Below, piece by piece: positions 1 through 64,000 of a stretch of 64,000 nt of DNA. The position numbers and the translations under genes are program-made. A model generated the notes under the pieces. That model saw nothing but the letters and a program-made list of their open reading frames with translations, was not told the DNA's origin and made no database searches. The stretch is from the NCBI GenBank assembly GCA_963754875.1, contig CAVWHO010000019.1:32001-96000 (forward strand). The letters are read 5' to 3'. Position 1 is the first letter of the stretch. The number at the start of each line of letters is the position of its first letter. This stretch comes from Nitrospirota bacterium (GTDB lineage: Bacteria > Nitrospirota > UBA9217).

Positions 1-1273
1 CCTTCTTGAACGCGGCGTCGCCGAGTTGCAGCCGCAGCATGTGAAAGAACATGAGCCCCTTGCCGTAGCCGATGGCTTCTGTGGACGGGCTGTGGCGCGA
101 CCGGAACTGTGTGAGCGGGAAGTCCTTGCTTCCCAGCACATAGTCGGCGTACTTTTGGAGCGTGGCCATGCGGTATTCCCTGCCTTCGCCCTGCTGTTCC
201 TTCATGAGGTGGTCCGCGAGATAGGCCGTCAGCCCTTCCGACCAGTTGCCCTGCTCATAGTCGGGATAGACGCTGTTGCCCCACCAGTTGTGCAGGATCT
301 CGTGAGGATAGGAGGTGTTGATGATGAAAGGAAGGCGGATGACCGTGGGCCCCAGGAGCGTGAACGACGGCATGCCGTAGCCTGTTTCCCAGAAGTTCTC
401 GACAAGGGCGAACTTTTTATAGGGGTAGGGGCCGATGAGCTTGCTGTACAGGTCGAGATACCGCGCCGTGGCATAGAGATACCTTTCCGCAAGCGCCTGG
501 TCTGGCGTGCGCAGGAACACCATCGCTTTGGCACGGCCTCCTGGTCTCGCGTACTCGAAGAACCTGTTGGCCGCGAGATAGATCTCTTCCTGCGGTTCCG
601 GTGACATCCAGTGGACAAAGGTCATATTTCCGCCTTGATCGTGGCGAGTGCGCTCTCCCTGGCTGACCGCGTCCCAGCCGGGAGGCAATTGAACCTCCAT
701 AGTAAAGGTCAGCAGACCCGGCCCGAGATCGGGATACCACGATGAGGACCCGGAAAGAAAAACGCCGTTTTCGAAGACGATGCCTGTTTCAAATCCCTGC
801 GCCTGTCCCTTACCCTGGTGTTCAATCGCTTCGTATATGCTCCCTTCATAAGAGACCGTGAAGGCATGAAGCCCGGAAGGAAGGACGACTTTATACAATT
901 CAAGCGGGACAGCTCCGTCCTTCTGACCCAGTCTCACGATCCGCACGAGGGGAGACGAGGGGATCGGTTGGAGCCCGCTGCGGAGAACAAAGGTGAACGT
1001 CTGCGGAAAGTCTTTCGGCAAACTGACCGTATCGATAACGCTGATGAGCCGTTCGTTGGGGGCAAGCGTCACCTTGAGGTCGTGGTGGGGGTAGCCCTCC
1101 TGAGCATGTGCGGCAAGAGGCATTAACGCAATTAAAAAAAACAGCGCCCTCGGCAACAGGACTTTCCGGACACAGCCCCGGTAAAAGCGAAAACTCCGCA
1201 TTTCCCCCCCGCTCCTGTCGCAATTGTTTCCGCGTACGTCTCGATATTCTCTGCTGTTGACTGCACCTGTCAT
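1..1273 (-). CDS. M1 family zinc aminopeptidase, probably exported; 3' end runs off the window
   Basis: Not in the ORF track because there is no stop in the window. Manual translation is open from ATG 1273 (AGAGGAG RBS; alternative ATG about 1201). It has a signal-like segment (ALFFLIALMPLAAHA), ENFWETGYGMPSF, and HEILHNWWGN...EGLT (HExxH...E gluzincin motif). Confidence 0.85.
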   Translation of the reverse strand, partial: MTGAVNSREYRDVRGNNCDRSGGEMRSFRFYRGCVRKVLLPRALFFLIALMPLAAHAQEGYPHHDLKVTLAPNERLISVIDTVSLPKDFPQTFTFVLRSGLQPIPSSPLVRIVRLGQKDGAVPLELYKVVLPSGLHAFTVSYEGSIYEAIEHQGKGQAQGFETGIVFENGVFLSGSSSWYPDLGPGLLTFTMEVQLPPGWDAVSQGERTRHDQGGNMTFVHWMSPEPQEEIYLAANRFFEYARPGGRAKAMVFLRTPDQALAERYLYATARYLDLYSKLIGPYPYKKFALVENFWETGYGMPSFTLLGPTVIRLPFIINTSYPHEILHNWWGNSVYPDYEQGNWSEGLTAYLADHLMKEQQGEGREYRMATLQKYADYVLGSKDFPLTQFRSRHSPSTEAIGYGKGLMFFHMLRLQLGDAAFKK

Positions 1274-1757
1274 AGGAACCACTCCTCTGCTTGCATCTGT
1301 ATGCTCTTTCCCGTCGGCGATAAAGACGTCCGTCTCATGTGCTTATGCGGGTTCGGTCCAGGCTCAGGCCGGTTTCCTTTCGTCCGTCGAGAACGGAAGC
1401 TGTCGAAGACGCTGTTGAAGCGATCTCCGGCTCCCATGGCACAGTATTGATCAATTATAGTCGTAGGCAACAGTGAAGTAAAGGGCCTCTGCCGGGGATC
1501 AGGACAGCAGTCAAATTTCCGGATTCCCGTCCGGATTCCCATCTCCAATTATTCGTGCGAGGAAGACGCTCGCAAAACAGGGCAAAGAGAACTGTGCAAC
1601 AAAGTGCATTGATCGCGGTGTGCCGCTTTTCATCTCCCATAATCATTGAGATTTCGATATACTTTAGCAGAGTGTTGAAAAAGTGTTTCGATCGTTTTGC
1701 CGAGGTCTTCCCGGCGATTTTCACGTCGCGTGAAAGAGGGGGGAATAATCTATTTTT

Positions 1758-2219
1758 ATGCACAGGACAAGCGCCGGCATATTACTTTACAGAAAAGAAA
1801 ATGAAGGATTGCGCGTTTTCCTCATCCATCCCGGCGGGCCCTTTTTTGCGAAGAAGGACGCGGGAATTTGGTCCATTCCGAAAGGCGAGATCGGCAAAGG
1901 CGAGGACCCGCTTGCAGCCGCGCTCAGGGAATTTGAAGAAGAAACCGGATGCAGACCTCGGGGCGCGTTCATTTCTCTTTCGCCCGTCACGCAAAAAGGA
2001 GGCAAGACCGTCATTGCCTGGGCAGCGGAAGGAGGCTGTGATGCGGAAACGATCAGGAGCAATACCTTTACGCTCGAATGGCCGCCCAGGTCCGGCAGGA
2101 CGCAGGAATTCCCGGAAGTGGACCGGGCGGGATGGTTTACCATCGGTGAGGCGAAGCAAAAATTGCATCCCGCTCAGGTCGCGCTCGTGGACGAATTGCT
2201 CGACAAATTGTCATCCTGA
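1758..2219 (+). CDS. NUDIX hydrolase
   Basis: Nudix box GEIGKGEDPLAAALREFEEETG; HPGGPF and FPEVDR motifs. Confidence 0.9.
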   Translation: MHRTSAGILLYRKENEGLRVFLIHPGGPFFAKKDAGIWSIPKGEIGKGEDPLAAALREFEEETGCRPRGAFISLSPVTQKGGKTVIAWAAEGGCDAETIRSNTFTLEWPPRSGRTQEFPEVDRAGWFTIGEAKQKLHPAQVALVDELLDKLSS

Positions 2220-2290
2220 TGCCGATGAGGGGAGCTCAGAATCCCGGAATTGCCACGGCCTAAGGTCACTAATACTTCGCCGGAGTTAAC

Positions 2291-2794
2291 TTGAAGTCAA
2301 AGAGTATGTTTGTAACTACGTTTCTCATTATTTGCGCCCTATGCTTCATTCAAGCTGCGTATTATTATCCCTTGCTCCCGGAAACGGTACCGTCACATTT
2401 CGGAGCATCAGGTCGGCCGGATGCATGGTCGCCCAAAAACTTTTTTGTGACGTTCTATCTCATTACTGTTGCCGTATGCTCTGTTCTCTTTTTAAGTTTG
2501 TCCTTCGGATTGTCCCGTATGCCGGTTTCGCTGATCAATCTGCCTCACAAGGAGTTTTGGCTCGTGCCTGAACGAAAGGAGAAGACTTTCGCGTATCTGT
2601 CCCAATACTTTCTTCTGTTTGCATCAGCCACCCTATTGCTCCTTTTCGATGTTTTTCATCAGTCTTTTCAGGTTGCTCTTGGCAAAGCGCAGGCGCTTTC
2701 CCACCCGTTGGTTAGTCTTGTTGTTTATCTCGCGTTGATATCGGTATGGACCATTCGAATGGTCGTCAAATTCAGCAGCACTCACACTGCATGA
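2291..2794 (+). CDS. DUF1648-type membrane protein
   Basis: YYPLLPETVPSHFGASGRPDAW motif and about four hydrophobic helices. Confidence 0.75.
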   Translation: MKSKSMFVTTFLIICALCFIQAAYYYPLLPETVPSHFGASGRPDAWSPKNFFVTFYLITVAVCSVLFLSLSFGLSRMPVSLINLPHKEFWLVPERKEKTFAYLSQYFLLFASATLLLLFDVFHQSFQVALGKAQALSHPLVSLVVYLALISVWTIRMVVKFSSTHTA

Positions 2795-3054
2795 CGTGAA
2801 AATGCTAAATGGAGGCTGATCCCGTCCCGTATTCTGAATAGCTTATCGGATAAGGTGGTTTAAAACTTTAAATAAGCTGAAAAAAAGTTTAGGCGGATTT
2901 TAAAACTTCGTTGACAGGACGTTTTTTCAATGATAATGTTCCCCCATGTTGCGCCGTATAGTGTCCATTGCCCTTCCATTCATTGACGGACTGCGCTATC
3001 TTGCTTTTATAATCGGTATACGAATATTCGGAAAGAGGAGGACCTGGACTGGTC

Positions 3055-3756
3055 ATGAAAAAAATTATCATCGCCGAAACGCTTAAACTGATGCTGCACA
3101 AAGAAGAAGGCTTTCTTCGCAGGAATGGGGTGACCGTGTTCACCGCGGCAACGAACGACGATATCCTTGCCCTTCATCAGGCGGAGAACGCAAACCTCAT
3201 CATCACACAGCTCGACATGCCCGGAATCAGCAGCGAACAGCTGTGTTCCACGATCAGGAAAGACGGGCGCTTGCGCTGGGTCTCCCTCCTTCTCCTTTGC
3301 AGTGACACGGCAGCAGGCCGGGAGCGCGCCTCGCGTTGCAATCCGAACGCGGTTCTCACGCATCCGTTTGACGTGCATGCGCTCCTGGATAAGGCGCAGC
3401 AGCTCTTGGACATTCCCTGGCGGGGGGCCTTTCGGGTCCTCCTGAGCGTGAACATCGAGGGGAACAGCAAGGAAAAGGCTTTTTTCTGCAAGTCGGAGAA
3501 CATTAGTGCTTCTGGCTTCCTGATAGAAACAGACCGTACTCTCGTAAAAGGTGATCACGTGACCTGCTCGTTCTTTTTGCCTGATTCCCGGCAGCTCGTT
3601 GCCCATGGCGAAGTCGTCAGGGCACTCACACAGACCACGCAGAAGTCCCTCAACCGCTACGGCATCAAGTTTTTCGAACTTGCACCCGAGGTCAAAACGG
3701 CAATCGAAGCTTTTGTTGAAAAAAAATACCAGCAGTCTTTTTGGAAGCCGGCCTGA
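3055..3756 (+). CDS. Atypical receiver domain fused to a PilZ domain
   Basis: REC-like N-terminus (LIITQLDMP); PilZ motifs RGAFR and NISASG; GAGGAGG RBS. Confidence 0.85.
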   Translation: MKKIIIAETLKLMLHKEEGFLRRNGVTVFTAATNDDILALHQAENANLIITQLDMPGISSEQLCSTIRKDGRLRWVSLLLLCSDTAAGRERASRCNPNAVLTHPFDVHALLDKAQQLLDIPWRGAFRVLLSVNIEGNSKEKAFFCKSENISASGFLIETDRTLVKGDHVTCSFFLPDSRQLVAHGEVVRALTQTTQKSLNRYGIKFFELAPEVKTAIEAFVEKKYQQSFWKPA

Positions 3757-3862
3757 TCGGCCGGGACCGGTAAGAGGATCGCTTTTCCGGCCCTTTCCCA
3801 TGACCCTGCCGTTTGACTGGGAACACTCCTGCGGAGAATTCTTCAATCTGCGTTTCCCCTCC

Positions 3863-3891
3863 TTGACAGCGATATGACTCGGTGGTATCTT
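3863..3891 (+). promoter_or_regulatory. Sigma70-type promoter
   Basis: TTGACA-17 nt-TATCTT with TG extension. Confidence 0.6.
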
Positions 3892-3963
3892 AAAATAAGA
3901 TAGGATTTGTCCTGATAAGCCAGGAATATTCCATGGCACTGGCTGGAAAGTCTCCCGGGGGGA

Positions 3964-4042
3964 AAACCGGCATAAAGGACCAGAGACGGGGAACGGCTCC
4001 ATACCGGCTTCGTTTCTCATCTGAAGTGCCGGTTTGTTTTTT
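3964..4042 (+). terminator. Long hairpin plus T-tract in a 5' leader (possible attenuator)
   Basis: AAACCGGCA (3964-3972) pairs with TGCCGGTTT (4027-4035); inner GAGACGGGG/CTTCGTTTC stem; followed by GTTTTTT. Confidence 0.45.
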
Positions 4043-4081
4043 GAGGAATGAAGGCGGGCCCCGGAGGACAAGGAGGTCATG

Positions 4082-4528
4082 ATGTCATATGCACGAAAAA
4101 CAGGGACGTCGAGCATAACCGATAAAATGGTTACGATCCGGCACGCGACGGACACGGACCGGGTGCGGGTAGAAGAATATCTTGCGAAACACGGGAAGAG
4201 CCAAAACCTTGCCGATGCCGAGGTCGTGATCGCGGCAGAAGATGAACGCATCATCGGATTTGGAATCATGAAAAAAGAGCAGGACGCAGGATGTGTATCG
4301 CTTTTCGAGGACAGCAGGCGGAAAGGGATCGGCTCGCCGATCGTGAAGCACCTCCTGTCCGACGAGCCTTTGAAGAAGGTCTACGCGGCGCATTATGCGA
4401 GCTATTTCACTAATTCCGACTTTGCGCGGGCAAAGCAGCAGCATGCCGCCCGATCGCGAAAGGGCGGCGCGCCCTGCCGCATGCCGTTGATGGAACGTAT
4501 GGCTATTCCGGCATATGAAAAACCGTAG
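4082..4528 (+). CDS. GNAT-family acetyltransferase-like protein
   Basis: IRHATDTD...IIGFG...RRKGIGS acetyl-CoA-binding-like motif; AGGAGG RBS. Confidence 0.65.
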   Translation: MSYARKTGTSSITDKMVTIRHATDTDRVRVEEYLAKHGKSQNLADAEVVIAAEDERIIGFGIMKKEQDAGCVSLFEDSRRKGIGSPIVKHLLSDEPLKKVYAAHYASYFTNSDFARAKQQHAARSRKGGAPCRMPLMERMAIPAYEKP

Positions 4529-4547
4529 CTTGCCGGGGGAGCAGGCG

Positions 4548-5480
4548 ATGAAAGAACATGTCTATGACTGTATCATCATCGGCGCCGGGCCCGGGGGGCT
4601 GCAGGCCGCCATTTATCTCGGCAGGTACAACCGGGACGTCCTGCTTCTCGACCGCAGCGGCGGGAGGACATGGCACGCACGGCGGATCGAAAATGTTCTC
4701 ACTCACCGGGAAATAGCGGGAAACGAAATTATCGAGCGCGGGATGGAGCAGGCGAGGAGCTTCAACGTCCGCATCGAACGGAAGCTCGTCGTGACCGTGC
4801 AAAAGGACGGTGTGTTCATCGTATCAACAGCGGAAATGGTCTACCGGTCCCGCTATATAATTGTTGCGTCAGGCGTGTATGATATCCTTCCGCCCATCGA
4901 AAATATCTTCCGGTTCCTGGGCATCAGCTACTTTACGTGCATTGATTGCGACGGACATAAGACCACGAACAAACGCACCATCGTGATGGGGGACCATCTT
5001 GAGAGCGTGAATATTGCCCTTGCGATGAAGCAGATGTTTACCAAGGACCTCACGTATATTCCGTACCGGTTCAGCTTGCCTGATGCTGCGGAGGAAGTGC
5101 TGGAGGAGGAAGGGATCAAGGTCGTCACGGTCGATCCGGTGAGGATCATCGGCGAGCAGGAGATGGAGGCCCTCGAACTTAGGAGCGGGAACAGCGTGCC
5201 CTGCGAGGCGATCATGGCTTCATTCGGAATCAAATTGAACGATCAGTTTTTAACGGATCTGCCTCTCAAGAAGGACTCCCTGGGATTCAAATACGTCGTC
5301 AACAATGCCTACGAATCGTCGATGCGGGGGCTCTACATCGTAGGCCCCCTGAACACCGGCCAGGACCAGGTCGTGATTTCTGCAGGCGAAGGGGCCGTGG
5401 CCGCCATCGACATCAACAAGCGGCTTTTGGAAGAGAATTATGTGAGCAAGGAAAGGGCCGTGGAAGCAGGGTCCCGCTGA
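4548..5480 (+). CDS. Thioredoxin-reductase-like FAD-dependent oxidoreductase
   Basis: IIIGAGPGGLQAA FAD motif, CIDC redox motif, C-terminal GLYIVG...SAGEGAVAA. Confidence 0.9.
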   Translation: MKEHVYDCIIIGAGPGGLQAAIYLGRYNRDVLLLDRSGGRTWHARRIENVLTHREIAGNEIIERGMEQARSFNVRIERKLVVTVQKDGVFIVSTAEMVYRSRYIIVASGVYDILPPIENIFRFLGISYFTCIDCDGHKTTNKRTIVMGDHLESVNIALAMKQMFTKDLTYIPYRFSLPDAAEEVLEEEGIKVVTVDPVRIIGEQEMEALELRSGNSVPCEAIMASFGIKLNDQFLTDLPLKKDSLGFKYVVNNAYESSMRGLYIVGPLNTGQDQVVISAGEGAVAAIDINKRLLEENYVSKERAVEAGSR

Positions 5481-5496
5481 TAATGACGTGCTGTTG

Positions 5497-6357
5497 CTAA
5501 AAACCGTTCTTCTGCAGCAGAAAAACAACGAACGAAGCGCAAAGGCAGTAGATGCCGAAAAAATGCCAACGGCCGCGTTCCAGCCAGCTTGAAAGCCAGC
5601 GAAGGGCAACAAGTCCGGCGACAAAGCTCAATACCATACCCAGAAGACTAGGATAAAAAAGACCTGCCGTGCCGGTGAAGTTCAACGAAGACGTATGTTG
5701 TGCCTTCAGCAATCGCAAGACTTCCCGTGCGATGACCGGCGGCGTCAGAACGACGGCAAGGGCGAAACTGAACTCCTCGGCCCGCGCTTTTGCGATCCCC
5801 AGCAGGAGCCCCGTGGATATCGTTGCCCCGGAACGCGAGAACCCGCGAAAGGGCAGGCAGATGCCCTGCACGACTCCGATCAGCGAGGATCCCTTCACAT
5901 CCAACGAATTTTTTCCGACAGCACCACGGCTTCTCCGGCCGGCAACGATGATCAATATCCCCACGACTGCAAGCGATGCGGAGATCAAGGTCAGGTTGCC
6001 GAACAATAGCTCGATCTCCGCATGGGCATGGCCTGCCATGAAGAATTTCTCGATTATGTATTTCAACGATAAACCCACAACGCCCGTCAGGCCGGTGGCG
6101 ATTATGATGAGCTTCACGGAGGCCCAAAAAACCTGTTGTGAGGCAAAGAAGCTTACCTTCCATGATTTCCAAAAATAAAAGATGACCGCGAACATCGTGC
6201 CGGTGTGCAGCATCACCAGGAGAAGCGTCATTTCCGGGCTCGTAGGGTCGAGCCCCATCAATTTTTCGGCAACGATGACGTGGGCTGAACTGGAGACCGG
6301 CAAGAGCTCGGCCGCCCCCTGGACAACGGCAAGTACGAGAATCTGAAATAGCGTCAT
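5497..6357 (-). CDS. uppP: Undecaprenyl-diphosphate phosphatase (BacA family)
   Basis: QGAAELLPVSSSAH and GFSRSGATI motifs; multiple TM helices. Confidence 0.92.
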   Translation of the reverse strand: MTLFQILVLAVVQGAAELLPVSSSAHVIVAEKLMGLDPTSPEMTLLLVMLHTGTMFAVIFYFWKSWKVSFFASQQVFWASVKLIIIATGLTGVVGLSLKYIIEKFFMAGHAHAEIELLFGNLTLISASLAVVGILIIVAGRRSRGAVGKNSLDVKGSSLIGVVQGICLPFRGFSRSGATISTGLLLGIAKARAEEFSFALAVVLTPPVIAREVLRLLKAQHTSSLNFTGTAGLFYPSLLGMVLSFVAGLVALRWLSSWLERGRWHFFGIYCLCASFVVFLLQKNGF

Positions 6358-6475
6358 GTGGCAACCTCGATTCGATTAATTATGAAAACATGTAACCACG
6401 GGTCTCGATAAAGCCGGGATGCACGGATGAATACGGCCTGAAATGGTTTTTAAAGGCAACAGTTGCAGCCTCATT

Positions 6476-8209
6476 TTAGTATGCAAAGTAGGGAGCCCTA
6501 CCTAGGCTTTCTATTCCTACGTATATGTTTCGGCCGAAATAAAACGGGAGCCCCCAGTCGAACCAGACCGAAGTATAACCGCCAATATTGGAGAATACCT
6601 GGTTGGTTGGCGAACTCGTAAGGCTGACGAAATTATCAACCTGGAAGAAAACATCGATGCCCGGTGACCCGGCTGAGGCCCCGGAATTTGTTGCGGATAG
6701 TGTTACGGGGGACGGGGATGGACAGAACCAGGGCGAAGCAGAGCTACAGATCGGAAGCTGGACTAATGACGGCGGTGTGAAAAAAAGTCCGTTCGAGCCG
6801 CTGTCTACGATGCTGCCATAGAGTTTTCCGTTAAGAATCGTGCGGATTTGGCCGAACTGGTCCGCGTTGTAAGTAGTAACATTGGCAGGGGGCGTATTGT
6901 TCGTACTGGTCCCGATCCCGAGCACAAGGATACCATTGACCGAGGGTGCCCCGCTCGTTGGAGCGGTCGGCAGCTGAACGATCACACCGTTGTTGTCTGT
7001 GGGCAGACTCACTACGGGATTTGTAACCTGATTGGAAAGAGGAACCGTAACAGGGCTGCAGACTGCTCCGTTACATGAATAATATACCCCGATTGCGCCG
7101 GTCTCGCATTTAGAACCACAGTCTTGGGGGAAGACGCCGACGCCGAGTATGCCGTTAAATCCCGCAGCTGCCGGATTCAGGTCAGGACTACCGCATGACG
7201 AGGGGACAGTACCGAAGGTGGCATCGATGACCTGGATCGGGACGTTGACTGCCCGCTCGCTGTCGCTACCCAGGACTACGTCAGCTAATTTCACCGGCCC
7301 CCAGTCAGTTGAGCCATCACCGAACCGGGCGCAGTTGGCCAGAAAGCCCGAACCGCTTGCTACTGTTGGTAGAGAAACAGTCAAAAGGGTCGGCGTCGCG
7401 TTCGAGAATATCCGCAGGCCATAGCTTCCCGTATCCAGAAGGATGTCATCGATCGTTTGGCATGTTGTCGTTCCTGGTGTACAGACCTTGACGGTGACGC
7501 AGGGTTTGTTAAGGTAGCCGCTGGACGTGTTTGCGTTGCAGAGAGAACCATTTACCGTTATAGGCATCACATTAACGGCAACAGCGGGTGTCCCGCCGGT
7601 GACTGTCAGTGTTGTAGCTGCCGAGACGCTTCCTGATTTAGCCATTATTATCGTCATTCCGGCGGCAGCGGCAGTGACCAGGCCAGAGCCGCTGATAGTT
7701 GCAGCATCGGTGGTCGATGAACTCCAGGTTGCAGATATTGTAAGGTCCTGAGTGGAGCTGTCCGAGTACGTACCGGTGGCAGTAAACTGCTGCGTTGTGC
7801 CCATCGGAATGCTCAGGTCCGCCGGCGTAACCTCAATGGATACGAGCGCTGGTGCGGTCACTGTCAGGGTTATGGAATTGGAGGTAATATTCCCTGACGT
7901 GGCCGTAATGGTCGCAGTGCCCGTGGATTTTGAACTAGAACTAACGAGTCCGGCGTTGCTGATGGTTGCGACAGCCGTGTTTGATGAACTCCAGGTCACC
8001 GATGCAGTTATGTCCTTATTGGATGAATTCGAGAAAGTCCCCCGGGCAATAAACTGCTCGGTCAGTCCAAGGGCAATGCTCGGATTTGACGGCGTCACCG
8101 CGATGGATACCAGCGTTGGTGAAGGCGTGCTCGACCCTCCTCCTGTGCTGCCGCAACTCGTGAGCAATATAATAATCAGGAATAAAAAGGGCACTCTATT
8201 TGATTTCAT
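6476..8209 (-). CDS. DUF3443-family lipoprotein with two N-terminal Ig-like (Big_2) repeats
   Basis: Lipobox LTSC; two VSI(A/E)VTP...QF.A.GT(F/Y)S..TWSSS repeats; DUF3443-type NKPCVTVKVCTPG, LLDTGSYGLR, NGILGVG and FDWGLPFYFGR. Confidence 0.85.
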   Translation of the reverse strand: MKSNRVPFLFLIIILLTSCGSTGGGSSTPSPTLVSIAVTPSNPSIALGLTEQFIARGTFSNSSNKDITASVTWSSSNTAVATISNAGLVSSSSKSTGTATITATSGNITSNSITLTVTAPALVSIEVTPADLSIPMGTTQQFTATGTYSDSSTQDLTISATWSSSTTDAATISGSGLVTAAAAGMTIIMAKSGSVSAATTLTVTGGTPAVAVNVMPITVNGSLCNANTSSGYLNKPCVTVKVCTPGTTTCQTIDDILLDTGSYGLRIFSNATPTLLTVSLPTVASGSGFLANCARFGDGSTDWGPVKLADVVLGSDSERAVNVPIQVIDATFGTVPSSCGSPDLNPAAAGFNGILGVGVFPQDCGSKCETGAIGVYYSCNGAVCSPVTVPLSNQVTNPVVSLPTDNNGVIVQLPTAPTSGAPSVNGILVLGIGTSTNNTPPANVTTYNADQFGQIRTILNGKLYGSIVDSGSNGLFFTPPSLVQLPICSSASPWFCPSPSPVTLSATNSGASAGSPGIDVFFQVDNFVSLTSSPTNQVFSNIGGYTSVWFDWGLPFYFGRNIYVGIESLGRAPYFAY

Positions 8210-8669
8210 CGATTATCACCCCTGGAGGGACCAATGCAGGCACATAAGCCCGGCCTTGCAGGTTCCGCATGTGCCCCCATGTCTCCACAACCACGCGGTT
8301 TGTTTTCACCTGCTGGGACCGTCGGCCGTGCTTACGGGGCATCTGACGTCGGGCCTCCCGGTATTCCCCTGAGTAGGAACCGAGAAGCTGTGTCAGATCA
8401 GGGTTGACCATACCGTTCCAAGCGACGGCGAAGACGATGCCGGAGGGTGATATATATTCCCGAACAGTAACTGCATCGGACTCAACCTGTTGAACTGTGT
8501 AGTTTGCATGGGTCGTCGTCGCAGCGCTCCGTATGGCTGAGAGGGCATTTCGGTCCGCCGCAACCGAGTCAGCGGGTTCTCCGAGTACTGCTTCGGCGGG
8601 TGGGGCCGCCGCGAGAACGGCAGTGAACAGGCTTAAGCCGAGAACCACGGCGTAATGCGTTCTTTTCAT
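8196..8669 (-). CDS. DUF2844-family exported protein
   Basis: Signal peptide ending AEA; VREY..SGIVFAVAWNG..PDLTQLLG and GHMR..GRAYVP motifs; GGAGG RBS; overlaps the DUF3443 start. Confidence 0.85.
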   Translation of the reverse strand: MKRTHYAVVLGLSLFTAVLAAAPPAEAVLGEPADSVAADRNALSAIRSAATTTHANYTVQQVESDAVTVREYISPSGIVFAVAWNGMVNPDLTQLLGSYSGEYREARRQMPRKHGRRSQQVKTNRVVVETWGHMRNLQGRAYVPALVPPGVIIDEIK

Positions 8670-8841
8670 GATCAAAGGGTCACCTCCCGCTTTTCTGACT
8701 GCCACTACAAGAACCGGCATTTTCTCGGCACGTCCCCGATAACACAGCCGGCTTTCCGGTTTTTTCCCTTCAATGATACAATGTATCCCATCAACAATTC
8801 AAGATAAATATCATCAATGTAGCGCATCACAGGGCAAAATG

Positions 8842-9852
8842 CTATTCCCATCTAAATATAAATGATCCGATAAGGAGAAAAACCGCGGCCATGATGCCGA
8901 GTGCCGTGAGTTGCGGGGCTATGGCGACGAGCCCTGCGCCATCGGTCATGATGGCACGGGCCGCATCAACGATGTGCGTGAGGGGCAGGAACCAGGCTAT
9001 CTTCTGAACGACCGGGTTCGTGCCTTCGAGCGAGAACCAGACGCCGGAGAGGAGCATCATGGGCCAGGTGAGGAGGTTCAATATTCCCCCGGCAAGCTCT
9101 TCACTCGACAGCCGCGACGAGACGAGAAGCCCCAGCGAGATAAGGCAGATTGCGCCGAGAAGGGAAACGAGAAAGAGGTTCACATAGGAGCCGCGCATCT
9201 CGAAATGGATGAAGTAGTTGCAGCCCGCGTACACGAGAACGGTGATGGTCTGGATCAGGATCAGGCGGGAGACCATCTGCGCGGAAAGGAACTCGAAAGG
9301 ATTGAGCGGCGTTGCCTTGAGCCGCTTGAGGAACCCGTTCTTCCGGTACCGGACGATCACGTACCCGACGCCGAAGAGGCAGGAAAACATCATGTTCATG
9401 GCCAGAATGCCGGGCACGACCCAGTCCACGTAGCGGATCTGGCGGCCCTTGACCGTGCGGCGCTCATATCCCGTCCTGCCCCCCGTACTCCGGAGCATCC
9501 GTTCGAGCACGTATCCATTGGGCGCGTTCTCATTGATCCAGTAGCGCATGCCCGAGCGCACGTCCACAAGCATGTCGAGTTGAAAATGTTCGACCTTGTC
9601 GAGCGCTTTATCGAGGTCATCCACGGTGATGAACTGGACGTATTTCGTGCTAAAAAAATCCTGCTCCGATTTCGTGAGCCGGGACGTGTCGCCGATGACG
9701 CCGACCTTGAACATGGGCTTGGCCTCGCCGGAGAAGACGAAGGCAAAACCCAGCACGAGCAGAAGCGGGAAGAGGATGTTCCAGCCCAGGGACGATTTGT
9801 CGCGGATGAATTCCATGTTCCTGGCGTGCAGGATGGCGAAAAATCTTTTCAT
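8842..9852 (-). CDS. ABC-2 type transporter permease
   Basis: YVDWVVPGILAM, LKRLKATP and LPLTH motifs; six TM helices. Confidence 0.92.
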   Translation of the reverse strand: MKRFFAILHARNMEFIRDKSSLGWNILFPLLLVLGFAFVFSGEAKPMFKVGVIGDTSRLTKSEQDFFSTKYVQFITVDDLDKALDKVEHFQLDMLVDVRSGMRYWINENAPNGYVLERMLRSTGGRTGYERRTVKGRQIRYVDWVVPGILAMNMMFSCLFGVGYVIVRYRKNGFLKRLKATPLNPFEFLSAQMVSRLILIQTITVLVYAGCNYFIHFEMRGSYVNLFLVSLLGAICLISLGLLVSSRLSSEELAGGILNLLTWPMMLLSGVWFSLEGTNPVVQKIAWFLPLTHIVDAARAIMTDGAGLVAIAPQLTALGIMAAVFLLIGSFIFRWE

Positions 9853-9903
9853 GAAAACCTCAAAAGCAAACTAACCCAGTAGACAAAAGGCAAAGCTCTT
9901 TTT

Positions 9904-9998
9904 TAACCACGGATGAACACGGTAAAGATCACAGAAAATGCCACGTCGCCGAAGTTTAAGATAAAATTATTTGCTTTAAACGTGTTCATCCGTGGTTA
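9904..9998. repeat. Intergenic inverted repeat built from 9-mer units
   Basis: Perfect 18-bp IR TAACCACGGATGAACACG (9904-9921) / CGTGTTCATCCGTGGTTA (9981-9998) around an AT-rich spacer. Confidence 0.85.
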
Positions 9999-10045
9999 CT
10001 CAGTCTTTTCTCCGTGCCTCAGTGTCTCCGTGGTGAAAGCTTTTC

Positions 10046-10930
10046 TCAGCTCCTCAAGTCCTTGCCGGTGAGCGCGATGAACAGGTCTTCGAGGCTCCAG
10101 GAGCGCATGTTCATCCGCTTGAGCGACACGCCCCGGTCCATGAGGGTCCTGATGGTATCGTCCACATCATGGGTCTGGATCTCGCACCACCCCGGCTGTT
10201 TCGACGTACAAAGGCCGAAGCCGTCGAGCTTTCCGTTCACGTCCTCTTCCGGGAGCTGCAGAATGACGTTCCCGAAGTGTTCCTTCAGCAGTTTTTCCGG
10301 CGTGCCCTGAGAAATGATCCTGCCGCGGTCCATGATGGCGATCTCGTCGCAGAGCGTGTAGGCTTCGTCCATATAATGGGTCGTCAGCACGATGGTCTTG
10401 CCTTTGGAGCGGACCATGGAGATGAGGTCCCAGAAGTTCCTGCGTGCCTGGGGGTCGAGGCCCGTTGTCGGCTCATCGAGAAAGAGGACTTCCGGATCAT
10501 TTACGAGCGCGAGGGCCATGAGCAGCCGCTGCCGCTGGCCCCCCGAAAGTTTGCGCGTATCGCGGTCGAGGAATTCGTCGAGGCTCAAAAGCCGGACTAC
10601 CTCGTCGAACGGCATTGTCCGGGGGTAAAGGTTCCTGAACAGCCGCAGCGTTTCGCGGACCGTCAGGAACTCCTGGAGCGACGTGACCTGGAACTGGATC
10701 CCCGCCTCTTTCCGGAACCGGCTGCCGACAGGTGTTCCCTTGTACAGCGTGACGCCGGCATCCGGCTTCAGGATACCCTCGACGATCTCGATGAGCGTGG
10801 TCTTACCGGCGCCGTTCGGGCCGAGCAGACCGAAGCAGATACCGTGAGGGATGGCAAGGCTCACGCCATCTACGGCCCGTATGCCGGGATAGGTTTTGAC
10901 CAGGTTTTGTATCTCGATAATAGGAGGCAT
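10046..10930 (-). CDS. ABC transporter ATP-binding protein
   Basis: Walker A GPNGAGKT, LSGGQ signature, FLDEPTTGLD. Confidence 0.95.
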   Translation of the reverse strand: MPPIIEIQNLVKTYPGIRAVDGVSLAIPHGICFGLLGPNGAGKTTLIEIVEGILKPDAGVTLYKGTPVGSRFRKEAGIQFQVTSLQEFLTVRETLRLFRNLYPRTMPFDEVVRLLSLDEFLDRDTRKLSGGQRQRLLMALALVNDPEVLFLDEPTTGLDPQARRNFWDLISMVRSKGKTIVLTTHYMDEAYTLCDEIAIMDRGRIISQGTPEKLLKEHFGNVILQLPEEDVNGKLDGFGLCTSKQPGWCEIQTHDVDDTIRTLMDRGVSLKRMNMRSWSLEDLFIALTGKDLRS

Positions 10931-11016
10931 GATGGAAATGATCTCATTCAAAAGAGTGAAAGCCCAGAATGCAATATCTCTTGCCCGCTTCTCGGTTGTT
11001 GTCAATTGCGCTCGAT

Positions 11017-11045
11017 ACAGTATCACGCGGCTACTACACTGTCAA
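11017..11045 (-). promoter_or_regulatory. Sigma70-type promoter for the ABC operon
   Basis: TTGACA-17 nt-TACTGT on the minus strand. Confidence 0.45.
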
Positions 11046-11158
11046 GTCGGGACGCAGGAGTCAAGCGCGATCATTATTAAAAATCCGGCGTGCGCGGCCA
11101 ATGTCCGGGAGTGATATAATTTTATCATATATCTGGAGAGAAACTGCTGGAGGAACAC

Positions 11159-11953
11159 GTGAACGCAAAAATGCCGGTACTCTTCATCGGCCACGGTTCG
11201 CCGATGAACATTATCTTCGATAACAGCTACACCAGGAGCCTTGCGGCGCTCGGCAAGAGCCTTCCGAAGCCCAAAGCGGTCCTGGTGGTTTCCGCGCACT
11301 GGCTCACGAAGGCTACCTCGGTCACCTGTACGGAGAAGCCGAAGACCATCTACGATTTTTACGGCTTTCCGGACGAGCTCTACGCCATGCGCTATCCCAG
11401 CCCCGGTGCGCCGCGCGAAGCCCGGCTGGTGACGGACATGGTGAAAAGTGTAAAGGTAAGCTGCGGCGACTGGGGGCTTGACCACGCTTCATGGGCGGTT
11501 CTCAAGCATGTCTATCCCGCTGCCGATATACCGGTGTTCGAGATGAGCCTTGCCTACACGTACAATGAATGGCACCCGAAACCGCTCCAGTATCATTATG
11601 ATCTTGCACGTGAGCTGTCCGGGCTGCGGGGCCAGGGCGTGCTGATCATCGCGAGCGGGAACATCGTGCATAATCTCGGGATGCTGGACTTCGAAAATAT
11701 TGATGCCCCGGTATTTGATTGGGCAGGCGAATTTGACGAGAATGTGAAGAAACATCTGGTCAGCGGAAACCACGACGCCCTGGTCCACTATCAGAACATC
11801 GGGCGCACGTCGCCCCTTGCCGTGCCCACACTCGACCATTATCTCCCGATGATCTACGCCATCGCTCTGCAGGAAAAAAACGAGCCCCTCAAGTTTACTC
11901 ATGAAGGATTCCAGTACGGTTCGGTTTCGATGCGCTGTTTCCAAATCGGCTAA
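11159..11953 (+). CDS. ygiD: DOPA 4,5-dioxygenase-like extradiol dioxygenase (LigB family)
   Basis: LFIGHGSPMN, SAHW, IYDFYGFP, GLDH, SGNIVHNL and PTLDHYLP motifs. Confidence 0.9.
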   Translation: MNAKMPVLFIGHGSPMNIIFDNSYTRSLAALGKSLPKPKAVLVVSAHWLTKATSVTCTEKPKTIYDFYGFPDELYAMRYPSPGAPREARLVTDMVKSVKVSCGDWGLDHASWAVLKHVYPAADIPVFEMSLAYTYNEWHPKPLQYHYDLARELSGLRGQGVLIIASGNIVHNLGMLDFENIDAPVFDWAGEFDENVKKHLVSGNHDALVHYQNIGRTSPLAVPTLDHYLPMIYAIALQEKNEPLKFTHEGFQYGSVSMRCFQIG

Positions 11954-12027
11954 GCGCAGACAGTACTCAACACCTTCCGTTCCAATTTATCCAGCTCTGC
12001 ATCAGAGAAACATACGGCACCATCATC

Positions 12028-13174
12028 TCAGAAATGCCCCCGGTCCCGGCGCTTCTCGCGCGCGGCGCGCTGTCTGAAGCCCGGGCTTCTCCCCCATGCG
12101 CTCATCTGCCAATTGTCGGTCCTGCTCATTTCGGGTATCCAGTGCGGAAGCGCCAATCGTAGCCTCAAGGACAGGGCATAGACGTAGGGTTCGTACATCC
12201 GGCGCAGTTCAATGAGACGCTGCTCGGTAGTCGGCCCCGGCCTGAAGACGCAGCGCTTCCCGGTCCAGAAATTCGCGCAGGGTTTCGAAGTCCTCCCGGG
12301 GGAGGCGGTCGATCTGCGGTTCCTGCGGCGGCGTGTGCAGGACGAGGGCGAGGTCTACGATCGCATGACGCGCAATGGCAAAGGTCAGCTGGGCCTGGCG
12401 CGCGCTCTCACCCTCGAGGTTCGTGATTACGAAAGCGCAGGTATCCAGGATCGACGTGAGCGCAGCGAGCCAGGACTGATTGTCATGCTGGGAGCGGAAG
12501 TAGACGAGCACGGGAAAAGACAAATGGCTTTCGAGCAGTTCCGCGGACCAGCGTTCCCATTCATGCAGCAGTCCGGTCAGTGCGCCTATCGCGTGGTCCC
12601 GGCTGTGGCGCCGGATGATCTCCAGGGCAGAGGGCGGAGAGCCGGCCCGCGCATCGAGAAGCGATATGTTGATTTCTCTGCGCGAGAATGACTGGTTCAG
12701 CGCAGGCAGGTAGCTGATGACGATCGCCAGGAACGCAAAGCCCATGCCTACCTGGAACACGATGAGCACTCTCGCGAATGCCGTGTTAGGAACGACATCA
12801 CCGAGGCCGAGCGTGAAAAACGTCGTGCCGCTGAAATAGAGACAGGATCCGAACGTAATGACGTGCTCCGGGGTCTTGATGGCGTCGCCCGGCGCCCAGT
12901 ACAGGAACGCATAGCCGAAAACGAGGACCACGGCCCAAAAGCAGAGGAGCGCCGGAAGAGACAGCGGGCCGTAATAGCTCAAAAACGTTTCCTGGGCCTT
13001 GGCGCTGGAAAACACACTGGCAAGCCTCGACCAGACCGGCCAGGTAAGCCGGTAGAAGAGGCGCACGAGACGGACCCGGCGCGTGACGCGGCGCGGGAAC
13101 ACGACAGTCTCGAAGGCGTCCACGAGGACGATCACGATGAGGGCTGCGCCCACGATGTATGCAAGTAGCGCCAT
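12028..13174 (-). CDS. Potassium-channel-family protein (1-bp frameshift near 12235)
   Basis: TM helices and pore motif TTFFTLGLGD; the C-terminus (LIELRRMYEPYV...WQMSAW) continues in another frame to TGA at 12028. Confidence 0.8.
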
Positions 13175-13361
13175 AAAAACATCCCCCTGAACCAGACCAT
13201 TTTCAATGAATCATGCAGCATATGGTCTTTCACAATCAGGTGCAATCAGGAACCTCAGCACCATAGATGATTAGATTATATCAAAGGAGGATGTTTTGCA
13301 TCCCGATTGGGATCGGCCTGCAAGGAAGGGTGCTACAATAGTACGAGAGGACCTTTCGGTT

Positions 13362-15377
13362 TCACTTCAATATCTGGAACAGGTTGTTATAGTCGTCCGT
13401 CCAGGCACGGAGCCCGGGCCGCGTGGTTAGTTCTTCCGCGACGTTCTCGATGGCCGGATCTTCGATGGGCTGCGACGATACGAGCGCCCACTTTGAGCGG
13501 TAGAGATTGTGCTGCTCGTCGGAATCCGTCGAGATAAGAATAGCCTGTTTGCCGAGTTCGTCAGAGAGCTTTCGCACGACCGGTTCGAGGTCCAGGTGGG
13601 TATTCGTTATATGGAGCGCCAGGACGCCGCCCGGTTTCAGATGGCGGAAATAAAGCTCCAGCGCCTGTTTGGTGATCAGGTGCACGGGAATGGCGTCGCC
13701 GGAGAAAGCATCAACCACGAAGAGGTCGTACTGCTGGTGCGGTTCGCGTTCGAGCGAGAGGCGGCCGTCGCCCAAAACCACATCGACCTTACCACGGCAG
13801 TCCCCCAGATAGGTGAATTCGCTCCGCGCGAGCTGCTCTGCCAGCGGGTTTATCTCGTAGAACCGGAACACGTCCCCGGGCCGGGCATAGGCGGCAAGAG
13901 AACCGGCGCCGAGCCCGATGACGCCTACGCGCAGGGATGAGTGACGGAGATAGTGCTCGGCGAGAGCGACACCGGACCCGGGGCCATAGTACGAGAGTGG
14001 CGCGTTGCGGCGGGCCGGCGGCGTGTACTGAACGCCGTGTGTGACGGTCCCGTTAACGAGGACCCGTATTTCGTTGTTCGTTCCCTTATGATATTCATTC
14101 ACCCGCAGGCCGCCGTAAAAATTTCTTGCCATCACGAGGACCTGGTGTCCGTAGGAGGTCATGTAATACGATGATGTGAGGATGACCGCGGTCGCCGTAA
14201 TCCAGCCTATCACAAGGACTATGTGCGATCTGCGATACTCCAAAACGACGAGCAGAAGGAGTGAACAGAATATAAGGGTGAGGGGAAGCTCGAAGTATGC
14301 GGGCAGGACTTTGGGCGCAATGAGTCCCACGAACAGGCCGCCGAGCGCTCCGCCGATCGAGAGCATGAGATAAAAGGACGTCAGGTGCTGCGGCGCAGGT
14401 TTGCGCTTTACGAGTTCGCCGTGAAAGAACAGGCAGGAAATGAAGAGGCCCGAGGAGAAGGTCGCTATGACCAGCCCGATGTTGGCATGCGAGTTCCATC
14501 TCAACAGCCCGTAGGACATGCCGCCGAGAGCGAGGACGAAAAGCCAAACAAAAAACTTCCGGTTGTAGAGCCGTTCGTAGTTAAAGGTCAGGATAAAGGT
14601 AAGGAGATAGAGGCTGAGCGGAAGCACCCAGAGGAACGGGATAGATGCTACGTTCTGCGTCAGGTGGTTGGTAACGGAAAGCAGGAGCGTCGAGGCGCAT
14701 CCCGCGAGCAGAAGCCAGAGGACATGTTCCCGCACTCTTGGCGGAGAACAATCCGTGATTGCGGATTTTGCTGGATCATCGCAGACAGCGGGGGCCGCAG
14801 TTCGCCGGCTCCGGAAGGCCGTCGTAATGCCGAGCGCGACAAAAAGTACAAAGGCCGTTGACCAGCCCAGGGACTGCTGCCTGAGCGTAACGTGCGGCTC
14901 GACAAAGACCGGGTATGCCAGAAGCCCCAGGAGCGAGGCGAGGTTGGAGAGGCCGAAGAGCCTGTAGGGCAGAGCAGCTTTGTTCGTTCGCGCATACCAG
15001 GCCTGGACGAGCGGGCTGGTCGTCGAGAGCAGGAAGTACGGCAGGCCGATCGAGACGGTCAACAGGCCGAGGATGCGCAGGACCGGATCTTCAGTGCCCG
15101 CAGGCTTCCACGCCAGCGACGGCGCCACGGGCAGGAGCAGGAGGCTTGTTGCGAGCAGGGTTATATGCACGGCAGCCTGCGACTTCGGCCTGAGCGTTCG
15201 GACGGACCAGTGTGCATAGAGATAGCCGCCGAGCAGCGCTGTTTGGAAAAAGAGCATCGCCGTGATCCAGACAGACGCAGAGCCGCCGAACCAGGGCAGG
15301 ATCATCTTCGCTATCATGGGCTGGATCTGGAAGAGCAGGAAGGCGCTCAGAAATATGGTAAGGGCAGAGAGAAACAT
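13362..15377 (-). CDS. Membrane-fused spermidine-synthase-like SAM-dependent protein
   Basis: About 12 TM helices (LLPWFGGS, HGEL...KP), then VGVIGLGAG, YEINP, GDGR and VVDAFSGDAIPVHL. Confidence 0.9.
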   Translation of the reverse strand: MFLSALTIFLSAFLLFQIQPMIAKMILPWFGGSASVWITAMLFFQTALLGGYLYAHWSVRTLRPKSQAAVHITLLATSLLLLPVAPSLAWKPAGTEDPVLRILGLLTVSIGLPYFLLSTTSPLVQAWYARTNKAALPYRLFGLSNLASLLGLLAYPVFVEPHVTLRQQSLGWSTAFVLFVALGITTAFRSRRTAAPAVCDDPAKSAITDCSPPRVREHVLWLLLAGCASTLLLSVTNHLTQNVASIPFLWVLPLSLYLLTFILTFNYERLYNRKFFVWLFVLALGGMSYGLLRWNSHANIGLVIATFSSGLFISCLFFHGELVKRKPAPQHLTSFYLMLSIGGALGGLFVGLIAPKVLPAYFELPLTLIFCSLLLLVVLEYRRSHIVLVIGWITATAVILTSSYYMTSYGHQVLVMARNFYGGLRVNEYHKGTNNEIRVLVNGTVTHGVQYTPPARRNAPLSYYGPGSGVALAEHYLRHSSLRVGVIGLGAGSLAAYARPGDVFRFYEINPLAEQLARSEFTYLGDCRGKVDVVLGDGRLSLEREPHQQYDLFVVDAFSGDAIPVHLITKQALELYFRHLKPGGVLALHITNTHLDLEPVVRKLSDELGKQAILISTDSDEQHNLYRSKWALVSSQPIEDPAIENVAEELTTRPGLRAWTDDYNNLFQILK

Positions 15378-15510
15378 GACGAGCCGCGATTATACCACAA
15401 CGCTTCGTGAGAATCTCAAAAAAAGAGGAAATCAAACAGTCAGAGGAAAACATTTAGCCGCATGAACGCCGATATGTTATACTCTAGTTCATCATTCGGA
15501 GGAACGCCGC

Positions 15511-17445
15511 ATGAAAGCCAAAGGCACCAAGAAAAAAGCAAATGTCATCCACGGCGTGAGCCTGCTCACGGAGCACGATATCTATCTCTTTAAAGAGGGG
15601 AACCATTTCGGCCTCTACGAGAAACTCGGCTCGCATATCCTGCATGTCGACGGAGTCGACGGCACGCTCTTCGCGGTCTGGGCGCCAAACGCTGCAAAGG
15701 TCTCGGTGATTGGCGACTTTAACGGCTGGAACAGGGACAGCCATCCTCTTGCCGCGCGGCACGACGAGTCGGGCATCTGGGAAGGATTCCTTCCGGGGTT
15801 AACCGAAGGGACACTCTACAAGTACCAGATCATCTCGCGGTATAACCAGCACGCTGGCGAGAAAGGCGATCCTTTTGCGTTTTCCTGGGAAGTCCCCCCG
15901 AGGACAGCGTCCGTGGTACGGCAACTGGATTACGAGTGGAATGACGGCGCGTGGATGAAGGACCGGCATGCGCGGAATTCGCTGAATGCGCCCTTCTCCG
16001 TGTACGAGCTTCACATCGGCTCATGGCGCCGGGTGCCGGAAGACAACAACCGGTCGCTCACCTACCGGGAACTGGCGGACTATCTCCCCGAATATCTCAA
16101 AGACACGGGCTTCACGCACGTTGAATTCATGCCTGTGATGGAACACCCTTTTTACGGGTCCTGGGGTTACCAGGTCACCGGTTTCTTCGCGCCCACGAGC
16201 AGGTATGGGACGCCGCAGGACTTCATGCATCTGATCGACCGCCTGCATCAGGAGGGGGTCGGCGTGATCCTGGACTGGGTGCCGTCGCACTTCCCCGGCG
16301 ACGCTCACGGGCTCGTGTATTTCGACGGCACGCACCTGTACGAACACGAAGACCCCAAGAAGGGCTTCCATCCCGAATGGACGAGCCACATCTTCAACTA
16401 CGGCCGGTACGAGGTGCGTAACTTCCTCATTTCGAGCGCGCTCTTCTGGCTCGACAAATATCACGCAGACGGGCTCAGGATCGACGCCGTAGCGTCCATG
16501 CTCTACCTCGATTACGCGCGCAGGGACGGCGAGTGGATCCCGAACCAGTATGGCGGCAAGGAGAACATCGAGGCAATCGATTTTCTGAGGAGCCTGAACC
16601 GGGAGGTGTACCGGGCCTTCCCCGACGTCCAGACCATTGCCGAAGAGTCTACCTCGTGGCCCATGGTGTCGCGGCCGGCGCATGTGGGTGGGCTCGGCTT
16701 CGGCATGAAGTGGAACATGGGATGGATGCACGACACGCTGGAGTATTTTTCTCAGGACCCCGTGTTCCGCAAGTATCATCACAACGACATCACTTTCAGC
16801 ATCTGGTATGCGTTTTTCGAGAACTTCATGCTGCCCTTGTCCCATGACGAAGTCGTGTACGGCAAAGGCGCCCTTGCAGGCAAGATGCCCGGCAGCGGTC
16901 TGCAGAAGATGGCGAACCTCCGGCTCCTCTTCGGCTACCTCTATACTCATCCGGGAAAGAAGCTCTTGTTCATGGGCGGCGAACTGGGCCAATGGGCGGA
17001 GTGGAGCCACGAACAGAGCATTGAATGGCACCTCCTCCAGTATCAGTCCCACTACGGCGTCTGGAAATGGGTGCGCGACCTGAATCATCTCTACCGGAGC
17101 GAGCCCGCGCTCTACGAGGTCGACTTCGAGAACGCGGGATTCGAGTGGGTCGATTTCAGCGACCAGGAGTCGAGCGTCATCAGTTTCATCAGGAGGGGGC
17201 GCTCGCAGGGCGAAACGATCCTTGTTGTGTGCAACTTTACGCCGGTGCCGCGCCTGAATTACCGGGTGGGCGTTCCCGAAGGCGGCTTCTGGAGAGAGCT
17301 GTTGAACAGCGACGCCAACGATTACGGAGGAAACGGCTTCGGGAACTTCGGCGGACGGGAAGCATTGGCAGAGCCGTACCATCATCGGAGCCATTCGCTT
17401 TTGCTCGCGCTGCCGCCGCTCGGGATCGTGGTGCTTAAAAAATAA
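15511..17445 (+). CDS. glgB: 1,4-alpha-glucan branching enzyme
   Basis: FAVWAPNA, YELHIGSW, DWVPSHF, RIDAVASM, AEEST and LSHDEVV motifs. Confidence 0.97.
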   Translation: MKAKGTKKKANVIHGVSLLTEHDIYLFKEGNHFGLYEKLGSHILHVDGVDGTLFAVWAPNAAKVSVIGDFNGWNRDSHPLAARHDESGIWEGFLPGLTEGTLYKYQIISRYNQHAGEKGDPFAFSWEVPPRTASVVRQLDYEWNDGAWMKDRHARNSLNAPFSVYELHIGSWRRVPEDNNRSLTYRELADYLPEYLKDTGFTHVEFMPVMEHPFYGSWGYQVTGFFAPTSRYGTPQDFMHLIDRLHQEGVGVILDWVPSHFPGDAHGLVYFDGTHLYEHEDPKKGFHPEWTSHIFNYGRYEVRNFLISSALFWLDKYHADGLRIDAVASMLYLDYARRDGEWIPNQYGGKENIEAIDFLRSLNREVYRAFPDVQTIAEESTSWPMVSRPAHVGGLGFGMKWNMGWMHDTLEYFSQDPVFRKYHHNDITFSIWYAFFENFMLPLSHDEVVYGKGALAGKMPGSGLQKMANLRLLFGYLYTHPGKKLLFMGGELGQWAEWSHEQSIEWHLLQYQSHYGVWKWVRDLNHLYRSEPALYEVDFENAGFEWVDFSDQESSVISFIRRGRSQGETILVVCNFTPVPRLNYRVGVPEGGFWRELLNSDANDYGGNGFGNFGGREALAEPYHHRSHSLLLALPPLGIVVLKK

Positions 17446-17465
17446 AAGAAGGAACGAAGTTGCAC

Positions 17466-17508
17466 TCCCGCGACTTGGAATCCCCGGCTCCTGCCGGAAG
17501 GGGCTCCA
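17466..17508. repeat. Short palindromic repeat, copy A (partner at 51238-51342)
   Basis: TCCCGCGACTTGGAATCCCCGGCTCCTGCCGG...AGGGGCTCCA is nearly identical to the two ends of copy B. Confidence 0.75.
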
Positions 17509-17763
17509 GTGTTCATGTTCTGTTGATTTTTTCAAGCACCTCCAAAATATCCAATCTCTCAAATCAAAAAGCGGAGTTACCTTGAAACCAGGGACCGCGA
17601 GGCGTTTGTGTGTACGGGATAATACTATGGGGAAACCGTTGAAGGAAGTGACGGTCTGCGCACGAAAGTTGGCGACAAACGGCTTTGCGCTGTGGTAAGG
17701 TGTGTGCAGATGATGCCTTTGGGCTGGCTGTCTCTTTGATGGCAGTCTGGAAAGGAGCCCTTC

Positions 17764-18360
17764 ATGGAAGATCATTTACTGGCCAAGGCCGGTTTCCTGC
17801 GGGAAGTGTTTGATGCCATACCCGCCATGCTGCTCATTCTCGATGATGACGTCCAAATTTTACACCTCAATGCTACGGCGTCTGCCGGTCTCGGCGTCGA
17901 TCTTAAAGATGTTTACAAGAAAAGGGGCGGCGAAGCTCTGCATTGTATCCACTCGACTGATGTTCCCGGGGGATGCGGCAGGGCAGCGGCATGCAGGGAC
18001 TGCATCATCAGAAACTCCGCTATGAGCGCCATGCAGGGAGGCAAAACATACCGGAAGGCGACGCGGATGGAGTTCGTGAACGGCGGCAAAAAGACAGAAA
18101 TGCATCTCCTGGTCACGGCAGCGCCGTTCAAGCACGAAGACAAAAGCTATGTTCTGCTGACCCTGGAGAACGTGAGTGAGTTGATACGGCTGAGAAGTCT
18201 GCTGCCTATCTGTATGCACTGCAAGAGGATACGGAACGACGAGGGCTACTGGAGCGACGTGGCCGTGTACTTCAGCGAGCGCCTGGATGTGGATTTTTCC
18301 CACGGAATTTGCAGCGAGTGTGCGGAAAAATTGTATCCGGAATATAGGAAACGCGACTGA
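17764..18360 (+). CDS. PAS-domain protein with a C-terminal Cys-rich motif
   Basis: PAS start VFDAIPAMLLILD; C-terminal LPICMHCKRIR...W...FSHGICSEC; AGGAG RBS. Confidence 0.8.
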   Translation: MEDHLLAKAGFLREVFDAIPAMLLILDDDVQILHLNATASAGLGVDLKDVYKKRGGEALHCIHSTDVPGGCGRAAACRDCIIRNSAMSAMQGGKTYRKATRMEFVNGGKKTEMHLLVTAAPFKHEDKSYVLLTLENVSELIRLRSLLPICMHCKRIRNDEGYWSDVAVYFSERLDVDFSHGICSECAEKLYPEYRKRD

Positions 18361-18424
18361 AAATCATTTATCGCCAGAAGGTGAAGGCCGCAGAGAAGAA
18401 AGAGGACAGTGCCCTCCTGAACGA

Positions 18425-18979
18425 TCAGAAAATCACCGCAAACAGAAGTTCCGGATAGGTCTCCGAGCAGGACGAATACACGGTCCTGTCGCAATTCAGA
18501 TGGACCTCCTGCGCCAGGCCCGCGCCGAAGTAGGCGCTTCTTCCCGTTAAAAAAAAGACGCCTGCCCGGGCGCCGATGGTGTCGCGGCCCGGGTAACCCT
18601 CGATCAAGGTACGGCGGTAGAACGCGCCTGCATAGGGTTGGACGGTCCCCTCCCTCGTGAGGACGACGCGCACCTGGGGGCTTACCTGTTCAATACGCGG
18701 TGAATTTCCCGACCATTCTTCGGCATCAAGCCCCACCTCGACACCGTCTGCAATGAAATAACCTCCTCCGATGCCGAAGATCGAATAATTCCGGTTAAAG
18801 GCAGTCGCTCCGCCGAATGAAATAGACAGCCGCGCATTGCCGGCTGTGAAGGGAGCCGTCGAGAGGCCCGATTCGGCATGCACCGTCGTTGACAGTATGA
18901 CAAGCGCCAGGAAGACGAAGACCGCTTTTCTGAGCCTGCAAGCAGGACTGTACCGCGCAAGTCCGTTCATGAAGGTCAT
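18425..18979 (-). CDS. Exported, probable small outer-membrane beta-barrel protein
   Basis: Signal peptide (FVFLALVILSTTVHA), alternating aromatic/Gly beta strands, terminal Phe (LLFAVIF). Confidence 0.7.
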   Translation of the reverse strand: MTFMNGLARYSPACRLRKAVFVFLALVILSTTVHAESGLSTAPFTAGNARLSISFGGATAFNRNYSIFGIGGGYFIADGVEVGLDAEEWSGNSPRIEQVSPQVRVVLTREGTVQPYAGAFYRRTLIEGYPGRDTIGARAGVFFLTGRSAYFGAGLAQEVHLNCDRTVYSSCSETYPELLFAVIF

Positions 18980-19204
18980 GGTTGTTTCGTCCCTTCGCCG
19001 CACACCTTGTTTTGACCATCGGATCACCCAACGGGGGACCGGCTTCCCCTCGGCCGAGAGCTTTTTTTCGATTCTCTCCAGCACCTGGGAGGAAGGTGCG
19101 AACCCTCAGAGAGAAAATTTTTTATTGAAGCCGTACCACAGGTTGATGGCCGTTGCGCCGTAGAGAACGGCGAGGACGACAGCTAAGATGAATACAAGCG
19201 TCAT
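18976..19204 (-). CDS. Small membrane-anchored protein with in-frame UGA at codon 33 (candidate selenoprotein); 3' end uncertain
   Basis: GGGGG RBS, ATG at 19204, one TM helix, TGA at 19106-19108, frame stays open afterwards (GFAPSSQVLERIEKKL), SECIS-like hairpin CCAG-GTG-CTGG. Confidence 0.55.
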
Positions 19205-19248
19205 AGTGCCCCCTTTTTTTCCGGATGCCTGTGATGTCAAGGTTCTTT

Positions 19249-20483
19249 TTACTTCGTTACAACCACGATGCCTGACTTGGTAACAATGCATCCCCGCATC
19301 CGGTCCTCTTCGGGGTCGAAGCCGATCTCCATGCCTTCGGGGATGGAGATATTTTCGTCGATGATGGCGTTCCTGATCCGGGCCTTCCTGCCGACGTCCA
19401 CGTTCTCGAAGAGGATTGATCCTTCGACCAGGGCATAGCTGTGCACCCGGCAGGATGGTCCCAGGATGGAGCGACGCACGGTAGCGCCGCTGGTGATGCA
19501 GCCGCCGCAGACGAGGGAGTCGAGGTTCTGGCCGCGCCGGCCCTCGTCGTCGAACACGGTCTTGGCCGGCGGGAGGTTCCCCTGATTGGTCAGGATCGGC
19601 CAGCTGTAGTTATAGAGGTTCAACTGGGGGCTGACGCTGACAAGGTCCATGTTCGCCTCGTAGTAGGAGTCGATCGTGCCCACGTCTTTCCAGTAGCCCC
19701 GCTCGTTCGGTCCCATGCCGGGCACGCAGTTGTCGAAGAAACTATAGGCGAAAACTTTGTCCTCTCTGTTCGAGCATCATCGGGATCACGTGTTTGCCGA
19801 AGTCGAGGTCGTCATGTTTGTGTTTGCCTTTTTTCAGGATCTCGATCAGCTTGCCCGTGGAGAAAATGTAATTTCCCATGGACGCGAAGCAGGTGTTGCG
19901 GCCGGGGACCCGCGGCGGCTGTTTCGGTTTTTCCTCGAACGCGGTCGACCCTCAGGTCCTCATCGACGCAGAGGACGCCGAACCGCTCCGCCTCGGCAGG
20001 CGAGACCTCGAGCGCGGCAATGGTGATGTCCGCCTTGTTCATGCGGTGGTAGGCCATCATCTGGGCAATGTCCATCTTGTAGATATGGTCGCCGCCGAAG
20101 ATCAGGACAAAATCGGCGCCCGACGATTCGATGAACCGGAGGTTGTGATAAATGGCGTCGGCCGTGCCGGTGTACCACTGCTCGCCGATGTGGGTCGTTT
20201 CCGGAGAGATGGTATCGTAGAACTCGCCGAGGCCGACCCACCGGCCCCAGGAGTCCTTGATGTGCTTGTTCAGGGAATATGCATGGTACTGGGTGAGGAT
20301 GTAGGTCTTCCGGATGCCGGAATTGAAGAGGTTGGAGAGGACGAAATCGATGATCTTGTACTTTCCGCCGAAGGGGACCGCGGGCTTGGGCCTGCCGACC
20401 GTGATGGGGCTCAATCGCTCGCCTTTGCCGCCGGCAAGGACCATGGCGATGGTGTTTAGCGTTACGTTGCCGATCGTATACAT
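19249..20483 (-). CDS. glgC: Glucose-1-phosphate adenylyltransferase (frameshifts near 19947 and 19763)
   Basis: LAGGKGERL...KPAVPFGG, GTADAI, GDHIYKMD, ASMGNYIF, DFGKHVIP and YWKDVGT spread over three frames. Confidence 0.93.
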
Positions 20484-20564
20484 GAGGCCCTCCTCGTTTT
20501 TTCAAGTATAGTGTATTTTTTAATGTTCTGCAATGTTTGCAGCCTTCATACGACAAACATTTAA

Positions 20565-20593
20565 TTGACAGTGGTCAGCCGGTGTGTTATTCA
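20565..20593 (+). promoter_or_regulatory. Sigma70-type promoter
   Basis: TTGACA-17 nt-TATTCA with TGTG extension. Confidence 0.45.
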
Positions 20594-20633
20594 TATATCC
20601 TTCCTTGACGCACTCGCTCGTGACGGGAGAACC

Positions 20634-22107
20634 ATGTCCGCACTCATTTCCAAAAAAACTATTATATTCCCGATGCCGTCCGACAACGACCGCCGTGCCC
20701 ATGACCAGCGACTGCAGGAAGCACTCGGCCTCGGGCTGGTCGAGATTCCTCTTTCCGTCATGAAGCGGTTGCCTGCCCTTGTCCTGAGGAATACTCCGTT
20801 TCCGGGCATCATCGGCAGGATCGGGCACCGTCATCGGTTGATCGATATTGACGCCGAGCGTTCCTTCTCTATCGCGCTTGACCTCGGGACCACGAACCTC
20901 GTGGCGCTGTTGTACGATAACGTCGCGAAAAAAGACGTGTGCACGCGCAGTGTGGAGAACCCCCAGATCGCTTTCGGCAGCGATATCCTGACCCGCATGC
21001 ACCACGCCATGTCTGAGCAGTGCCGCCGAAGTGTACCAGTCCCTCACTGACGGCATCAACAACCTCATCACCCTGATCTGCCGGGAGGCCGGGATCGAAC
21101 AACGCGACATCCACGCCATGACCGTTGCCGGAAACACGGTGATGACCCATTTTTTTCTCGGCCTCGATATCAGCACGATTCCCGTTGATCCCTTTGTGCC
21201 TGTGGTGAGGACGCCGGGATTTTTTGCTGCATCGGAGCTGTCGCTCAACATCAATCCTGAGGCGATAGTGTACGTGTTCCCGAATGCGGGGAGCTATGTG
21301 GGCGGTGACATTACGGCAGGCATTGTTGCGTCAGGCATGTCGCAGTCGGACCGGACGTCCATTCTGATCGACGTGGGAACCAATGCCGAAGTCGTGATCG
21401 GAAATAAGGAGTGGATGATCGTGGGCGCGGGGGCAGCAGGTCCTGCGCTCGAAGAGGGGATATGCCGAATCGGGAAGCGGGCCAGGAAAGGCATCGTCTA
21501 CGATATCGAAATCACCGAGGGGAACATCGCTTGCAAGACTTTTGATGAGGGGACACCCGAAGGGATCTGCGGCTCGGGCATGGTGAGCCTGCTCTATGAG
21601 CTCTACCGGGTCGGGATGGTAGACAAGAGCGGCACCCTGGTGGACAGCGAGCATATCACGACCGTTGGCAACGAGAGGGCGTTTTCCATAGATTGCGACT
21701 GCAGCGACGCGTTGTACATTACCCAGGCCGAAATCCAGAACTTTATGAAGTCCAAGGCCGCCATGTTCACGCTGCTTCTCGTGCTGACACGGTCCGTCGG
21801 TATTTCGTTCGGCGATATCAGCAACGTCTATGTCTCGGGGGCATTGGGTACGGGGATCAATCCCGCAAAGGCCGTCGGCATCGGGATGCTGCCTGCGTGG
21901 CCCGCGGAGATCGTGAAACACCTCGGCAATTCTTCCCTGGAAGGCGCCCGCATGGTGCTTGCTGACGCTGAACTGGTGAATACGGTCAATGCCGTTGTGG
22001 AGAGGATCACGTACAAGCATATGCACGACGACCCGGAATTCATGAAAGAGTTCCTCGGCGCCGTTTTCATTCCCCATACCAATCCGGACCTGTTGAAGGT
22101 TTCCTGA
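20634..22107 (+). CDS. ASKHA-domain corrinoid reductive activator (RACo/DUF4445-like), frameshift near 21020
   Basis: ALDLGTTN, NPQIAFGSDILTR, AGNTVMTH, YVGGDI, DVGTNAE, AAGPALE, GICGSG and GNSSLEGA motifs. Confidence 0.88.
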
Positions 22108-22230
22108 ACCGCTTCCTTCATGTTCCCTGCCTGTTGTTTTTTCAGAAGAGCTGTGGTAGTGTGCAGCATTGTCGTACCGAGGCGGGCACGGCAGGCGCTC
22201 CGGTGGATTGCGCGCCAGTACTGAGCATTC

Positions 22231-22884
22231 ATGAAGAAGATAAAAAGGAATACAACCAGCGGCCTTTCACGACGGCAGCACTTTCCTGAGGAGGAAAAGA
22301 AACTTCCCTGGCTCCCTCTTTTGCTCGATGCCTATGCCATTGCCGACACCGGCGTGTCCGTCGCCATACGGGGCGAAGAAAAACGCAGGAGCGTAAAGCT
22401 TGCCTGCGCGAAAGGCTGCGGCAATTGCTGCGTCCACCAGAAAGACCTGCCGTTCTATCCCCATGAGCTCGTCGGCATCTACTGGTATGTGTCGGAGAAA
22501 ATGGCGCCGCCCCTGAGAGATATTCTGCGGGACCGTCTCGACAAACACGCTGCTGGTTCGGCCTGCCCCTTTCTGATCGACAATTCCTGCTCCATTCATC
22601 AAGTCCGGCCGATCGGGTGCAGGCAGTTCAACGTTTTCCAGAAGCCCTGCGTGGAAGGCGAGGACCCGTACTACACGAGGCGCGATGACGTTCTGGTCCC
22701 GATCCCGGATTATATTGACCGCGCTTTTTCCGCGGTCCTTCCTTTCTATAATATAAAGAAAGAAGGCGATCCGGCCAAGGCCGTCAGGATTGTCCGATCG
22801 CAGATCATGAACCTCCAGACCTATGATTGGAAAAAGCTGGTTGTTCTGCTGGACCAGGCAGACACGGGAAAAACAGCCGGCTAA
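22231..22884 (+). CDS. YkgJ-family cysteine-cluster protein
   Basis: CAKGCGNCC...CPFL...CSIHQVRPIGCRQF. Confidence 0.88.
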   Translation: MKKIKRNTTSGLSRRQHFPEEEKKLPWLPLLLDAYAIADTGVSVAIRGEEKRRSVKLACAKGCGNCCVHQKDLPFYPHELVGIYWYVSEKMAPPLRDILRDRLDKHAAGSACPFLIDNSCSIHQVRPIGCRQFNVFQKPCVEGEDPYYTRRDDVLVPIPDYIDRAFSAVLPFYNIKKEGDPAKAVRIVRSQIMNLQTYDWKKLVVLLDQADTGKTAG

Positions 22885-23035
22885 TTTCCAGCGGCAGTGA
22901 CCTGCCGTACTACCTTCCCGAAAGCGGCCGATTCCCCACGTTTATAAGAGCCCACCATTTTCGCGGCCACTTAAACACAGCCATATAATCTATTGTATAA
23001 TTAAAAACATTTTTTTTGTGAAATAAAAAAAATAC

Positions 23036-23064
23036 TTGACATCTCCCGGAAAATGTGTTAAAAG
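23036..23064 (+). promoter_or_regulatory. Sigma70-type promoter with AT-rich UP region
   Basis: A-tract, then TTGACA-17 nt-TAAAAG with TGTG. Confidence 0.45.
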
Positions 23065-23301
23065 CAAGGACAAATACAAACCAATATCCTTCCGGACCGG
23101 GAGATACTGAAAAATCCCGGATGGATGTGCGTCTTCATCAGCGGGTTGTTGCTTCCTCCGATCCACAGACCGATTAGCGTGAAAAATAATTGTCGACAGC
23201 ATCACGATAGTGATTATCAGAACAAACAAAAAAAACGGTCACGATGAGGGTGTCATGGGGCGCCGCTTTTCGGTGATGTCCCGGATCAAGGTGATTGCCA
23301 A

Positions 23302-26166
23302 ATGAAGCGGAAGATTATACTATCTTTGCTCGCAGTTTTTATTATTTCAGCAGTCGGCGCGGCCTTTGCCGTTGTGTATGTCGGAGACACGACCTCAACG
23401 CTCGGCCAGCTTATAGACCTGCACCAGAACGAGGGCATGAGACAACAGTTTATCATATCGATCCAGAGGGTGCAGTCTGATCTCAATTCCACCCCCATGA
23501 ATCTTGACCGCATAACGAACAATGCCAAAGACCTTGAGCAAAGGGCCAAACAATGCTCCGCGTGCCACCATTCACCGGATATAGCAGGACAGATCAAGGG
23601 GCTGCAGTTACGCCTCAGCGACTATCAACAGGCCCTGAACCGGTCGATAAGCGCTTCGGCAAACCCCGGTAAAAGCGGCAAGCTGAAGCGTAAAGCTGAC
23701 GCCATTGGAGACGATCTTCTCGACAGGGCCAAAGCCATGTCCGCACGGGCGAGCGCCAAGCTCGATCTTATGACGAAGCTGGAAATGAGAAAGATCGAGC
23801 GCGTCTGGGCGATCCTCTCGGCGGCGGTCACATTGACTTTTCTCCTGGGAGCCCTAGTTGCCGTTCGCCTGACGAGGTCCATTACCGGTCCCATCAGCAC
23901 ATTGGTCGCCGCCTTGCGGATGATCGCGGCAGGCGACCTCGGTTATACGATAGACTACAAGAACAGGACCGAGTTCGGCGAGCTCGCGAAGCATTTTAAC
24001 ATTATGAGCAGGTCGCTAAAGAACAGCTACCGCAAACTTGAACAGGAAATCAGCGTGCGGGCAGCGACCGAAGCGGTACTCAAGAAATCCGAAGCGTTCT
24101 TAAACACGATTTTCAACAGCATCGATGACCCTTTTTGCATCATCGACCGTGACTATCGGATCGTGCGGGCCAACGAAGCCTATGCGCAGATGCAGGGGAT
24201 GACGCTCGCCGACCTCATCGGCGGAACCTGCCGCGAGGCCTTCCAAGCAAGGGGCAACACCTGTGGTGAGTGCAGCGTGCGGATGACCTTTGCATCTGGA
24301 GATCCCTGCGCCAAGGAAAAAGAAGCGCTCTCTGCTGATGGCGTCAGCACATGGCTGGCGATCTCTACCTACCCGATCTTGGACGGTGCGGGGAACATCT
24401 CCCACGTCATTGAATACACCAGGGACATAACGCAGCGGAAGAGATCCGAACAATCACTGCAGGAAAGTGAAGAACGGTACGCACTTGCAGCGCGCGGCGC
24501 GAACGACGGCCTGTGGGACTGGGACCTGAGGAGCAGTAAAATACATTATTCGCACCGGTGGAAAGCGATGCTGGGTTACGACGAACCGGAGATCAGCGAA
24601 CACCCTCAGGAGTGGTTCAGCCGGGTCAATCCCGATGACCGTGACGAGTTGGAAGCGAAAGTCGCAGCGCACATCCACGGCGGGAACCCGCGCTTTGAAG
24701 CCGAATATCGCATCATGCACCGAGACGGAACGTTCCGCTGGGTGCTGAACCGCGGGCTCGCCGTACGGAACAGCGACGGCCAGGCCTACCGCATGGCGGG
24801 TTCGCAGACTGATGTTACGTCAAGGAAAAAGGCGGAGGAACAACTGGTCCATGACGCTTTCCACGATGCGTTGACGGGGCTGCCGAACCGCGCCCTCTGC
24901 CTGGATCGTCTCCAGCATGCAGTTTTGGCAATGAAACGGCGGCCCCATTCCCTCTATGCCGTTTTGTTCCTCGACATGGATCGTTTCAAGATCGTCAACG
25001 ACAGCCTCGGCCATACCGTTGGGGACCTGTTCCTCATAGCCGTCGGCCGCAAACTCGTCGACTGCGTTCGTCCGGGAGATACGGTCGCGCGTCTGGGCGG
25101 CGACGAGTTTGCGGTCCTGCTGGAGAACATCGGCGACCTGGGCGACGCTATTGATGTTGTTGAACGGATCCGGAGCAAAATGGCGGTCCCGCTCCATATC
25201 AAAGGACACGAAATTTTTACGTCCGTCAGCGTCGGCATTGCGCTGGGATCGGACCGTTATGAACGGCCGGAGCAGGTCCTGCGTGATGCGGATATCGCCA
25301 TGTACCAGGCCAAGGGGAGGGGAAGCGCGCACTACGAGATCTTTGACTCGAAGATGCATGCCAACATCCTCGACCGGCTCCGGCTGGAGTCCGATCTCCA
25401 CGGAGTGCTGGACCGCCGCGAGTTGGTCCTTTTCTATCAACCCATCATCCACTTGAAAACGCAGAGACTGACCGGTTTTGAAGCGCTCGTCCGGTGGAAC
25501 CACCCCACGCGGGGCCTGCTCTATCCCCGGGAGTTCATTCCCTTGGCCGAAGAAAGCGGGCAGATCGCGGCCATTGGGGAATGGATCTTCGGGGAAGCCT
25601 GCCGCGGTCTGATCGCAGTGCAACAGCAGTACCCGATGCAGCCGCCGCTTACCATGAGCATCAATATTTCCGCCAAGCAGTTCGCGCAGCCGGATATGGC
25701 CGATAAGACCGCCATGATCGTGATGGAAGCCGGAGTCGATCCCCGTTCCCTTGTACTCGAGATCACCGAGAGCATGATCATGGAGAACGTTGAATCGGCG
25801 GTAGCGACGATGCATAAGCTCCGGGACATGGGCATTAACATCCATATTGATGATTTTGGGACGGGATATTCTTCGCTCGGTTATTTGCATCGTTTTCCGG
25901 TCAACGCGCTGAAAATTGACCGGTCGTTCATCAATAAACTTACAGCGGACGGCCGCAACAATGAAGTGATCCTTTCGATTATTTCGCTCGCCAGCAGCCT
26001 GAACTTCGAGGTTATTGCGGAGGGCGTGGAAATGGCACACCAGTTACGCAACATCAAGGATTTGCAATGCCAGTACGGGCAAGGGTATTTGTTTGCCCGG
26101 CCCATGGAACCGGGCGAACTCGATGGGTGGCTGAAGGCTGAGAAAGTTCACGCAGGAGTATCCTGA
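23302..26166 (+). CDS. Membrane sensor diguanylate cyclase/phosphodiesterase (periplasmic CxxCH-HAMP-PAS-PAS-GGDEF-EAL)
   Basis: Two TM helices, CSACH, HAMP (EFGELAKHFN), two PAS domains, RPGD I-site plus GGDEF, FEALVR, DDFGTGYSSL. Confidence 0.95.
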   Translation: MKRKIILSLLAVFIISAVGAAFAVVYVGDTTSTLGQLIDLHQNEGMRQQFIISIQRVQSDLNSTPMNLDRITNNAKDLEQRAKQCSACHHSPDIAGQIKGLQLRLSDYQQALNRSISASANPGKSGKLKRKADAIGDDLLDRAKAMSARASAKLDLMTKLEMRKIERVWAILSAAVTLTFLLGALVAVRLTRSITGPISTLVAALRMIAAGDLGYTIDYKNRTEFGELAKHFNIMSRSLKNSYRKLEQEISVRAATEAVLKKSEAFLNTIFNSIDDPFCIIDRDYRIVRANEAYAQMQGMTLADLIGGTCREAFQARGNTCGECSVRMTFASGDPCAKEKEALSADGVSTWLAISTYPILDGAGNISHVIEYTRDITQRKRSEQSLQESEERYALAARGANDGLWDWDLRSSKIHYSHRWKAMLGYDEPEISEHPQEWFSRVNPDDRDELEAKVAAHIHGGNPRFEAEYRIMHRDGTFRWVLNRGLAVRNSDGQAYRMAGSQTDVTSRKKAEEQLVHDAFHDALTGLPNRALCLDRLQHAVLAMKRRPHSLYAVLFLDMDRFKIVNDSLGHTVGDLFLIAVGRKLVDCVRPGDTVARLGGDEFAVLLENIGDLGDAIDVVERIRSKMAVPLHIKGHEIFTSVSVGIALGSDRYERPEQVLRDADIAMYQAKGRGSAHYEIFDSKMHANILDRLRLESDLHGVLDRRELVLFYQPIIHLKTQRLTGFEALVRWNHPTRGLLYPREFIPLAEESGQIAAIGEWIFGEACRGLIAVQQQYPMQPPLTMSINISAKQFAQPDMADKTAMIVMEAGVDPRSLVLEITESMIMENVESAVATMHKLRDMGINIHIDDFGTGYSSLGYLHRFPVNALKIDRSFINKLTADGRNNEVILSIISLASSLNFEVIAEGVEMAHQLRNIKDLQCQYGQGYLFARPMEPGELDGWLKAEKVHAGVS

Positions 26167-26172
26167 AGCGGC

Positions 26173-27219
26173 TCAGGCTTTTTGCATCAGTTTTTTCATT
26201 GCAGTAAGAAAATCCTCTGCACTTTTTTTTGTCCAGTAGATGTTCACGATTTCAGCTCTCTCCCGTACAAATCGCTCGTACCCCTCACGCCGCGCCCTTT
26301 CCAGCGCGGTCCAGTCCTGGTGAAGGGAAAAGTCGGCATATGCCTCTTTTAGCTCCGGGTAGAGTGCTTTTCGGTATCCCTCCATAAGCGCAACCGACAA
26401 CCCGAGAGCGCCGCGGTCGCGGCTTTCGATGATCTTTTTGAAAGGGCCCCGGTCAGACGTATCGGCGATGAGGTCTTTAACTGCGCGCAAATAGTGCTCC
26501 ACTTGCCGGTCTCCCGCCAGGGTGAGGATGTCCTTCCATTCCACGAGCTCTTCCGAGGCTTCGGCGATTTCATGGCAGAGCAGCACTTCGGCATAGCGTT
26601 CGGTCATTTCTTCCAGCCTCTGGTAAAACGTAACGTCGATAAGCTGCCGGTGCTGAAAGCCGTAGTGCGCAAAGGCGTTCTCCAGAGCTGCTCCGCGCCT
26701 GACATTCAACTCCGAATGTTTGTACAGCAGGAGCGTCATGAGCGGTTCGAGCCGCAGAAACACGGTTTTATCCTGGAGCATGGCCGGGGCCGTGAAAAGA
26801 TCGCGCACGTGTTCCGTTCCCGAAGTGAAAGCCGTCAGGCCGGAGATGAGGCGGACAGAGCGCAGTTCCGCAAGAAAGAAGGTGGGCTTCATATACATGC
26901 CGTAGCCGGCGCCGTAGGTGAGGCCCTCCTTATTCAAGGCCTCGTTAATTTTCGCGACATCGAAGGGATGATACGTTCTGCCGCCGATGGTAAGATTTCT
27001 GAACGCCTGCTGCTCCAATTCGGGCCATCGCGATTCCTTCTGTCCTATCCACGAACCGATCGCATCACGCCGGATATCCGCCCAAGGCTTCAGCCCCTTT
27101 TCCGAACGAAAAAGGTCGCGATACCGCATCAGGAGACCGCAGACCGAATAATACCCCCAGAATTGTGCATCGGAAACATCACAGTTGAATTTTATGTCTT
27201 CGAGTAAAGCCTCATTCAT
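26173..27219 (-). CDS. Conserved hypothetical protein (Sfum_1244-like)
   Basis: NCDVSDA...YSVCGLLMRYRDL, YGAGYG..KPTFFL, HEIAE and RAVKDLIAD motifs. Confidence 0.7.
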   Translation of the reverse strand: MNEALLEDIKFNCDVSDAQFWGYYSVCGLLMRYRDLFRSEKGLKPWADIRRDAIGSWIGQKESRWPELEQQAFRNLTIGGRTYHPFDVAKINEALNKEGLTYGAGYGMYMKPTFFLAELRSVRLISGLTAFTSGTEHVRDLFTAPAMLQDKTVFLRLEPLMTLLLYKHSELNVRRGAALENAFAHYGFQHRQLIDVTFYQRLEEMTERYAEVLLCHEIAEASEELVEWKDILTLAGDRQVEHYLRAVKDLIADTSDRGPFKKIIESRDRGALGLSVALMEGYRKALYPELKEAYADFSLHQDWTALERARREGYERFVRERAEIVNIYWTKKSAEDFLTAMKKLMQKA

Positions 27220-27362
27220 ACCGCATTTTACCATTGCAATGGCATGAAGTCCATGTCCGATGAAAGAGCTGCCGAAGCTTGCCTCTGCGCCATGACTCAT
27301 GACCTTGTCCCGGTTTTTCCCCAGACGCAGGAAACACCCCCATTTCCATTCCCAAAAAGTCC

Positions 27363-27391
27363 TTGCAACTGCTGAAAAAATAAACTATAAT
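27363..27391 (+). promoter_or_regulatory. Sigma70 promoter of the pheA operon
   Basis: TTGCAA-17 nt-TATAAT, 33 nt upstream of the ATG. Confidence 0.65.
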
Positions 27392-27424
27392 TCCCAAATC
27401 CCCTTCAGACAGGTTATTACCGCT

Positions 27425-28498
27425 ATGTCAAATAACAAAATACCTGAACTCCGCAAGAAGATCGACGAGATCGATGACAAACTGGTCGATCTCTTGAACG
27501 AGCGCGCCAAGATCGTCATCGAGGTCGGGAACGTAAAAAAGACCGAGAAGCTCGACTTCCATTCTCCATCGCGAGAGAGGGAGATCCTCGAGCGCCTAAC
27601 TGCACGGAACAAAGGGCCGTTCCCGCAGGACACGCTCAAGGCCGTGTATCACGAGATCCTTTCTTCGTCGCTCTCACTGGAACGGCCGATGAAAGTCGCT
27701 TACCTAGGACCGCGCGCCACGTTCACGCACCAGGCCGGTATGCAGCAGTTCGGTTATGCCGCCCAGTATGTGCCGACGGGGAGCATACGGGAAATCTTCG
27801 GCGAAGTGGAGCGCGGGCGCGCCGATTTCGGCGTCGTACCCATTGAAAATTCGACCGAGGGCGTCGTGAACTACACGCTCGATACGTTCATCGATTCGGA
27901 CCTCAAGATCTATGCTGAAATCCTGCTCGAAGTGTCTCAGAACCTCATGAACAAATCAGGCAGGATCGAAGACATCAAAAAAATCTACACCCATCCCCAG
28001 GTCCCGGGACAATGCCGCCTGTGGCTGGAGAAGAACCTGCCCGGGATCCCCATCCTGGATGCGGCCTCCACAGCGCGCGCCGCGGAAATGGCGGCAGGTG
28101 ACTCGTCCCTGGGCGCCATCGCGAGCGAAATGGCGGCCATGCTCTACGGCCTCCAGATGGCGGCCTGCAGGATCGAGGACAATCCCCACAACTTTACCCG
28201 GTTCCTGGTCATTGCGCCGAAATCGCCGGGCAGGACGGGCCGAGACAAAACCTCGATCATGTTCTCGATCAAGGACCGCGTCGGAGCGTTGTACGATATG
28301 CTCGCGCCCTTTGCCGCACACGGCATTAATCTGAACAGGCTCGATGCCCGTCCGTCGGGAAGGAAAGTATGGGATTATGTTTTTTTCCTTGATATGGAAG
28401 GCCACATCGAGGACGAAAAGGTCGCCGCGGCAATCGAACGTCTGCGGCAGGACTGCATGTTTCTGAAAGTGCTCGGGTCCTATCCGCGGTGCGGATAA
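27425..28498 (+). CDS. pheA: Chorismate mutase/prephenate dehydratase
   Basis: CM domain LRKKIDEID; VAYLGP, VPIENSTEG, NFTRF; ACT domain. Confidence 0.96.
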   Translation: MSNNKIPELRKKIDEIDDKLVDLLNERAKIVIEVGNVKKTEKLDFHSPSREREILERLTARNKGPFPQDTLKAVYHEILSSSLSLERPMKVAYLGPRATFTHQAGMQQFGYAAQYVPTGSIREIFGEVERGRADFGVVPIENSTEGVVNYTLDTFIDSDLKIYAEILLEVSQNLMNKSGRIEDIKKIYTHPQVPGQCRLWLEKNLPGIPILDAASTARAAEMAAGDSSLGAIASEMAAMLYGLQMAACRIEDNPHNFTRFLVIAPKSPGRTGRDKTSIMFSIKDRVGALYDMLAPFAAHGINLNRLDARPSGRKVWDYVFFLDMEGHIEDEKVAAAIERLRQDCMFLKVLGSYPRCG

Positions 28499-28652
28499 TT
28501 ATGGAGCAAGCCGACCGTGTGGACCAAGCCATCCGTGATGGCGTGAATCACGGCAACATGGTTGCCTTGGTTCAAACAAACGGCAACACCCTGCACTCGC
28601 GCTAGCGCACTCGTAATCGCCGGGCGCAGGCATGGTTGCCTCGGTCCAAAAA
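28499..28652 (+). mobile_element. MITE-like repeat, compound copy 1 (short empty form at 28520-28576 nested in a filled form)
   Basis: Ends TTATGGAGCAAGCC...CTCGGTCCAAAA; homologous to 39562-39666 and 44204-44311. Confidence 0.7.
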
Positions 28653-28668
28653 GGAGTAAGAAACAATC

Positions 28669-29745
28669 ATGATCACGGTTTCGGACAATATCAAAAACAT
28701 CACACCCTATGTCCCGGGAAAGCCGATCGAGGAGCTTGAGCGGGAGCTCGGGATCAGCGGGAGCATCAAACTCGCATCGAACGAGAACCCCCTCGGGCCG
28801 TCGCCCAAGGCGATGGCGGCGATCAAGAAGGCAGTCGAAGGTCTCAACCGCTATCCCGATGGCAGCGGGTTCTACCTTTCCCAGGCGCTGGCGAAGAAGT
28901 TCAAGGTGGACCTTTCTCAGATCATTCTGGGCAATGGTTCGAACGAACTGATCGAGTTGCTGGTCCGTACCTTCGTGCAGCCGGGTGATGAGGTCGTATC
29001 CGCTGACCCGTCGTTCGTCGTGTACAAGATGATCACGCAGGCGGCTTCAGGCGTGAACGTCATCGTCCCGTGTAAAGACATGAGGCATGATCTCGATGCC
29101 ATGGCAGAACGGATCACGCCGAAGACGAAGATCGTGTTCATCGCAAACCCGAACAACCCGACCGGGACCATGAATACCTTGGCCGAGATGGACCGGTTCA
29201 TGGGCCGCGTTCCCGATCACGTGATCGTCGCTGTGGATGAAGCATACTTCGAATATGTTACCCATGCCGACTATCCCGATTCCCTGGACTACCTGAAGGA
29301 AAATAAGAACGTGGTCGCGCTCCGGACGTTCTCAAAAATTTACGGCCTCGCAGGCCTCCGCATCGGCTACGGCATCACGACCGCGGAGATCGCGGAACTG
29401 TTGAACAAGGTGCGCCAGCCATTCAACACCAATACGCTTGGCCAGATCGGCGCCCTCGCGGCTCTTTCGGACAGGAAGCACGTGGACAAGTCCGTTGCCG
29501 TAAATAATGAAGGAAAGCAGTTTCTCTATAAGGCATTTCAGCGGCTCGGCATATCCTTTGTCCCCACGGAAACCAATTTCATCATGTTCGAAACGCAGCT
29601 CGACGGCAGGGACCTGTACGGCGGGCTTCTCAAAACAGGCGTGATCGTCCGGCCCATGGGCGGCAAGAGGCTGCGGGTTACGATCGGGCTCCCTGAAGAG
29701 AATGCCCGGTTCGTGGCCGAGCTGGAGAAGATCGTCAAGGCGTAA
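28669..29745 (+). CDS. hisC: Histidinol-phosphate/aromatic aminotransferase
   Basis: KLASNENPLG, GNGSNE, NPNNPTG, DEAY, RTFSKIYGLAGLRIG. Confidence 0.95.
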   Translation: MITVSDNIKNITPYVPGKPIEELERELGISGSIKLASNENPLGPSPKAMAAIKKAVEGLNRYPDGSGFYLSQALAKKFKVDLSQIILGNGSNELIELLVRTFVQPGDEVVSADPSFVVYKMITQAASGVNVIVPCKDMRHDLDAMAERITPKTKIVFIANPNNPTGTMNTLAEMDRFMGRVPDHVIVAVDEAYFEYVTHADYPDSLDYLKENKNVVALRTFSKIYGLAGLRIGYGITTAEIAELLNKVRQPFNTNTLGQIGALAALSDRKHVDKSVAVNNEGKQFLYKAFQRLGISFVPTETNFIMFETQLDGRDLYGGLLKTGVIVRPMGGKRLRVTIGLPEENARFVAELEKIVKA

Positions 29746-29831
29746 TTTTTTTCACCGCGGAGGATAAGTTCCAAAAATCTACTCTGCGGTTCTGCGCCTT
29801 CCGCGGTAAATTATTTTAAGAAAGGATCACC

Positions 29832-30845
29832 ATGATCATCGTTGTAAGACCCGATGCGACCGAAGAGCAGGTCGACCACATTATTAAAAAGATTAAGGAC
29901 CATGGTTTGCAGGCTCACGTTTCCAAGGGTACGGAACGGACGATCATCGGCGCGATCGGCGACGAGGCGATCCTGCAGAGCCTGCCGCTTGAAGCCATCC
30001 CCGGCGTCGAGAAGGTGCTCCCGATCCTGAAGCCTTTCAAGCTGGCAAGCTGGGAGTTTAGAAAAGAAAAAACGGTCATCACGGTGGGCGGTCAGAAGAT
30101 CGGCGGGAAGCGGATCGCGGTCATGGCCGGTCCCTGCGCCGTAGAAAACAAAGCACTCCTCATCGAGATCGCGAAAGAGGTCAAGAACGCCGGGGCAAAT
30201 TTCATCCGCGGCGGCGCGTTCAAGCCGCGTACTTCACCGTATGCCTTCCAGGGGCTCGAAGAAGAGGGGCTCAAGTATCTTGCCGAGGCGCGCGACCGCG
30301 TGGGTCTGCCGATCGTAACCGAGGTGATGGATCCCCGGGACATCGATATGATCGTGAAATACGCCGATGTGCTCCAGATCGGCGCTCGGAACATGCAGAA
30401 CTTCCGGCTGCTCAAAGAAGTGGGGTTGTGCAAGAAGCCCGTGCTCCTGAAACGCGGAATATCGGCCACGATCAAGGAATGGCTCATGTCGGCCGAGTAC
30501 ATCATGGCCGGCGGCAATCACAACGTGATCCTGTGCGAGCGCGGCATCCGCACCTACGAGACTGCGACGCGGAACACGCTCGATCTCTCTGCGATCCCGG
30601 TCTTAAAACAGATGACGCATTTGCCGGTCATTGTTGATCCCAGCCATGCAGTGGGCAAATGGGACCTCGTGGCGCCCATGGCAAAGGCGGCGGTGGCGGC
30701 CGGTGCCGACGGCCTCATCATCGAGGTGCACTCGAACCCCGAAGAAGCGCTCTGCGACGGCGAACAGTCGCTGAAACCCAAGAGCTTCAAACAGCTGATG
30801 GAAGAAATGAAACCTATTGCCGCGGCAGTAGGAAGAGAAATCTGA
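29832..30845 (+). CDS. aroF: DAHP synthase class I-beta with N-terminal regulatory domain
   Basis: [34 protein letters not shown]. Confidence 0.95.
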
Positions 30846-30858
30846 CGAATACGGAATT

Positions 30859-30909
30859 CACCCTGCACTCGCGCCAGGCACTCGTAACCGCTGGGCGCAA
30901 GCGGAATGC
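30859..30909 (+). repeat. Stand-alone ~44-nt core module of the MITE-like family inside a CGGAAT-type short repeat
   Basis: CACCCTGCACTCGCGCCAGGCACTCGTAACCGCTGGGCGCAAGC matches the core at 28587, 39602 and 44149. Confidence 0.8.
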
Positions 30910-31059
30910 AGTGTGCGGAGTATTAGCAGTCGCAGGCGTTAGCCTGCGTTGAAAATATGATGGCCAAAGGGAATGGATCGTTTAATCAAGAAGACTGTAC
31001 TAATATCCTCTTATTCCCTTAATTCTACTCCTTGCATCGTCTTATATCAGTAAATAATT

Positions 31060-31920
31060 ATGATTCACTTTAATAAAGTCACCATCATCGGCGTAGGGCT
31101 TATCGGCGGTTCTCTTGCCAAGGTCCTCAAGACCTCCGGACTGGCCGGTTCGATCACAGGTTCGGGCAGGAGCAAGGAAACGCTCGAACTGGCGCTCCGG
31201 CTAGGTGTAATCGACCAAATAGGGCAGGGGCCCAAGCATGCCGTCGAAGGGGCTGACCTCGTGGTGCTTGCATCGCCGGTCGGAACTTTCGAGGACGTCG
31301 TGCGCGAGATCGGGCCGTACCTGAAAACAGGCGCAATCCTTACCGATGTGGGGAGCGTCAAGGGTAAACTGGTGCACAGGATCGAGGAAATCCTTCCCAC
31401 GGGAATTTACTTCGTGCCGGGACACCCAATAGCGGGTAAGGAAAAATTCGGCGTATCCGAAGCAACCGAGACGCTGTTCCGGGGTGCTAAGTGCATTCTG
31501 ACTCCGACGGACAGAACCGAAAATGCCGCCGTCGATGCTCTCCGGGAGGTCTGGACCAAAGCTGGCGCGAATGTGATTATCATGGATCCGGACCTGCACG
31601 ATACGATATTTGCCGCCGTGAGTCACATGCCTCACGTCGCTGCTTTTGCCATGATGTGCGCAGTGGCTGAGTTGAACACGGGGACTGAAAATTACCTCAA
31701 TTTTTCCGGAGCGGGGTTCAAGGATTTTACACGTATAGCCGCGAGTTCACCGGAGATCTGGAGTGATATCTGCCTCATGAACCGGGATAATATTGTCCAT
31801 ATGCTCGACCGGTTCCTCTTCTCGCTGAACCGGCTAAAGCGGGACCTGGTCGCGAATGATGCCAAAAATTTCGAAAAGCATCTTAAGATCGCGAGCGATG
31901 CGAGACGAGGTTTGGGCTAG
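31060..31920 (+). CDS. tyrA: Prephenate/arogenate dehydrogenase
   Basis: IIGVGLIGGS, DVGSVK, GHPIAG, SHMPH, GFKDFTRIA. Confidence 0.95.
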   Translation: MIHFNKVTIIGVGLIGGSLAKVLKTSGLAGSITGSGRSKETLELALRLGVIDQIGQGPKHAVEGADLVVLASPVGTFEDVVREIGPYLKTGAILTDVGSVKGKLVHRIEEILPTGIYFVPGHPIAGKEKFGVSEATETLFRGAKCILTPTDRTENAAVDALREVWTKAGANVIIMDPDLHDTIFAAVSHMPHVAAFAMMCAVAELNTGTENYLNFSGAGFKDFTRIAASSPEIWSDICLMNRDNIVHMLDRFLFSLNRLKRDLVANDAKNFEKHLKIASDARRGLG

Positions 31921-31923
31921 CCG

Positions 31924-33231
31924 ATGTCGGATCTCGTCATAAAGCCGTCGTCCGGACTCCGCGGTACGATCATGCTGCCGGGAGACAAGTCACTTTCTCA
32001 CCGGGCGGTTTTATTTTCCGCAATTGCCGAAGGCGAAACCGTTATTACCGGATTTCTCACCGGCGAAGATACACAAAATACCGCGAAAGCGGTGCAGACC
32101 ATGGGAATCGAAGTGGCAGGTTTGGGGACCGAGCGTCTCGTTGTGCACGGCAAGGGGCTGGACGGTCTCTCCGAACCTGTCGACGTGCTCGACCTCGGAA
32201 ACTCGGGCACGGGCATGCGTCTCCTGGCCGGTTTGCTTGCAGGGCAGAATTTTTTTTCCGTTCTCTCCGGCGACCGGTACCTGAGAAACAGGCCGATGGC
32301 CAGAATTGTCGAGCCGCTCCGGCAGATGGGCGCGGTCATTGACGGCCGTTCCAACGGCAGGTTCGCCCCGCTCTCCATCAGGGGCGGCGGCAATGCCATC
32401 AAGCCTATCGACTACGTAAGCCCCGTTGCCAGCGCCCAGGTCAAGTCCGCGGTTCTCCTTGCAGGACTGTACGCGAACGGAACAACGTCGGTACGGGAAC
32501 CGTCGAAATCGCGGGACCACACCGAGCGGATGTTCCGGTTTTTTGGACTGGACGTCAAAGAAGAGGGAACAACCGTGGCGGTACGCGGCGGTCAGCGCCT
32601 GCGCGCACAGGGGCAGCTCGACATTCCGTCAGACATTTCATCGGCCGCGTTCTTCATCGTAGCCGCATCGATCGTCCCGGGCTCCGACGTGACGATACGA
32701 AACGTCGGGGTGAACCCCACGCGCACCGGCATCATCGATGTCCTTCTGCAAATGGGCGCTGACATTACACTCCACAGCAGGCGCGAACAGGCAGGCGAAC
32801 CCGTGGCTGACATCCGGGTACGCCACCGCAAGCTCAACGCCGCCCGGATCGACGGGACCATGATTCCCCGTGCAATCGATGAAATCCCCGTCTTGTCCGT
32901 GGCCGCGTCCTATGCTGCGGGAAAGACCGTCATTCGGGACGCAGCCGAACTTCGGGTCAAGGAATCCGACCGGATCTCGACCATTGCCGGGGAACTCCGC
33001 AGGATGGGAGTGACGGTAACAGAGCTTCCCGACGGCATGGAGATCATTGGCAGGGACGTGCTTGACAGCGCTGTGTGCGAGAGCCACGGGGATCACCGAA
33101 TCGCCATGTCCATGGCCATTGCCGGTCTCGCTGCTCACGGAACTACAGTGGTGCGCGATATTGGCTGGATCGATACATCGTTCCCGGGCTTCGAACGGAT
33201 CTTGCGGCAGACAGCGTATCCGCCGGAGTAG
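31924..33231 (+). CDS. aroA: EPSP synthase
   Basis: PGDKSLSHR, GNSGTGMR, SAQVKS, RDHTER, RVKESDR, DHRIAM. Confidence 0.97.
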   Translation: MSDLVIKPSSGLRGTIMLPGDKSLSHRAVLFSAIAEGETVITGFLTGEDTQNTAKAVQTMGIEVAGLGTERLVVHGKGLDGLSEPVDVLDLGNSGTGMRLLAGLLAGQNFFSVLSGDRYLRNRPMARIVEPLRQMGAVIDGRSNGRFAPLSIRGGGNAIKPIDYVSPVASAQVKSAVLLAGLYANGTTSVREPSKSRDHTERMFRFFGLDVKEEGTTVAVRGGQRLRAQGQLDIPSDISSAAFFIVAASIVPGSDVTIRNVGVNPTRTGIIDVLLQMGADITLHSRREQAGEPVADIRVRHRKLNAARIDGTMIPRAIDEIPVLSVAASYAAGKTVIRDAAELRVKESDRISTIAGELRRMGVTVTELPDGMEIIGRDVLDSAVCESHGDHRIAMSMAIAGLAAHGTTVVRDIGWIDTSFPGFERILRQTAYPPE

Positions 33232-33278
33232 CGGTCGACAATTAAATTGTGCTTATCTGAGGCGAACAACCTTGAACA

Positions 33279-33348
33279 TTTGACAGGATAACAGGATTGA
33301 CGGGATGGAGGGTTATTTTATCCGATTTTATTCTGTGATCCCGTCAAA
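33279..33348. repeat. Intergenic inverted repeat of 9-mer units (ACAGGAT type)
   Basis: TTTGACAGGATAACAGGATTGACGGGAT against ATCCGATTTTATTCTGTGATCCCGTCAAA (imperfect). Confidence 0.65.
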
Positions 33349-33381
33349 CTGTTATTTCGGTTTTATCCGGATCTGGTCATC

Positions 33382-34056
33382 ATGAAGAAAAAAGGATTGG
33401 TAATAGCCCTTGACGGGCCATCGGGCGCGGGCAAAAGTACCATTGCCCGGCTCTTGGCTCGGAAACTGGGTTATATATATATAGATACCGGCGCTATGTA
33501 CCGGGCAATCGGCTGGAAGGCGAAGCAGGAACACATCGACCCGGCCGATGAGCCGAAACTTGCCGAGCTCTGCCTGCGGACCGAGGTCTTGATCAAGAAC
33601 GACGACAGCGACCCCAGGGTTTCCGTTGACGGCAGGGATGTGAGCGGCGAGATACGGACCCCGGAAATGGGAATGATGGCGTCCTCCGTGTCGAAGTCTC
33701 CGGCGGTCCGGGCACGGCTTCTTACCCTGCAGAGAGAGCTCGGCAGAAACGGCGGCGTGGTGATGGACGGCAGGGACATCGGCACGGTCGTATTTCCCGA
33801 CGCTGAGGTGAAATTTTATCTGGACGCGAGCGCCGAGGAACGCGGCCGTCGCCGCTACCTTGAGCTGAAGGCAAAGGGCATGGACGTTGATCTGGCGCAG
33901 ATCACGAAGGAAATCCAGGACCGCGATAAACAGGACAGCGGCCGCGCCCTGGCCCCGCTCAGGAAAGCCGAGGACGCCCAGCTGCTCGATTCGACGGGAG
34001 TGAGCATCGATGATGTCCTGGCCACGATGCTGTCGGCAGTGCAAAAGGTGCAGTAA
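33382..34056 (+). CDS. cmk: Cytidylate kinase
   Basis: ALDGPSGAGKST, DTGAMYR, DGRDIGTVVFP. Confidence 0.97.
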   Translation: MKKKGLVIALDGPSGAGKSTIARLLARKLGYIYIDTGAMYRAIGWKAKQEHIDPADEPKLAELCLRTEVLIKNDDSDPRVSVDGRDVSGEIRTPEMGMMASSVSKSPAVRARLLTLQRELGRNGGVVMDGRDIGTVVFPDAEVKFYLDASAEERGRRRYLELKAKGMDVDLAQITKEIQDRDKQDSGRALAPLRKAEDAQLLDSTGVSIDDVLATMLSAVQKVQ

Positions 34057-34061
34057 CGAAC

Positions 34062-34898
34062 ATGGAAATATTTCTTGCAGATAAAGCGGGGTTCTGTTTC
34101 GGCGTCAAACGGGCGATCAATACCGCATTCGAAGCTGTCGGTAAAACACGGGTGTATTGCCTGGGACCGCTGATACACAATCCGCAGGAAGTTGATCGTC
34201 TGCGCCGTGCAGGCGTGCAGACCGTTGAAGATTTCAGCACCCTGAGCCCCGGTGATACGCTCATTATTCGTTCGCACGGGGTGCCGCCGCGCGTGCTTAC
34301 GCAGGCCCGCGATATGGGGCTCTCCATCATCGACCTTACCTGTCCTTTTGTGGGGAAGGCGCAGCGTTTCGCAGAGGCGCTCTATAAGGAAGGATACCAG
34401 GTTGTTGTCGTAGGGGAGAAGAAGCACCCCGAGGTTCAAAGTATTCTGGGATACGCCGGTGAGAACGCCGTTGTCGTAGAAACAGCAGAAGATGTGGAAA
34501 GTGTGAAGCTCCAGGGTCGGCTTGGCGTCGTTGCGCAAACTACGCAATCATATGGTAATTTTTCAGAAATTGTGCTAACATTATTGCGTATTTCCAAAGA
34601 ATTAAAGGTCTTCAACACTATCTGCAGCTCAACCAAGGAACGTCAGGAAGCTGCCCGCGTGCTTGCGAGGCAGGTTGACCTTATGCTGGTCGTGGGCGGT
34701 CGCAACAGCGCCAATACCAGCAGGTTGGCAGACTTGTGCCGGAAGGAAGGAAAACCCACCTATCATATCGAGGTGGCAGACGAGATACGGGCTGAGTGGC
34801 TTAAAGGCGTTACCAAGATAGGAGTCACTGCCGGTGCTTCCACGCCTGACTGGCTCGTGGATGGTGTCATCGAAAAATTGAAGCTCACTCGTCAGTAA
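34062..34898 (+). CDS. ispH: 4-hydroxy-3-methylbut-2-enyl diphosphate reductase
   Basis: GFCFGVKRA, TCPFV, HPEV, TICSST, SANT, AGASTP. Confidence 0.97.
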   Translation: MEIFLADKAGFCFGVKRAINTAFEAVGKTRVYCLGPLIHNPQEVDRLRRAGVQTVEDFSTLSPGDTLIIRSHGVPPRVLTQARDMGLSIIDLTCPFVGKAQRFAEALYKEGYQVVVVGEKKHPEVQSILGYAGENAVVVETAEDVESVKLQGRLGVVAQTTQSYGNFSEIVLTLLRISKELKVFNTICSSTKERQEAARVLARQVDLMLVVGGRNSANTSRLADLCRKEGKPTYHIEVADEIRAEWLKGVTKIGVTAGASTPDWLVDGVIEKLKLTRQ

Positions 34899-35007
34899 CG
34901 TGAGGCGCAGAGTATCAAAGCGTTATGAGGAAAAAACAAATTTCACATTTTGTCTGAAGAATTTGATGATTACGGAAGAGTTCACTTTCAGGAGGTAGGG
35001 ACGTTTC

Positions 35008-36702
35008 ATGGGAGATACGCGAGAAGATATGGAGCACGAAGAGAACACCGCAGCAGCCGGGCAGGAAACGGAGTTCGAGCAACTGTACAACCAGTCATTG
35101 AAACGTTTTAAGGCTGGGACGCTTGTCCGGGCGCGGGTGCTGCAGATCCGGTCGGGTGTCGTGATGGTGGACCTCGGCTACAAGTCGGACGGCATTATTC
35201 CCGTGGAACAATTCACGGAGGAAGAACTGAAAGTTCTGAAACCGGGAGATGAAATCGAGGTGCTGCTCGAAGCCGCGGAAGACACCAATGGGAACATCAT
35301 GCTCTCCCGGGATAAGGCAAAGAAGCTCCAGGTCTGGGACGATTTAAACCGCGCCTATCAGAGCGGGACGCCGGTCAGCGGGAAGGTGCTCTCGACGATC
35401 AAGGGCGGCTTGAGCGTCGACATCGGCGGAGTGATCGCGTTCCTGCCCGGGTCCCAGGTCGATGTCAAGCCCGTCCAGAACCTCGGCAGGATGGTCGGGC
35501 AGAGCATGGACCTCAAAATCATCAAGATGAACTCGGGCCGCGGCAACATCGTGCTCTCTCGAAGAGCCCTCCTGGAACATGCGCAGAACCTCAAGAAGGA
35601 AGCAACGCTCTCCGCCCTCGCCGAGGGACAGATCGTGAGCGGGGTCATCAAGAACATTACCGACTATGGCGCCTTTGTCGATCTTGGGGGCATTGACGGC
35701 CTGATGCATATCACCGATATTTCCTGGGGCAGGATCAACCATCCCTCGGAGGCATTCAAGGTCGGCGACCGCGTAGAAGTCGTAATTCTCAAGTACGATC
35801 GGGAGAAGCAGAAGGTATCACTCGGCATGAAGCAGAAAACGCCGGACCCCTGGCTGTCCGCGGCTGAGAAATATCCCGTGGGCGGAAGGGTGCGCGGCAA
35901 GGTCGTGAGCCTGACCGATTACGGCGCTTTTGTAGAACTGGAGCACGGCATTGAAGGGCTCGTTCACGTGTCCGAAATGTCCTGGGTCCAGAAAGTCAAG
36001 CACCCTTCCAAGATCGTTTCTTTCGGCGATATGATCGAAGCGCAGGTGTTAGCGGTTGATCCGAATGCGAAACGCATCTCGCTCGGCATAAAGCAGATCC
36101 AGCCGAATCCCTGGCAGACCATCGGCGATCGCTATCCCGTCGGTTCTCAGGTAGAAGGCAAGGTCAAGACGATCACGGACTTCGGCGCCTTCATCGGTCT
36201 TGAGGAAGGGATAGACGGTCTGGTCCACATTTCCGACTTGTCCTGGACAAAACATATCAAGCACCCTTCCGAAATGCTCAAGAAGGGACAGCAGACCAAG
36301 GTTGTCGTGCTTTCCATCGACCCTGCGAAAGAGCGCATCTCACTCGGTCTCAAACAGCTGACACCGGACCCCTGGGACAAAGCCGTCCCCGAGCGGTATA
36401 AGGTCGGCCAGGATGAAACGGTCAAGGTGACGAAGAAGGCCGATTTCGGGCTGTTCGTGGATCTGGAGCAGGGGATCGAGGGTCTCATTCCCACATCGGA
36501 GATCCCCAAAGACGCCGAGGAAATTAAAGAAGGTGCTGAAGTGACCGCACGTGTCATCAAAGTAGACAGGAACGACCGCAAGATCGCGCTTTCGATCAAG
36601 GCCCATATTAAGGGCAGAGACCGGTCGACCCTGAAGGAATACATGAACCAGCAGCAAAAGCCCGACACGACGATTGGCGCACTGTTGAAGGAACGGAGCT
36701 GA
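35008..36702 (+). CDS. rpsA: 30S ribosomal protein S1
   Basis: Six S1 repeats (TDYGAFVDLG, GLVHVSE); AGGAGG RBS. Confidence 0.97.
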   Translation: MGDTREDMEHEENTAAAGQETEFEQLYNQSLKRFKAGTLVRARVLQIRSGVVMVDLGYKSDGIIPVEQFTEEELKVLKPGDEIEVLLEAAEDTNGNIMLSRDKAKKLQVWDDLNRAYQSGTPVSGKVLSTIKGGLSVDIGGVIAFLPGSQVDVKPVQNLGRMVGQSMDLKIIKMNSGRGNIVLSRRALLEHAQNLKKEATLSALAEGQIVSGVIKNITDYGAFVDLGGIDGLMHITDISWGRINHPSEAFKVGDRVEVVILKYDREKQKVSLGMKQKTPDPWLSAAEKYPVGGRVRGKVVSLTDYGAFVELEHGIEGLVHVSEMSWVQKVKHPSKIVSFGDMIEAQVLAVDPNAKRISLGIKQIQPNPWQTIGDRYPVGSQVEGKVKTITDFGAFIGLEEGIDGLVHISDLSWTKHIKHPSEMLKKGQQTKVVVLSIDPAKERISLGLKQLTPDPWDKAVPERYKVGQDETVKVTKKADFGLFVDLEQGIEGLIPTSEIPKDAEEIKEGAEVTARVIKVDRNDRKIALSIKAHIKGRDRSTLKEYMNQQQKPDTTIGALLKERS

Positions 36703-36706
36703 TCGC

Positions 36707-37606
36707 ATGAAACGGAATCCCGTTTTGACGGTGCTGGGGACCGCGGTTGCGCTTGGGGTGCTGTTCGTTCTTCTCCTCGCTCTTGCCTCGTATCTCACGG
36801 GGGGCAAGGGCCGATCTGCCTCCCTCTCGGTCGTCGGTTCAGACAAAGTAGCGCTCGTCAAGATAGAAGGATTGCTCGTCTCCTCAGACAACATTGTAGA
36901 GGAACTGCATGATTACACTGAGGATGGTTCCATTAAGGCCATCGTTCTTCGGATAGACAGCCCGGGCGGCGGTGTGGTCGCTGCCCAGGAAATCTATAAT
37001 GCGGTGAAGAATGCGCGAAAAGAAGGAAAGAAAGTCGTCGTGTCCATGGGGTCGGTGGCTGCGTCGGGCGGCTATTACATTGCGGCGGGTGCTGACAAAA
37101 TCGTCGCCAACCCCGGCACGCTCACCGGAAGCATCGGCGTCATCATGGAGTTTGCCAACGTTGAAAAGCTCCTGGAGAAAATCGGCGTAAAAGGGATGGT
37201 CATAAAAGCGGGACAATTCAAGGACGTAGGATCTCCGTTCCGTGAGATGACCGACCAGGAAAAGAAACTCTTGCAGGGTGTGATCGACGACGTGCACGCC
37301 CAGTTCATCGATGCGGTAGCCAAGGGGCGAAGCATCCCGCTTGACGACGTTAAGGCAATAGCAGACGGCCGTATATTCACGGGACGCCAGGCGCTTAAGC
37401 TCAAGCTCGTCGACAAGATGGGAGACCTGACCGAAAGCATCCAGCTGGCGGGGACGTTGGCAGGGATCAAGGGAAAGCCGACGATCGTGGAAAAAAAGAA
37501 AAAGATTCCGTTCCTTGACTATTTGAAAGAAGAGTCTGCAGCATGGATCGGAGATGTTCTTACACGTGGACTCAGCAGGAACACTGTGTCATTACAGTAT
37601 CGATAA
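36707..37606 (+). CDS. sppA: Signal peptide peptidase
   Basis: RIDSPGG, AASGGYY, TGSIGVI, ADGRIFTG. Confidence 0.95.
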   Translation: MKRNPVLTVLGTAVALGVLFVLLLALASYLTGGKGRSASLSVVGSDKVALVKIEGLLVSSDNIVEELHDYTEDGSIKAIVLRIDSPGGGVVAAQEIYNAVKNARKEGKKVVVSMGSVAASGGYYIAAGADKIVANPGTLTGSIGVIMEFANVEKLLEKIGVKGMVIKAGQFKDVGSPFREMTDQEKKLLQGVIDDVHAQFIDAVAKGRSIPLDDVKAIADGRIFTGRQALKLKLVDKMGDLTESIQLAGTLAGIKGKPTIVEKKKKIPFLDYLKEESAAWIGDVLTRGLSRNTVSLQYR

Positions 37607-37642
37607 TCGATAGAGTCTGTTGCACTTCTAGGAGGGTATTGC

Positions 37643-37927
37643 ATGACAAAGGCGGAACTGGTTGACAAAATAGCCGAAAAAAAGCCGGGTTTAACCAGGA
37701 AACAAGTGGAAGTCGTCGTCAATACTGTGCTCGACGGAATAAAAGAAGCCTTGTCCCGTGAAGACAAAGTCGAGATCCGGGGCTTCGGCAGTTTCCGTAT
37801 CCGGCATCGGCGGGCAAAAGAGGGCAGGAATCCCAAGACCGGTGAGACCGTCCAGGTGCCGCCCAAGAAAGTGCCGTTCTTTAAAGCTGGCAAAGAGATG
37901 CGTGAAATGGTCGATGGCAAGCTCTAG
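37643..37927 (+). CDS. ihfB: Integration host factor beta / HU-family protein
   Basis: EIRGFGSF, GRNPKTGE, PFFKAGK; located after rpsA-sppA. Confidence 0.85.
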   Translation: MTKAELVDKIAEKKPGLTRKQVEVVVNTVLDGIKEALSREDKVEIRGFGSFRIRHRRAKEGRNPKTGETVQVPPKKVPFFKAGKEMREMVDGKL

Positions 37928-38114
37928 CGCACGATTCGTGCTGTATGGCTGCTTATCTTTCCCCGGGTAGTTGCCGAACAGCCTTCAGCAACGCTGAAAT
38001 GCAAGAGCCACAAAGACGTCCGAAACGAAGGAGCATTCAGTTGGTGAATCTCTATCGCATCGGGTGGCTTGGTGGCTCTTTCGTTTTGAAGCATGAACAC
38101 CGCCGGCCTGAGAG

Positions 38115-38762
38115 ATGATGCATACTGAATATTTTGACGTGCTGGACTGCAGTGCCAGAAAGACCGGAGAAGTAATCGCCCGCCACGAGGCGCACCGGAC
38201 CGGTGCGTGGCATGGGGCGTTCCATTGCCTTATTATCGGGGAACTGAACGGCCGTGGTTATGCGCTGTTCCAGAAGCGGTCGATGGCGAAAATGATAGCT
38301 CCGGGCAAGTTTGATGTAAGCGTTGGCGGACATTATGCAAGCGGCGAGGACGTTGCGGCCGCGGGTCCACGCGAAATCAAAGAAGAACTCGGCATCGATG
38401 TGCAATTTGCCGAACTCCTGCCCGTCGGGCGCAGGGTCTTCGTATACTGCTTCGAGCCTGGTGTCCGGGAGTGCGAATTTCAGGATGTGTTCTTTCTTCC
38501 CCGGAGTATCCGTCCCGAGGAGTTAATGCTCCAGCGCGAAGAGCTGGACGGAGTCATCACGATGAACGTGGAACAGGGCATATCTCTTTTTTCGAGAACG
38601 ATACTGCAGACTGAAGTTTTTCTGCACGGGACCAACGGCCGGCGGGAACATCTCTGGGTCGCTGCTGACGATTTCGTCCCCTCGCTCGACAACTATTACC
38701 TCAAGCTGCTCCTTCTTACGCGCCGGTATTTGAGCGGCGACCGCGAACATCTTCTCATTTGA
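38115..38762 (+). CDS. NUDIX hydrolase, IPP-isomerase-like
   Basis: H..G.WH, QKRS..K..PGKFD.SVGGH...GED...REIKEELG. Confidence 0.85.
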   Translation: MMHTEYFDVLDCSARKTGEVIARHEAHRTGAWHGAFHCLIIGELNGRGYALFQKRSMAKMIAPGKFDVSVGGHYASGEDVAAAGPREIKEELGIDVQFAELLPVGRRVFVYCFEPGVRECEFQDVFFLPRSIRPEELMLQREELDGVITMNVEQGISLFSRTILQTEVFLHGTNGRREHLWVAADDFVPSLDNYYLKLLLLTRRYLSGDREHLLI

Positions 38763-39045
38763 ACCTGCCTATTGCTTCATTTTAGCAAAATTTTTTTTAT
38801 CCTCAAATAATCAATTACCGTACACTCAACCTTTCCGCCATCACCTGCGTCGTGCTCTCCCTCAGGGAGCCTCGTACGCTGGACTTTGGACCCTGAACTT
38901 TCCTCATCTCTGACTTGACTATCAATGCAATTCAGGTAAACTTAAAAAAGATTGTGTTCGGCGAGATCCTTGCGACAGGAGGGTAGGGGGTAAAACCGCA
39001 GCGGTAGTACTCTGCGCGAACGTCGGTTTCTCCCTCGCAAACGGC

Positions 39046-39561
39046 ATGAAACTAACGTGGCTTATCAGCGGGCTGCTTGTCGTCATTATCGCTGCTCTCG
39101 CCGTCCTTGCGTTCATGTACATTCTGCCGCTCGATCTTCGGGACCGCTCCCCGCTCCAGCCGATAGCGTTCAGCCATAAGAAGCACGCGGGCGACAACGC
39201 CATTCCTTGCCTTTTCTGTCACCGTTATGCCCCGAAGTCTTCGGTCGCCGGCATTCCCGCAGTTGCGGACTGTCGCGCCTGCCACCTGTTCATAGCTCAG
39301 AACGCTCCCGAAATCAAAAAGCTGATGATGTATTGGGATAAAAAAGAACCGGTCCCCTGGGTCAGGGTCTACGGCGTGCCCGACTTCGTCTATTTCCCGC
39401 ACATGATGCATATACGAGCCGGGCTCGATTGCGGCACCTGTCACGGTAACGTGGCATCTATGGAACGGATTACCCGGAGCGTTAAAATCAAAATGGGTTG
39501 GTGTCTGAATTGCCATCGCCGGCACAAGGCAAGCATCGATTGCTGGACGTGCCATAAGTGA
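39046..39561 (+). CDS. Membrane-anchored pentaheme cytochrome c (ActA/QrcA-like)
   Basis: N-terminal TM, QPIAFSHKKHAG, five CxxCH motifs (CLFCH, CRACH, CGTCH, CLNCH, CWTCH). Confidence 0.92.
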   Translation: MKLTWLISGLLVVIIAALAVLAFMYILPLDLRDRSPLQPIAFSHKKHAGDNAIPCLFCHRYAPKSSVAGIPAVADCRACHLFIAQNAPEIKKLMMYWDKKEPVPWVRVYGVPDFVYFPHMMHIRAGLDCGTCHGNVASMERITRSVKIKMGWCLNCHRRHKASIDCWTCHK

Positions 39562-39666
39562 TTTTGGACCGAGCCGGCCATGTCGGCGTGATTTACGGCA
39601 ACACCCTGCATTCGCGGCATAGCACTCATAATCGCTGGGTGCAGGCACGGTTGCCTTGGTCCAAAA
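39562..39666 (+). mobile_element. MITE-like repeat, copy 2
   Basis: Terminal IR TTTTGGACCGAG / CTTGGTCCAAAA (11 of 12) enclosing the core module. Confidence 0.75.
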
Positions 39667-39683
39667 AAGTACAGGGAGCCTGA

Positions 39684-41882
39684 ATGGATCGCAGAACCTT
39701 TTTGCAGTTAAGCGGCATCACAGCAGCCACCGCTCTTTTGGCAGGGTGCAAGTCCGCGAACGAGAAGTTGATCCCCTACCTGATCCCGCCCGATGAGGGG
39801 GTTACGCCGGGGATAGCCAACTACTATGCCAGCTCCTGCCGGTCCTGCCAGGCGGGGTGCGGCATCCTCGTGCGGGTGTCGGAAGGGAGGGCCAAAAAAA
39901 TCGAGGGGAACCCCCTCCACCCCGTTAACAAGGGAAAACTCTGCGCACGGGGGCAGGCCGCCCTTCAGGAGCTTTATCATCCCGATCGTGTACGGCAGCC
40001 GCTCAAGCGCAGCGGACCCCGCGGTTCGGAAGAATTCACGAGGATTTCCTGGGAAGAGGCGCTGACTCTGCTCGTGGGACAACTCAAGAACCTCCAGCGG
40101 GAAAAGACGACTGACCGTCTTTCCTTCATGACACCGCAGCTTGCCGGTACGCTCTCTGAACTGACGACACGCTTCATGCATTCGTACGGTTCGCCCAACC
40201 ATGTCTCATACGAACTGCTCGGTCCGGATTGGCTTCGGCTGGCCAACCGTAAAAGCTTTGGTCAGAAGAGACTTCCCTATTATGATATCAGCGAGACCCG
40301 TTATTTGCTCAGTTTCGGCGCAGATTTCGTAGAAAACCATTTATCGCCTGTTCAGTACGGCTACGCCTTCGGCAAGATGCGCCAGGGCAGGGATACGGTC
40401 CGAGGCCATTTCGCCTATGTAGGCGGCCGGATGTCTTTGACCGCTGCATCGGCTGATCGATGGATGCCTGCGAAGCCGGGAAGCGAAGGGGCGCTGGCCC
40501 TGGGTATGGCGCGGCTCATCCTTGCCGAGTCCCTTTTTGATCAAGCTTCAACCGCAGCGAACGGGCTTCACGTGGAAACACTGTTACAGGGGCTGAAGGC
40601 GTACGATCTTCCCCGTGTCGCCGAAGAGACCGGATTGGCACAGCAGGCCATTGCCGAAATTGCCCGTGAGTTCGCTACGACCCGTCCCTCGCTCGCTATG
40701 GCAGGCGAGGCAATTGCCTTTCAGAGCAACGGTTTGGAATCGGTCCGCGCAGTCCAACTCCTGAACGTGCTGGTGGGGAACATGAACCACACCGGCGGGA
40801 TCTACCCGGACAACGGGCCTTCGGATGGCCCGACCGACTCTTTTGACAGGCTTCTTCCCCTTGTCAAGAAAATGAACTCCGGCGGTATCCAGATAGCCCT
40901 GATCTACGGCGATCCTGTCCATACCGTTCCTCCGGCAACCGGTTTTCAAGAGGCGCTCTCCAAAGTCCCGTTCATCGTCAGCTTCTCATCGCTCATGGAC
41001 GATACCGCTCTTCAGGCTGATCTGGTCCTCCCCGACCACGCCGCTTTGGAGAGTTGGGGGGACGTGATCCCGCAGGCCGGAACGCGGGAAGGAGTAATCG
41101 GGCTTATGCAGCCTGTGGTGACGCCCGTGTTCGACACGCGCCAGTTCTCCGAGGTGCTGATGACAGTGGCGAGCGAACTGGGTGGGAAGATGAAGGCGGC
41201 ATTTCCCTACCCCTCCTATCTGGAAATGCTGCGGGCTGAAGTGAGAAAGCGTGCCGGCGTTTCCGGCAACAAGGATTTCGAGGCAACGTGGGTAGACCTG
41301 CTCCGCAAGGGGGGAATGTTCAAAACGAACCTTGGCCGGGTCAAAGGTTATAATTGGCTGAGAGGCGCGAGAATCCCCGAACCCGCGAAGCCCCGGTTTG
41401 CCGGGAATGAAAAGGAATTTCCGTTCCATCTTTCAATTTATCCTTCAACAGCCTTTTACGACGGACGTGGTGCTCCGCTTCCCTGGCTCCAGCAGCTTCC
41501 TGATCCGATGACCACAGCGGTCTGGGACAGTTGGGTCGAGATCAACCCCAAGACCGCTGCCGAGCTTGGAATTAACTTCGGCGATCTGGTCGAGGTAACT
41601 TCTTCTCAGGGCTCGCTGCGTGTACCCGCGGTGATCTACCCCGGTATACGTCCCGACATGGTGGCAATCCCCCTGGGACAGGGGCATAGGGACATGGGAC
41701 GCTATGCAAAGGGAAGGGGAGCGAACCCGCTTCAGCTTTTGGCGGTGACTATTGAAGGATCTGCACCTCAACCGGCGTGGAATGCCACACGCGTGCGCGT
41801 GACCCGGATTTCGGACAAGGGGGGACTCGTGACTACTGGTCATCCGCAGGGGAGCTACCGGAGCGACTTGATAGAGATATAA
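39684..41882 (+). CDS. Molybdopterin-oxidoreductase-family subunit (ActB1/QrcB-like), Tat lipoprotein
   Basis: DRRTFL twin-Arg motif plus LAGC lipobox; CRSCQAGC...KLCARG; ADLVLP..LESWGD; C-terminal WVEINP domain. Confidence 0.9.
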   Translation: MDRRTFLQLSGITAATALLAGCKSANEKLIPYLIPPDEGVTPGIANYYASSCRSCQAGCGILVRVSEGRAKKIEGNPLHPVNKGKLCARGQAALQELYHPDRVRQPLKRSGPRGSEEFTRISWEEALTLLVGQLKNLQREKTTDRLSFMTPQLAGTLSELTTRFMHSYGSPNHVSYELLGPDWLRLANRKSFGQKRLPYYDISETRYLLSFGADFVENHLSPVQYGYAFGKMRQGRDTVRGHFAYVGGRMSLTAASADRWMPAKPGSEGALALGMARLILAESLFDQASTAANGLHVETLLQGLKAYDLPRVAEETGLAQQAIAEIAREFATTRPSLAMAGEAIAFQSNGLESVRAVQLLNVLVGNMNHTGGIYPDNGPSDGPTDSFDRLLPLVKKMNSGGIQIALIYGDPVHTVPPATGFQEALSKVPFIVSFSSLMDDTALQADLVLPDHAALESWGDVIPQAGTREGVIGLMQPVVTPVFDTRQFSEVLMTVASELGGKMKAAFPYPSYLEMLRAEVRKRAGVSGNKDFEATWVDLLRKGGMFKTNLGRVKGYNWLRGARIPEPAKPRFAGNEKEFPFHLSIYPSTAFYDGRGAPLPWLQQLPDPMTTAVWDSWVEINPKTAAELGINFGDLVEVTSSQGSLRVPAVIYPGIRPDMVAIPLGQGHRDMGRYAKGRGANPLQLLAVTIEGSAPQPAWNATRVRVTRISDKGGLVTTGHPQGSYRSDLIEI

Positions 41883-41900
41883 ATCTTGGAAAGGCGTTTT

Positions 41901-42022
41901 TCGCGCAAAGCCGCAAAGAACGCAAAGGAAATCAGACAATACAAAGCTTAAATCAAAAAAATGCTGATTGGCTGTATTCTAAATTCTCAAACCCATTTGA
42001 ATTTCTTTGCGGCTTTGCGCGA
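41901..42022. repeat. Intergenic inverted repeat of CGCAAAG-type units
   Basis: Perfect 20-bp IR TCGCGCAAAGCCGCAAAGAA (41901-41920) / TTCTTTGCGGCTTTGCGCGA (42003-42022). Confidence 0.85.
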
Positions 42023-42054
42023 GACGGTTTTTTTAAGATAAGGATTTTATCAAT

Positions 42055-42774
42055 ATGGAAAAAATGACAAGTCCGTACAAATGGGGAATGGTGATCGACC
42101 TCGACCGCTGCACCGGCTGCGGCGCCTGCGTGGTTGCCTGTCAGGCGGAAAACAACGTGGCCATTTGCGAGAAAAAGGAGATCGCCGAAGGCCGCAACAT
42201 GCATTGGCTCAGGATCGAGCGATTCTGGGTGGGCGAGTACCCTGACGTGCAGGTGCGCTTCCTGCCTGTGCTCTGCCAACACTGCCACGACGCTCCTTGC
42301 GAGCCGGTCTGTCCGGTCTTTGCCAGCTACCACAACCCCGACGGCCTGAACGGCCAAGTCTACAACCGCTGTGTCGGCACCCGTTACTGCGGCAACAACT
42401 GCCCCTATGCTGTGCGTGTTTTCAACTTTCACGACCACGAGCACGCCTGGCCGCCGCCGCTCGACAACCAGCTCTCCCCGGACATCACCGTGCGTCCCCG
42501 CGGGGTGATGGAAAAGTGTTCCTTCTGCATCCAGCGGATTCGCAGGGCAAAGGAAGGCGCCAAGGCTGAGGGACGGCTGATCCGCGACGGAGAGGTGCAG
42601 CCTGCCTGCGCCCAGACCTGCCCCGCGGATGCCCTGGTCTTCGGCAACATGGCCGACCCGCAGAGCCGCGTTGCAAGGCTTTCGCGCAGCCCACGCAGTT
42701 TCCGGCTCCTGGAGCATCTGGGCACGCATCCATCGATCAACTATCTCAAGGGGGGAGGACGCGAACATGTCTGA
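42055..42774 (+). CDS. Fe-S electron-transfer subunit (ActB2/QrcC-like)
   Basis: CTGCGACVVAC, CQHCHDAPCEPVCP, CVGTRYCGNNCPY, KCSFC...CAQTCP. Confidence 0.95.
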   Translation: MEKMTSPYKWGMVIDLDRCTGCGACVVACQAENNVAICEKKEIAEGRNMHWLRIERFWVGEYPDVQVRFLPVLCQHCHDAPCEPVCPVFASYHNPDGLNGQVYNRCVGTRYCGNNCPYAVRVFNFHDHEHAWPPPLDNQLSPDITVRPRGVMEKCSFCIQRIRRAKEGAKAEGRLIRDGEVQPACAQTCPADALVFGNMADPQSRVARLSRSPRSFRLLEHLGTHPSINYLKGGGREHV

Positions 42775-44133
42775 GCATACACTCGCGGCAAAAAGCGCCG
42801 GACAGTTGAACGACGAGATGCTTTCGTCGATGCGGCCGCCGACCTGGCGGTGGTACGGGCTCGCGTTCTTTCTCGGTGTCGTGGTCGCCTGGGGGCTCGC
42901 CGCCTTCACTTACCAGGTGATGACTGACTTGAGCGTAACCGGCCTGGACCGGCCGGTCATGTGGGGAATCTATATCGCCAACTTCGTGTTCTGGGTCGGC
43001 CTTTCCCATTCCGGCACCATGGTCTCAGCCATCCTGCGCCTCTCCCAGGCCAACTGGCGCAGGCCGATCCTTCGCGCTGCCGAGGCGATGACGGTTTTCA
43101 GCATCACCGTAGCCGGTCTTTTCCCGGTCATTCACCTGGGCCGAAACTGGGTCGTCTACTATTTCATGCCCTACCCCAATCAGCGGGGACTATGGCCGAA
43201 TTTCCGGTCTCCGCTTTTATGGGACGCCACGGCCATCACGACCTATATCATCGGCAGCAGCCTCTTTCTCTACCTGGGAATGCTCCCCGATCTTGCCGTT
43301 GTCCGCGACCGGTCTACGGGCTGGCGAAAAAAAATTTATGCCGTCCTCGCCATGGGGTGGCGGGGAACGGCCCGCGAGTGGGTGGTGTTCCGCCAGGCCT
43401 CGACGCTCATGGCGGCACTTATCATCCCGGTGGCCGTCTCGGTGCATTCGATCGTTGCCTGGGATTTCGCCGTTACGGTTATCCCGGGCTGGCACAGCAC
43501 CATTTTCCCCCCTACTTCGTGATCGGCGCAATCACCTCCGGCGTGGCCGCGGTCATCACGCTCATGATCATCATCCGTCGCGTCTTCCACCTGGAGGACT
43601 ATCTCACCCCGCTTCACTTCGACAATATGGGGAAACTCTTGCTCGTCATCTGCCTGCTCTGGTCTTACGCCTATTTCGTCGAGGTCCAGACGACCTGGTA
43701 CGCCCATGAGCCGATCGAATGGGAGGTCTTCAGCTTCATGTCGGGCAAGTACACGCCGCTGCTTATCCTCATGCTTATCGGCAACTCGGTGCTACCGGTC
43801 GCAGGCCTCTGTTTCAAAAAAATCAGGCGTTCCATCAGGGCGATGCTCGTCATCACCGTTTTCGTCAACGTGGGCATGTTCATCGAGCGCTACCTCATCA
43901 TTGTGCCGTCGCTCTCTCACAAGAACATGCCCTTTATCTGGGGCAGCTACTCGCCCTCGTGGGTGGAACTCTCCGTTACCGCGGCTGCATTTGCCGGGTT
44001 TACGCTCATGTATACGCTCTTTGCAAAATTCTTCCCCATGGTGGCGGTGACCGATGTGCGGGAACTTGGGGTACGCCATACCGATGTCAGACTCGGCCGG
44101 GCAAAGGTGCATTCGATTTCGGAAGAGGAGTAA
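42767..44133 (+). CDS. NrfD/PsrC-family quinol-interacting membrane subunit (ActC-like), frameshift in the C-run at 43507-43512
   Basis: WGIYIANFVFWVGLSHSGT, RAAEAMT, HLGR, NFRSPLLWD, SVHSIVAWDFA, GWHSTIF/PPYFVIGAI, ERYLIIV. Confidence 0.92.
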
Positions 44134-44148
44134 AACGATTATGGATTG

Positions 44149-44198
44149 CACCCTGCACTCGCGCTACGCACTCGTAAGCGCGGGTGTAAACGGAATGC
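44149..44198 (+). repeat. Stand-alone core module inside a CGGAAT-type short repeat
   Basis: CACCCTGCACTCGCGCTACGCACTCGTAAGCGCGGGTGTAAACGGAATGC, with flanks like those of the 30859 copy. Confidence 0.8.
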
Positions 44199-44203
44199 GG
44201 ATT

Positions 44204-44311
44204 TTTTGGACCGAGGCCACCGTGCCAGCATCCAGCGATAATGAGTGCTATGCCGCGAATGCAGGGTGTTGCCGTAAGAGGTAACGCCGACGCGGTCGGC
44301 TTGGTCCATAA
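44204..44311 (-). mobile_element. MITE-like repeat, copy 3 (inverted relative to copies 1 and 2)
   Basis: The reverse complement aligns end to end with 39562-39666, including an identical TTACGGCAACACCCTGCATTCGCGGCATAGCACTCAT block. Confidence 0.78.
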
Positions 44312-44325
44312 AAAGGAGTAGTTGG

Positions 44326-44835
44326 ATGGAGACTCTGGGGATTTTTAAGAATGTTGAGACAGCAACCAGGGCAGTGGACGGCCTGATCAAGGCGGGATTT
44401 TCCGAGGAAATTATCACCTCGCTGACGTCTGCGCCCTATCCCGACGGTGTGCTGGTGAAGACCGTCCAGCGCACCTGGTTCCGCTGGTTGTCCGTGGGCG
44501 GCGGAATTTTCGGCGCCTGTGCGGGTTTTCTTTTGGCTGCCGGCACTGCTTATATGTATCCGGTGCAGACAGGAGACAAGCCGATCATCGCCTACTACCC
44601 GACCGGTATCATCACCTATGAGCTCACTATGCTTTTTGCCATTCTCGGGGCCATTGTTGGGATGTTCGTAGAAATGAAGCTGCCGCCGAGAAAAGGGCGG
44701 CCCTACGATCCCGCCATCGCCGAGGGGTACATCGGCATCAGTGTGTCCGTCCCTGCAGGTGACCGCAGAAACCGGGCGGAGTCCATCATGAAGGAAGCCG
44801 GCGCCCTTCGCACAACAGCAGAGGAAACTCTATGA
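44326..44835 (+). CDS. ActD-like (DUF3341) membrane subunit
   Basis: Two TM helices; YPVQTGDKPII...ITYELTML pattern; follows actC. Confidence 0.8.
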   Translation: METLGIFKNVETATRAVDGLIKAGFSEEIITSLTSAPYPDGVLVKTVQRTWFRWLSVGGGIFGACAGFLLAAGTAYMYPVQTGDKPIIAYYPTGIITYELTMLFAILGAIVGMFVEMKLPPRKGRPYDPAIAEGYIGISVSVPAGDRRNRAESIMKEAGALRTTAEETL

Positions 44836-45290
44836 AGAAATCTTTTTCTTTACTGATTATTCTGGCAGCGGCACCTTTACTGATGGCTGCGATCTGGATG
44901 GACGATCAGCAAACCTACAAACCGTACAAAGCGCCGGTCCTTTCCCCGCCTGTTGGTTCTGTGCCCGTATCGGGCAAGGAGCTCGTTTCGCCGGACTCAG
45001 AGCTGCGAAATCCCATCGCCCCCACGCAGGAATCCGTGGCCCGGGGCAAGTCACTTTTTGAAATCAACTGTCAAATATGCCACGGTCAGACCTCGGCGGA
45101 ACGCGGTCCGGTCGGAAAAAAACTCGTTCCGCCGCCTCCCGGCCTCGACCATGACATGGTGAAGGGCTTGAGCGACTCGACTATTTTCAAGGCAATAACC
45201 TTCGGATTCGGACGCATGCCCATTTTCAAGGACAAACTCCTGCCGGAAGAGCGGTGGAGTCTGGTCAACTTCCTGCGTACTCGCAAATGA
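44832..45290 (+). CDS. Monoheme cytochrome c (ActE-like)
   Basis: Signal peptide, RNPI...RGKSLFEINCQICHG, GRMP, ERWSLVNFLR; ATGA overlap with actD. Confidence 0.9.
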   Translation: MKKSFSLLIILAAAPLLMAAIWMDDQQTYKPYKAPVLSPPVGSVPVSGKELVSPDSELRNPIAPTQESVARGKSLFEINCQICHGQTSAERGPVGKKLVPPPPGLDHDMVKGLSDSTIFKAITFGFGRMPIFKDKLLPEERWSLVNFLRTRK

Positions 45291-45293
45291 GGT

Positions 45294-45313
45294 GGCCGGC
45301 GTTTTTGCCGGCC
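45294..45313. terminator. Hairpin after the act cluster
   Basis: GGCCGGC/GCCGGCC stem; no clear U-tract. Confidence 0.35.
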
Positions 45314-45598
45314 CGTTGCTTCCGTGTAGATATTGCAAAGGCCTCCCCAGGGCGAACCTAGCCCGTGTTGAGGGGAAAAGGGGTTGTCGCTGGCTGTTCC
45401 GTAACTTCAGAGACCCGAAGGTTGTTCGGCCGTATCTATCATGACAAAGTGACACAGTCCGAGACAGAATTGACGGAGCTTATTATTCGAAGCGATTGAA
45501 GTATGCGAAGAGGGCTGTTGAAGCAGATGACCGATTGGGTAACACACCGCTTTTAAAGCCGGCATGCTCGAATCGTTCGTAATCGGAAGATGGCTTCT

Positions 45599-45988
45599 TT
45601 ACGCCTGCTGCGGGCCGGTCTGCTTGAGGTAGTTGATAATGATGCTGCCGATCTCCTTAAACTGAAAGGGCTTGATGATATATCCATGGATGCCGAGCTT
45701 TGAGCAATCTATGATATCATGCTTTGTTGACAGGGACGTTGCCATGACGATTTTCGTGGTCTGGTCGTGCATCTTTTCTCGAATTTCCTTCAGCACGGAA
45801 TAGCCTGTCATGACCGGCATCACGATATCGAGAACAATAATGTCCGGTCGCCACTCCTGATAGAGACCGAGGGCCTCCTTGCCGTTCGCGGCTAAGCGCA
45901 TATCAAAAAGGTCCTCAGCGAGCCCTTTTCGGTAAAGTTCCAGCGTGTCTTTATCGTCTTCAGCTATAAGTATCTTGATCTTGGCCAT
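45599..45988 (-). CDS. Single-domain response regulator
   Basis: ILIAEDD, VLDIVMP, MATS, IIKP. Confidence 0.92.
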   Translation of the reverse strand: MAKIKILIAEDDKDTLELYRKGLAEDLFDMRLAANGKEALGLYQEWRPDIIVLDIVMPVMTGYSVLKEIREKMHDQTTKIVMATSLSTKHDIIDCSKLGIHGYIIKPFQFKEIGSIIINYLKQTGPQQA

Positions 45989-46061
45989 CCTGCTTCTCCC
46001 GACAACGACGCTTTGTAGTATAACATAATCAATGGAGGTCGGCAATCAACGGGAATTTTAT

Positions 46062-49000
46062 CTACTCGAAGGTGACCCGTACGAGATCGAGGTATTCCGA
46101 CAGCTTCGTGATCATTTTCCCGCACTCCTCATGATCGCGCTCCTTCGCCGCCTTTTCCAGCTGCCGGCCGATTTCGGTAATAGCGTCGAAGCCGTAACCG
46201 CCGCCCGACCCTTTCATGGTGTGTCCCAAAATACGGATAGTTTCATAATCACATTGCCCTGCAGCTCGCAGAAGATTCTCGACATCCACTCGTCTTTTTT
46301 GTAAATATCCGGGAACGAGATCCTGCAGCTCCTTGTCAACTCGTACATCAATGTCCTGTCTTCCCCGGGATGGTCTCCTGCCGTGATGCGCATACTGCCG
46401 GATCGAGGAGAGGAGTGCTTTTCGCGAAATGGGCTTGGTAAGACAGGTCGTGCAGCCGGCGTCCAGGCAGGCCCGGTTCTCTTCGTTCGACGTAATGCCG
46501 GTCAGTGCGATAATCGGCGTCGTGGCCGCTTGGCGGTCACGTTCCCATGCCCGAATAGACCGGCAGGCAGTGAGTCCGTCCATGACCGGCATCTGCATAT
46601 CCATGAGTACGATGTCATACTTTCCGGTCTGGTATTTATCGACCGCCACCCGGCCGTTTTCGCAAAGGTCCAGTATATACGGGAATCCGCCAACATATTT
46701 TTTTACGAGCAGCCGATTTGCTTCATCATCGTCAGCATAAAGAATGCGCATGCGGTCGTTGTCTACGGGCATTGTATTTCTGCCGGAATCGCCTCGATCC
46801 AGCACTTCGCGTACCTTGTTCGCAAGGGTCGCGGGCATCAGAGGCTTCTGGATGAGGACCAGATCGGGGTTGCCGTCGCCGCGATTTACCAGGGCATCGC
46901 CGGTGTAACCGGACATGAAAATCACTTTGATGTTGGGACGCCGCTCCCGGAGCCGATCCGCCAGCTGTGCCCCGTTTATTCCCGGCATGACAACGTCCGT
47001 GAGGAGGAGATCTATGGAGCCGGGATAGACATCACCGGTCTTCATTGCATTCTCTCCCGAGGACGCTTCGAGAAGGTTGTAGCCGAGCGGCCGGAGTGTA
47101 CTTGCCACCAGTTTCACAATGGTTGGTTCATCATCCGCCACCAGTACGGTTTCGGTGCCGCGAACGGGCACGGACTGCTTATACTCGACGGTCTTCTCCA
47201 CTCCGCGGTCGATCAGGGGGAAGTAGAGTTCAAACGTCGTGCCCTGACCCGGTTTGCTGCGGACAACAACGTGACCGCTATGCTGCTTCACAATCCCGTA
47301 TACCGTGGCGAGTCCCAGCCCCGTTCCTTTGCCCCGACCTTTGGTCGTGAAAAACGGCTCGAAAACGCGTTCTTTTACTTCAGCGCTCATGCCTGTGCCG
47401 GTGTCAATCACGGATAACAGAATAAATTGGCCATTGCCAATGTCCTGGTCATGCTCTTTGGGAGGACCGGTTTCCGCAGTCTGGATCGTGACGTGTCCCC
47501 CAACGGGCATGGCATCCCGGGCATTCACGAGCAGGTTCATCAGAATTTGCTCTATCTGTCCCACGTCTGCCACGATGTTTTTGAGTGGTTTATGGAGTTT
47601 CAGCTCCAGCACTATCTGTGCCCCGATCAGACGGCCGATCATTTTTACCATGTTTTCGATGACGGTGTTCAGATTGACGACTTTCATCTCGAGGACCTGC
47701 TTCCGGCTGAACGCCAGGAGCTGTTTCGTGAGAACCGCGGCCCGCTCGCCCGATTCACTGATGATTCTGAGGTCTTCCGCCACGGGATCGTGGTCGGACA
47801 CTTTGTTCAGCGCCAGCCTGCTGAAACCGATGATAGCCGAGAGGATATTGTTGAAGTCGTGGGCGATGGCGCCGGCCAGGCGGCCGATGGAATCCATTTT
47901 CTGTATCTGCAGAAGTTCGTCCTGCAGTTTCCGCTGCTCCTCTTCGGCTTTTTTGCGGTCCGTGATGTCCCTCACAATGTGAACCGTTCCCAGAAAGCGG
48001 CCCTGCCGGTCCGTTCGGGGAAGCGCCTTGGTTTCCAAGTACCGGTTCAGGTGGGGCTCAAACATTTCCGAAACGCTTGATGCTCCGGTCAGTTGGGTCC
48101 GGCAAGTGGCGCACGATGCAGGGGGCTTATCTAGGCCGTGGTATGCTTCATAACATTTTCTCATTTCAATGTCATGAAAAGGACCACAGAGGAGGTCCTT
48201 TGCCGCTTTGTTTGCCTGGATAATGTTGAATTTGTCATCATGGATTGTGATCGCATCATTGATGACATTGAAGGTTTCCTCCCATTCATCCCGCGCCTTG
48301 CGGATAGAGTCCTGCATCCTTTTAATGTCGTTGATCTCCTTGATGATGACTACGGCCCCGGCCAGCTTTTTTTCATTGCTCAGCAGAGGATCGGCTGAGG
48401 CCAGGACCCAAAGGTCCTTATCGGCAAGATACAATTCGCGCTCTTCATGCTTTCGGGACTGCATCATGAGGGACAGTGGGTCCCTGTGGCGTTTCATTTC
48501 ATCGCAGCGGAACAAACCGGAGAATGGTTTTCCGTTGATCTCAGCAAAGGTGCAGTTCCAAAAGACGGTCGCGGCCCTGTTAGTCCTCACAACCCGGAGG
48601 TCCTGATCGAGCAACATGATGACGTCTTTCGCGGCATCGAATATCACCCTCCATTCCGTGGAGGCGTTTTCCAGAGCTTCCTCCGCATGCGTTCGGTCGA
48701 CGATTTCTTTCTGCAGGTTATCGACGGTTTCGGTCAGTCTCTCCGTTCGTTCTGCAATCAGCTGTTCGAGCCGGCTCCGATGCTCTTCCAGGTCGAACTT
48801 GAGGCTGAGCTCACTGATGAGCCGGTTGAAGTTGATCGTGCGAAGTATCAGGGAACTCGCCAGGAGAGCGACGAGGAAGGTATTCGCAATAACAAAGGTT
48901 CGGGCGTCCGTGATCCGCTCCGAGACGAGAATTGGAGCCAGATACACGAAATAGACCGTTACCGCGTTGAGCAGGGAAAACAGGAAACTCGTGGGTAAAA

Positions 49001-49358
49001 AAATGACGACCCAGATGCCGATGAGGCCCATTCCCATGTAGTAGGGAGAAGCGTAGCCCCCTGTCTGCAGGACCATGCTTTCTACTGCTATGGACGCTCC
49101 GAGAATGCCGAGATAAACAAGATTTTTATGGAAGCGAATACCCCGATGTTTGTTTTTGATCGTAGTTAGGTAGACGGCCAGCAGACCGCCGGCAATCGAA
49201 ACCCGCCAGGCGAGAAATGTCCTGAAATTTTCCGGCGTGGTCACGAAATCCAGGCCGGCAAAGAGCATGAACAGTATTGCGCCGCCCAAACACAGGATGG
49301 GTGACCAGAACTTAAACAATTCGGCAAGGTTGTCTTCTATGTAAGAGTTCTTGTTCAT
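46062..49358 (-). CDS. Hybrid sensor histidine kinase (TM-PAS-PAS-HisKA-HATPase-REC-REC-HPt)
   Basis: AIAHDFNN, NARDAM, FFTTK..GTGLGL, two REC domains, HPt motif GHTMKGSGG. Confidence 0.95.
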   Translation of the reverse strand: MNKNSYIEDNLAELFKFWSPILCLGGAILFMLFAGLDFVTTPENFRTFLAWRVSIAGGLLAVYLTTIKNKHRGIRFHKNLVYLGILGASIAVESMVLQTGGYASPYYMGMGLIGIWVVIFLPTSFLFSLLNAVTVYFVYLAPILVSERITDARTFVIANTFLVALLASSLILRTINFNRLISELSLKFDLEEHRSRLEQLIAERTERLTETVDNLQKEIVDRTHAEEALENASTEWRVIFDAAKDVIMLLDQDLRVVRTNRAATVFWNCTFAEINGKPFSGLFRCDEMKRHRDPLSLMMQSRKHEERELYLADKDLWVLASADPLLSNEKKLAGAVVIIKEINDIKRMQDSIRKARDEWEETFNVINDAITIHDDKFNIIQANKAAKDLLCGPFHDIEMRKCYEAYHGLDKPPASCATCRTQLTGASSVSEMFEPHLNRYLETKALPRTDRQGRFLGTVHIVRDITDRKKAEEEQRKLQDELLQIQKMDSIGRLAGAIAHDFNNILSAIIGFSRLALNKVSDHDPVAEDLRIISESGERAAVLTKQLLAFSRKQVLEMKVVNLNTVIENMVKMIGRLIGAQIVLELKLHKPLKNIVADVGQIEQILMNLLVNARDAMPVGGHVTIQTAETGPPKEHDQDIGNGQFILLSVIDTGTGMSAEVKERVFEPFFTTKGRGKGTGLGLATVYGIVKQHSGHVVVRSKPGQGTTFELYFPLIDRGVEKTVEYKQSVPVRGTETVLVADDEPTIVKLVASTLRPLGYNLLEASSGENAMKTGDVYPGSIDLLLTDVVMPGINGAQLADRLRERRPNIKVIFMSGYTGDALVNRGDGNPDLVLIQKPLMPATLANKVREVLDRGDSGRNTMPVDNDRMRILYADDDEANRLLVKKYVGGFPYILDLCENGRVAVDKYQTGKYDIVLMDMQMPVMDGLTACRSIRAWERDRQAATTPIIALTGITSNEENRACLDAGCTTCLTKPISRKALLSSIRQYAHHGRRPSRGRQDIDVRVDKELQDLVPGYLQKRRVDVENLLRAAGQCDYETIRILGHTMKGSGGGYGFDAITEIGRQLEKAAKERDHEECGKMITKLSEYLDLVRVTFE

Positions 49359-49525
49359 GCGGGAATAGGAGTTCGCTGCCGGAAATCTCTAAGTCGAAAG
49401 GGAGCATAAAAAAGCGGCCTTTCGTTTCTTATCGTCAGCACGATGAAAAACTTAAATAAAATCTGCTACAATATCTCCAGAACGTGAAGAGGGAAACGAA
49501 TAAACGCAGTCATTTGTGATCTATT

Positions 49526-50909
49526 ATGCCATCCTCCTCATACGACGCAATCATCATCGGCACCGGGCCTGCAGGCATCTTTGCTGCGCTTGAACTGGTA
49601 AAAAACAGCCGTCTGAAAATTCTCATGATCGAGAAAGGCGGCGACCTTGAGCATCGGGCCTGCCCCATGATCGAATCCGCGGTCCCCTGCGTCCAATGCG
49701 GGCTTTGCGGCATCCTCTGCGGCTGGGGCGGCGCAGGGGCTTACAGCGACGGCAAACTGACGCTTACCTCGGATTTTGGAGGATGGCTCAAGGACTATCT
49801 TTCCCCGGGCGAGCTCACAGCTTCAATAGACTATGTCGATTCCATTTATCGAGCCTTCGGCGCAGGCGGCGACGTGCACGGTGAGAACAAGGATGCGCTG
49901 TCCCGTCTCCGGAAAAAGGCGGCAGGGTACGACCTTGAACTCATTCCGGCCAGGATCCGGCACATCGGAACGGACATGTGCCGGGAAGTCCTGAGGCGGT
50001 TTAAAAACGAGCTGGACAATAAAGTAGATTTTCTCTTCGATACCACGGTGCAGCAGATCAGGGTGAACGACGGGACTGCAGCAGGCGTGACGCTCAACGG
50101 CACTACGACGATCGAAGCAAAGCACATTATTGTTGCCGCGGGCAGGGAAGGGTCCTCGTGGCTTTCGGGCGAAGCGAAGCGGCTGGGCCTCGCGGTCAAG
50201 AAGAACCCCGTAGACATCGGCGTACGGGTCGAGCTCCCGGCCCAGATCATGAAGGACATCACCGACGTTGCCTATGAAGGGAAGTTCATCTATTATTCGA
50301 AACGGTTCCGCGATCGCGTGCGCACCTTCTGCATGAATCCCTACGGCGAGGTGGTCAAGGAGTACAGCGAAGGCATCTACAGCGTGAACGGCCACAGCTA
50401 TAAGAACCGGAGAACGGAGAATACGAACTTTGCCCTTCTCGTGAGCACGGACTTCACCGAACCCTTTGATGATCCTATCTCCTACGGCAAGTACATTGCC
50501 GGCCTTGCCAATCTCCTTGGCGGCGGGGTGATCGTCCAGCGACTCGGGGACCTCAAGATGGGCCGGCAGGTCCACGCCCGGGAGAATTGCCGAGGCTTCG
50601 GTCCGGCCGACGCTGGAAGACGCGACGCCCGGGGACCTCAGTTTCGTGCTGCCCTACCGTCACCTGCTTAACATTACGGAAATGCTCGAAGCGCTCGACA
50701 ACATAGCGCCGGGCGCAAATTCAGGGGATACGCTTCTTTACGGGGTAGAGGTGAAGTTTTATTCCATGAAATTGCAACTTTCACCGGGCCTGGAAACTGA
50801 AGTGAAAAACCTTTTCGCAGTCGGCGACGGTGCGGGCGTGACGCGGGGGTTGATCCAGGCTTCCATATCCGGAGTTGTAGCGGCAAGAGAAATACTGAAG
50901 AGGAGCTGA
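49526..50909 (+). CDS. FAD-dependent oxidoreductase (uncharacterised COG2509-like family), frameshift near 50567
   Basis: IIIGTGPAG, GWGGAGAYSDGKL, RHIGTD, DIGVRVE, RTFCMNP.G.V, YGVEVKFYS, GDGAGVTRG. Confidence 0.9.
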
Positions 50910-50967
50910 TTGCAGATAATCGAAAATTCGGTGGATCAGCAGACGTCCCTGACTCAACTGACCGTCT

Positions 50968-51199
50968 TCACTTCATTCCTCCCCCAACCTGTTTTGTCCT
51001 CACCTCTATAAAGAAATCGCATTTCTTGCGGCCGCCGATCTTCGTTGCATGGAAGGTCTGCATCCTTTTCCTGCACAGGGCCCCGCAATCTGCCGGCACG
51101 TCTTCCCTGCATGTCGCGTGAAAGCAGAACAATTGCGGTCCTGTTCTTCGGGACAATGATAAAATTCCAGCAATTCGGCGGAGCCGCTTGTCGTTGCGT
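50968..51199 (-). pseudogene. Degraded two-CW-domain small protein
   Basis: Reconstructed across two frameshifts: NCWNF/YHCPEEQDRNCSAF..AGKTCRQIAG/LCRKRMQ..KIGGRKKCDFF; ACG at the expected start position. Confidence 0.6.
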
Positions 51200-51237
51200 T
51201 TTTTGGCTGTTCGACGCCAGCTTGGAAAAAATTTCAA

Positions 51238-51342
51238 TCCCGCGACTTGGAATCCCCCGGCTCCAGCCGGGTGAGGAGCGCCCGTAACCGCGGGAGGTCG
51301 TGTTATTAGAAGGAGCCTCCGCAATCTGCAGGAGGGGCTCCA
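51238..51342. repeat. Palindromic repeat, copy B (longer form of 17466-17508)
   Basis: Same ends as copy A plus about 60 extra nt; stems TCCCGCG/CGCGGGA, CCGGCT/AGCCGG and GGAGCCTCC/GGAGGGGCTCC. Confidence 0.75.
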
Positions 51343-51465
51343 CTAAGCTTGCTCATAGTGCTCTTATTGAATTGCTGGCTGATCTCAATACCCGGGACCG
51401 GGTATTCTTAGGGTATGAGCAGAAGATGTTAAAAAGCCGGGGAGCAAGTCAGGATCGTGTAGAAA

Positions 51466-52140
51466 CTATCCTACCCATAACCCGTACAACACTATCAGCG
51501 CGAGTCCCGGCAGCATGTCTATGGTTTTGATGGTTTTTATTTTTAACAGGTTGAAACCGATCGCGAGCACGATAATGCCACCCACACCGTCGATGTTGTT
51601 CATCATCCGCTCCGTTGCGAGGAAGGTAAGCGCTCCGGAGAAAGTCGTCAGAATGCCCTGAACGACAAGAACTGTGATCGCCGAGATGGCGACCGAGGGC
51701 CCGTAACGCGAAGCGAGAACAAAAGAGGCAAACCCGTCCATCACGGACTTTGTCTTGATAAGCATACCGTCGTTGTAGAGCCCGTCCTTGAGCGAACCGA
51801 TGATGGTCATGGACCCGACGCAGAAAAGCGTGCTCGCGACGAGAAACCCCTCTATGTCGTATTTGCCTGACAGATAAGAGTCGTTCAAACGGTTGAGAGT
51901 TCCGTGCAGCCGATCTTCGAGTTTCATCATACTGCCTGCGAACGTCCCGAGTACGAGCGCAAATACCAGGGGAACGATGTCGCTTCCGTGCAGGCTCATC
52001 TTGATCCCCACGAATGCGGTCACCAGCCCGAGCACGATAAAAACTTTTTCTTTTACATCGTCGTGGATCTTTTTTCCCGCAAGAAGGCCGAGCACGCTTC
52101 CCGTGGCGACCAAAATGCCATTGAAGAGATACCCTTTCAT
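51466..52140 (-). CDS. DUF554-family membrane protein
   Basis: GFLVASTLFCVGSMTIIGSLKDGL...KSVMDGF; multiple TM helices. Confidence 0.9.
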   Translation of the reverse strand: MKGYLFNGILVATGSVLGLLAGKKIHDDVKEKVFIVLGLVTAFVGIKMSLHGSDIVPLVFALVLGTFAGSMMKLEDRLHGTLNRLNDSYLSGKYDIEGFLVASTLFCVGSMTIIGSLKDGLYNDGMLIKTKSVMDGFASFVLASRYGPSVAISAITVLVVQGILTTFSGALTFLATERMMNNIDGVGGIIVLAIGFNLLKIKTIKTIDMLPGLALIVLYGLWVG

Positions 52141-52344
52141 GGGGGCCTATTATAATCACATCCGTTATTTATTGAAACAGAAATATAGGGATCATGGGTG
52201 ACGGATTTTGGATTACGCAATTTTTTGTTACTAATCGCACGCATGGGATTACTTAAAATTTTAATTGAGTAATTTTTAAAGTTGTGATATGGTATGCAAT
52301 CACATAGCTGTTATAATGCAATTCTCATTAAGGAGGGGAAAAGG

Positions 52345-52641
52345 ATGAAGAAGATCGGAGTAGTGTTCGCAGTTGTGATTTTTGTTGTATCGTTGGTTTC
52401 TCTGGCGTTTGCAGCTGGCATGCAGAAGGGTACTATCAAGAGCGTAGATGCAAAGACCGGCACGGTAGTGTTCTGTGAAGAAGGCACCAACAAGGATGTG
52501 ACCCTGAAAGCAGACAAGTCCGTTGATCTCGGCAAAATAAATGCCGGAGAAAAGGTAGAGGTCTCCATCGAGAAAGACATGCTGAAGCACGTGATGGCCG
52601 CTCCGGCCGCAGCGAAGCCGAAGGCACCGGTGGGTTGCTAG
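52345..52641 (+). CDS. Small exported beta-rich protein ending in Gly-Cys (ExtJ-like)
   Basis: AGGAGG RBS, signal peptide ending AFA, KGTIKSVD...GEKVEV, C-terminal KAPVGC. Confidence 0.7.
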   Translation: MKKIGVVFAVVIFVVSLVSLAFAAGMQKGTIKSVDAKTGTVVFCEEGTNKDVTLKADKSVDLGKINAGEKVEVSIEKDMLKHVMAAPAAAKPKAPVGC

Positions 52642-52662
52642 GCTAATAACGCATTCATCAGT

Positions 52663-52699
52663 AAGGGAGTCCCCGTAAGGGCGACTCCCTTTTTCTTTT
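52663..52699 (+). terminator. Rho-independent terminator
   Basis: AAGGGAGTC-CCC-GTAA-GGG-C-GACTCCCTT followed by a T-tract. Confidence 0.85.
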
Positions 52700-52750
52700 G
52701 TGCGCCCGCGCCATATTTCTTAACGAACATTCTTGTAAATCGAACAGTGT

Positions 52751-53231
52751 ATGAGACTTTGGTCGCCGCACCCTCGATATCTTGGTCCTCAGGGATTGTT
52801 TGCCCTCTGGCGGGAAGGACTGCTTGCACAAAAGGTCCTGCAGGGGAAAACAGCAGGATATCGGAATCATCCGCAGCTTGAACGTTTCCATCCCCAGCCC
52901 CGGTCACGGCTATTGCAACCTATCTGCATGCTGTCCATGGAGAATCGTTTCGAGGCGGCTACTCTTTCAACTCGGATAAAATAGCTGCCCTTGATGTTGT
53001 CGAACAATTCCCTGTACCCGTGGACAACTGCTGTTTGAGGTTACGCATTTGAAAAAGAAACTCAGAGGCCGGAATACCGAGCGATTCCGCAATTTGCTGC
53101 ACGACCAGGAGATTGGCTTGCAACCCCTTTTTTCCCTGAGAAACGGAGAAGTCGAACTGTGGGAGCAACGGCCCGGGAGCACGACCCTTCAACAAGGCGT
53201 ACAGAGAGGGGCGTCCCACAAAATACCTTGA
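52751..53231 (+). pseudogene. Pyrimidine-dimer DNA glycosylase / endonuclease V family, disrupted
   Basis: MRLWS.HP.YL...GL.ALWREGLLAQKVL.GKT.GY.NHPQLERF; continues in other frames (AIATYLHAV..GYSFN; GQLLFE.THLKKKL..PLF..GEVELWE). Confidence 0.8.
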
Positions 53232-53314
53232 TTTATAGGGGAGTTTGTTTTATTATTGTCATCCAATTGCGGACAGATGAGAACCGTAAAAACAGAAACA
53301 ACGAGGAGGAAGCA

Positions 53315-53545
53315 GTGATCAAAGTGAACCAGGAAGAGCTCAAACAAAAGATCGAGAAACTGAAAAAGGCGGCAACGGAAAGGGCGACGAAGGCGGAAGG
53401 CAAAAAGGGGGCCGACACGGGGGTCCGCAAGGCACGCAAACAGGTCAAGCGGGCACAGAGAAAACTTCGTGCTGCCAAGGCGTACAAGTCTGCGGGTAAG
53501 AAAGCCGGCGAAGCGAAGCCGGCCGAGGAAAAGGCGTCCGCGTAG
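53315..53545 (+). CDS. Small Lys/Arg/Ala-rich basic protein
   Basis: GAGGAGG RBS and GTG start; 76 aa, highly basic (RKARKQVKRAQRK). Confidence 0.7.
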   Translation: MIKVNQEELKQKIEKLKKAATERATKAEGKKGADTGVRKARKQVKRAQRKLRAAKAYKSAGKKAGEAKPAEEKASA

Positions 53546-53560
53546 CCGGAAGGCAACAGC

Positions 53561-54289
53561 GTGTCGCGCGTCCCTTCTCATAGGATGATGCCGTTGCGCA
53601 GGGCATGCGTGCTCTTCGCGGTCGTGGTGTCGGCAGCAGCATGCGCGGGTACGGTCGGCCCGTCGGCGCGGAGGGCTGCTCCGGCGCCGTCCCAGCCCAT
53701 TGCATCGTCGGTCACTTCATCGGTAACAGCACCTGCCCGGGGGCCTGCCCCCGTCTCCCGGGAAACAGGGACCGCAGCCTGGTACGGCAAGGAGTATCAG
53801 GGGAAGAAGACGGCGAGCGGAGAGGTCTTTGACATGAACAGCCTCACTGCCGCCCACCGGACCTTGCCGCTCGGCACGGTCATTCGAGTTACTAATCTTG
53901 AAAATGAAAAAAGCGTTACCGTTGCCATAAACGACCGCGGCCCATTCACCAATAATTGCATTCTGGATCTTTCCTACGCGGCAGCCAGGAAGCTGGGTAT
54001 CGTTGCTCAAGGCACGGGGCGCGTGCAGATCGATATACTGGAAGCAGGGCGTGAGCCGGCGCAGTATACGGTGAATGCCGCGACCTTTACCGAGGAAGAG
54101 AATGCACGACTTCTGAAATTCCGTCTATCAAAAAAGTTCGAAGTGGTTACCATCGTACCGTTCGAGACGAATGTTGCCAGGTTCTATCGAGTACGCGTCG
54201 GGTCCTATTCATCAGAAGAGCTTGCGGAACATGTGGCAGCGAAGTTGGCGCGCGAGGGGCTTGAAGCGGTCGTCTTGCGAAAAGACTGA
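53561..54289 (+). CDS. rlpA: Septal-ring lytic transglycosylase RlpA family (lipoprotein with SPOR domain)
   Basis: AAWYG..GKKTASGE.FDM..LTAAHRTLP, INDRGPF, DLSYAAA; SPOR motif YRVRVG; start uncertain. Confidence 0.92.
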   Translation: MSRVPSHRMMPLRRACVLFAVVVSAAACAGTVGPSARRAAPAPSQPIASSVTSSVTAPARGPAPVSRETGTAAWYGKEYQGKKTASGEVFDMNSLTAAHRTLPLGTVIRVTNLENEKSVTVAINDRGPFTNNCILDLSYAAARKLGIVAQGTGRVQIDILEAGREPAQYTVNAATFTEEENARLLKFRLSKKFEVVTIVPFETNVARFYRVRVGSYSSEELAEHVAAKLAREGLEAVVLRKD

Positions 54290-54493
54290 ACTCACTCAAT
54301 GAAAATTAGTGACTCTGTAAACAATACGGATTTAACCACGAGGCATACCCTGCTGTTGCCAGGACGCGGGCACAAGCAGAGAAAACCTGTTTATGTGTAA
54401 TAAGCGTTTTTTCCCTGTCTCCGTGCCCTGCGGTAGATATTTTTTGCAGTTTTTACAAAATGAAGATGATAGTGGAGAATCCAGGCAGGTCCT

Positions 54494-55990
54494 ATGAAGA
54501 TTAACGTCAGTGCAGGCACGCTCGAAAAACACAAAACAGACGGTGCAGCCATCCTTCTCTTCGCAGAGGAGAAATTCGGGGCTACGTTGGCGCGGATCGA
54601 TAAAGCGCTCGGTGGGACTGTGGCGCAGCTCATAGAACGCGGTGATTTTAAGCCCAAGCCGGGAGCAGTCCATCTTCTTTACCCCGAAGGCCGGATCGCA
54701 GCAAAGCGGCTGGTCCTCGCCGGACTGGGCAAGCGGAGCGAGTTCACGCTCAACCGCCTGCGGCAGGCTGTCGGCAAGGCAGCTCCTTCGTTGCGGGCAG
54801 CCGGAGCACGGGATGTCACTCTCCTCGTTGAAGATTACGGCCTGGATCCTGAAGGAGTGTCCCAAGCCCTGGCCGAAGGGAGCATGCTCGGCCTCTACCG
54901 CTTTTTGAAATACAAAACCAACGACGAGAACGACCGGAAGAAAGATATCATGTCGATCATGCTTCTGACCGAGACCACTGCTTCGGTCAAAGCCCTTCAG
55001 GCAGGCGCCAAGGCCGGAGAGGTGATTGCCGACTCCGCCATCATGGTTCGCGACATGGTGAGTTCTCCGCCTGTTGATATGACGCCGACGATCGTAGCCG
55101 CTAAGGCGCGGGAGCTTGCGCGGCAGTTTGGTTTGACCGTACAGGTGCTCGAACGCGCCCAGATGCAGAAGCTCGGCATGGGCGCTCTTCTCGGGGTCGC
55201 TTCGGGGAGCGTGCAGCCGCCGAAGTTCGTCATTATCGAGTACCGGAAGGGCGGGAAAAAACCTGTTATCGCACTTGTGGGCAAGACCATCACTTTCGAT
55301 TCCGGCGGCATATCGATCAAGCCTTCCGAGAACATGGACAAGATGAAGGACGACATGTCAGGCGGGGCAGCGGTGCTCGGAGCGCTCCGCACGGCTGCAG
55401 CACTCAAACTCCCGCTCAACATTGTCGGTCTGCTCCCGGCAACGGAGAACATGCCGAGCGGCAGCGCGTACAAGCCCGGCGATGTGCTCCGGACAATGTC
55501 CGGGAAGACCATCGAGATCATCAATACTGATGCGGAAGGAAGACTTATCCTGTCCGATGCTCTCGCGTACGCATGCCGGTACAAACCGGCGGTGATCGTG
55601 GACATTGCAACGCTCACCGGGGCCTGCAGGGTCGCCCTCGGCCAGGAGGCCACGGGCATGGTCGGCACGGATGAGAAACTGAAGCAGAAGATCCGCGAGG
55701 CCGGCGAGAAGACGGGCGAGCGCGTCTGGGAAATGCCGCTCTGGGAAGGCTACTACGACCAGATCAAGAGCGACATTGCAGACATGAAGAACGCCGGCGG
55801 CAGGGACGGCGGCGTGATCACGGCTGCAGCGCTTCTTTCCAAGTTCGTGCAGAAGTATCCCTGGGTGCACCTTGATATCGCGGCAACTGCCTGGACCGAG
55901 AAGGACCGGCCATATACGCCGAAAGGCGCGACCGGCATCGGAATGCGGCTGTTAACGCAGTTTCTCAGGGACTACGACAAGAAAAATTAG
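54494..55990 (+). CDS. pepA: Leucyl aminopeptidase (M17)
   Basis: GKTITFDSGG.SIK, MKDDMSG, NTDAEGRL, DIATLTGA. Confidence 0.96.
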   Translation: MKINVSAGTLEKHKTDGAAILLFAEEKFGATLARIDKALGGTVAQLIERGDFKPKPGAVHLLYPEGRIAAKRLVLAGLGKRSEFTLNRLRQAVGKAAPSLRAAGARDVTLLVEDYGLDPEGVSQALAEGSMLGLYRFLKYKTNDENDRKKDIMSIMLLTETTASVKALQAGAKAGEVIADSAIMVRDMVSSPPVDMTPTIVAAKARELARQFGLTVQVLERAQMQKLGMGALLGVASGSVQPPKFVIIEYRKGGKKPVIALVGKTITFDSGGISIKPSENMDKMKDDMSGGAAVLGALRTAAALKLPLNIVGLLPATENMPSGSAYKPGDVLRTMSGKTIEIINTDAEGRLILSDALAYACRYKPAVIVDIATLTGACRVALGQEATGMVGTDEKLKQKIREAGEKTGERVWEMPLWEGYYDQIKSDIADMKNAGGRDGGVITAAALLSKFVQKYPWVHLDIAATAWTEKDRPYTPKGATGIGMRLLTQFLRDYDKKN

Positions 55991-56123
55991 CCACAGGACA
56001 CGGAGGAACTGAGAAAGACGAGAGCATTAAGCATCAGGGACGAAAAAAACAGGAATATATTCTTCAATTGCTTTCAGTACACAATCGTTCATGATTCTCT
56101 CTGTGTCTCCGAGTCTCTGTGGC
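55990..56123. repeat. Intergenic imperfect inverted repeat of CACAGAG/CACGGAG-type units
   Basis: GCCACAGGACACGGAG... against ...CTCCGAGTCTCTGTGGC. Confidence 0.65.
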
Positions 56124-56133
56124 GGAATTCCTT

Positions 56134-57033
56134 ATGGACCTCCATCAGATCGAAATATTCTGCACCCTCATCAAACTCTGCAGTTTCTCAAAAGCAGCTG
56201 AAGCACTCTACCTCACCCAGCCGACCGTGAGCGGCCATATTAAAAATCTTGAACAGGAACTGGGAGTAAAACTTCTCGACCGCCTCGGCAAACAGGTCAT
56301 GCCCACAGAGGCCGGGGATATGCTTTTTCGGCACGGGCAGGAGCTTCTTACTCTGCGCGATCGGGCCCGAGAGGAAATCGCGGGCCTGTCAGGCCGGGTG
56401 AGCGGCCTCCTGAAGATCGGCGGGAGCACAATACCCGGCGCCTACCTTCTTCCGTCGTTCATCGGAACATTCAAGAAACAACATCCCTCCGCTACCATTC
56501 AGCTCCTTATCGACGATACCGTGAAGATAACACAAGCCGTGTTGAACGGTGATCTCCATCTTGGTGTCGTCGGCGCACCTATGATTGACCCCCAATTGGA
56601 GAGCCACCCGTACCTGCGGGATGAACTCGTTGTTGCGGTACCAGCGACGCACGCCTGGGCCAAAAAACGGACCATCACGCCCGAGGCCCTGTGCGGGGCG
56701 CCGTTCATTCTCCGTGAAACAGGTTCGGGTACGCGCCGCACCATGGAAGAGCGGCTCGGGGAAACGGGTATCTCAATCGCAGACCTGAACACGATTGCGG
56801 TGATGGGAAGCAGCGACGCTGTGCGCCAGTCAATAAAAGGCGGGCTCGGCATATCGATCCTCTCGATCCGTGCGATCAAGGATGATATCGTTGCAAAAAG
56901 GCTTGCTGCAGTGCGGCTCAAGGGGATGCCGATCGAACGGAATTTTTCCATTATCTTGCGCAAGGGCAAGAGCCGTTCGACTTTGTGCCAGACCTTCCTC
57001 AATTTTCTTCTTAAAGTGAAGTCGAGCGCCTGA
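56134..57033 (+). CDS. LysR-family regulator (CysL-like)
   Basis: HTH SFSKAAEALYLTQPTVS; GGSTIPGAYLLP; RETGSGTR. Confidence 0.92.
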   Translation: MDLHQIEIFCTLIKLCSFSKAAEALYLTQPTVSGHIKNLEQELGVKLLDRLGKQVMPTEAGDMLFRHGQELLTLRDRAREEIAGLSGRVSGLLKIGGSTIPGAYLLPSFIGTFKKQHPSATIQLLIDDTVKITQAVLNGDLHLGVVGAPMIDPQLESHPYLRDELVVAVPATHAWAKKRTITPEALCGAPFILRETGSGTRRTMEERLGETGISIADLNTIAVMGSSDAVRQSIKGGLGISILSIRAIKDDIVAKRLAAVRLKGMPIERNFSIILRKGKSRSTLCQTFLNFLLKVKSSA

Positions 57034-57148
57034 TGCCGTCGACTTCCCACGCCGCAACTACACAAGCCTCTCAAAATTTGCAAGTAACTTCTCCTGTTTT
57101 CAAACCCCTTCATTGACACGTCTGTTCCATATGGAGTAATATTTATTC

Positions 57149-59155
57149 ATGACGAGATTTAAAATCGTATCAGACTTTAAACCTACAGGCGACCAGCCGC
57201 AGGCGATCGATAAACTGACCGAAGGCGTCGTCAAGGGCCTTCCGCACCAGGTGCTTCTGGGTGTGACCGGGTCAGGCAAGACGTTCACCATAGCAAACGT
57301 GGTGGAGCGGGTCCAGAGGCCCACGCTCGTTATTGCCCATAACAAGACCCTGGCTGCGCAGTTGTATAACGAGTTCAAAGAGCTCTTTCCCGAGAATGCG
57401 GTGGAGTACTTCGTCTCCTATTACGATTACTACCAACCCGAAGCGTACCTGCCCACGACCGACACCTATATAGAGAAAGATTCTTCCATCAATGAGCAGA
57501 TCGACCGCATGCGGCACTCGGCAACGAATTCACTCTTCGAACGGAGCGACGTGATCGTGGTGTCTTCGGTCTCGTGCATCTACGGCCTGGGCTCGCCGGA
57601 AGCATACCACGGCATGTTGCTCTTTCTGGAAAAAGGCCAGCAGCTCGAACGGAACGAGATCCTCCGGAAACTCGTGGACATCCAGTACACGCGGAACGAC
57701 TTCGATTTCCAGCGCGGCACGTTCCGGGTGCGCGGGGACGTGGTGGAAATCTTTCCCGCGTCCTTTGAGAATACGGCAATCCGCGTCGAGCTGTTCGGCG
57801 ACGAGATCGACGCGATCTCGGAGTTCGACCCGCTCCTGGGCACGCCGCTCAAAAAGCTCGAAAAAGTCGCCATTTATCCGGGCAGCCATTATGTGATCCC
57901 GGAATCGCGCATGAAAGCGGCCATTGACGGCATTCACGAGGAGCTCCGAGAGCGAATCCAGCATTTCCGCAAGATGAACAAGCTGATCGAGGCCCAGCGC
58001 ATCGAGCAGCGGACCATGTTCGACCTCGAAATGATCCAGGAAATGGGCTACTGCCACGGGATCGAAAACTACTCGCGACACCTTTCAGGACGGGCGCCGG
58101 GGGAAGCTCCGCCGACATTGCTCGATTACTTCCCCAAGGATTTCCTGCTCGTTGTTGACGAGTCCCATGCCACGGTCCCGCAGATCGGCGGCATGTACAA
58201 CGGCGATCGGGCGCGCAAACAGACGCTGGTGGAGTTCGGCTTCCGTTTGCCTTCGGCCCTCGACAACCGTCCGCTCAACTTTGAAGAGTTCGAGGCACGC
58301 GTGCACCAGACCGTGTATGTTTCCGCTACACCGTCGGATTTCGAGACGAATAAATCCGGCAACCGGATCATTGAGCAGGTCATTCGTCCGACAGGGCTCA
58401 CCGACCCGCAGATCGCGATCAGGCCCGTCAAGGGACAGGTGGACGATCTTTTGAACGAGATCAGGAAGCGGGCCGAAATAAAAGAGCGGGTGCTCGTGAC
58501 CACGCTCACAAAGAGAATGGCGGAGGATCTGACCGAGCATTACAAGGAACTGAATGTGAAGGTCGCCTATCTGCACTCCGATATCGATACGCTCGAACGG
58601 GTGGATATCATCCGCGATCTGCGCCTGGGCAAATACGACGTGCTCGTCGGCATCAACCTGCTCCGTGAAGGGCTTGACATCCCCGAGGTATCACTGGTGG
58701 CGATCCTGGACGCGGACAAGGAAGGGTTCCTGCGCTCCACGCGGTCGCTCATCCAGACCATGGGCCGCGCTGCCCGGCATGTGAACGGCGAGGTCATTCT
58801 CTACGCAGAGCGGATCACCGATTCGATGAGGAATGCGATCAGCGAAACGAACCGACGGCGAACGGTCCAGGAAGAGTACAACAAGAAGCACAACATTACG
58901 CCGATATCCATCAAGAAGAACATCCAGGCCACGCTCCGGACCGTGTACGAGCAGGATTACTTTACCGTGCCGATCGCTGCAGAAGATGCCGGAGAATACG
59001 TGCCCACGGTGAACATCCCCGCGCTCATTGCATCGCTCGATAAACAGATGCGTGCAGCAGCCAAGGAACTGGATTTCGAAACAGCAGCAGAGCTTCGGGA
59101 CAAGATCAGGTCACTCAGGCAGCAGGAAATGGCGGTAGGGGTGAAAGTGGAGTAA
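57149..59155 (+). CDS. uvrB: Excinuclease ABC subunit B
   Basis: [42 protein letters not shown] domain. Confidence 0.98.
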
Positions 59156-59160
59156 AAGGC

Positions 59161-59189
59161 AGGGGACAGGGGACAGGGTAACAAGGGCA
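59161..59189. repeat. Short heptamer tandem repeat
   Basis: AGGGGAC AGGGGAC AGGGTAA CAAGGGC. Confidence 0.6.
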
Positions 59190-59224
59190 TGGCTGTTGCG
59201 GATGAAATCTAAGGTCCTTTCACC

Positions 59225-59782
59225 TTAATATCTTTGCGGCAATTCGTTTTTTCCTTTTGAAAGATCCAGATGCACGGTAACGTTGTCATCAGACAGCCAG
59301 ACCTGTCCGTCTTGAATCGAACAGTGAAGCTGCATGGTGCGCTGTGCAAGTTTTGTCAACTCCTGGCCGGCCCCAACAGGCAGGTTGATGACAACCAGGT
59401 TTTTTAAACTTTCGAGGCCGCCCTTTACCTGCTTCCACCAGACATCTGCGCTATGGCCGCTGAAGCTGTAGACGACCACCTGCTTCGCTCGTCCGCAGGC
59501 CTTGCGGAGGCGTTTTTCGTCAGGCTGGCCCACATCGATCCAGAGCTCGATCGCCCCGGTCAAATCCTTTTGCCACAACGCAGGCTCGTCATCAGTACTC
59601 ATCCCTTCCGCAAACGCTAAAGCTTCATGGGCGTGAAGAACAAAGGCAAGCAGCCGCACCATCATGCGTTCGTCGTTTTCCGATGGGTGGCGGGCGATGG
59701 TGAGGAAATGGTCCTGGTAGTAATTGCGGTCCATGTCGCTTATATGGAGTGCAGCTTTAAAGATCGTTGCTTTCAAAGCCAT
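59225..59782 (-). CDS. yaeQ: YaeQ-family protein
   Basis: MALKATIFKA, ARHPSE.DERMMVRLLAF, DEPALW, WIDVGQPDEKRLRKA. Confidence 0.93.
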   Translation of the reverse strand: MALKATIFKAALHISDMDRNYYQDHFLTIARHPSENDERMMVRLLAFVLHAHEALAFAEGMSTDDEPALWQKDLTGAIELWIDVGQPDEKRLRKACGRAKQVVVYSFSGHSADVWWKQVKGGLESLKNLVVINLPVGAGQELTKLAQRTMQLHCSIQDGQVWLSDDNVTVHLDLSKGKNELPQRY

Positions 59783-59824
59783 ATCAAAGATTCCGTTTCC
59801 GGACGAAGGGAAATCTTCCCATCC

Positions 59825-60019
59825 TTACGAGAGAACAGCTTTCACCCGTCCCACAGCTCCGCTCTCAAGCCTTACCTTGATCCCGTGCGGGTGCGTGGGA
59901 GATTTTGTCAGTATCTCAGCCACAATCCCTTCGGTCAAGTTACCGCTCCGCTGGTCGCTCTTCAATACGATCGAAACACGCAAGCCCCGTGTAATGTCAG
60001 CACGTCTCGTCCCATCCAT
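59825..60019 (-). CDS. YwbE-family (DUF2196) protein
   Basis: IVLKSDQRSG.LTEG.V..ILT.S..HPHGIKVRL..G.VGRV. Confidence 0.9.
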   Translation of the reverse strand: MDGTRRADITRGLRVSIVLKSDQRSGNLTEGIVAEILTKSPTHPHGIKVRLESGAVGRVKAVLS

Positions 60020-60195
60020 AATACATTTCTCAAAGTAACGTATCGTTACGGCTCGATTGAGTAGTGCAGCCTACCTTATGTGAACATGAAATGCAAGAAT
60101 TTTGAAAGGCAAGGGCCAGTCCGCAAATATAGCTAGCCCCTTGCCCCTTAGGGGAACCTAATGTACGCTAAACATCGACCGCTTGTTGCAACCAG

Positions 60196-60910
60196 CTACT
60201 TTTTTACATCCACCATTAAAAGCTCGGCATCGTTTTCAGCAACTACGTCAATCTCTGCTTCCTCGGTGATCATTGCCGCGCCCAGGGTCGGCACTTTCGT
60301 GCTATTCACGGTTATCGGTCCTCCCTCCAGCACGTAAAGATAAATACCCCGTCCGTCCTCAAGCTCATAATGCTCGGTCTTCCCGGCATGAAGAAAACTG
60401 GAAAGCACCCTGGCATCGGAAACGATCGGCAGGGTGCCCTTATCCCTGTTCGATACCAGCGGCAGAAACCTGTCAGTCCTGCTCTCCTTCTCGATTGCCT
60501 TCTGTTCTACGGCGGGTTCGAGGCCTTGCTTGGACGGGTAGAACCACATCTGGATGAAGCGCATCGGCTCGTCCGGACAGATTGTTGATCTCCGAGTGCC
60601 ACATGCCGCGGCCGACCGTCGTATGCTGCACCCATCCTTTCTTGAGAACGCCGCCTTTGCCGCGCTCGTCCGCGTGCCTGAATTCCCCGGCAGCAACGTA
60701 GGTGACGACCTCGTTGTCCTGATGGGGATGGAGCGGCCAGACTGCGCCGGGTGTCAGCGTGTCATCATTAAAGACGCGAAGCTCTCCAAAATCTTTAAAT
60801 CGGGGATCAAAGTAATCGCCGAAGGAGAAATGCCATCTTCCGTGGAAGTCTCCGTTCTCGATCTCGCCATCGATCTGATATATGTTTTTGGGATCACGAA
60901 CCTGTATCAT
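60196..60910 (-). CDS. Pirin-family protein (frameshift near 60577)
   Basis: HFSFGDYFDP...LRVFNDD, HPHQDNEVVTY, GMWHSE, then FIQMWF in the second frame. Confidence 0.9.
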
Positions 60911-61121
60911 GGTTTGCCTCCTTTTCCTTAAAAGAGGAGCTATATCCTCTCGTTGCATTATACATCAGAGGCATACCGTTTTTGCTATGAAAAAAGTGTC
61001 TGGTTTTTATAGGATTCATCGGCACGCGCGCTGCCTACCTTTTTAACGGATTTTTTAGACTTTCCCGAGAACTCAATTCCGCGTTCCGCAATGCGTCCAT
61101 CCGTGGTACAATAATCATGCA

Positions 61122-62969
61122 ATGACCCTCGAAGAAAAACTCCAGAACCTCCCGGACGAGCCGGGAGTCTATATGATGAAGGACAGCCGGGGGCACATCA
61201 TCTACATCGGCAAGGCCGTGTCCCTCTGGAACCGGGTCCGTTCGTATTTTCAGAAGGGCAGCAAAGGCGAGAAGACCGAGATCATGGTACGCCAGATCGC
61301 CGACCTTGAGACTATCGTGACCCACACCGAGCTTGAGGCCCTGGCGCTCGAATCGAACCTTATCAAGAAACACCATCCCCGGTACAACATCATCCTTCGC
61401 GACGACAAGAACTATCCGTACCTCCGGTTCGATCTGAAACCCGAATATCCCCGGCTCGAGGTCGTGCGCAGGATCAAGAAGGACGGCGCTCTCTACTACG
61501 GTCCCTATGTCCCGGCCGGCGGCATGTGGGAGACGCTCGCGCTCATCCGCCGCACGTTCCCGATCGCCCCGTGTAAGATCGAATTCAAGGCGGACAAGCC
61601 GGGGCGTCCCTGCATCCAGTTCCAGATCGGCCGCTGCTTGGGGCCGTGCTCGGGAGAAGTTGACAAGGCAGCATATTCCGACGTCGTTTCCCAGGTCCGT
61701 TTTTTCCTCGAAGGCAAGAACCGCGACCTCCTCGATATGCTGAAGCAGCGCATGGAAGAAGCATCAGAGAAAATGGAATACGAGCGGGCTGCCGAGCTCC
61801 GCGACCGGATCGCGAAGATAGAGGGCGCATTCGAAAAACAGAAGATCATTTCTTCCGGCTTTGAGAACCAGGACGTGATCGGCATGGCCTTCGAAACCGA
61901 TCGCGCGGACATCCAGGCGCTCTTTATCAGGAACGGCCTGCTGCTGGGGCGGAAGGATTTTTATCTCGACGACGTGCGGGGCATGACCGAAGAGGAAGTG
62001 TTGAACGACTTTCTGCGCCAGTTCTATGCAAAAGAGATGATCGTGCCACCCGAGGTTCTTCTTCCGATCGAGGTTCCTGACCGCGCGACCATCGAGCATT
62101 GGCTCATGGACAAGCGTGACGCTAAAGTGGAGGTTCTGGTACCGCAGCGCGGCCGAAAGCGAGAGCTCGTCCAGATGGCATCGGACAATGCGGCGCAGTC
62201 GTTGCGGGAACACACCCTTTCGCAGAGGAGCAAAGAAAAGATCCTGCTGCGGCTCCAGGAGGAACTGGGGCTCCTGAACCTGCCGCGCAGGATAGAGGCC
62301 TTCGATATCTCGCAGATCCAGGGCACCGAGTCTGTCGCGAGCATGGTGTCCTTCGAGGACAACCTGCCGGACAAAAGAAACTACAAGAAATTCAAGATTC
62401 GGACCGTTGCGGGCCAGGATGACTTCGCGAGCATGGCGGAAGTCATCAGGCGGAGGTATACCAGGGCGAAGGAAGAGGGCGTCCTGCCCGATCTGATCCT
62501 GATCGACGGAGGCAAAGGCCAACTCAACGCGGCACTCGACGTGCTGAAGGAATTAGACGTAAAAGGTCCCGATATCATCGGTCTTGCCAAGGCCCGGAGC
62601 GGCGACGAGGGTGCTGAACGGGAATTTGAACGCGTATTCCTGCCCGGTGTTGACGAGCCGGTGATCCTTGATCCGACGAGCGCTGTTACCCACCTGGTCG
62701 CGCGGGTGCGCGATGAGGCGCACCGGTTCGCGATCACCTATCATCGCAAACTTAGGGAGAAGCGAGCCGTGCATTCGGAGCTCGATGATATTACCGGCAT
62801 CGGCGAAACGAGGAAAAAAGCGCTGCTGCGGCATTTCGGGAGCGTCGAAAAGATCAAACAGGCGACTGTGGAAGAACTGGCAGTGGTGAAGGGGATGTCG
62901 AAGAAGGTAGCGGAGGAAGTAGCAAACTATTTTCAAGGCGCCAGGGTTCAGGGACGAGGGTCCTGGTAA
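61122..62969 (+). CDS. uvrC: Excinuclease ABC subunit C
   Basis: GIY-YIG (PGVY..IYIGKA), UVR domain, IEAFDIS, IDGGKGQ, RDEAHRFA, HhH. Confidence 0.98.
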   Translation: MTLEEKLQNLPDEPGVYMMKDSRGHIIYIGKAVSLWNRVRSYFQKGSKGEKTEIMVRQIADLETIVTHTELEALALESNLIKKHHPRYNIILRDDKNYPYLRFDLKPEYPRLEVVRRIKKDGALYYGPYVPAGGMWETLALIRRTFPIAPCKIEFKADKPGRPCIQFQIGRCLGPCSGEVDKAAYSDVVSQVRFFLEGKNRDLLDMLKQRMEEASEKMEYERAAELRDRIAKIEGAFEKQKIISSGFENQDVIGMAFETDRADIQALFIRNGLLLGRKDFYLDDVRGMTEEEVLNDFLRQFYAKEMIVPPEVLLPIEVPDRATIEHWLMDKRDAKVEVLVPQRGRKRELVQMASDNAAQSLREHTLSQRSKEKILLRLQEELGLLNLPRRIEAFDISQIQGTESVASMVSFEDNLPDKRNYKKFKIRTVAGQDDFASMAEVIRRRYTRAKEEGVLPDLILIDGGKGQLNAALDVLKELDVKGPDIIGLAKARSGDEGAEREFERVFLPGVDEPVILDPTSAVTHLVARVRDEAHRFAITYHRKLREKRAVHSELDDITGIGETRKKALLRHFGSVEKIKQATVEELAVVKGMSKKVAEEVANYFQGARVQGRGSW

Positions 62970-63047
62970 TAGAGGGGGAGATTATAGAGGGACATGGTTG
63001 TTTTTCCTGGCCCCGGATAGTGCCCCCTTTTCATCCAAGGAGTTTTC

Positions 63048-63896
63048 ATGACCAACGAACAATGGCTGGACATATTCAAACAGATCGGGAAAAAGATGTG
63101 CGACGGGATCACTGCGACCCTGAGAAAGGAAGGCGGCACCATACCGCTGGGCAAGGGTGCGGGCGGCGACAAGACCTTTCCCGTGGACAAGTGGGCGGAG
63201 GACATCGTCATCGCGGCGCTCGAGAAAGCGCACCAAGAGGGCGAGACCTTCACGCTCATTTCCGAGGAGCTCGGCGTCAGGAAGTTCGGGGAAGGCAAAA
63301 AGATCGTGCTCGTCGATCCCATCGACGGGAGCAACAACGCAAAGAGCGGGATCCCGTTTTTTTCCACGTCCCTCGCGCTGCTGAACAGCGACACGCTGGA
63401 TACGCTTGCCGTGGGCTACGTGATCAACCTTGCGGCAGGCGATGAGTTCTGGGCGCTGCGCGGAAGCGGCGCCTACAAGAACGGCATGGCGCATCACAGA
63501 CGTCGGCGACCGAGGGTATCACGATCGTGGCATACGAGGCATCGTCCCCGAAAGTCCGACCTGCCGCGTCTCCTGCCGCTTCTTGGCGCAGGCGAGGCGG
63601 ACTCGTTGCTTCGGCTCCACGGCACTCGACCTCGCGTACCTTGCTTCGGGAGCGACGAGCGTGTTCGCGACCGCCACGGCGTCCCGTGCCTTCGATTACG
63701 CGGCCGGCATGCTGATCCTCACGGAGGCGGGCGGTGTGATCACCGATCTCTCGGGGGGGCGCTCGACCGTGTTGTCGTCGGTCTTGAACGGACTGCTCCG
63801 CTGCTGGCGAGCAAGAACAAGGCGACGCACGCGCTGGCGTTGAACACTCTTACTGCGCAAGGCGGGATAATAAATTCGCTCAGTATTGACATGTAA
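63048..63896 (+). CDS. Inositol monophosphatase / FBPase family protein (several frameshifts between about 63490 and 63760)
   Basis: GAGGDKTFPVD, SEE, DPIDGS; RCFGSTALDLAYLA and FDYAAG..ILTEAGG in an alternative frame. Confidence 0.85.
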   Translation: MTNEQWLDIFKQIGKKMCDGITATLRKEGGTIPLGKGAGGDKTFPVDKWAEDIVIAALEKAHQEGETFTLISEELGVRKFGEGKKIVLVDPIDGSNNAKSGIPFFSTSLALLNSDTLDTLAVGYVINLAAGDEFWALRGSGAYKNGMAHHRRRRPRVSRSWHTRHRPRKSDLPRLLPLLGAGEADSLLRLHGTRPRVPCFGSDERVRDRHGVPCLRLRGRHADPHGGGRCDHRSLGGALDRVVVGLERTAPLLASKNKATHALALNTLTAQGGIINSLSIDM

Positions 63897-63919
63897 TTCT
63901 TTTTATGTAATTATGAAGC

Positions 63920-64000
63920 ATGGCATTAGTGAACCACACCACGCGCGAAATTAACGCGAAGATCGTTTATTACGGACCCGGCCTTTGTGGTAAAACGACG
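63920..64000 (+). CDS. MglA-like small GTPase, 5' fragment
   Basis: MALVNHTTREINAKIVYYGPGLCGKTT. Confidence 0.85.
   Translation, partial: MALVNHTTREINAKIVYYGPGLCGKTT

Follow-up and report, generated by a model that had tools for sequence, protein, structure and literature searches.

The reading frame and its TGA

The window (the whole 64,000-nucleotide stretch of DNA analysed here) carries on its minus strand a genuine gene of 75 codons, which encodes a membrane protein with a single helix and is interrupted at codon 33 by an in-frame TGA. The features of this gene and its surroundings are as follows.

19209–19213, minus strand: Shine-Dalgarno-like run of G residues (GGGGG, a purine-rich ribosome binding site); an SD-like motif precedes the start in 17 of the 18 subfamily A genes
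19109–19204, minus strand: codons 1–32, from the start ATG at 19204; a single transmembrane helix, then a Lys-rich segment (homolog alignment, hydropathy and charge, and an AlphaFold helix at residues 2–29 of the G003 ortholog)
19106–19108, minus strand: in-frame TGA, codon 33, likely selenocysteine (TGA in 35 intact genome homologs and 10 metagenome homologs; Cys in 34 homologs and in database protein P0003)
19074–19091, minus strand: SECIS-type hairpin predicted by folding, with a 7-bp stem, one bulge and a GUG loop 21 nt past the UGA (−7.6 kcal/mol)
19022–19105, minus strand: codons 34–61; loop, amphipathic helix, G-K-P-V-P-x-W turn and the beginning of a second short helix (alignment, dN/dS of 0.13 for codons +12 to +28, structural model)
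19021, no strand assigned: one extra base that shifts the frame of the window copy, likely an assembly error (lacking in contigs of X1–X4 at 19021, and in contigs of X1 and X5 at 19023)
18976–19020, minus strand: C-terminus of the family in the next frame, with the conserved Cys68 (19002–19000) and a stop TGA (18978–18976) overlapping the next ATG (homologs, window translation)
18425–18979, minus strand: downstream outer-membrane beta-barrel-like gene, joined by an ATGA overlap and often, though not always, a neighbour of the family gene (weak match to PF13505)

An earlier sequence-only reading of this DNA had described two minus-strand open reading frames lying in one frame and split by a single TGA, the first of them opened by a good ribosome binding site and an ATG at 19204, 32 codons before the TGA, and both descriptions are correct. 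Past the TGA the frame of the window meets no stop in the next 226 codons and continues into the beta-barrel gene. We reject the fused 259-residue product that this would give, since it stems from the extra base, which related contigs do not have: those from X1–X4 that span the site (with 1–4% base differences from the window) have one base fewer at 19021, and in X1 and X5 there are more distant contigs that are one base short at 19023. The ortholog in G003 (91% identical) reads on as 'DGQKKRC...', which is the next frame of the window, and in the window that frame gives the tail DGQNKVCGEGTKQP before the stop at 18978–18976. The C-terminus '...RWSK' quoted in the sequence-only reading does not hold up; it is out of frame because of the single extra base at about 19021, and it misses the conserved C-terminal Cys. 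Comparison of the contigs indicates that this base is an artefact or a private mutation, and an assembly indel is its likely cause, since the upstream glgC is also split by extra bases (at 19764 and 19947) that are absent from related contigs. Frameshifts split both glgC (19249–20483, minus strand) and a RACo/ASKHA gene (20565–22107, plus strand), and the glgC example advises caution with other apparently broken genes of this assembly.

There is a very slight chance that the base is real and the window copy recently broken, or that the UGA is a true stop followed by incidental similarity. The base does stand in the assembly as given, and broken copies are known in G041, G033 and G002; however, near-identical contigs of five runs are without it, glgC has extra bases of the same kind, and an incidental tail is excluded by purifying selection past the UGA, seen across 40–90% identity.

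A family with TGA or Cys at codon 33

A search of 101 related genomes with the read-through peptide returns 19 strong places, of which 18 have one in-frame TGA and one is broken, and a profile search of 401 genomes of the phylum finds matches in 55 and then 64 genomes. Thirty-four Nitrospirota genomes together carry 35 intact homologs with the TGA in frame at this site (18 loci in subfamily A, 12 in subfamily B and 5 of a short form, C), and Cys occupies the same column at 34 loci, 9 of them long-form and 25 short-form. These counts leave out L026 (G041, frameshifted), L030 (G033, TAA, decayed) and L142 (G002, with a stop before the Cys), the spurious L028, L031 and L154–L156, weak matches in G079 and G273, and P0026, a translated repeat array.

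The members differ in form. Subfamily A is found in 18 genomes, always with TGA, and is 66–81 residues long where intact. Subfamily B has 12 TGA loci in 11 genomes together with a Cys branch in all nine genomes of family f18, which includes Candidatus Magnetomonas plexicatena; all nine of these Cys-branch genomes keep selB, so the Sec/Cys swaps there took place at the level of the gene. The short form C (25 Cys loci and five TGA loci) is without the tail and the equivalent of Cys68, and most of its Cys members have one or two further Cys nearby. The source genome, G000, has a 46-residue Cys paralog of its own (L038:5270-5407 (-), G000:C20:303299-303406) directly downstream of a DsrC/TusE-family gene, and this paralog is collinear with the window gene at M1, Y15, A19, G25, L32, C33 and G34.

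Beyond these genomes, a metagenome scan yields 13 loci of which 10 are true members (two being near-copies of G039), and all 10 have the TGA and a downstream Cys; the same scan with P0003 as query gives no match. Among 1.84 billion database proteins there are 44 matches. Of these, 19 stop immediately ahead of the site and 18 carry Cys at it; the other seven comprise Trp (P0012) and Thr (P0016) members known from protein sequence rather than DNA, apparent frameshifts and the repeat array P0026. P0003, a Cys protein of full length, falls among the TGA members of subfamily A (on a short alignment with rough supports), and P0015, P0018 and P0019 also have Cys at the aligned site. A word-index protein search with the read-through peptide gives no match, as expected if databases truncate the gene.

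Several features of the alignment bear on how codon 33 is read. First, a stop codon at this position in an intact copy is TGA, never TAA or TAG, and Cys homologs exist, which is the pattern that the sequence-only reading had looked to homologs for. That reading had also held that TAA, TAG, Trp or Arg at the site would speak against selenocysteine: the intact genome loci have TGA or Cys, and the exceptions lie elsewhere, in the Trp of P0012, the Thr of P0016 and the TAA of the decayed G033 copy, the sole TAA copy found, from a genome (86% complete) in which selA and selB were not found. Second, the frame is open for 30 codons past the UGA in all 30 members of subfamilies A and B, while a stop interrupts the other two frames in 26 and 14 of the 30. 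Third, dN/dS is 0.13–0.27 after the UGA versus 0.21 before it (pooled, non-independent pairs, no p-value), and within subfamily A it is 0.21 ahead of the UGA and 0.13 over codons +12 to +28. Fourth, 37 of the 39 long-form members have a Cys 32–36 residues after the U or C; only G047 and the frameshifted window copy do not. Finally, Y15, A19, G25, an aromatic residue at 26, C33, G53, P57, W59 and C68 are invariant in 12 aligned Cys long-form sequences, and the conserved residues of the codon 1–32 helix are Y15, A19, G25 and F/Y26. Judged by these substitution patterns, the sequence past the UGA is under purifying selection, and the protein-level conservation whose loss was to count against the sequence-only reading is there. 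A second Sec was considered at the terminal 'C-TGA' of many homologs and rejected, with no conserved hairpin or sequence after it and with other members ending in TAA or TAG or running on.

In the phylum sample, no credible member is found in the selA-negative families f9 (76 genomes), f17 (40), f10 (28), f8 (11) and f5 (7), and family f3 gives one weak match only; nor is any member found in the selA-positive families f11 (0 of 35), f16 (0 of 14) and f26 (13).

The hairpin and the machinery for decoding UGA

The sequence-only reading had pointed to a CCAG-GUG-CUGG hairpin downstream of the UGA and to a competing GCACCU/AGGUGC stem. The hairpin is present at 19088–19078, and in the minimum free energy fold its stem is lengthened to 7 bp with one bulge (19091–19074); in longer folding windows the competing stem is favoured. 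Taken alone the window hairpin lies within chance (z of −1.04, with 28 of 200 shuffles equally good), and its weight therefore comes from the homologs. We scored these with a custom script, in place of bSECISearch, applying the bSECIS limits as set out in the Fig. 2 legend of PMC13188914 (a loop of 3–9 nt with a G, spacing of 16–37 nt, a stem of 4–16 bp and at most −7.5 kcal/mol). Of the 35 TGA loci, 25 have a hairpin within the limits; among Cys loci the figure is 4 of 34, and among ordinary TGA stops 34 of 300. The window copy qualifies by a small margin (−7.6 kcal/mol, spacing 21, loop GUG). With a narrower window, chosen post hoc, and −5 kcal/mol, 27 of the 35 TGA loci pass versus 6.1 expected under synonymous recoding, and an earlier, looser test was far less specific (81 of 250 background sites passing). 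All five TGA members of the short form have strong hairpins and their Cys sisters mostly have none, and synonymous divergence is lower in the hairpin zone (pS 0.46) than in the flanks (0.69–0.71; pooled, non-independent kin pairs, no p-value).

The hairpin is not uniform across the family. A good G-loop hairpin is absent from 5 of 18 subfamily A genes in the narrow window and is present in only four of the eight metagenome members scored; RNAalifold does not recover it as a consensus, and covariation is thin, with both sides changing in two of seven pairs and a slid control scoring higher. One branch of subfamily A (L010, L103, L013, L011, L108, L145, L147, L149 and L152) keeps the TGA and the conserved tail and has lost the G[G/U] loop, and it is possible that these genes use a non-canonical or relaxed SECIS. 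The short-form TGA members (L077–L080 and L075) offer a further observation: the hairpin stem encodes the S-P-A-A-P-A that follows Sec, a stretch wholly unlike that of the Cys sisters, so that in these proteins the peptide appears to be dictated by the SECIS. The likeness to the fdhF hairpin that had been proposed holds only in position and in the G-initiated loop; closer in form are the hairpins of the genome itself, namely a GGU loop 20 nt past the UGA of selD and GG(G/U)C loops about 18 nt past the UGA of two fdh genes (read by eye). An AGGUC loop at 19 nt, common among family members, resembles these selD and fdh hairpins.

The source genome has the complete set of genes that the sequence-only reading had proposed to look for: selA (E 1e-181), selB (E 1e-111) and selD, all over curated cut-offs, and a tRNA-Sec gene (selC). 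Its selD carries an in-frame TGA of its own. Each of the 33 further genomes that carry an intact TGA copy also has selA, over the cut-off in 32 and in pieces in G047. The genome also has an MsrA gene with an in-frame stop at the position of the catalytic Cys (G000:C14:183338-183745, plus strand), likely a known Sec form, as well as a Cys-form MsrA (C4:53846-53232). A genome-wide scan of TGA sites by codon usage was swamped by antisense frames and is uninformative (the family TGA ranks 958 of 29,507).

Lying just after selD in this genome, and missed by ARAGORN, is a tRNA-Sec-shaped tRNA with a GCA anticodon (G000:C13:54979-55080; L007:1501-1602), which fits the published selC* class of tRNA-Cys. 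Such a tRNA raises the question of whether the UGA is mostly read as Cys or Trp, by a selC*-type tRNA or by leaky decoding at UGA-G, or is a regulated stop giving both 32- and 75-residue products, and the several close homologs without a good hairpin, as well as the Trp of one database member, would fit these readings. We nevertheless consider them improbable. In PMC5389517, UGA decoding is shown for selC* tRNAs with a UCA anticodon; the tRNA here has GCA, which leaves Cys insertion as only a minor rival. Further, the tRNA-Trp of the genome has a CCA anticodon, TGA is the ordinary stop there, and the hairpin tracks TGA rather than Cys codons.

Taken together, the conserved TGA, its alignment with Cys, selection past the UGA, a hairpin linked to TGA and the presence of the Sec machinery make it very likely that codon 33 is selenocysteine, and on this comparative evidence we hold the assignment with high confidence. 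The sequence-only reading, that codon 33 encodes selenocysteine in a small unrecognised family, is thus supported, and none of the observations that it had named as weighing against it turned out to overturn it.

A possible redox switch and its relation to known proteins

An AlphaFold model of the G003 ortholog, with Cys in place of Sec, has helices at 2–29, 39–51 and 58–65 (pLDDT 78.6, pTM 0.43), joined by a loop of low confidence (pLDDT 65–76). Subfamily A proteins average 0.06 Lys and Arg residues before the helix and 2.5 after it, a bias suggesting that the tail lies in the cytoplasm; in the nine Cys long-form members the topology is ambiguous (1.67 versus 1.56). A PDB sequence search gives no matches, Foldseek gives none at E ≤ 0.001 (the best has E 3.8), and the ESM Atlas matches for the family are unnamed clusters only (0.80–0.83).

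The genes nearby are varied. In half of the subfamily A genomes (9 of 18) a beta-barrel-like gene lies within about 250 bases of the family gene, and it is also widespread with no family gene adjoining; its product matches PF13505 weakly (E 0.11) and has Atlas matches at 0.97 to PF13505 clusters. The window copy of this protein (18425–18979, minus strand) has two Cys near its C-terminus and occurs in 36 of the 60 genomes of family f1 and 0 of 40 outside. In six genomes of genus g11, a g7 genome and a single metagenome contig, msrA is found directly upstream of the family gene, and it lies divergently beside one subfamily B gene; in G000 it is on contig C4 and not beside the window gene, and we treat the association as local synteny. 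DsrC/TusE, YeeE, TauE and a sulfite-oxidase-family gene each flank few loci. Neighbours are not conserved across the subfamilies, and the family gene stands alone as an accessory gene, outside any fixed operon. Subfamily B often has no SD, and a −10-like hexamer lies 3–10 nt before the ATG in 5 of 12 and 6 of 9 of its genes, versus 0 of 18 and 0 of 30 in the other sets. The genes concerned, with a TATAAT-like hexamer and no SD, are L084, L086, L087, L074, L140, L076, L132–L135 and L138; a hexamer so close to the ATG, with the SD absent, suggests leaderless transcripts, and so that subfamily B genes are standalone leaderless genes.

What might such a protein do? Most selenoproteins are likely redox proteins, according to PMC13188914, and a conserved Sec joined by a helical hairpin to one distant conserved Cys would most simply be an attacking and resolving pair. 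SelB very likely reads UGA-33 as Sec through the adjacent hairpin, and we propose that the protein, with its N-terminus outside and its C-terminus inside as the positive-inside rule would have it, presents a redox switch to the cytoplasm. The helix-turn-helix tail would fold back and bring Cys68 near Sec33; Sec33 would attack an oxidant, disulfide or persulfide, and Cys68 would resolve the product. The invariant helix face (Y15, A19, G25 and F/Y26) may dock the protein on a partner membrane protein. Granted that residue 33 is Sec, a redox pair has roughly even chances of being the mechanism, and we would put the whole account, from SelB to cytoplasm-facing switch, at about the same level.

A different use of the two residues would be to bind metal (Cu, Fe-S, Hg or As), perhaps as a dimer, in a sensor or an accessory subunit of a transporter resembling the FeoB-associated proteins. 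The short form, a transmembrane helix followed by C-G-C-x3-4-C, is suggestive of this, and one of 45 members weakly matches PF12669 (E 0.0036). However, PF12669 is unmatched by the other 44, no feoB is present among 78 neighbour proteins scanned (in which only one chromate transporter, one TauE and one YeeE appear), and the long form offers just two ligands, so metal binding seems to us unlikely, if still worth keeping in mind. We assign a lower probability again to the Sec33 protein being a membrane-tethered carrier of sulfur or selenium, a persulfide relay for DsrC/TusE, YeeE or TauE-type systems. DsrC/TusE lies directly upstream of two short-form genes, including the Cys paralog of the source genome, with YeeE and TauE beside one each, and in the phylum sample the family occurs only in selA-positive families; but such neighbours are found at four of about 69 loci, most neighbours are unrelated, and the family is absent from the large selA-positive families f11 and f16.

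A broader version of the redox-switch proposal is speculative and, as a whole, doubtful. By analogy, anaerobic Nitrospirota might have homology-free selenium microproteins that are like SELENOK and SELENOS in design, with the helix docked on a membrane complex that a juxtamembrane Sec33–Cys68 switch would gate; the SECIS would dictate S-P-x-x-x-A, Sec would have given way to Cys, and the hairpin been lost, on at least three occasions, and a branch would decode UGA through a hairpin without the canonical loop G.

With respect to novelty, no Pfam or NCBIfam model (June 2026) scores above its curated cut-off for any of 45 members, and, one unrelated label aside, the database name of members is 'hypothetical protein'. 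Among the 119 families tabulated in 2026 in PMC13188914, none fits when compared by model, name or motif, and a motif search of the supplements of PMC12013277 gives no matches. Literature searches, whose scope did not extend to the BSepDB family table or to the groundwater-MAG candidates, which might include the family, yield no paper on it. It is thus very likely, as far as sequence comparison can tell, an uncatalogued selenoprotein family that uses the known bacterial mechanism. The surprise is limited, since new predicted selenoprotein families appear regularly. The family nonetheless adds to the bacterial selenoproteome, with no detectable relation to any catalogued domain, and gene callers cut it to 31–33 residues (19 of the 44 database matches). 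Small (some 70 residues) and found in nature with either Sec or Cys, in long and short forms and with SECIS-positive as well as SECIS-poor members, the family lends itself to asking what keeps Sec in place at a membrane surface and how much change in the hairpin SelB will tolerate.

SELENOK and SELENOS are small single-pass membrane selenoproteins with a cytosolic Sec, and SELENOS has a resolving Cys; in both, a long disordered tail carries Sec at its C-terminus, and the SECIS lies in the 3′ UTR. The putative Sec of the present family lies only a few residues from the membrane, and the likeness is by analogy only, with no homology detected. The FeoB-associated Cys-rich membrane proteins (PF12669) share with the short form an N-terminal membrane helix and a short Cys-bearing tail, and are different from the long form with its helical hairpin and Sec. 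KCU-star (NF033934), the dual-CXXC small protein (NF041197), the CC/Se-motif protein (NF041239) and the LULAXC protein TsoA (NF045695) are likewise short and often cut at UGA by gene callers, but have other motifs and no match at E ≤ 0.1 among the 45 members. With bacterial SECIS-dependent selenoproteins as described in PMC13188914, the family shares an in-frame UGA, a hairpin 16–37 nt downstream with G within the first two nucleotides of the loop, Cys homologs and selABCD; what sets it apart from those tabulated there, by name and motif, is its L-U-G with a distant Cys in a one-helix membrane protein of 7–8 kDa.
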